Shown piece by piece: positions 1 to 26,586 of a stretch of 26,586 nt of DNA. The position numbers and the translations under genes are program-made. Within the stretch, counting starts at the first letter, position 1, and every line of letters begins with the position of its first letter. The stretch comes from a virus (lineage: Duplodnaviria; Caudoviricetes), in the IMG/VR virus record IMGVR_UViG_3300016476_000344, positions 1 to 26,586 of that record. One strand, 5' to 3'. A model generated the notes under the pieces. That model was not told the origin of the DNA and ran no database searches. It saw nothing but the letters and a program-made list of their open reading frames with translations.

Positions 1-165
1 TTCAAGGACTGCGGCAAGTCGGCTGTGTATGCGCTGCCGTACAAGGACAACGACGAGGCCTTGCGCTTCATCCCGAGGATGGGGTTCAAGGAAATCGCGC
101 AGACAGTGGACTGCGTGATGTTTGAGATGAAGGCAGAGGACTGCCGCTGGATTAAGGAGCACTGA
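1..165 (+). CDS. 3' end of GNAT-fold virion/assembly protein (partial, starts before window)
   Basis: Frame 1 is open from base 1 to TGA 163-165: FKDCGKSAVYALPYKDNDEALRFIPRMGFKEIAQ...FEMKAEDCRWIKEH. The N..A.RF...MGF and terminal CRW pattern resemble GNAT-like proteins found before podovirus ejection genes. Confidence 0.6.
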   Translation, partial: FKDCGKSAVYALPYKDNDEALRFIPRMGFKEIAQTVDCVMFEMKAEDCRWIKEH

Positions 166-166
166 C

Positions 167-1969
167 ATGGGTGGAAAAGGAAGCGCACCGGCCGCGCCCG
201 ACTATCTGGGCGCAGCACGCGAGCAGGCTGCTGCATCGGCCGAACTGACCAACATGCAGAACTACGCGAACCGCCCGACGATCAACACGCCGTTCGGTTC
301 CCAGTCTTGGCAAACCAACGCGTCTATCGACCCAGCAACAGGCCAACGTGTCACGTCTTGGACGCAGAGCAACACGCTCGCGCCAGGACTGCAGCAGGCC
401 CTCAACGACCAGATAAACATCCAGTCTGGCCGAAGCAACCTGGCCGGCTCGTTCATGGACCGGGTGGCAAGCGAGTATTCGCAGCCGTTCGATACGGCAA
501 GCCTGCCCCAGCGCACCGCGGCCAATGCGCCTGGCACGCTCAACGCTGGCGTGACTGACTACACACCTGGGCTGATCACCGATGTGAACTCGCGGGCCAA
601 TCAAGTTGTCGGTGGGTTCAATTTCTCCGGCCCTCAGATGGCAATGTCTCCAATGACATCGAGCCTGGCCACCGGCGTTCAGTCTCCCAGCTTGAACACC
701 GGGTTCAACGCCATGACCGGCGATCTCAGCCGACGTGTTGGCACTGAGGCTGTGCAGCGCGGTTTAAATGTCGGCGACAACCCGGCCCTTCCGCAGTTCG
801 ACAGCAGCTACCGGGACACCGTTGCCAACACGCTGATGCAGCGCATGCAGCCTGTCCACGACTACCAGCAGCGCCAGCTGGAAACTCGCTTGGCGAACCA
901 AGGTTTCACGACTGGCAGCGAGGGCTACAAGCGTGCGCTTGATGAACTCGGCCAGCGCCAGGCCAGCGAACGGTTCAATGCCCTGGACACGGCTGGAAAC
1001 GAGGCCCAGCGCCTGTACGGCATGCAGATGGGCTCTCGCCAGCAGGCGTTCAACGAAGATGTGACTGGCGGCCAGTTCTCCAATCAGGCCGCCAATCAGG
1101 CGTTCGGTCAGAACCTACAGGCCGCACAGTTTGGCAATCAGGCCACCAACCAGGCGTACAACCAGGCGATGGGCGCAACGCAGGCCGCCAACGCCGCGCT
1201 AGGTCAGCAGTTTGGTCAAAACCTGCAAGCCGGCCAGTTCCAAAATCAGGCCGCGAACCAGGCGTTCAACCAGACCCTGGGTGCTTTCAACTTTGGCAAT
1301 CAGGCCCAGCAGCAGGCATACAACCAGATGATGGGCCAGGCCAACCTTGCAAACCAGGCCGCAGGTCAGCAGTTCAATCAGGATCTGCAGGCGCGCCAGT
1401 TCAGCAACCAGGCGCTGGGCCAAGCCTCCGCGCTCGATCTGGCCGGCATGCAAGCACAGAACCAGGCCATCGCGCAGCAGTACGGTCTCAACCAGCAGTT
1501 CGCCGACGCGCAGAACCGTCTGCGACAGCAGGCGATTGCGGAGGAGATGCAGCGCCGCGGCATGTCGCTCAACGAGATGAACGCGCTGCTGTCTGGTCAG
1601 CAGGTCAGCATGCCGCAGATGCCGTCGTTCCAGGCCGCTGGCCGTGCCGAGACGCCTAACATCTTGGGCGCCACGCAGATGGGCTACGACGCCGCTCTGG
1701 GCGCCTACAACGCACAGCAGGCCGGCATGAACAGCCTGCTTGGGGCTGGCGCTCAACTGGGCTCGGCCGCGTTCATGTTCTCTGATCGCCGCCTGAAGTC
1801 CAACATCAAGCGGGTGGGCACGCACGCGATTGGCGTGGGCATTTACGAGTACACAATGATGGGAATGCCGCAACGCGGTGTGATTGCGCAAGAGGTGCAG
1901 GCAGTGCGTCCTGATCTGGTCAAGCGCCACGCAAACGGCTTCCTGATGGTCAATTACGGGGGTCTGTGA
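167..1969 (+). CDS. DNA ejection/pilot protein with Q/N-rich 18-aa repeats and C-terminal peptidase S74-like chaperone domain
   Basis: RBS AAGGAG; MGGKGSAPAAPDY N-terminus typical of podoviral ejection proteins; C-terminal SDRRLK...GVIAQEV...P...VNY motif from 1781. Confidence 0.75.
   Translation: MGGKGSAPAAPDYLGAAREQAAASAELTNMQNYANRPTINTPFGSQSWQTNASIDPATGQRVTSWTQSNTLAPGLQQALNDQINIQSGRSNLAGSFMDRVASEYSQPFDTASLPQRTAANAPGTLNAGVTDYTPGLITDVNSRANQVVGGFNFSGPQMAMSPMTSSLATGVQSPSLNTGFNAMTGDLSRRVGTEAVQRGLNVGDNPALPQFDSSYRDTVANTLMQRMQPVHDYQQRQLETRLANQGFTTGSEGYKRALDELGQRQASERFNALDTAGNEAQRLYGMQMGSRQQAFNEDVTGGQFSNQAANQAFGQNLQAAQFGNQATNQAYNQAMGATQAANAALGQQFGQNLQAGQFQNQAANQAFNQTLGAFNFGNQAQQQAYNQMMGQANLANQAAGQQFNQDLQARQFSNQALGQASALDLAGMQAQNQAIAQQYGLNQQFADAQNRLRQQAIAEEMQRRGMSLNEMNALLSGQQVSMPQMPSFQAAGRAETPNILGATQMGYDAALGAYNAQQAGMNSLLGAGAQLGSAAFMFSDRRLKSNIKRVGTHAIGVGIYEYTMMGMPQRGVIAQEVQAVRPDLVKRHANGFLMVNYGGL
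1070..1501 (+). repeat. About 8 tandem degenerate 18-aa (54-bp) repeats in the ejection protein
   Basis: GQFSNQAANQAFGQNLQA / AQFGNQATNQAYNQAMGA / TQAANAALGQQFGQNLQA / GQFQNQAANQAFNQTLGA / FNFGNQAQQQAYNQMMGQ / ANLANQAAGQQFNQDLQA ... Confidence 0.85.
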
Positions 1970-2328
1970 TGAACGACGATCTGATGTTTGATTACCTGCT
2001 GCAGATGGGCGCTATGCGCCCAGAGCAGGAGGAACTGCGCAAGCGCCAGGCCATGATTGATGCCCTGCGCGGCAACGCCATGAAGCCCATGCAGGGCGAG
2101 ATGGTTGGCAAGCACTACGTGGGCCCAGGCCTGGCGGGCGCAATTAGTCAGCTGGGCCAGGCCTACATGGCAAATCAAGGTCAGCAGGGCGTGGACGCAA
2201 AAATGGCTGAGTTCAACCAGCGTCAAGCTTTTGAACTGAACAAGATGCGCAACGAGCGCAAACGTCGCCAAGGGTACGGTGGCGGCCTTGATCAATGGAT
2301 GTACGGTTCCGGCACTGGTGGCGATTGA
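1966..2328 (+). CDS. Small putative ejection/internal virion protein
   Basis: Overlaps the upstream stop (GTGATG); helical, Q/M/G-rich; lies within the ejection gene cluster. Start could be 1969. Confidence 0.6.
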   Translation: MMNDDLMFDYLLQMGAMRPEQEELRKRQAMIDALRGNAMKPMQGEMVGKHYVGPGLAGAISQLGQAYMANQGQQGVDAKMAEFNQRQAFELNKMRNERKRRQGYGGGLDQWMYGSGTGGD

Positions 2329-2337
2329 GGTGTTGTC

Positions 2338-3480
2338 ATGATTGATTACGGCATCTTCACCAACGAGGAGGAGATTCCTGGCGAAGGAATCGTTCTCAAG
2401 CGCGCTCGCGCCAAGGTGCAGTCGCCTGGTGGCGTGCTGTCCAACACCGTCAAGTCCGAGGGCGGCACGATGCTGCCCAATGCGCTGCGTTCGCGTGCGC
2501 TGTCGTTGCGCGACAAGGTGTCTGAACTGGAGGGCCAAGAGCCTGACATCAGCGGCGCGATCAACTACGCCAAGCAGCAAGGCGAGCAGGGCAACATGGC
2601 GATGATGAACGCTCTGGCGGCCCAGTACGCCGGCGAAGGCTTTGCGCCTCTGCAGCAGGCCTTCAACAAGCGCGCCGAGGCCTCGCGCTCGCCGCTCAAG
2701 TTCGGCAGCGTGATGGTCACGCCCGATGGCGAGGTCATCCGTGACACGTTCGCGGATCGTGATCGCCGCATCGCCTCGCTCGAGCGCCAGGCCGATGCTG
2801 CCGAGCGCCTGGCTGCCACCACCGACGAGGCGCAGGCCCGACGCCTTGAAACCGAGCGCCGCAACCGCGAGCAGGAGCGCATGGCCCAAGAAGGCTTGGA
2901 GATCCGTCGTTCGCTAGCTGAAAACGTGCGCGCCAACCGTGCGAACGCCGAGGACGGCAAGAACTTTACCCGCGCCACGACGCTGCGCAACGAGTACGGC
3001 AAGAAGGCCGACAAGATCAGCGAGGGCACGCGCCACGCCGAGACGGTGATGACGCTGCTGACCGATCCCACCATTGCGCAAGACCCGACCAAGCAGGTGT
3101 CGCTGGTGTTTGCGTTCGGCAAGATGCTTGACCCTGAGTCGGTGGTTCGAGAGTCTGAATACGCCCTGATCGCCAACGCCCGCGGCATGTTTGAGGGCCT
3201 GCTGCAAAAGCCCGACCAGATTATGACCGGCGCCAGGCTGACGCCGCAGCAGCTGCAAAGCATGCAGCAGATCGCGCGGCAGCTGTATTCCGGGTCTACT
3301 CAGCGCCGGCAAGATTTGGCGAACTACTACCAGGACATCGCCAAGCGCAACAGGTTGAATGTTGAAGACGTGCTCCCGCCTGGTACCACAGGACAACCAC
3401 AGGGTGGATCGTTCGCGGACCCTGAGAAGGAGCGCCGGTATCAGGAGTGGAAACGCCAGCAGTCTGGGGGCAAGCCATGA
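2338..3480 (+). CDS. Putative DNA ejection/internal virion protein
   Basis: 380-aa ORF with GAGGT RBS; coiled-coil middle; KMLDPESVVRESEY motif recalled from phage ejection proteins; syntenic position. Confidence 0.65.
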   Translation: MIDYGIFTNEEEIPGEGIVLKRARAKVQSPGGVLSNTVKSEGGTMLPNALRSRALSLRDKVSELEGQEPDISGAINYAKQQGEQGNMAMMNALAAQYAGEGFAPLQQAFNKRAEASRSPLKFGSVMVTPDGEVIRDTFADRDRRIASLERQADAAERLAATTDEAQARRLETERRNREQERMAQEGLEIRRSLAENVRANRANAEDGKNFTRATTLRNEYGKKADKISEGTRHAETVMTLLTDPTIAQDPTKQVSLVFAFGKMLDPESVVRESEYALIANARGMFEGLLQKPDQIMTGARLTPQQLQSMQQIARQLYSGSTQRRQDLANYYQDIAKRNRLNVEDVLPPGTTGQPQGGSFADPEKERRYQEWKRQQSGGKP

Positions 3481-5363
3481 CCGAGCAGGAAGAATTCGAG
3501 TTCAGGCTGCGCCTTGAGCAGGAGCAGCGCGCTCGGACGCCGCAGGAGCCGGACCTAAGCGCCTCCCGCGCCGCGGCCGCTGGTGCGTCCATGCGCAACG
3601 GCAAGATCAACTGGGGTGTGGAACTTGAAAAGCAAGCCAACCGCGAGATGGGCATGGGCGAGCGCGTGTTCAAGAGCCTGGGCGCTGGTTTTGCCGACAT
3701 TCCGCTGGCGGTGCGCCAGATCTTCAACCGTGACCCTGAGCGCGCCAAGCAGCTGCAGCGCGAGGCCGGCGAAAAGCGCGAGATCGACCGCGACCTGGCC
3801 CGAAGCACCGACCTCGGCATCCTGCCGGACAAGGTGCTTGGCGTTTCGACACCAACCCTAGGTGATGTCGCGCAGTTCAAGGGCAAGGTGGCTCCCACCC
3901 TGCTGGTGCCTGCCGCTCCCCTGGGTGGCTTGGGCATGGTGGGCAACTCCATGCTGGTTGGCGGCGGCCTGGCCGCGCTGGAGCCCACAGCAGAGGGCGA
4001 GAGCCGCGCCAAGAACATGATGGTGGGTGCTGCTACCAGCGGCGTCCTTCCGCTTGCCACAGCGGCCGTCAGGCCCGTCTACAACGCCGTGACGCGCTCG
4101 GGTGGACGTAAGGCCGCGGCCGGTGAGGTGGCCGAGGCCCTGACGCCCGATGGCACCGACCAGGCTGCCGTGCTGCGCCAGACCATTGACCGCCTGCGCC
4201 AGGCCCAGCAGCCGCGGCCTGGCGGCACGAACATTCCGCTGTCCACCGCCGCCCAGCTGCGCGACGCCGAACTGGCGCGCCTGGAGGCCGGCAGCCGCAC
4301 GCGCAGCGGTGCGAACTGGTACGACTTTGACCAGAACCAAGCCCGCGCCGTGTCGGACGCTGTGCGCCAGGCTACTGCGCAAGCTGATGACGTGGGCGCC
4401 CGCCGTGCTTTGCGTAGTTCCAACCGCGCTGCCAACGTCAATCAAGCCATGTCGTCGATCAACGAGCAGGCCTTCCTGCGCGACGTGCAAGGCTTCCGCA
4501 ACAACCTCGAGGTGGCCATGCGCACGCCCGAGGCGTCTGACCCGGCGGTGCGTTCGATGCTGGAGACGCTGCGCGGTGAGATGGACCGGCTTGGGCCTGA
4601 CTTTGGCCCTGAGCACCTGGCGACCATCCGCGCCAATCTGGCGTCCAAGGCACCACTGGTGCCGCAAAACGCCTACCAAGCCGCGCCGCGCAGTTCTCCG
4701 GCGACCATGAGCGTGCTGCGCGAGGTGGACAACATCCTGAACAACGCCACGAACAACCGCTGGCAGAAGGTTGTCGGCGACTACGCCCGCGACAGCGATG
4801 TCGTGCGCGCAGGGCAGGCGGCTGGCAAGGTGCGCGAGGCGTTCTGGGACAGCACCGGCCAGGTCAGGAAAAAGTCCGCAGACGCGGCCGGCGAGGTGCC
4901 GATCATCACTGAGTTTGGGCTGCGCTCGGCCATCAACTCAACCGCCGGGCCGCAGAAAAACATCCTGCTGTCCAACGAGGCCAACCAGCGCCTGAACGCC
5001 ATCGTGGACGCGCTGCGGGCCCAAGGCATTGTGCAGGGCGTCAAACGCTCTGCCACGGCGGGCGGTGGCAGCAACACGGCCAGCGACATCATGGCCGCCA
5101 GAACGGCCGGCGCGGTGGCCGACGCTGCCGCCAATGTGGTGGGCGGCCCGGCCGCGTCGGTAAGCAAGGGCGCGCTCGATTCCCTGCGCGCTTACGCCAC
5201 CGCCAACAAGGACCGCGCACTGGCCGAAGCGCTGCAGAACCCGCAGCAGATGATCAGCCTGCTTGAAGCAAAATTGAGGGCGGGAGCGCCGATGACCGCG
5301 CAAGAGCAATACCTGCTGTCCATGCTCAGGGCAGCCCCGGCGGCTGTAGCGACAGCAAACTGA
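3477..5363 (+). CDS. Large putative DNA ejection/internal virion protein
   Basis: Start re-placed at ATG 3477 (ATGA overlap, MTEQEEFEFRLRLEQE); Ala-rich helical protein with hydrophobic GxxxG segments; last gene before the tail fibre. Confidence 0.65.
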   Translation: MTEQEEFEFRLRLEQEQRARTPQEPDLSASRAAAAGASMRNGKINWGVELEKQANREMGMGERVFKSLGAGFADIPLAVRQIFNRDPERAKQLQREAGEKREIDRDLARSTDLGILPDKVLGVSTPTLGDVAQFKGKVAPTLLVPAAPLGGLGMVGNSMLVGGGLAALEPTAEGESRAKNMMVGAATSGVLPLATAAVRPVYNAVTRSGGRKAAAGEVAEALTPDGTDQAAVLRQTIDRLRQAQQPRPGGTNIPLSTAAQLRDAELARLEAGSRTRSGANWYDFDQNQARAVSDAVRQATAQADDVGARRALRSSNRAANVNQAMSSINEQAFLRDVQGFRNNLEVAMRTPEASDPAVRSMLETLRGEMDRLGPDFGPEHLATIRANLASKAPLVPQNAYQAAPRSSPATMSVLREVDNILNNATNNRWQKVVGDYARDSDVVRAGQAAGKVREAFWDSTGQVRKKSADAAGEVPIITEFGLRSAINSTAGPQKNILLSNEANQRLNAIVDALRAQGIVQGVKRSATAGGGSNTASDIMAARTAGAVADAAANVVGGPAASVSKGALDSLRAYATANKDRALAEALQNPQQMISLLEAKLRAGAPMTAQEQYLLSMLRAAPAAVATAN

Positions 5364-5376
5364 AGGAGAGAGAAAC

Positions 5377-8300
5377 ATGCCACGCAACGGATCAGGCGTT
5401 TACACGCTGCCAGCAGGTAACCCGGTTGTGCCGGGTACCACCATTGATGCCGCCTGGGCCAACAGCACGCTGGAGGACATGGCCAACGAGATCACGAACT
5501 CGCTCTCGCGCACCGGTGCGGGCGGCATGATCGCGCCGTTCCGCATCGCGGACGGCAACATCACGGCACCTGGTCTGGCGTTCCTGAATGAGACGGGCAG
5601 CGGCCTGTATCGCAGCGGCACGGCCTCTGTCTGGATGGCAATCCAGGGCGTCAACACGGCGCAGTTCACGACCACTGGCGTCAACATCCCGGTGGGGAAA
5701 TCGCTGGGTGTTGCTGGAAGCCTATCAATCACCGGCAGCATGACGGCTACCGGCTCGGTGACGACCTCGGATCTGAACACGGACCATGTGGACTTCAACA
5801 CGGCAGGCGGCACTGATGCTGTCGCTCGCCTGATTTGGAACGACACCGACGGCACGCTCAACCTTGGCCTCAAGGGTGGCAACGTCGTGCTGCAGGTTGG
5901 GCAGGAAGAAGTGCTGCGCGCGCTGAATGCGACCGGCTCAACAATGACCAGCGGGCAAGTTGTTTACATCACCGGCGCATCTGGCCAGCGCCCGACCGTC
6001 GCGCTGGCTCAAGGCAACGCCGAGGCCACATCGACCAAAGTCATCGGCATCGTCACAGAGACAATTGCAAACAACGCACAGGGCTTTGTGACCACGGCCG
6101 GTCTGGTGCGCGGCGTCAACACGTCGGCTTTTGCTGAAGGCGCGGTTTTGTGGCTGTCTGCCAGCACCCCCGGCGCGATTACCTCGACGCGCCCGACGGC
6201 ACCAAACCACGCCGTGCTGGTTGGCTACTGCGTTCGCTCGCACGCCACGGACGGCATCATCTACGTGATGGTGCAGAACGGCTACGAGTTGGATGAGTTG
6301 CACGACGTGCTGATCACCAACGTGGCCAACAACAACATGCTGCGCTACAACTCCGCGGCCAGCGTGTGGGAAAACATCGCCGGCCCTGCTGGCGCTGTCG
6401 TTGGAACCACCGACTCGCAGACGCTGACCAACAAGACAATCAGCGGATCTGCCAACACCCTGAGCAACATCGGCAACGCGTCGCTGGTCAATTCTTCGCT
6501 GACGATTGGCTCGACATCCATCAGCCTGGGCGCGACAGCCACCACGCTTGCCGGGCTGACCAGCGTGACCGCGACGACGTTCAACGGCGCCCTGAATGGG
6601 AACGCCACAAACGTCACTGGCACGGTGGCCATCGCCAACGGCGGCACCGGCGCGACCACCGCCTCAAGCGCTCGCACGAACCTTGGCTTGGCGATTGGCA
6701 CCGACGTGCCATCCCCGACTGGCACTGGCGCGTCGGGCACTTGGGGCATCAGCATCACCGGCAACGCGGCCACGGTGACCAATGGCGTGGTGACCACAGG
6801 CAGCTACTCTGACCCGTCCTGGATCACGGCACTGGCCGGCAGCAAGATCACCGGCAACATCAGCGGCAACGCTGCAAACGTGACCGGCACTGTGGCTGTG
6901 GCCAACGGCGGTACTGGTGCCACGTCGGCTTCCGGCGCTCGAGTCAACCTGCTGCCCAGCTACACCAGCAACGAACTCAAAGCCCTGCGCGTCAATGCCG
7001 CAGGCACCGATGTGGAATGGTTCACGGTGTCGGCTGGTGGTGACGTGGCTGGCCCTGCGTCAGCAACTGACAACGCCCTGGTGCGGTTCGACGCCACGAC
7101 CGGCAAACTGATTCAAAACTCGGTTGGCATCCTGAGCGACACGGGTGATCTGTCTGGCATTGCTGCACTGTCGATGTCTGGCGCCCTGACCCTCTCCGGC
7201 GGCACAGCCAACGGCGTGGCCTACCTCAACGGCTCCAAAGTCCTGACCACGGGGAGTGCGCTGACGTTTACGGGAACTCGACTTGGTATTAACGATGCAT
7301 CCCCGGTAAGCGCATTGACTGTCAAGTCGGGTAACGGAGATCAAGCCACACTCAACAATGCTGGTGAACGCTTTACTCAATTTACCTTGCAGAACAACGG
7401 AACATCCAAGGGTGCGCTTTGGGTTGATAACACAAACAGTCTTTTGGAGTTGTATGGCTATTCTGGAATGTCGTTGACATTCTCTGCTAACGGCTCCGAA
7501 CAAATGCGCCTGACCTCCACAGGTCTTGGCATTGGGACGAGTTCGCCTTTTGCAAAACTGCAAGTGGTTGCGGCGAGTGCGGACTACTTCAATCCGCAGG
7601 TGATGATTGGAGAAGCGTCTAACTCCACTGGTAAGCAGCTTCATGTCGGTTACAACACAACCGCAAACACTGGGTACATCCAAGCAGTCCATAACGGCAC
7701 AGGCTACAAAGACCTTTTGCTGCAACCCAATGGAGGCAACCTCGGCCTCGGGGTGACGCCGGGGGCATGGACGACCTATCGGGTGATGGACATCGGTGGG
7801 GGTCAGTCTGTTTTTTCGTATCAAGACGCAGCGACCAACACTATTGGTTTTGCAGCCAACGCGCTCTGGAACGGATCGTGGGTGTATCGGCAATCCTCAG
7901 TTGGGGCATCCCGCTATGCATTGGTGAACAACGCACACCAGTGGTACACCGCCCCCTCCGGCACAGCAGGCAACGCCATCAGCTTTACGCAGGCGGCAAC
8001 ACTTACTGCGGCGGGTGATTTTTTGGTTGGCACTACAAGCACAACAAATAATTCCCGTTTTGCTTGCAACAACACAGCGGGAACTCGCAAGTGGGGTTTT
8101 GGAACTCAAGGCAGCAATACTCCGTTTTATGTTGTTGACGATACAACTGGCAGTGGTGTCCAGCTTACTGCTGGTGCTACTGCATGGAGTTCTTTTTCAG
8201 ACGAAAGAAACAAAACACAACTTAAACCTTTTGAAAATGCCATTGAAAAGGTTTGCACACTTAGATCTGGAACTGGTCGATATTTAACTGATAATGAATC

Positions 8301-8481
8301 TGTTAGTCGCTCTTTCTTGATTGCTCAAGATGTTCAAAAAGTTCTGCCAGAAGCTGTAAGTGTAAGCGAAGATGAGCAAGGCACACTCACTTTACGATAC
8401 ACGGATTTAATTCCATTGCTGGCGGCTGCAATTAAAGAACTTAAAGCAGAATTTGACGCATATAAGGCTGCACATCCATGA
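5377..8481 (+). CDS. Tail fibre protein with C-terminal intramolecular chaperone (peptidase S74-like)
   Basis: MPRNGSGVYTLPAGNPV head-binding-type N-terminus; G/T/A/S-rich fibre repeats (ANGGTGAT); SDERNK at 8197 ... IAQDVQKVLPEAV ... YTDLIPLLAAAIKEL. Confidence 0.9.
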   Translation: MPRNGSGVYTLPAGNPVVPGTTIDAAWANSTLEDMANEITNSLSRTGAGGMIAPFRIADGNITAPGLAFLNETGSGLYRSGTASVWMAIQGVNTAQFTTTGVNIPVGKSLGVAGSLSITGSMTATGSVTTSDLNTDHVDFNTAGGTDAVARLIWNDTDGTLNLGLKGGNVVLQVGQEEVLRALNATGSTMTSGQVVYITGASGQRPTVALAQGNAEATSTKVIGIVTETIANNAQGFVTTAGLVRGVNTSAFAEGAVLWLSASTPGAITSTRPTAPNHAVLVGYCVRSHATDGIIYVMVQNGYELDELHDVLITNVANNNMLRYNSAASVWENIAGPAGAVVGTTDSQTLTNKTISGSANTLSNIGNASLVNSSLTIGSTSISLGATATTLAGLTSVTATTFNGALNGNATNVTGTVAIANGGTGATTASSARTNLGLAIGTDVPSPTGTGASGTWGISITGNAATVTNGVVTTGSYSDPSWITALAGSKITGNISGNAANVTGTVAVANGGTGATSASGARVNLLPSYTSNELKALRVNAAGTDVEWFTVSAGGDVAGPASATDNALVRFDATTGKLIQNSVGILSDTGDLSGIAALSMSGALTLSGGTANGVAYLNGSKVLTTGSALTFTGTRLGINDASPVSALTVKSGNGDQATLNNAGERFTQFTLQNNGTSKGALWVDNTNSLLELYGYSGMSLTFSANGSEQMRLTSTGLGIGTSSPFAKLQVVAASADYFNPQVMIGEASNSTGKQLHVGYNTTANTGYIQAVHNGTGYKDLLLQPNGGNLGLGVTPGAWTTYRVMDIGGGQSVFSYQDAATNTIGFAANALWNGSWVYRQSSVGASRYALVNNAHQWYTAPSGTAGNAISFTQAATLTAAGDFLVGTTSTTNNSRFACNNTAGTRKWGFGTQGSNTPFYVVDDTTGSGVQLTAGATAWSSFSDERNKTQLKPFENAIEKVCTLRSGTGRYLTDNESVSRSFLIAQDVQKVLPEAVSVSEDEQGTLTLRYTDLIPLLAAAIKELKAEFDAYKAAHP
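6601..6942 (+). repeat. Duplicated tail fibre segment
   Basis: NATNVTGTVAIANGGTGATTASSAR (6601-6675) and NAANVTGTVAVANGGTGATSASGAR (6868-6942). Confidence 0.8.
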
Positions 8482-8960
8482 ACCAACAACTCGTAGCCGA
8501 GTGCTTTGAGCATTGTGACGGCAAACTGTACTGGAAGAAGGTCGCACACCCAAACAAGCAATACCTTGTCGGGCAAGAGGCTGGATCAATCCACCAAACA
8601 GGCTACCGTCATGTCACATGGCTTGGCAAAGTCCATAAGGCGCACCGACTGATCTTCATGCTGCATCACGGCTATTTGCCGCCAGAAGTTGACCACATCA
8701 ATGGCGACAGGCAAGACAACCGCATTGAGAATCTGAGGGCTGCGAACCGAAGCGAGAACCAATGCAACCGTCCTGCGCTTGCCAGCAATACATCAGGTTA
8801 CCCCGGTGTGTCGTGGCACAAGAAAAGCAAGGCGTGGTGCGTCCGTGTCATGAAGAATGGCAAAACCGTAGTCCAGCAGTATTTTAAAGACTTGGAACTT
8901 GCTGGTTTGTTCGCTGCTGAAGCGCGATCTCTTTACCACGGCGCTTACGCCAAAAACTGA
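8478..8960 (+). CDS. HNH (HNH_3-type) endonuclease with C-terminal AP2-like DNA-binding domain; putative homing endonuclease
   Basis: AHRLIF...VDHINGDRQDNRIENLR...N..N followed by NTSGYPGVSW.K..KAW. Confidence 0.88.
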   Translation: MNQQLVAECFEHCDGKLYWKKVAHPNKQYLVGQEAGSIHQTGYRHVTWLGKVHKAHRLIFMLHHGYLPPEVDHINGDRQDNRIENLRAANRSENQCNRPALASNTSGYPGVSWHKKSKAWCVRVMKNGKTVVQQYFKDLELAGLFAAEARSLYHGAYAKN

Positions 8961-8971
8961 AAGGAAACATC

Positions 8972-9274
8972 ATGAACATCACCATCAACAATCTTGACCG
9001 CACCAATCCCTCTGGTTTTGTCACAACGGTTCACTGGAGCACCAGCAAGACCTCTGGCGAACACACCGCCAGTCAGTACGGCACTGAGTCTTTTGAGGCC
9101 ACTGAAGGCTCTTTCGTGCCTTTTGATCAACTCACACAAGAGATGGTCACAGGCTGGCTCACAGAGCGCTGGGGCGCTGAAGGCTTGGCCGCCAAAGAGG
9201 CCGCGCTGGACGCACAGCTGGCTGCGCTAGCTAACCCGCCTGTGCTTTCAGGCCTTCCCTGGGCATCGGCATAA
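8972..9274 (+). CDS. Tail-fibre-associated conserved hypothetical protein
   Basis: AAGGA RBS; VTTVHW...FVPFDQLTQEMVTGWL...GLPW pattern often seen after such tail fibres. Confidence 0.65.
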   Translation: MNITINNLDRTNPSGFVTTVHWSTSKTSGEHTASQYGTESFEATEGSFVPFDQLTQEMVTGWLTERWGAEGLAAKEAALDAQLAALANPPVLSGLPWASA

Positions 9275-9305
9275 TTCACACCTGCAGCGGTGAGGAAACA
9301 GCACC
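9247..9305 (+). promoter_or_regulatory. Putative weak promoter and operator upstream of the lysis region
   Basis: TTCAGG(9247-9252)-N17-CATAAT(9270-9275); 17-bp operator-like GGTGAG-GAAAC-AGCACC at 9289-9305. Confidence 0.4.
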
Positions 9306-9343
9306 GCGCAGCGAAACCCACGACAAACCCACCGGAGATCCAC

Positions 9344-9520
9344 ATGGAAATCACTCTCAAACTCGATCTGCAAGAAGTCAACGTCCTGCTCAACGTCATG
9401 GGCCAGTTGCCCACCAGCACAAACATCTGGCCGCTGGCGGCCAAGGTGCGCGCCCAGGCTCAAGAGCAAGCCCCCAAACAAGAAGCAGAGAGCGCAGAGG
9501 GTGCCGGGCTGACTGATTGA
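9344..9520 (+). CDS. Small hypothetical protein (58 aa)
   Basis: GGAG RBS then ATG 9344: MEITLKLDLQEVNVLLNVMGQLP...; resembles small genes commonly found between tail fibre and holin. Confidence 0.7.
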   Translation: MEITLKLDLQEVNVLLNVMGQLPTSTNIWPLAAKVRAQAQEQAPKQEAESAEGAGLTD

Positions 9521-9537
9521 AGCAAGGAAGAAGCAGT

Positions 9538-9768
9538 ATGAGCACGACGCACGACGCGACATTTGAGGCCACGGTGGCCGCGGCAGCCAGCAAGGTGACC
9601 TACACGGGCGCCGGTGCGAGCGTGCTTGGGTGGCTGATGTCATCCCAGGCCGGCATTCTGATCGGCATCGTTCTTGGCGTCGGTGGCTTCATGGTTAACT
9701 GGTACTACAAGCACAAGGAAGACAAGCGCCGCCAGGCCGAGCACGACAGGCGCATGCGAGGCGACTGA
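9538..9768 (+). CDS. Holin (HP1-like)
   Basis: 76 aa from ATG 9538 with AAGGA RBS; hydrophobic helices ending VNWYYK, charged C-terminus; directly before the lysozyme. Confidence 0.85.
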   Translation: MSTTHDATFEATVAAAASKVTYTGAGASVLGWLMSSQAGILIGIVLGVGGFMVNWYYKHKEDKRRQAEHDRRMRGD

Positions 9769-10232
9769 TGGCCCGCATGCGCATTGCGTTCCTGACCCTG
9801 AGCGCCAGCGCGCTGATCGGGATCGCGGTGCATGAGGGCTACCAGGACACCGCCTACATTCCCGTCAAGGGTGACGTGCCCACCATTGGGTTCGGCGACA
9901 CCCACGGCGTCAAGCCGGGTGACAAGACAGACCCCATTCGCGCCCTGATCAAACTGGGCCAGCACACTGAGAACTTTCAGCGCCAGCTGCGCGAGTGCAT
10001 TGGTGACGTGCCCATGCACCAGCATGAGTGGGACGCCATCGTCAGCTGGGCCTACAACGTCGGCCCGCAGGCCGCGTGCAAGTCCACCCTGGTGCGCAAA
10101 CTCAAGGCCGGCGACTATGCCGGCGCGTGCGCCGAACTGCTGCGCTGGGACAAGTTCCAAGGCAAGCCCCTGCCAGGCCTCACAAAGCGCCGCCAAGACG
10201 AGCACAGGCAGTGCATGGGGGTGATTGCATGA
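9768..10232 (+). CDS. Endolysin, GH24 lysozyme, probable SAR type
   Basis: N-terminal hydrophobic helix followed by HEGY...GDVPTIGFG (E/D/T triad); YNVG; GLTKRRQDE. Confidence 0.92.
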   Translation: MARMRIAFLTLSASALIGIAVHEGYQDTAYIPVKGDVPTIGFGDTHGVKPGDKTDPIRALIKLGQHTENFQRQLRECIGDVPMHQHEWDAIVSWAYNVGPQAACKSTLVRKLKAGDYAGACAELLRWDKFQGKPLPGLTKRRQDEHRQCMGVIA

Positions 10233-10702
10233 TGTACACCCACGTGGCCGCTGCGCTCGTTTCTGGGGCCTTGGCGGCCTGGGGGGCGTGGCAGGTGCAG
10301 GCCTGGCGATACGACGCCCGGATCTCGGCCATGCAGGAGGCTCACGCGGTGAGCCTGCAGGCGGCCGAGCAGGCGGCCCGCGAACGCGAGCAGGCCCTCA
10401 ACCAGGCCAGGCAGAAAGCAGAGGAACGCTATGTGGAAGAAAAACGCCGGGCGACTGTGGCTGCCGGTCGCGCTCGCACTGAACTTGATGGGCTGCGCGA
10501 CACCCTCTACGCCCTCGGCGCCCCCGCAGCCGGCAAAGATCCCGCCGCCGTCTGTCGAACTGATGCAGGAGCCCTCGAGCGGCAGCTACTCGGACAGTGT
10601 GCAGCGGCTCTTGTTGGAGTGGCGGGAGAAGCTGACCGCCTGGCAGCGCAGGTCTTAGGCCTGCAGGGCTATGTGCGCGAGGTGTGTTTGGCGCCCAAAT
10701 GA
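10229..10702 (+). CDS. Rz: Inner-membrane spanin (Rz-like)
   Basis: Start at ATG 10229/10232 overlapping the endolysin stop; N-terminal TM helix then coiled coil; Cys near the C-terminus. Confidence 0.85.
   Translation: MMYTHVAAALVSGALAAWGAWQVQAWRYDARISAMQEAHAVSLQAAEQAAREREQALNQARQKAEERYVEEKRRATVAAGRARTELDGLRDTLYALGAPAAGKDPAAVCRTDAGALERQLLGQCAAALVGVAGEADRLAAQVLGLQGYVREVCLAPK
10431..10658 (+). CDS. Rz1: Outer-membrane lipoprotein spanin (Rz1-like), embedded in Rz
   Basis: Signal peptide with lipobox LMGC and a Pro-rich mature part; lies entirely inside Rz in another frame; GAGGA RBS. Confidence 0.82.
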   Translation: MWKKNAGRLWLPVALALNLMGCATPSTPSAPPQPAKIPPPSVELMQEPSSGSYSDSVQRLLLEWREKLTAWQRRS

Positions 10703-10703
10703 C

Positions 10704-10732
10704 TGTGCCAAAATTGTGCCGTGGCTTGTGCC
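10704..10732 (+). repeat. attP left arm-type integrase binding sites
   Basis: TGTGCC at 10704, 10715 and 10727; 10704-10725 matches 10889-10910 at 21/22 bases. Confidence 0.8.
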
Positions 10733-10756
10733 ACAGCAGATTGCCATTTGCACCTT

Positions 10757-10782
10757 GCGCCCGGAAATTCCGGGCGTTTTTT
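10757..10782 (+). terminator. Intrinsic terminator of the late/lysis transcript
   Basis: GCGCCCGG-AAATT-CCGGGCGT stem-loop followed by a T run. Confidence 0.85.
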
Positions 10783-10793
10783 CGTCTGGTCGC

Positions 10794-10838
10794 ACTGCAA
10801 ATCCGTGTACGCCGGTTCGATTCCGACCCCCGCCTCCA
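10794..10838 (+). other. attP core: 3' half of tRNA-Cys(GCA)
   Basis: ACTGCAAATCCGTGTACGCCGGTTCGATTCCGACCCCCGCCTCCA has the GCA anticodon loop, GGTTCGATTCC T-arm, T discriminator and CCA. The 5' half of the tRNA is absent. It lies about 340 bp from the integrase stop. Confidence 0.9.
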
Positions 10839-10844
10839 CTGATT

Positions 10845-11177
10845 TCATTCAAGAAATTCCCCGGCGTTCAACTTGATCCAGGCGACCTTGTGCCAAATTT
10901 GTGCCGTGGCGCAGTCAGGAGCCCCCAGGCGCCGCGCAAGGGCGTCCAGGGGCACTGACATCACCCGGCCGTCGAAATCGACTCTGGCGGCCATCCTGGC
11001 CCCTTGCTCCCACACTCCCAGCACGGTCCCGCGCCGGCCCACCGGCCAGGGCTTGCGTATGACCACCACCTGCACGCCAGGCCCGGCGATCAGGGCCTGA
11101 AGGTCTTCCAGGTCTTCGCGCAGGCGCGTGTGAACGGCCTGCGCGTGGGCCTCGATCTGCTTGAGGTGGTGGTTCAC
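10845..11177 (-). CDS. Hypothetical protein coupled to the integrase, possible SH3/KOW-like beta-barrel
   Basis: GTGA overlap with the int stop; PGVQVVV...GRRGTVLGV...RVDFDG beta pattern. Confidence 0.55.
   Translation of the reverse strand: MNHHLKQIEAHAQAVHTRLREDLEDLQALIAGPGVQVVVIRKPWPVGRRGTVLGVWEQGARMAARVDFDGRVMSVPLDALARRLGAPDCATAQIWHKVAWIKLNAGEFLE
10889..10910 (+). repeat. attP right arm-type integrase binding sites
   Basis: TGTGCCAAATTTGTGCCGTGGC, a direct repeat of 10704-10725. Confidence 0.8.
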
Positions 11178-12130
11178 AGCGTAACCTTTTCGGCCGCGGC
11201 GGCTAGGTGCTCAGGGGACAGGTGAGCATAGCGCTGCACCATCTGCGGCGAGTGCCAGCCGCCCAGTTCCTGCAGCACTGACAGAGGCGTGCCGGCCATC
11301 GCGTGCCAGCTGGCCCAAGTGTGGCGCAGGTCATGGAACCGCAGCCAGGGCACGCCAGCGCGCTTGCAGGCGTTCGTCCAAGTGGTTGGCGAGATCCTCT
11401 CGGGGAACTTGAACACCAGTCCCTCGCGGGGCTCGGGCATGGCGGCCAGCATCTCACGCGCTTGGGTGTTCAGGGGCACCAGGATGCGCTCGCCGGCCTT
11501 GGCCTCGTCTGCATGCACAATCACCATCCCGCGCTCGAGGTTCACGTTCTCCCAGCGCAGGCCGTGGACGTTCGATCTTCTCAACCCGGTGAGCAAAGCG
11601 AAACGGACAAGACACCGGTACTTTTCCGGCAGTGCGGCGATCAAATTGGTCGCCTGGTCTTGCGTCAAAAATGCGACACGGCGGCGCGGCTCGGCCTCGG
11701 TGCGCAGCACCGGCGCCTTGTCCAGCCAGTCCCACTCGCGCTCGCAGGCGCGCAGGATGGCCCGGACCAGTGCGCGGTAGCGGTTGCGGGTGGCCGGCTT
11801 CACGTCGGTGGGCAGGGCGCCCTCGAGCGTGTCGCGGTCCAGGTCGGCCAGCAGCTTGCCGCCCAGAGCGGCCTTAAGGAAGGTGATCTTGTCCTGGTCG
11901 TCCTTGATTGAGCGCTTGTGGCCGCGCTCGGTCAGCCAGCGCTTGGTGGCGTCGTCCCAGGACTTCTTGGGCTTTTCCTTGAGCACGCCCGTGCGCCACA
12001 GTTCAGCCTTGCGGATGTCGTGCAGTTCCTGGGCGTGCTCCTTGTCCTCGGTCTTCAAGGACTCGCGAATGCGCTTGCCCTTGATCATTACGTCCATCCA
12101 GTAGGTGTTGCCGCGCAGTTTGATTGCCAT
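11174..12130 (-). CDS. int: Tyrosine integrase
   Basis: TGLRRSN (R), HDLRH (HxxR), LGGWHSPQMVQRYAH (Y); GAGG RBS; adjacent to attP. Confidence 0.96.
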   Translation of the reverse strand: MAIKLRGNTYWMDVMIKGKRIRESLKTEDKEHAQELHDIRKAELWRTGVLKEKPKKSWDDATKRWLTERGHKRSIKDDQDKITFLKAALGGKLLADLDRDTLEGALPTDVKPATRNRYRALVRAILRACEREWDWLDKAPVLRTEAEPRRRVAFLTQDQATNLIAALPEKYRCLVRFALLTGLRRSNVHGLRWENVNLERGMVIVHADEAKAGERILVPLNTQAREMLAAMPEPREGLVFKFPERISPTTWTNACKRAGVPWLRFHDLRHTWASWHAMAGTPLSVLQELGGWHSPQMVQRYAHLSPEHLAAAAEKVTL

Positions 12131-12159
12131 CGTTTTGCCTCGTTCAGGTTTGGGTCAAT

Positions 12160-12194
12160 GGTGAGATTCTCGCAACATCACAGACAAACGTCAA
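12160..12194 (-). promoter_or_regulatory. Integrase promoter overlapped by a 17-bp operator
   Basis: Minus strand TTGACG(12194-12189)-N17-GAGAAT(12171-12166) with a TG extension; operator GGTGAG-ATTCT-CGCAAC at 12160-12176. Confidence 0.7.
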
Positions 12195-12202
12195 TACCCG
12201 GA

Positions 12203-12682
12203 TTAAATTGACACGGTCACCCCCCACAGTCCGATGAGCGCCGCCTCGGCGCGGCCATCGTCACGCACACGCTTGAACTCGCCGGCATGCCGTGGCCACT
12301 TGGCGATGGCCAGCGCACGCGACCCGTCCTTGCTTTGGTTCAGGCCCATGTCGCGCTTCCACTTGGCCGGGGGCACCAGCACCAGCGGGATCTGCAGGGC
12401 GGCCAGGACGCCTTTGACCACACCGAACCCTTCACCGAACGCGAACGCGCTGCTGACGCCCATCTGAGGGCTGCTGGACACGGCTTCCATGTGACACCGC
12501 AGCACGTTGTCCCAGTTGCGCAGTTCATGCGCCAGCAGTTGGGCCGAGATCCGGGCCTTGGTAGCCTTGCCGACTTTGACCTCAAGCGTGGGCATGTCCC
12601 ACACCTCAACCAGTTCGCCCGCGGCTGTCAGGATGGCGACAGCGCCCTTGTTGCCTGGGTCGATGCCCATCACGTAACTCAT
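12203..12682 (-). CDS. RuvC-like Holliday junction resolvase
   Basis: MGIDPG, E in CHMEAV, SAFAFGEGFG, VPPAKWK, DDGRAEAALI. Confidence 0.88.
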   Translation of the reverse strand: MSYVMGIDPGNKGAVAILTAAGELVEVWDMPTLEVKVGKATKARISAQLLAHELRNWDNVLRCHMEAVSSSPQMGVSSAFAFGEGFGVVKGVLAALQIPLVLVPPAKWKRDMGLNQSKDGSRALAIAKWPRHAGEFKRVRDDGRAEAALIGLWGVTVSI

Positions 12683-13173
12683 GCTTGCCCCCTTGCGCGG
12701 ATGGCGTCTGCGCAGTCACGCAGGGCGTCGATGCACATGTGCAGGTGTGCGTCTGTTGCGTTGGCTTCTGCCTCGCACACCTTTGCGCACGACTCGCGCT
12801 CTTGAGCCACTGCATGATTCACCGTGCGCTGAATATGCGCCGACAAAGCGTTGAGCACATGCTGCGTGGCTTCATCAACCGTGTATTCTGGGTTGACCTT
12901 GACGCCGTGTCTGTCGATCCGCATGACTTCAGCGGTAGGTGTTCCAGCAAGAAATGTGATGTTTGGCTCAGGCAGCTGAAATGCAGGATGGGGCGTCAGT
13001 ACCAATGGCGCAGAAGCATCCCACTTCACACCGCCTAGTTCCATCTCTCCAGAGCCGATACCAAGGTTCCCCTTTGTGTGCTTGCTCATGTCAACCTGCT
13101 CCCACTCAATCACTTCCTTGCCGTCTTTAATTACCTTGGTCATCTTGATTTCTCCTGCAAATGGGTAAGTCAT
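12679..13173 (-). CDS. Hypothetical accessory protein (ERExCAKVC...AIRAR C-terminus)
   Basis: ATGA overlaps at both ends; alternative start at 13143 with a GGAG RBS; lower GC. Confidence 0.65.
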   Translation of the reverse strand: MTYPFAGEIKMTKVIKDGKEVIEWEQVDMSKHTKGNLGIGSGEMELGGVKWDASAPLVLTPHPAFQLPEPNITFLAGTPTAEVMRIDRHGVKVNPEYTVDEATQHVLNALSAHIQRTVNHAVAQERESCAKVCEAEANATDAHLHMCIDALRDCADAIRARGQA

Positions 13174-13406
13174 GTGTTGCGTTCCTTGAGTTTGGCTTCG
13201 ATGGCGCGGGCGAAATTTATTTCGTCGCAGTGCGGATCATTACGAGCCATGATGTAGTCAACCTCCTCATCCATCAGTCCCACAAACTCCCGTTTTGCAT
13301 CCATTGCTTGGTAGATTTCCGTCAGCAGTTCATGGCCCAAAACGATCTTGTGCTGCATCGTTACGTCATGGGCTGCGGCAATCATTTCTCTGGTGACTTT
13401 AGTCAT
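13170..13406 (-). CDS. Small hypothetical accessory protein (FARAIEAKLKERN C-terminus)
   Basis: AAGGAG RBS, ATGA overlaps. Confidence 0.7.
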   Translation of the reverse strand: MTKVTREMIAAAHDVTMQHKIVLGHELLTEIYQAMDAKREFVGLMDEEVDYIMARNDPHCDEINFARAIEAKLKERNT

Positions 13407-13723
13407 GTGTTGCTCCTTGCTCTAATGGCTTCGGCAGCAAGACCTGTATCCATGTCGCCCTCCAGATACATGTCCGCACACACTTTTGCACAGGCTTCTC
13501 TTTCCTCCGCTTTCGCCTGAGCCAGAGCATCAGTCAAGATGTTGACCTGTCGCTCCATAGCTTCCATCTCGGCTGGCCAACTGTTGCGCTCGGCAGCAGC
13601 GACAAGGGAGGCGAAGCGTTCAAGAGTTTCTTCGCCAAACACCCAAGCAGTAGAGTTCCAATCCTCGCGTGGCGCTTGAACACACGCCTCCCGCGCCATG
13701 CGAATGATGTCTTCTCGATTCAT
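13403..13723 (-). CDS. Small hypothetical accessory protein (MNREDIIRMAREA...EREACAKVC...AIRAR)
   Basis: Start re-placed at 13723 (GGAGG RBS, ATGA overlap); a motif family frequent in proteobacterial phages. Confidence 0.72.
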   Translation of the reverse strand: MNREDIIRMAREACVQAPREDWNSTAWVFGEETLERFASLVAAAERNSWPAEMEAMERQVNILTDALAQAKAEEREACAKVCADMYLEGDMDTGLAAEAIRARSNT

Positions 13724-14226
13724 TTCATTCCTCCAAAAAGCCCCGCGAACGGGTTGGTGTGATCGCGCCAAATCTCCCCGCGCTTGATCAAGCTGACGGT
13801 GGACTGGCTGATGCCAAACCGCTGCGCGATCTCGGGCTGCGTGCCCTCTGCTTCGCGGATCTGCTGAGCGATTTCCATCGTCAAGCGTGACCGGGCGCGG
13901 GCCTTGTCTGCGATCTTTTTGACGCGGGCGGGGTTGGCTGCGTAGTTCAATTCCTTGGCAGACATGCTCTGCAGTCGCTTGCGCGTGATGACCATGATGT
14001 GGTCGGGATTCACGCACATGTAGTTGCGGCATTTGCAGGTGACAACTTTGCCGTCGCTGAGGTCAAGGCCCAGCTCCTGAGCGATGAACCTGCGCACCGG
14101 ATTGACGTGGCCCTTCCAGTTCATGGCCGGTGTGTTGCCGCTGGACTGATAGGAGCCAAACCACTCCCAGCAGTCGCCCACCTCGTTGGAGTGCTTGCGC
14201 AGGCGCTCAATCAGGACGGCCAGCAT
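13720..14226 (-). CDS. Degenerate HNH (His-Me finger) protein with C-terminal HTH
   Basis: CWEW.G ... TCKCRNYMCVNPDHI ... LT...AQQIR...TQPEIAQRFGISQSTVSLIKRG..W. Start at ATG 14226 (GGAG RBS) or GTG 14235. Confidence 0.75.
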   Translation of the reverse strand: MLAVLIERLRKHSNEVGDCWEWFGSYQSSGNTPAMNWKGHVNPVRRFIAQELGLDLSDGKVVTCKCRNYMCVNPDHIMVITRKRLQSMSAKELNYAANPARVKKIADKARARSRLTMEIAQQIREAEGTQPEIAQRFGISQSTVSLIKRGEIWRDHTNPFAGLFGGMK

Positions 14227-14329
14227 CGTCTTCACTCCGCGCAGACATCACGCACAGTGAGACTGCCAACACACTGACGAACGCGCCGGCGAGGGCGCCC
14301 AACAGGAACCACACGGCCTCGCTCAACAT
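14207..14329 (-). CDS. Small membrane peptide (40 aa)
   Basis: MLSEAVWFLLGALAGAFVSVLAVSLCVMSARSEDD...; fills the gap between neighbours with overlaps. Confidence 0.55.
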   Translation of the reverse strand: MLSEAVWFLLGALAGAFVSVLAVSLCVMSARSEDDAGRPD

Positions 14330-14676
14330 GCGAACCCCCTGCTGGGCAGCGCAAAGGCGGCAAGAGAGCCTGCTCGTGCTGGCGCCCACTGCGGCGGCAC
14401 GTAGGGCGGCAATTCCATCACGGCTGGCCGGGCCAGGGCCTTCTGCTTGGCGGCATACCGCAAAACAACCTCCGAGCCTTCGTGCGTGATCCTGTACTTG
14501 ACAGGCTCGAGGCGAACCTTTTTGCAGGACACCAGAAACCCGGAGCGCTTGCAGCGGGCGATCTCCCTGTCCATCTGCGCCATGCCCAAGGCAAGTTCGA
14601 TGTCCAGGCGGTTCATAGGCCCGCGCTCATGCAGCAGGGTCAGCATGGCAATTTTTCTCGGTGATACGGGGATCAT
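14323..14676 (-). CDS. Winged-helix DNA-binding protein
   Basis: Start 14676 (GAGG RBS, ATGA overlap); MLTLLHERGPMNRLDIELALG...KRSGFLV...YRITHEG wHTH pattern. Confidence 0.6.
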   Translation of the reverse strand: MIPVSPRKIAMLTLLHERGPMNRLDIELALGMAQMDREIARCKRSGFLVSCKKVRLEPVKYRITHEGSEVVLRYAAKQKALARPAVMELPPYVPPQWAPARAGSLAAFALPSRGFAC

Positions 14677-15863
14677 TTCCTCAGTGCCTCCAGCGCCTTG
14701 GCAGCGCCCTTGATCTTCTTGGCCTCCTCGCGCTTTGATGGCGAGTCGGGCTTGACCGGAATGTCGTCCGGGTGCGTGGCGATGTCGTCCCACTCTGTCG
14801 TCGGCGCGATGGTGGTGCCCGACGCCACGGTGCTGACCGGGAACTCGGCCTTCAGCTTGAGCACGTCCGCGATCAGCGTGCCGTTGCAGTTGTGCAGTTC
14901 CTTGCTGCTGAAGTTTGGGCCGTACTCCTTGATGCCGGCCGGGCCGTTCAGGAAGTGCTCGCCGGTGTCCTTGTGTCGGTACGCGATCCAGTTCTCGCCG
15001 CCGTCCTGCGGGTCGCCGTAGGGCACCAGGTCAGGAATCAGTAGGTGGTCATTGCACCCCATTGTTTGGTCTGCGTAGTCTTGATGGCCGCGGTGCTTTT
15101 CGCACCACCATTTGCCATTCTCAACGGGACTGGCATGCACGCAAGTGCGGCAGTTCGGCTCGGCGGCCATGCCACCGTGGCAGTGCCTCCACATCGAGCA
15201 CCACTTGCACTCGAAGAACTCCGGGTCAGTGCTCATGCGAAAGGGCGGGGTGGTGCTTTCGATCAGACGCTGGGCGCGTGCCAGCAGTTGGGCGTAGCGC
15301 TCCTTGTCGAAGTGGACCCACTCGCAGTACACGTCGTCGGTGTTCTTGTTGACGGCCATGTACAGGGCGCGCTCGATCTCCATCAGGCCCATGTACACGG
15401 TCATCTGGTCGTAGTGCTGCGGCTTGGCGCCTTGGACCTTCTTCTTCAGCAGTTCGTTAAAGGACTTTTCGCTGTGCGTCTTGAACTCCAGCACGGCCGG
15501 GCTCTTGGGCGCCTCGGGCAGGCCTTTAGCCACGCCGTCCAGGCTGCCGCCGAAGTGGCCGTTGCATGCGCTCACGCGCCACTGGTCGCCGCTGTCGGGA
15601 TCCACGTCCCAGACGGTCGCGCCGATGCCGCGCAGTTCCTCGATCAGGCGCGACTCCTCGCGCTTGCCGGTGTCGAACAGGCGCAGGATGCGGCCCTTGA
15701 ACTCGGGCTTAAGCGCCCAGCGCCAGGTCAGCCAGATGTAGCGGTCGCAGTTGTGGCCGATCAGGCTGGCGCCCATGTGCGGGCGGTGCTCTTGTGGTTT
15801 GGATTCGTACCAGCGGATGATGGCCGCGCTGGTGGTGTGTTGGGATTCAGGAATTGCTGCCAT
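14673..15863 (-). CDS. Cas4-like PD-(D/E)xK exonuclease with Cys clusters
   Basis: GASLIGHNCDR, GSLDG, LEFKT, QMTVYM, CKWC...C, plus NCRTC...C...C..H; start re-placed at ATG 15863. Confidence 0.85.
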   Translation of the reverse strand: MAAIPESQHTTSAAIIRWYESKPQEHRPHMGASLIGHNCDRYIWLTWRWALKPEFKGRILRLFDTGKREESRLIEELRGIGATVWDVDPDSGDQWRVSACNGHFGGSLDGVAKGLPEAPKSPAVLEFKTHSEKSFNELLKKKVQGAKPQHYDQMTVYMGLMEIERALYMAVNKNTDDVYCEWVHFDKERYAQLLARAQRLIESTTPPFRMSTDPEFFECKWCSMWRHCHGGMAAEPNCRTCVHASPVENGKWWCEKHRGHQDYADQTMGCNDHLLIPDLVPYGDPQDGGENWIAYRHKDTGEHFLNGPAGIKEYGPNFSSKELHNCNGTLIADVLKLKAEFPVSTVASGTTIAPTTEWDDIATHPDDIPVKPDSPSKREEAKKIKGAAKALEALRK

Positions 15864-16263
15864 CTTTTTCACCAATGATTTTGTTTATCAGCGCTTGCGT
15901 CTGCTGGTGCCACTTGTGAGAAATCAGCGGCATGTTGCAAAAATGGATGCCTTTCTGGCTTTCCTCAAAAGCATCCATCAACAACTCAAGCAGTTCAGGT
16001 GCGGCGGCAATCAGTCGGGCGTTGGTGTTGTATGGGTGCTTGTAACCGCGCAGCGTGGCAACACTCTTGTCGTTTTCGGTCATGATGTGCGTGACCCCGC
16101 CAAACGTCTTAAACGTCTTCCATGGCCCTGGCGTGTGCTTGAGCTGTCGAGTCAAGTTCATCAGTGCGCTCTCGGCGCTCCTGGGCAGGCTGTGACCTTT
16201 CAAAGCCACAACCAGCTCTGTGGCCGCGTCGGCTATTTGTTGGGATTCAGATGGTGTTGTCAT
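15847..16263 (-). CDS. Hypothetical phage protein (HTPGPW...NARLIAAAPELL motif)
   Basis: Start at ATG 16263 after GAGAG; recurrent phage motif; lower GC. Confidence 0.65.
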   Translation of the reverse strand: MTTPSESQQIADAATELVVALKGHSLPRSAESALMNLTRQLKHTPGPWKTFKTFGGVTHIMTENDKSVATLRGYKHPYNTNARLIAAAPELLELLMDAFEESQKGIHFCNMPLISHKWHQQTQALINKIIGEKDGSNS

Positions 16264-16283
16264 GGTTCTCTCGTTCAAAAGGT

Positions 16284-16401
16284 GGGGCCAGCTAGGCCTT
16301 CTCAGCCAGGCGGTTGGCGGTTCCTGCTCAGCTCTACAGCGACCCACCGAGGCCATTGGCATGGTGGTGCAGGTTCGATCCATCCGGCTTTGCTGTGCCC
16401 C
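16284..16401 (-). ncRNA. Candidate structured RNA / attenuator in intergenic region
   Basis: Nested pairings on the minus strand: GGGGC-A-CAGC/GCUG-GCCCC, AGCCGG/CCUGGCU, CCUGC/GCAGG, CCACC/GGUGG; followed by ACCUUUUG. Confidence 0.35.
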
Positions 16402-16409
16402 GATTCAGA

Positions 16410-16880
16410 TCAGACCCAAGGGCGTGCGCTCTTGGCCGGTGCGGCCGACGCGGCAGGCTTGGCGGCGGGCTTGGCCGCAGGCACGTCCATGGCCGGCTTG
16501 TAGTTCCAGATCACGTTGCGCGTGCTGTCCTTCTTGTCGATGCCGATCTCGGCAATGAACGGGCGGTCGTGCAGCTGCTCGCTGTCTTCCACCTCGTCCA
16601 CACCCAAAGCGGCGCACAGACGGGCCAGCGACTCTTGGGCGATCTTCACGGCTTGGTGGTTGGGGTTGTCCAGGTTGAAGCGCTCCCAGTGACGGCGGCC
16701 AGAATGCTCGCCGCTGATGACGTGCATCTCGCACTCGAGGTAGTGGCCGGTGCCGGCCTTGGTCGGTTTCGTGTCCGACTTGACGATCATCATTTCGTAG
16801 TCGCCAGCGGGCAGGGGGCCATAGTTGTTGCTGCGTTCTTCGATCTGGATTGCGGATGCGCGAAAGTTCAGTTGTGCCAT
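16410..16880 (-). CDS. DUF669-like single-stranded DNA-binding protein
   Basis: PLPAGDY..MI, G.GHYL..E..VISGEHSGRR.WERFNL.N.N..A..IA; Ala/Pro tail ending RPW; follows Sak4. Confidence 0.85.
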   Translation of the reverse strand: MAQLNFRASAIQIEERSNNYGPLPAGDYEMMIVKSDTKPTKAGTGHYLECEMHVISGEHSGRRHWERFNLDNPNHQAVKIAQESLARLCAALGVDEVEDSEQLHDRPFIAEIGIDKKDSTRNVIWNYKPAMDVPAAKPAAKPAASAAPAKSARPWV

Positions 16881-16895
16881 TTTGAGTTCCTAAGT

Positions 16896-17645
16896 TCAGG
16901 CGTTGTGGGATGCAGTCAGTGCTGCGGAGAATGCCTCCCAGTCGAGGGGCATGTTCTTCAAGCCAAACCGATTGCCGCCCATGTGGGCAGGATGCGGCTC
17001 GACGTGAAGAATTCGTTTGCCCGTGGTGCGGGCCTTGGTTTCGGTCTTGCCGTAACCACCGTCCGACTCGGTGGTGACGATCTGGTAGTTGGCCCAGCCG
17101 ATCACGTCGGCCCACTCCTGCACCAAGGCAGTGGCGCGGTCGTGCAGCTTGATGGTGTAGGTGTCGTACCCGTCATGCAGCGGCGACTCGAAGTGCTTGA
17201 CCTTGTCGTGCGCGATCAAGATCACCGCCATGTTCTTCTGTTGGCGCAGGGCCTCAAAGCCTTGCAGCAGGTTGCGCCACTCCTCGGCCGCTGCCACGTA
17301 GCCCTTGCCGTAGCCGGGCTTCTCGATGTTGTCCCATTTGTTGGCCGCGCACACATGGGCATGCACCAGCGGCTCGAGCCAGTCCAGAGAGTCGAGGAAC
17401 ACCGTCTGGAAGTCGTGGTCCTGCGTCAGCAGCGTCTCGATGGCGCCGTACACGTCGTCCAGCGTCTTGGCGAGCGGAAAGGCGTTCGCGTCAACCGCGT
17501 CGGCTCCGTCCTCGGTCAGGATGCCCACCGCGTTGGGGGCAGAAGCGGCGAAGGTGGTCTTGCCGACCTTGCCAGGGCCGCACACCACGATCTTGGGTGC
17601 GCGGATGCGCTTGGTGCGCGAGATAGATGAGAGATCAAAAGCCAT
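16896..17645 (-). CDS. sak4: Sak4-like AAA_24 ATPase (single-strand annealing recombinase)
   Basis: GPGKVGKTT Walker A, VFLDSLDWLE, GYGKGY, ILIAH, EWADVIG; AAGGA RBS. Confidence 0.88.
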   Translation of the reverse strand: MAFDLSSISRTKRIRAPKIVVCGPGKVGKTTFAASAPNAVGILTEDGADAVDANAFPLAKTLDDVYGAIETLLTQDHDFQTVFLDSLDWLEPLVHAHVCAANKWDNIEKPGYGKGYVAAAEEWRNLLQGFEALRQQKNMAVILIAHDKVKHFESPLHDGYDTYTIKLHDRATALVQEWADVIGWANYQIVTTESDGGYGKTETKARTTGKRILHVEPHPAHMGGNRFGLKNMPLDWEAFSAALTASHNA

Positions 17646-17675
17646 TTTGTGTTCCTTGGTGGTGGGCTGTCGTGG

Positions 17676-17692
17676 GTTGTGAAATTCGCATC
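17676..17692. promoter_or_regulatory. 17-bp operator upstream of sak4
   Basis: GTTGTG-AAATT-CGCATC in the intergenic gap. Confidence 0.6.
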
Positions 17693-17873
17693 AGTCTTCT
17701 GGTGACTTGTTTGCGCGGTCGGGCACATGTCGCAAGATCAGGTCGTCCTTGACCTGCTCAACTGTGGTGAATCGGTGTTCGTTGGCACACTCATAGCGCC
17801 TGGTCTTGGCCCCGTCCTTGCGGGTGCGCGTTTCGAGGACTTCCGTCCACGCGCCGCAGCGAGGGCACTTCAT
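17691..17873 (-). CDS. Zinc-ribbon protein (NrdR N-terminal/Ogr-like), putative regulator
   Basis: MKCPRCG..TEVLETR...RRYECANEHRFTTVE; ATGA overlap at 17870-17873. Confidence 0.75.
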   Translation of the reverse strand: MKCPRCGAWTEVLETRTRKDGAKTRRYECANEHRFTTVEQVKDDLILRHVPDRANKSPED

Positions 17874-18064
17874 GCGCTGGCCAGCCTCTTGACTGCTTCG
17901 TGCCAGATCTTGCGATCCGGGTCGAACTTCTTTTGCGCGGCCATCAGCTCGCCAAGCCTTTGCTGCCCACGCGACCAGACGCTGTAGTCGTCGCTCTTGT
18001 CGTAGTACCAGTCGAAGCATTCGAGGGCCTTTTTGTATTCGTCGGGGTCGGTGATGTCACTCAT
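17870..18064 (-). CDS. Small hypothetical protein (DWYYDKSDD..VW.RG motif)
   Basis: Start re-placed at 18064 (GAGGG RBS, ATGA overlap). Confidence 0.7.
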   Translation of the reverse strand: MSDITDPDEYKKALECFDWYYDKSDDYSVWSRGQQRLGELMAAQKKFDPDRKIWHEAVKRLASA

Positions 18065-18345
18065 GCCGCCCTCTCTTTCAACATGGCGTCGGCCATTTGA
18101 TAGGCGCCCATAGCCAGACATGCGGCTTGGCTATCCACATATTCTTGATTGTCTTCATAGTGAAGTGCATCCGCTGTTTCCGGTCCCCACTTTCCAGATT
18201 GGATGATTGCTGCCATAGCCTTGGCTGCAAAGTAGTCGCGCAGGGTCATGCCGCGCATGAAACCTTGATGCAGAACCTGGCCTGCAGGCGCGACGATTTG
18301 GGTGTTTTGCGGAAACGCTGGCCCGCCTGTGTTGGTGTTGCTCAT
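18061..18345 (-). CDS. Conserved phage protein (GGPAFP...GMTLRDYFAAKAM...AY.MADAML family)
   Basis: Recognisable motif family; start 18345 with GGAG RBS. Confidence 0.78.
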   Translation of the reverse strand: MSNTNTGGPAFPQNTQIVAPAGQVLHQGFMRGMTLRDYFAAKAMAAIIQSGKWGPETADALHYEDNQEYVDSQAACLAMGAYQMADAMLKERAA

Positions 18346-18346
18346 G

Positions 18347-18529
18347 TCAGCTGCTCCACCAGGCGACCAACAGACCAGCCAGCACCACGCCGATGACCAC
18401 GGCCAGGCCCACGTCGGCGTAACGCTCCCACGGGTGGACGCGGTAGCCCATCGACTTGCTGCTGATGTAGCCGGGGGTGAAATGGCACTCATTGAGAGTG
18501 CGAGGGGTTTGGAGGTGAGAGGGTTTCAT
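18347..18529 (-). CDS. First early-left gene, small protein with C-terminal TM helix
   Basis: AAGGA RBS; MKPSHLQTPRTLNEC.F...GLAVVIGVVLAGLLVAWWSS. Confidence 0.68.
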   Translation of the reverse strand: MKPSHLQTPRTLNECHFTPGYISSKSMGYRVHPWERYADVGLAVVIGVVLAGLLVAWWSS

Positions 18530-18568
18530 GGTTCGGGTTCCTTGGTTGGCACAGCGAGTTGCTGTAGG

Positions 18569-18602
18569 AGTGATTCTCGCGCAACATTGCGAAAACACCA
18601 AC
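18569..18602 (-). promoter_or_regulatory. Early-left promoter (PL-like) with two tandem operators
   Basis: Minus strand TTGGTG(18601-18596)-N17-GAGAAT(18578-18573); operators AGTGAT-TCTCG-CGCAAC (18569-18585) and ATTGCG-AAAAC-ACCAAC (18586-18602). Confidence 0.65.
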
Positions 18603-18610
18603 ACCCGAAA

Positions 18611-18639
18611 CAATGACCCACCGTTTCAGTGGGTTATTG
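18611..18639. terminator. Stem-loop just downstream of the repressor remnant, probable terminator
   Basis: CAATGACCCAC-CGTTTCA-GTGGGTTATTG (11-bp stem, one non-Watson-Crick pair). Confidence 0.55.
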
Positions 18640-18647
18640 AGAAAAAC

Positions 18648-18819
18648 TCAGAGGGGTTTGATCCAGAGAACAGGCGAGGCCCAAGCCACCAATGCATCGG
18701 TGCGCAGTGACTCGCCGTTAGGGCGCAGCAGGTTGAACGTGCCTGATCGATAGCCGCGATTGACAAAGCCCACCAAGTGCTCGCCCGTGTAATAGTTGAC
18801 AAAACCACTCGGTATTCAT
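18648..18819 (-). pseudogene. Internally deleted CI-like repressor (N-terminal 10 codons fused out of frame to an S24-like C-terminus)
   Basis: GAGG RBS + ATG 18819 gives MNTEWFCQLL. From 18788, in another frame: TGEHLVGFVNRGYRSGTFNLLRPNGESLRTDALVAWASPVLWIKPL-TGA(18648). Position is the canonical cI slot, divergent from cro. Confidence 0.7.
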
Positions 18820-18830
18820 TGAAGCCTCTT

Positions 18831-18880
18831 TTGGTGAGGTTTCCACATTGCCATACACTCCACGATGAGTCAAACGCAAC
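18831..18880 (+). promoter_or_regulatory. Early-right promoter (PR-like) with two operators
   Basis: TTGGTG(18831-18836)-N17-TACACT(18854-18859); operators GGTGAG-GTTTC-CACATT (18833-18849) and GATGAG-TCAAA-CGCAAC (18864-18880). Confidence 0.68.
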
Positions 18881-18897
18881 CCATAAGGATTTTCAAC

Positions 18898-19140
18898 ATG
18901 TCCATCCCCGTGATTCATACCCTCGACCCCGCCTACACAGTCATTGAAAAGCTCGGTGGCAAGGGCGAAGTCTGCGAGGCCCTTGGCCTCGACAAGTCCA
19001 CGCTCTCGCGCTGGTGCCAACCTGTGCCCAAGGGCACAGGCGGCGTCATTCCGCAGAGGTACTGGCCGCAGCTGATCGAGATGGCCCGCGTCAAGCGCGT
19101 GCGCATCAGCCTCAAGGAGTTGGCCGCCGTCGAGGTGTGA
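18898..19140 (+). CDS. Cro-like HTH regulator
   Basis: VIEKLGGKGEVCEALGLDKSTLSRW...GTGGVIPQRYWPQLI; AAGGA RBS favours ATG 18898 over 18865. Confidence 0.82.
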   Translation: MSIPVIHTLDPAYTVIEKLGGKGEVCEALGLDKSTLSRWCQPVPKGTGGVIPQRYWPQLIEMARVKRVRISLKELAAVEV

Positions 19141-19163
19141 TCGTGGTTGTAGGAGCCCCAACC

Positions 19164-21287
19164 ATGACCAACTCTGACTTCCTTGCAGAGGTCTATGGCG
19201 ACCTCGAGCCAGGCACCTACGGGTGGGTGTGCAGTTTCCGCGCAGATCCGTCGAACGCGCCCGCACTGGTGTGGGCAGGCCGACCCTACAAGGGTCTGCC
19301 AGCACAGGCAGCCACCATCGACAAATCCCACGACGACAACACCTACTTTTGCACTTCAGTCCTGACGCCCACCGACGACGGCGAGACAGCCAGGCGCAAG
19401 GACGCGTTCGTTCGGCTTGCCGTGCTGGTGCTTGACGATGTGCAGCTGTCAGACGTGCAGGGGTACAGCTACGCGATCCAAACCAGCCCCGGCAAATTCC
19501 AGATCGGTATCTTCCTCGATGGGGACGATGCGGATACCCGAAATAGGCCGCTCGTTGACCGGGTAATGAGCGCTTTGGCCGCGCGGGGGCGAAGCAACGA
19601 CGCCTCGGGTAATGCGTGCGTGCGCTACGTGCGCCTGCCCGTTGGCACCAACACCAAGCCGCGCCCGGCCGGCGAGTGGCAAGTGAAGCTGGAAGCCTGG
19701 CAGCCGAACGTGCGCTGGTCCCTGGACGACGCCTGCGCGGCCGTGGGCATCGACCTCGACGGCCTCAAGGCAGCGACCACCGTCGCGACTCGCACATCTT
19801 CAGCAACATCAGGCACGGGTGTGCACGCTGGCGAGATGGTCATGGGCATCACCGACCCGAACCCATCCAACCGCGCCTACCACGACAGCATCACCCGCCT
19901 GGCCGCGTCCCTGATTGCCGGCGGCATGTTCCCTGGCGCCGCGGTCGAGTTTCTGTACAGCCTGATGGACGAGTCACGGCCGGGCGACCAGGCCGAACTG
20001 GCCCGCTGGCAGGCGCGCCGGGCCGAGATCCCGCGGGCGGTCAAGTCGGCCGAGAAGTTCGCGCCCGAGGAGCGCCAGCCGCCCAAGATCACCGTGAACC
20101 TGAACCTGGGTGGCTCACAGGATGAGCCTGAGCCCGAGGCCGTGCCCGGCGACCTGGTGCCAATGGACTGGGGCCGGCTGCACAGCACACAGCCCGAGCC
20201 CACGCAGTGGCGCCTGGAGGGCTGGCTGCCCGAGGGTACCGTTACCCTGCTGGCCGCCAACGGTGGCGTGGGCAAGTCCAACGTCAGCCTGCAGCTGGGC
20301 GTGGCATTGGCTCATGGCGTGAGCCTGTTCGACCTGCCTACCAAGCCCAGCCGCGTGCTGGTCCTGTCGGGCGAGGACGAGGCCCGCACCGTCCACTTTC
20401 GCGTCGCCAACATCTGCGCCGACATGGGTGTCGAAATGTCGTCACTTGCCGGGCGCATGGACGTGTACGACCTCACGCAGCAGGACTGCGTGCTGTGGAA
20501 GGATGGCCTGCCGACCGAGCGCATGCAGTGGCTGGCCGATGTCACCGTGGCGACAAAGGCCGACGTGGTGATCATCGACAACGCGTCCGACGTGTTCGCC
20601 GACAACGAGAACGACCGCACCGCAGTGCGCGGGTTCATGCGCGCCCTGAACCTGATCGCAGGCGTCACCCGTGCGGCCGTGCTGCTGCTGGCCCACGTGG
20701 ACAAGGCGTCCGCACGCGGCGGGGCAGGGTTGGACACCAACACCACGTTCAGCGGGTCCACGGCCTGGAACAACTCAGCGCGCAGCCGCTGGGCGATGGT
20801 GCGCGATGGCCAGTCGGTGCTGATGCGTCATGAGAAGTGCAACCTGGGCCCGCTGCAGGAGGAGATCCGCATCGAGTTCGACCCAGGCTCCAAGACGTTC
20901 AAGCGGTTCGGCGCCTCGCCAGGCCTGGCTGCCGCGTCTGCGCTGATGCGAAACACCCAACGCGCTGCGATTCTCAAACTGATCGAGCGCGCCTGCGCGG
21001 CCGGGGCCAACCTGTCGCTCAAGCCCAGCGCCACCAACAACGTGTTCGTGGCCCTGCGCGACGACCCGGAGTTCCCGAGCGGCCTGGACCGGCGCGAGTT
21101 CTTCCAGATCCTGCGCGACCTCGAGAACGAGCGCCTGGTGGCCGCACAGACGTACATGCGCAGCAACCGCACGCCAGGCCAGCGCATTGTGCTGACCGAC
21201 GCAGGCCGCGCCCGCGTGGCCGTGGGATCAGGTGCCGCACCCACATGGTCGCAGCGTGAGCAATACCAAGGAGAAAACGATGAGTGA
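19164..21287 (+). CDS. Primase-helicase fusion: RepB-like AEP primase + RepA/AAA_25 SF4-type helicase
   Basis: AGGAG RBS, ATG 19164; LVLDDV, IQTSPGKFQ, RYVRLP.GTN (primase); ANGGVGKS, SGED, IIDN, LLAHVDK, SGSTAW (helicase). Confidence 0.87.
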   Translation: MTNSDFLAEVYGDLEPGTYGWVCSFRADPSNAPALVWAGRPYKGLPAQAATIDKSHDDNTYFCTSVLTPTDDGETARRKDAFVRLAVLVLDDVQLSDVQGYSYAIQTSPGKFQIGIFLDGDDADTRNRPLVDRVMSALAARGRSNDASGNACVRYVRLPVGTNTKPRPAGEWQVKLEAWQPNVRWSLDDACAAVGIDLDGLKAATTVATRTSSATSGTGVHAGEMVMGITDPNPSNRAYHDSITRLAASLIAGGMFPGAAVEFLYSLMDESRPGDQAELARWQARRAEIPRAVKSAEKFAPEERQPPKITVNLNLGGSQDEPEPEAVPGDLVPMDWGRLHSTQPEPTQWRLEGWLPEGTVTLLAANGGVGKSNVSLQLGVALAHGVSLFDLPTKPSRVLVLSGEDEARTVHFRVANICADMGVEMSSLAGRMDVYDLTQQDCVLWKDGLPTERMQWLADVTVATKADVVIIDNASDVFADNENDRTAVRGFMRALNLIAGVTRAAVLLLAHVDKASARGGAGLDTNTTFSGSTAWNNSARSRWAMVRDGQSVLMRHEKCNLGPLQEEIRIEFDPGSKTFKRFGASPGLAAASALMRNTQRAAILKLIERACAAGANLSLKPSATNNVFVALRDDPEFPSGLDRREFFQILRDLENERLVAAQTYMRSNRTPGQRIVLTDAGRARVAVGSGAAPTWSQREQYQGENDE

Positions 21288-21699
21288 GAAGAAAGACGAG
21301 GCGCTGAAGCTGGCGCTGGAGGCGTTGGAAAGACACGCTGAACTTGGTTTGCTTGCGGGATCAACCATCACCGCAATCCGCGAAGCACTGGCCCATGCAC
21401 CGGAGGTGCGGGAGCAGCCCCGTGGCGAAGCCACATTAGCACAGCAGCAGGAGCCGGTGGCGACAGTGACAAGTGAGTCAGGAAATCCGAATGTCGCAAT
21501 GTCTTGGTGGCACGAACCTGCGCTGCCTGTCGGCACAAAGCTCTACACATCCCCACCAGCAAGCAAGCCGCTGACGGATGAGCAGATCGGCATGGCATTT
21601 CGCAAAGCATTTCCGGTTGGAGGCGTAGTGTTTACCAATGGGGCCATCGACTTTGCCCGCAACATCGAAGCCGCCCACGGCATCAAGGGGGACGAATGA
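21280..21699 (+). CDS. Hypothetical accessory protein (ALKLALEALE...QEPVA...LYTSPP...FAR.IEAAHGI)
   Basis: AAGGAG RBS, ATG 21280; modular motif family. Confidence 0.72.
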   Translation: MSEKKDEALKLALEALERHAELGLLAGSTITAIREALAHAPEVREQPRGEATLAQQQEPVATVTSESGNPNVAMSWWHEPALPVGTKLYTSPPASKPLTDEQIGMAFRKAFPVGGVVFTNGAIDFARNIEAAHGIKGDE

Positions 21700-21887
21700 A
21701 AACCCAGCACTGCGACGAATGCAAACACGCCACCATGCGTGCGCTGCCTAAACCCACGTTGGTCTGCGCCATGTTGCACAAGCCACGCTTTTACGCGCCG
21801 GTGTACTGGCTCAAGGATTCGTGGGGCTGGAAGCGCAAGTGCGAAGATTTTGTGAACAAAGTTGCCCACGCTAAGGGGGACGCATGA
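21696..21887 (+). CDS. Small Cys-rich, possibly zinc-binding protein
   Basis: CDECKH...C...C; GGGGG RBS, ATGA overlaps. Confidence 0.65.
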   Translation: MKTQHCDECKHATMRALPKPTLVCAMLHKPRFYAPVYWLKDSWGWKRKCEDFVNKVAHAKGDA

Positions 21888-22054
21888 AGTATTCGTTCGG
21901 CTGGCTGACCAACAAACGCGGGCAGGTTGTCGTGCAGATCACCGAGCACCTGCATGAGGGCTGGTTTGATGACCTGTACGCGGCCAAGTTTGCGGCCGCG
22001 CAGTTCTTTGGCGAGCGGCCGGTGCTGTTTCAGATCAGGAGGGCGGCGAGATGA
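21884..22054 (+). CDS. Small hypothetical protein (56 aa, not in ORF track)
   Basis: MKYSFGWLTNKRGQVVVQITEHLHEGWFDDLYAAKFAAAQFFGERPVLFQIRRAAR; ATGA overlaps at both ends. Confidence 0.6.
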   Translation: MKYSFGWLTNKRGQVVVQITEHLHEGWFDDLYAAKFAAAQFFGERPVLFQIRRAAR

Positions 22055-22245
22055 GCGCGTTAGCAGACAGCAGGAAGACCTGCCCGCCCTGTCATGGGGA
22101 CTGCAATCAGGGGCGGAATTGCCCGGCGAGGCGGGGCTTGCACACGGTGCTCACGCCTTGCACACGCATGCATGTGCAGCCTGCGTGCAGGTGTGTGCAA
22201 ACCCCCCTCAAAGGGGGTTGCACACCTGCACATGCACACGCATAG
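22051..22245 (+). CDS. Small protein with CPPC..DCNQGR.CP motif, 3' part runs through the origin repeats
   Basis: AGGAGG RBS, ATGA overlap; the C-terminal half looks like read-through into repeats. Confidence 0.45.
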   Translation: MSALADSRKTCPPCHGDCNQGRNCPARRGLHTVLTPCTRMHVQPACRCVQTPLKGGCTPAHAHA

Positions 22246-22283
22246 ATGGGGTGTGGGGGCGTGTGCGTGCAAAGTTATCCACA
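22138..22283. other. Putative replication origin: TGCACAC iterons, large hairpin, DnaA box
   Basis: (T)TGCACAC(G) at 22138, 22158, 22218, 22233 with inverted copies at 22193 and about 22264; hairpin 22185-22231; TTATCCACA at 22275-22283; downstream of the primase-helicase. Confidence 0.6.
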
Positions 22284-22293
22284 GGAGGGAAAG

Positions 22294-22401
22294 ATGAGTA
22301 GTGATCTGTTTTTGTTGGCCGGGATTGTGCTGTGCGCGGTCGGGCTTTGGTGGTGGGGCGCGCTGTGCATCGGGTTGGCTTGGCTGGCGTCGCGGCGGTG
22401 A
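22294..22401 (+). CDS. Small membrane peptide (35 aa, not in ORF track)
   Basis: AGGAGG RBS; MSSDLFLLAGIVLCAVGLWWWGALCIGLAWLASRR. Confidence 0.55.
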   Translation: MSSDLFLLAGIVLCAVGLWWWGALCIGLAWLASRR

Positions 22402-22416
22402 TGGGAGAATCGGGAC

Positions 22417-22986
22417 ATGATGCAAACCAAGCAACAAGACCTCGGAGAGCAGTTGCAGAAGGCCGTGCTGCAGCAGGCGATGGATGCTGGATGTGCGTCC
22501 AGTAGCAATGAAGATGCGAATGATTTGCAGTCAACAGAAAAACGGCCGCAAAACGGCGAAAAGAGGCCCGCGGTCGGGAACGGGGGCGTGCGGACGCCCA
22601 GCGGCCGCCCCAAAGGCGTGCGAAACAAGCTCACCAACCTGCGCGACGCGGTGCTGGAGGCGTTCGACCGCGTGGGCGGGGCTGAGTACCTGGTGCGCCT
22701 GGCCGAGGGCACACAGAGCGACCGGGCCGCGTTCGTGAGCCTGATGAACAAGGTGCTGCCCACGCAGATCAACCAGCAGGTGGACGGCGGCATCAAGCTA
22801 GAACTTTCGTGGCTTGGCGGCCGGTCGATTGGCACAACAACGGCACAAATCCAGGAGCAGCGCACGCAAGTGCTTGATCTGGAACGAGATTCCGACGGCG
22901 GGTACCGGATTAAAGATCCGAGCAAGCAGCAAGACGCCGATAAGGGGTCGCCGCCAGAGGGCGCAGGAGACGCGCAAGGTGCCTAA
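22417..22986 (+). CDS. terS: Terminase small subunit (putative)
   Basis: SGRPKGVRNK...AVLEAFDRVGGAEYL...FVSLMNKVLP; upstream of terL. Confidence 0.75.
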   Translation: MMQTKQQDLGEQLQKAVLQQAMDAGCASSSNEDANDLQSTEKRPQNGEKRPAVGNGGVRTPSGRPKGVRNKLTNLRDAVLEAFDRVGGAEYLVRLAEGTQSDRAAFVSLMNKVLPTQINQQVDGGIKLELSWLGGRSIGTTTAQIQEQRTQVLDLERDSDGGYRIKDPSKQQDADKGSPPEGAGDAQGA

Positions 22987-23175
22987 GGCTACTACCCCAC
23001 CAACCCCCTGCCGTTCGCGTCTCCTGGCTGCGATCTGGGGCCAGGCTGGGGACGCTGTGGCCTGGGGGTGGGCCGAGCCTGCGAGCCCTGACCCCCTATC
23101 CCCCCGTCGAGCCGGGGCCGGGGGGGTCGCTCGAGCAGGGGCCCCCCACCATTTTTCTGAAACCTAAAAAACGAA

Positions 23176-23192
23176 GTTGAGGAAACCGCAAT
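23176..23192. promoter_or_regulatory. 17-bp operator over the RBS/start of the gene coupled to terL
   Basis: GTTGAG-GAAAC-CGCAAT. Confidence 0.6.
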
Positions 23193-23436
23193 GAAGTTCC
23201 GCAAGAAGCCTGTGGTCATTGAGGCCACCCAATGGCACAACCATGGCGACCACCCGGAAGTTTTGCTTGAGCCGCTTGACCCAATCACTGGCTATATCAC
23301 CGGTTATCACGGCTGGATTCAAACGCTAGAAGGCGGCCACATCGTCACCCCTGGCGACTGGATCATCACCGGCGTCCACGGCGAACACTACCCGTGCAAG
23401 CCCGACATCTTTGAGAAAACTTACGAGCCTGCATGA
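23191..23436 (+). CDS. PGDYG-like conserved phage protein
   Basis: MKFRKKPVVIEA.QW...IQTLEG...PGDWIITGV.GE.YPCKPDIF.KTYE. Confidence 0.8.
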   Translation: MKFRKKPVVIEATQWHNHGDHPEVLLEPLDPITGYITGYHGWIQTLEGGHIVTPGDWIITGVHGEHYPCKPDIFEKTYEPA

Positions 23437-24776
23437 AACTCCAGGAATACCAACCCCGCGAGGTCTTCCAGCCATTGCACAAGCGCAGCAAGCGTTGGAC
23501 GGTGGTGGTTGCGCACCGGCGTGCTGGCAAAACGGTGGCGATGTGTGCGGACCTGGTGATCGGCGCGCTCGAGACGGCCCTGCCCAAGCCCCAATTTGCC
23601 TACCTCGCGCCCCAGCGCGACCAGGCCAAGCGGGTTGCCTGGGGCTACCTCAAGGAGTTGACCAAGGACTTCTGGGCGCGGCCGCCCAACGAGTCTGAGT
23701 TGAAGATCACGATCAACAACGGGCACGGGGGCGAGAGCACGATCTACGTGGCCGGCTCGGACAACTACGACGCCCTGCGGGGCATGTACTTCGACGGCGT
23801 GGTTTTGGATGAGGTGGGCGACATCCGGCCGTCTGCCTGGTACACGGTGCTGCGTCCGGCCCTGTCCGACCGGCGCGGCTGGGCCATTTTCGCCGGCACG
23901 CCCAAGGGCAAGAACCTGTTTTGGAACCTGCGGGAGGAAGCCCGCCTCAACAAAGAAACCCACCTGCTGCTGGAACTGCCCGCGAGCAAGACCGGGATCA
24001 TCCATCCCGAGGAACTGCGCGACGCCAAGGCGCAGATGACCGAGGAGGCGTTTGCGGTCGAGTACGAGTGCTCGTTTGACGCGGCCATCCCTGGCGCGTA
24101 CTACGCCAAGTTGATCGGCGAGGCGTATGAGCAGGGCCGGATCGCCACTTTCCCGGTGGACCCCGAGTTCCCGGTCAACTTGGTGGCCGACCTGGGGTTC
24201 ACCGACAGCTGCAGCTGGTGGGGTTGGCAGGAGACTCGGGACGGGTACCGGGTGGTGGACTTCATGGAGGACGACAACCAGCCGATCCAGTACTACATCG
24301 ACTGGGTGAAGTCCCGGCCGTACAAGGTCAACCCGCGGGGGATCTTCCTGCCGCACGACGCCCGCGCCAAGTCGCTGCAGACCGGCAAGTCGATCATCGA
24401 GCAGTTTCTGTCCAACGGTATCCGGCCGAACCTGGTGCCCGAGATGTCGCTGCAGGACGGCATCGAGGCGGCGCGTCTGATCCTGCCCAGTTGCTACTTT
24501 GACGAGAAGGCCACCTACGACGGGGTGGAGCACCTGCGCGCTTACATGCGGGAGTGGGACGAGCGCACGCAGACGTACCGTAACAAGCCCAAGCACGACC
24601 AACACTCGCACGCCAGCGACTCGTTCCGGTACCTCGCGCTTGCGTGCCGGCCGGTGGGGAAATCGCAAGGGGGGCATAAAATCCCTGCACAGGACAAGCC
24701 GAAGGGGGCCACTTACGCCTTTTCGCTTGAAGACATCTGGGATTGCGGTCCCCAGGCATCACAAAGGATCGGATGA
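23433..24776 (+). CDS. terL: Terminase large subunit
   Basis: AHRRAGKT Walker A, LRGMYFDGVVLDE Walker B, GTPKG, nuclease ADLG ... PHD ... HASDSFRY. Confidence 0.95.
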   Translation: MKLQEYQPREVFQPLHKRSKRWTVVVAHRRAGKTVAMCADLVIGALETALPKPQFAYLAPQRDQAKRVAWGYLKELTKDFWARPPNESELKITINNGHGGESTIYVAGSDNYDALRGMYFDGVVLDEVGDIRPSAWYTVLRPALSDRRGWAIFAGTPKGKNLFWNLREEARLNKETHLLLELPASKTGIIHPEELRDAKAQMTEEAFAVEYECSFDAAIPGAYYAKLIGEAYEQGRIATFPVDPEFPVNLVADLGFTDSCSWWGWQETRDGYRVVDFMEDDNQPIQYYIDWVKSRPYKVNPRGIFLPHDARAKSLQTGKSIIEQFLSNGIRPNLVPEMSLQDGIEAARLILPSCYFDEKATYDGVEHLRAYMREWDERTQTYRNKPKHDQHSHASDSFRYLALACRPVGKSQGGHKIPAQDKPKGATYAFSLEDIWDCGPQASQRIG

Positions 24777-26586
24777 TGGACCCGACAAGCAAAATCACCA
24801 GCGCGAGCGATTTTCAGAACACCCCCGTGGGGCTGGCGCAGCGCTGGAGCACCGAGATCGAGGCCGCGCGCCAGGAACTCGGCAATTTCCACAAGGACGC
24901 CAACCGCATCACGCAGCGGTACCTGGACAAGCGCGACGCCTACGCCAAGGACGAGAGCAAGGTCAACCTGTTCTGGTCCACGATGAAGGTTCTGCTGTCC
25001 ATGCTGTACGCCCGGCCGCCCAAGGCCGACGTGGCGCGCAAGTACCAGGACTACGAGGACGACCAGGCGCGCGTGGCGAGCACGATCCTGCAGCGCCTGC
25101 TCAATTCCGGGTTTGACGACAACGTCACGACCTGGGACGCGGCCGTGCGTCAGGGCATCGAGGACTGGCTGGTGGTGGGTCTTGGTCAGATCTGGCTGCG
25201 CTACGAGGTCAAGACCGAGGAGTACGAGATCCCGGCCGTGTTCGATGAACTGGGCCAGGAGATCGCCCCGGCCGAGATGGCCGAGCGAATCGTGGACGAG
25301 GACGCGCCCTGCGACTACATCTACTGGGAGGACTTCTTCTGGTCCCCGGCCCGCGTGTGGCATGAGGTGCGCTGGGTGGCCCGGCGCGTGTACATGACCA
25401 AGGACCAGCTGGTCGAGCGCTTTGGCGAGGAGATCGCCAAGGTGGTGCCGATGGGCAGCACCGGCCGCAAGGAGAACGTCAACGACCAGTCGCCCAAGCA
25501 CGACCCGTGGTCCAAAGCCGAGGTGTACGAGGTCTGGTGCAAGGAAAGCAGGAAGGTCTACTGGTACGCCAAGGGCGCCGAAGTGATCCTGGACGTGAAG
25601 GACGACCCGCTTGGCCTGGACGGGTTTTTCCCGTGTCCCAAGCCGGTGGCCGCCAACGTCACCAGTTCCAACTTCATGCCCCGCGCCGACTACATCTTTG
25701 CTCAAGATCAGTTCAATGAGCTTGATGAGATCAACACCCGCATCACCTGGCTCACGCGTGCGGCCAAGGTGGTTGGCGTGTACGACAAGTCGGCCGACGG
25801 CATCCAGCGCGTGTTCCAGCAGGGCGCCGAGAACCAACTGATCCCGGTGGACAACTGGGCGCTGTTTGCCGAGAAGGGTGGCATCAAGGGCCAGGTGGAC
25901 TGGGTGCCGATTGAGCAGGTGGTCAACGCCATCAATCAGCTGCGCCAGTACCGCCAGGACAAGGTCATGCAGATCTACGAGGTGCTGGGCATCTCGGACG
26001 TGATGCGTGGCTCAAGCCGCGCCAGCGAGACGGCCACGGCGCAGCAGATCAAGGCCCAGTTCGGCAGCACGCGCATTCAGCTGATGCAGTTCTACATCGC
26101 CGACTGGATCTCGAGCGCACTGCGCATCAAGGCTGAGATCATCTGCAAGCACTGGCAGCCCGAGACGATCATCAAGCGCAGCAACATCGAGCGCACGCCC
26201 GACGCGCAGCTGGCACTGCAGGCCGTGCAGCTACTCAAGGACGAAGAGATGGCCCAGTACCGCATCACGGTCGAGGCCGACAGCATGGCCGCGCTGGACT
26301 GGGCGGCCGAGCGCGACGCGGCCGTGCAGTTCATGCAGGGCCTGGGCGCGTTCGTGTCCCAGGTGGCGCCAATGGCCCAGCAGGTGCCGGGCGCTGCGCC
26401 TGTGCTGCTGTCGCTGCTGCAGTGGAGCGTGAGCAAGTTCCGCGTGAGCACGCAGATCGAGTCGATCCTTGACCAGGCCATCACGGGTCTGAAGCAGCAG
26501 GGCATGCAGCAGCAGCAGCCCAACCCGATGCAGATCGCCGAGGTCGAGGAGAAAAAAGCCGGCACGGCCGAGCGCATGGCCAAGGC
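24773..26586 (+). CDS. Portal protein (partial, runs off the window end; not in ORF track)
   Basis: ATGATG at 24773 after AAGGA: MMDPTSK...NLFWSTMKVLLSMLYARPPKADV...FFPCPKP...ETATAQQIKAQFG...; follows terL; appears open to the last base. Confidence 0.88.
   Translation, partial: MMDPTSKITSASDFQNTPVGLAQRWSTEIEAARQELGNFHKDANRITQRYLDKRDAYAKDESKVNLFWSTMKVLLSMLYARPPKADVARKYQDYEDDQARVASTILQRLLNSGFDDNVTTWDAAVRQGIEDWLVVGLGQIWLRYEVKTEEYEIPAVFDELGQEIAPAEMAERIVDEDAPCDYIYWEDFFWSPARVWHEVRWVARRVYMTKDQLVERFGEEIAKVVPMGSTGRKENVNDQSPKHDPWSKAEVYEVWCKESRKVYWYAKGAEVILDVKDDPLGLDGFFPCPKPVAANVTSSNFMPRADYIFAQDQFNELDEINTRITWLTRAAKVVGVYDKSADGIQRVFQQGAENQLIPVDNWALFAEKGGIKGQVDWVPIEQVVNAINQLRQYRQDKVMQIYEVLGISDVMRGSSRASETATAQQIKAQFGSTRIQLMQFYIADWISSALRIKAEIICKHWQPETIIKRSNIERTPDAQLALQAVQLLKDEEMAQYRITVEADSMAALDWAAERDAAVQFMQGLGAFVSQVAPMAQQVPGAAPVLLSLLQWSVSKFRVSTQIESILDQAITGLKQQGMQQQQPNPMQIAEVEEKKAGTAERMAK

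What the first reader, a model, noticed from the sequence alone, without database searches (positions are those of the whole stretch)
18648..18819. The CI-like repressor gene has lost its middle: possible natural virulent derivative of a temperate phage
Seen: the cI slot between the two divergent promoters holds only 172 bp. An RBS+ATG gives MNTEWFCQLL (18819-18790). One base later, in another frame, come 46 codons ending ...RGYRSGTFNL...WASPVLWIKPL-stop, then a terminator-like hairpin. Recalled: that C-terminus resembles the last strands of S24/LexA-like domains of phage repressors, and M.T.WF..LL resembles the start of their HTH domains. Inference: a deletion of several hundred bp removed the HTH and most of the peptidase domain while int, attP and operators stayed intact, so this genome could not maintain lysogeny alone but could still be repressed by a homoimmune prophage. 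TTTGTCAA occurs on both sides of the junction, 36 bp apart. A +1 shift at TTT-T would give a 56-aa C-terminal-only peptide, possibly dominant-negative (speculative).
Basis: partly seen in the sequence, partly recalled or inferred. Interest (0 to 1): 0.82.

Follow-up and report, generated by a model that had tools for sequence, protein, structure and literature searches.

The report
Widespread phage lineage lost its repressor
A freshwater bacteriophage found in many separate samples has lost the middle 410 bases of its repressor gene while keeping its integration genes, so it likely can no longer go dormant on its own, and the leftover tail of the gene is unexpectedly well preserved, which may mean it still does something.

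Summary
Confirmed. The slot opposite cro holds codons 1-10 and the last 46 codons of a 193-aa repressor, out of frame; 410 bp are missing. 76 of 80 relatives found through cro carry the whole gene and the other 4 are cut by contig ends. The intact protein folds as an HTH plus a lambda-CI/LexA-type domain. It is no assembly collapse: contigs bridge the junction without a gap in 8 of 8 runs laid, 2018-2025. Integrase and a tRNA-Cys attP are kept. This works like mycobacteriophage D29, a known kind. New: the deletion is the only allele seen for this phage in all runs laid, and 14 of 15 variants in the remnant are synonymous in the repressor frame, while a 370-bp block around the junction and cro is invariant. 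Most likely one deletion swept through a recombining population and picked up old synonymous alleles from intact phages (0.55). The rival is a short C-terminal peptide made by +1 frameshift at UUU-U and kept by selection (0.25). Lifestyle, host, expression and immunity are untested; 26% of the genome is missing.

The parts
18790..18819 (-). cI stub: codons 1-10 of the repressor, with lineage-specific Arg7>Cys (C>T at 18801)
   Evidence: 29/30 nt equal to 7 close intact alleles; residue after WF is R/K in 172 of 174 intact proteins, never C; these 10 codons are nearly invariant in DNA among 15 close relatives
18789..18790 (-). deletion junction; 410 bp (codons 11-147) missing relative to 193-aa alleles, frameshifting
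   Evidence: bridged with 31 or more bases on both sides and no gap in X1, X2, X3, X5, X6, X8, X13, X15
18648..18788 (-). cI remnant: last 46 codons plus TGA, the last four strands of the C-terminal domain
   Evidence: HMM of the family hits it at E 1.4e-16; keeps 9 of 9 invariant and 6 of 6 nearly invariant columns; strands 151-158, 165-168, 174-179, 181-191 in the model of the intact protein
18648..18815 (-). open +1 frame of 55 codons that runs from inside the stub into the remnant
   Evidence: in 13 of the 15 closest intact alleles this frame stops after 4 codons at the codon 10/11 border
18801..18804 (-). UUU-U at codons 6/7, candidate +1 shift site (untested)
   Evidence: sequence; UUU_Ynn described as +1-prone in bacteria (PMC5009743, passage seen); intact alleles have UUU_C or UUC here, so the site type is not new
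18718..18819 (-). zero-frame product, 33 aa, junk after residue 10
   Evidence: 11 of 13 tested variants change it and one removes its stop
18616..18634 (-). terminator-like hairpin after cI
18845..18873 (-). candidate cI promoter (TTGACT, 17 nt, TGn-CAATGT), read by eye; Shine-Dalgarno AGAGG at 18829-18825
   Evidence: collinear and conserved in relatives; 8 of 12 consensus matches, below the scan's threshold; SD duplex -5.8 kcal/mol
18857..18870 (.). operator-like palindrome ACTC-N6-GAGT between cI and cro
   Evidence: present at the same offset in 11 of 11 relatives scanned, window 13/14 to an ad hoc consensus; function inferred
18579..18592 (.). left operator-like site, more drifted than in relatives
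   Evidence: 10/14 against 11-13/14 in 11 relatives; the consensus was drawn from those relatives, so the comparison leans against the window
18898..19140 (+). cro-like gene, 80 aa, intact
   Evidence: PHROG 409 E 8e-5, Pfam P22_Cro E 8e-4, below the curated cut-off; this exact protein on 16 contigs
18748..19114 (.). block without listed variants among deletion-bearing contigs (junction, stub, intergenic region, most of cro)
   Evidence: 18748-18853 in 8 runs, cro part in 4 runs; about 64 synonymous sites
11174..12130 (-). tyrosine integrase, 318 aa, intact
   Evidence: PHROG 1 E 3.5e-66; 76-93% identical to those of 4 of 4 intact-cI relatives, no stops; motifs LRRS, HDLRH, GWHS, RYAH
10791..10838 (+). 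attP core candidate: 3' half of a tRNA-Cys(GCA)
   Evidence: same core beside the integrase in 4 of 4 relatives; 46-nt pattern matches the tRNA-Cys of 2 of 401 genomes of the order of a Piscinibacter MAG with 1 mismatch

Best explanation
A single 410-bp frameshifting deletion destroyed the CI-type repressor gene of this integrase-bearing freshwater phage, which likely makes it unable to keep a prophage silent and so obligately lytic, and the broken allele likely swept through a recombining population. Shown: the deletion, its presence in all runs laid, the shared Arg7>Cys change, the intact integrase, attP and cro. Inferred: the intact protein is the immunity repressor; without HTH no repression of the early promoters is possible, so each infection of a non-immune cell ends in lysis; Cro and its sites stay because lytic growth needs them; integrase and attP stay because the loss is young. 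Inferred: the remnant is not needed, and its synonymous variants are old alleles brought in by crossovers with intact phages in the 40-90 bp next to the junction (the genome encodes a Sak4-like annealing protein).
For: Deletion in 8 of 8 runs laid from 8 coded studies, 7 without the possible source. One origin: same junction and same C>T at 18801 in all; 0 of 174 intact proteins have Cys there. Young block: no listed variant on about 64 synonymous sites from 18748 to 19114, where the rate just left of it (13 places on 28 sites) predicts about 30; divergent second alleles resume at about 19095-19127 in X1, X3, X5. The variants come as shared patches: one nine-change haplotype recurs in X3, X5, X8 and X13. 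Gene flow with intact phages: the 60-aa neighbour allele of X2 and X3 is protein P0242, whose longest contig (7657 bases) has the same length as those of intact repressor P0002 and Cro P0139; integrase P0162 (313/318 identical) shares the length 10473 with intact repressor P0169 (linkage inferred from equal lengths only). An intact L001-type allele co-occurs in X6 (loose end at 18790, equal to L001 bases 31-60). The only amino-acid change seen, Thr>Pro at 18701 in X6, is a residue found in 0 of 80 intact alleles, as relaxed selection would allow. The remnant lacks six of ten strands of the domain. Precedent: D29 (PMC5712189, sections 6 and 12).
Against: No intact donor with the remnant's peptide was found: best 36 of 46 identical among 183 proteins, best 78% in DNA among 194 loci, no loose end at 18789 in the four runs with complete tables. 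The model needs at least two crossovers within about 45 bp of the junction. 14 of 15 synonymous (P about 8e-7 if neutral) is also what selection on a peptide gives. No prophage of the family was found (1 weak hit in genome contigs; 0 of 22 and 0 of 11 genomes of two candidate host genera), so that the intact family is temperate is inferred. Bcep22-like phages with a 37% identical repressor give mixed results: JC1 forms lysogens, Bcep22, BcepIL02 and DC1 did not in the strains tried (PMC9144972, passages). 26% of the genome is not held.
Confidence: 0.55

Rival explanations
1. The deletion is old and the remnant is a working mini-gene: ribosomes starting at the kept cI start slip +1 at UUU-U (codons 6/7), or start at TTG/GTG 18776/18773, and make a 41-56-aa piece of the C-terminal domain that purifying selection preserves, likely as a partner that spoils oligomers of a related prophage's repressor. 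The phage is still lytic.
For: 14 of 15 listed variants synonymous in exactly this frame, against 2 of 13 and 1 of 13 in the other two frames; in X2, X6, X8, X13 and X15 they lie on the same contig as the junction. No stop or indel listed in any haplotype; all 15 conserved columns kept. Start codon and SD kept. The junction falls on the very base that would complete the +1-frame stop found in 13 of the 15 closest intact alleles (seen after the fact). UUU_Ynn is +1-prone in bacteria (PMC5009743 passage). No same-peptide intact donor found.
Against: Needs a second event to explain the invariant block over cro. The 13 codons nearest the junction show no variant where about 4.7 are expected (P 0.009), which hitch-hiking explains directly. 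One Thr>Pro change exists. Internal starts have weak SD (-3.1 and -3.5 against -4.2 to -6.0 kcal/mol for 7 other starts). No stimulatory RNA structure (z 0.15). No gene call of this size in the protein collection. The piece alone models as three short strands with an unstructured tail.
Confidence: 0.25
2. Repressor borrowing: the phage still integrates and is kept silent by the repressor of a co-resident relative, which selects for keeping integrase, attP and operators.
For: HTH is almost unchanged across close relatives and the palindrome next to cro is kept; intact relatives co-occur in X6 and probably in X2 and X8 (low-depth contigs with the relatives' bases at 18820-18823); integrase dN/dS to relatives 0.17-0.34.
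Against: A young deletion keeps these parts anyway, as D29 does; the integrase divergence predates the deletion; the left operator-like site has drifted; no prophage found.
Confidence: 0.12
3. The lost gene was not needed for dormancy: another repressor lies in the unseen part of the genome, or this family does not form lysogens at all.
For: Record is 74% complete; no prophage found; three Bcep22-like phages gave no stable lysogens (PMC9144972).
Against: In the complete relative G003 the stretch missing here holds head, tail and portal genes; 0 of 14 proteins scanned matched an HTH repressor family, one matched a 'starvation-inducible regulator' family. The other HTH-bearing gene of the window (13720-14235, HNH + HTH) is also present in G003 beside an intact cI. 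Layout and fold are those of a cI/cro switch.
Confidence: 0.07
4. Assembly artefact.
For: Only contigs, no raw reads, could be laid.
Against: The same junction in separately assembled contigs of 8 runs, on at least five different flanking haplotypes; no repeat at the two ends that could collapse.
Confidence: 0.01

Closest known systems
Mycobacteriophage D29, natural lytic deletion derivative of an L5/StarStuff-like temperate parent (PMC5712189 sections 6 and 12; PMC6550527 passages)
   Same: Natural isolate with an incomplete repressor gene that has lost its 5' part, kept operator sites, and close temperate relatives; D29 forms clear plaques, no lysogens, and is blocked by StarStuff and L5 lysogens. 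That D29 keeps integrase and attP is recalled, not read here.
   Different: D29 is one isolate whose deletion also removes neighbouring genes; here the loss is confined to cI, leaves both ends, and is the only allele seen for this phage in 8 runs over 2018-2025 on several recombinant backgrounds. Unrelated repressor family and host. No phenotype is measured here.
cI-like regulators of Bcep22-like podoviruses (BcepMigl, BcepIL02, DC1, CSP3), Ralstonia phage RpY1, Erwinia phages Pavtok and PEp14
   Same: Full-length homologues of the intact protein, 35-38% identical over 96-99% in the 20 rows listed of 42 records; JC1, whose repressor is 59.9% identical to BcepMigl's, forms lysogens (PMC9144972).
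   Different: Those are 43-63-kb phages with whole repressor genes; the relatives here are 35-37 kb and uncultured.
Lambda CI, LexA and coliphage 186 CI
   Same: Predicted fold of the intact relative: HTH (1-67) plus C-terminal domain matching lambda CI fragment 2ho0 (Z 10.2, rmsd 3.2, 115 residues), LexA (Z 10.0, rmsd 3.0, 110) and 186 CI CTD 2fkd (Z 9.6, rmsd 3.0, 103); top Foldseek hits lambda and 186 repressors.
   Different: 11-16% identity; no conserved Lys in strand 151-158 and Ala-Gly in residues 71-100 of only 9 of 43 rows, so likely not self-cleaving, as recalled for 186 CI.

Membership tests
CI/LexA-fold phage repressor (intact allele of relatives) | N-terminal HTH domain | tested here: met
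   Pfam HTH_3 23.1 and 23.5 bits, cut-off 23; helices 3-63 in the model. Deleted in the window.
CI/LexA-fold phage repressor (intact allele of relatives) | C-terminal LexA/lambda-CI (S24-type) fold | tested here: met
   no Pfam S24 hit by sequence. The window keeps residues 148-193 only.
CI/LexA-fold phage repressor (intact allele of relatives) | divergent to a cro-like gene, between the two early operons, in an integrase-bearing genome | tested here: met
   76 of 80 cro loci, 4 cut by contig ends; integrase in 4 of 4 records searched
Self-cleaving S24 repressors (lambda CI, LexA) | conserved Ser-Lys dyad and Ala-Gly cleavage site | tested here: not met
   no Lys among the listed residues of columns 151-156, Ser118 in 27 of 43, Ala-Gly in 9 of 43 rows; the positions expected were mapped by eye from recalled LexA motifs
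CI/LexA-fold phage repressor (intact allele of relatives) | binds operators and maintains lysogeny | not testable with these tools
   no prophage found; JC1 with a distant homologue forms lysogens (PMC9144972)
D29-type natural lytic derivative of a temperate phage | repressor gene broken in the natural population, not in one assembly | tested here: met
   8 of 8 runs laid
D29-type natural lytic derivative of a temperate phage | rest of the lysogeny apparatus still present | tested here: met
   integrase, attP core, cro, right operator-like site
D29-type natural lytic derivative of a temperate phage | no other repressor in the genome | tested here: inconclusive
   none of this family in the 74% held; missing part is structural in G003
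D29-type natural lytic derivative of a temperate phage | temperate parent identified | tested here: inconclusive
D29-type natural lytic derivative of a temperate phage | clear plaques, no lysogens, still blocked by a homoimmune lysogen | not testable with these tools
   needs an isolate and host
Programmed +1 ribosomal frameshift gene | shift-prone site with an open, conserved +1 frame | tested here: met
   UUU-U at 18804-18801, frame open to 18648, unchanged in 8 runs, variants 14 of 15 synonymous
Programmed +1 ribosomal frameshift gene | stimulator (adjacent stop, internal SD, RNA structure) | tested here: inconclusive
   no adjacent stop; folding of 18840-18740 no better than shuffles (z 0.15); other stimulators not tested
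Programmed +1 ribosomal frameshift gene | trans-frame product detected | not testable with these tools
   no RNA run on record among the holders

The most novel reading that the evidence does not exclude
A formerly temperate phage has turned its repressor gene into an anti-repressor: the deletion fused the +1 frame of the first codons to the last four strands of the oligomerisation domain, and a +1 frameshift at UUU-U makes a 56-aa peptide that selection preserves because it poisons the repressors of related prophages and lets this lineage grow on immune hosts across fresh waters.
Probability: 0.15. Interest if true: 0.82.

Novelty: new member of a known kind. Interest (0 to 1): 0.5.

Why it matters
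Repressor-less derivatives of temperate phages are known from single isolates such as D29 and are often thought of as short-lived or laboratory-favoured (own knowledge). Here one such allele is the only form seen of a phage in freshwater, wastewater and other aquatic samples over seven years, with the pattern of a local sweep in a recombining population. It gives a natural, datable case of a temperate-to-lytic switch that can be followed in public data, and a warning that integrase plus attP would label this phage temperate. If the remnant is translated, it would show a direct route from repressor to anti-repressor.

Tried and rejected
Family searches with the 46- or 55-aa piece alone gave nothing in PHROGs or Pfam; only neighbours' full genes identified it. 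No short protein of 30-97 aa like it is on record and the zero-frame stretch is not in the collection. Exact DNA patterns for the junction and for the window's own cro start both gave 0 in viral contigs; since the window itself is such a record, same-species records are withheld, and the lack of an intact same-species allele there shows nothing. A degenerate pattern for the 12 residues after the junction found 1 contig each in viral contigs and metagenome contigs, both intact alleles. No DNA match in cultured phages. Prophage searches: 1 weak hit in a Piscinibacter MAG, 0 of 22 and 0 of 11 genomes. Complex prediction of the remnant with the C-terminal domain of L002 gave no answer (score 0.02, mark 0.32); it is no evidence either way. 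Rfam and ARAGORN found nothing in the window. The idea that C>T at 18801 makes a new rightward promoter (TTGACA at 18796-18801) was dropped: no -10 box at 16-18 nt. The idea that it creates the slippery site was dropped: 35 of 71 distinct intact alleles already have UUU followed by C. The TTTGTCAA repeat as deletion microhomology was rejected because both copies remain. A two-step origin (in-frame deletion at a short CCACG repeat, then a 2-base loss) fits relatives' sequences by eye but no intermediate was seen. The sequence search of the PDB was dominated by designed repeat proteins. Earlier findings of the scan: none. Literature searches listed no paper on this phage or on a selected C-terminal-only repressor remnant; only listings were seen for most, and the library lacks most subscription journals.

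Full report
Setting. The window is a whole 26,586-base virus record, linear, 74% complete by CheckV. It runs from tail and lysis genes through a tyrosine integrase, a leftward early operon (resolvase, Cas4-domain exonuclease, SSB, Sak4-like annealing protein), the slot in question, a cro-like gene and primase/helicase to terminase and a portal-like gene. Three relatives taken whole, 25-36 kb, align at 77-80% DNA identity over 10.8-13.3 kb.

Observation. The zero frame goes on to 33 aa. The frame of the C-terminal piece is open from 18815.

What it is. Searching with Cro gave 92 relatives, of which the best 80 were kept. In 76 the slot holds a whole gene of 185-200 aa; in 4 the contig ends first. 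The closest begin with 29 of the same 30 bases as the window and end like the remnant; they are 582-585 bp, so the window lacks 410 bp, codons 11-147, and the join is out of frame. A model of L002's protein (pLDDT 89.7, 43 rows) has an HTH domain and a ten-strand C-terminal domain; its best Foldseek matches are lambda repressor, a lambda-186 hybrid, 186 repressor and LexA, and the C-terminal domain aligns to lambda CI 2ho0 at Z 10.2, rmsd 3.2 over 115 residues and to the 186 CI domain at Z 9.6, rmsd 3.0 over 103. The family has no conserved lysine in strand 151-158 and no conserved Ala-Gly, so it is likely not self-cleaving. Cultured homologues are the cI-like regulators of BcepMigl, BcepIL02, DC1 and RpY1, 35-38% identical in the 20 rows listed of 42. 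The window keeps the last four strands only.

It is real and widespread. 20 of 24 listed runs hold part of 17500-20000. I laid 8, each from a different coded study, 2018-2025, freshwater, wastewater and aquatic metagenomes; all are assembled contigs, not reads. In 8 of 8 a contig crosses 18789/18790 without a gap and with at least 42 bases on each side. X1 may be the window's source; X5 and X8 share a longest record of 17,885 bases and may not be independent, which leaves at least six independent studies. Contigs show presence, not absence, and drop rare alleles. In the four runs whose tables were complete no contig left the stretch at 18789, as an intact allele with the same C-terminus would; X6 holds an intact L001-type relative that leaves it at 18790.

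What else is kept. The integrase is whole, with its motifs, and 76-93% identical to those of 4 of 4 relatives. Beside it lies the 3' half of a tRNA-Cys, as in 4 of 4 relatives; it matches the tRNA-Cys of 2 of 401 genomes drawn from the order of a Piscinibacter MAG with one mismatch, which points to a Burkholderiales host (inference; only that order was searched). The 78-bp cI-cro spacer is 68-70/78 identical to four close relatives and 51/78 to a fifth, and keeps an ACTC-N6-GAGT palindrome; the left operator-like site scores lower than in 11 relatives (ad hoc consensus). No second member of the repressor family is in the record, and the part missing here is head, tail and portal genes in the complete relative G003.

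The unexpected part. The tables list 15 distinct variants at 14 places within the 46 codons. Thirteen are all synonymous in the repressor frame, against 2 and 1 of 13 in the other frames; of the two added, read by hand, 18669 is synonymous (Val) and 18701 is Thr>Pro. One further difference each in X5, X8 and X15 is counted but not listed. In X2, X6, X8, X13 and X15 the variants are on the contig that bears the junction; in X3 and X5 they are on contigs that overlap it. If neutral, 14 of 15 has P about 8e-7. Yet from 18748 to about 19114 no variant is listed on deletion-bearing contigs (18748-18853 in 8 runs, cro in 4), over about 64 synonymous sites where the neighbouring rate predicts 30. All carry the same Arg7>Cys change, found in 0 of 174 intact proteins.

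How it most likely works. Shown: one junction, one shared point change, a uniform block around them, mosaic flanks. Inferred: a single deletion removed the DNA-binding domain, so the early promoters cannot be held off and infection ends in lysis; the allele spread while recombination exchanged the flanks with intact phages, importing old synonymous alleles up to 42 bases from the junction. The weak point is that no intact allele with the remnant's peptide was found (best 36 of 46 among 183 proteins), though viral contigs withholds same-species records. I put this reading at 0.55.

Rivals. A translated mini-gene (0.25): start codon and SD are kept, UUU-U at codons 6/7 is a type of site described as +1-prone in bacteria (PMC5009743, passage), and the junction falls on the base that would complete the +1-frame stop present in 13 of the 15 closest intact alleles (seen after the fact). 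Against it: the invariant block needs a second explanation, internal starts have weak SD, no stimulatory fold, one Thr>Pro change, and the piece is a fragment of a barrel. Repressor borrowing from co-resident relatives (0.12), a repressor elsewhere or a non-temperate family (0.07) and artefact (0.01) are set out in their sections.

Comparison with what is known. It works like D29, which has an incomplete repressor gene, forms clear plaques and no lysogens, and is blocked by StarStuff and L5 lysogens (PMC5712189: abstract, outline, sections 6 and 12 read); several such natural lytic derivatives exist in Cluster A (PMC6550527: passages). Membership is met on the genomic features and untestable on the phenotypic ones. 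For the repressor family, JC1 lysogenises while Bcep22, BcepIL02 and DC1 did not in the strains tried (PMC9144972: passages). No supplements were read; they could hold further cases. The literature searches named under Tried and rejected listed no report of this phage or of a selected C-terminal-only remnant.

Verdict. A real, widespread repressor deletion: a new member of a known kind, with population evidence that single isolates do not give and an open question about the remnant. Interest 0.5; 0.82 if the remnant proves to be a frameshift-made anti-repressor (probability 0.15).

Noticed in passing
window 18790-18819 and L001-L015: The first ten codons of cI are nearly invariant in DNA among 15 close relatives, rare codons included; the deletion leaves exactly this stretch, which may hold an overlapping operator or translation signal.
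   Followed up: partly
window 18788-18801: The junction and the C>T change together make a more symmetric 14-mer (TGT-N8-ACA) that scores 10/14 to the ad hoc operator consensus; a possible new Cro site, untested.
   Followed up: no
alignment A1, residues 91-145: The family's C-terminal domain lacks the cleavage dyad but keeps invariant or nearly invariant Thr94-His95-Asp96, Asp103-Cys104-Pro105 and Cys142: perhaps a ligand, metal or redox site that replaces self-cleavage. The last 46 residues diverge much faster than HTH and Cro among close relatives.
   Followed up: no
window 18046-18347: Many joints and loose ends in the runs laid: a hot spot of small-gene exchange just downstream of the left promoter.
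   Followed up: no
window 10689-10790: Inverted repeats and repeated TTGTGCC-like words on both sides of the attP core, likely integrase arm sites; a 110-aa ORF (10845-11177, minus) follows the integrase with no confident family match.
   Followed up: no
window 167-1969 and 5377-8481: Two separate genes end in an S74 chaperone domain, one a Gln/Asn-rich 600-aa protein, the other the 1034-aa tail fibre; an HNH-AP2 gene (8478-8960) follows the fibre.
   Followed up: no
window 22051-22245: A long imperfect hairpin of alternating (TG)/(CA) runs in a small ORF between the late early genes and the small terminase region (weak Rfam match only).
   Followed up: no
L123 and L135 (one 71,149-base contig): One IMG/VR contig carries two members of this repressor family, 82% and 72% identical to L002's: two phages joined or tandem prophages.
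   Followed up: no
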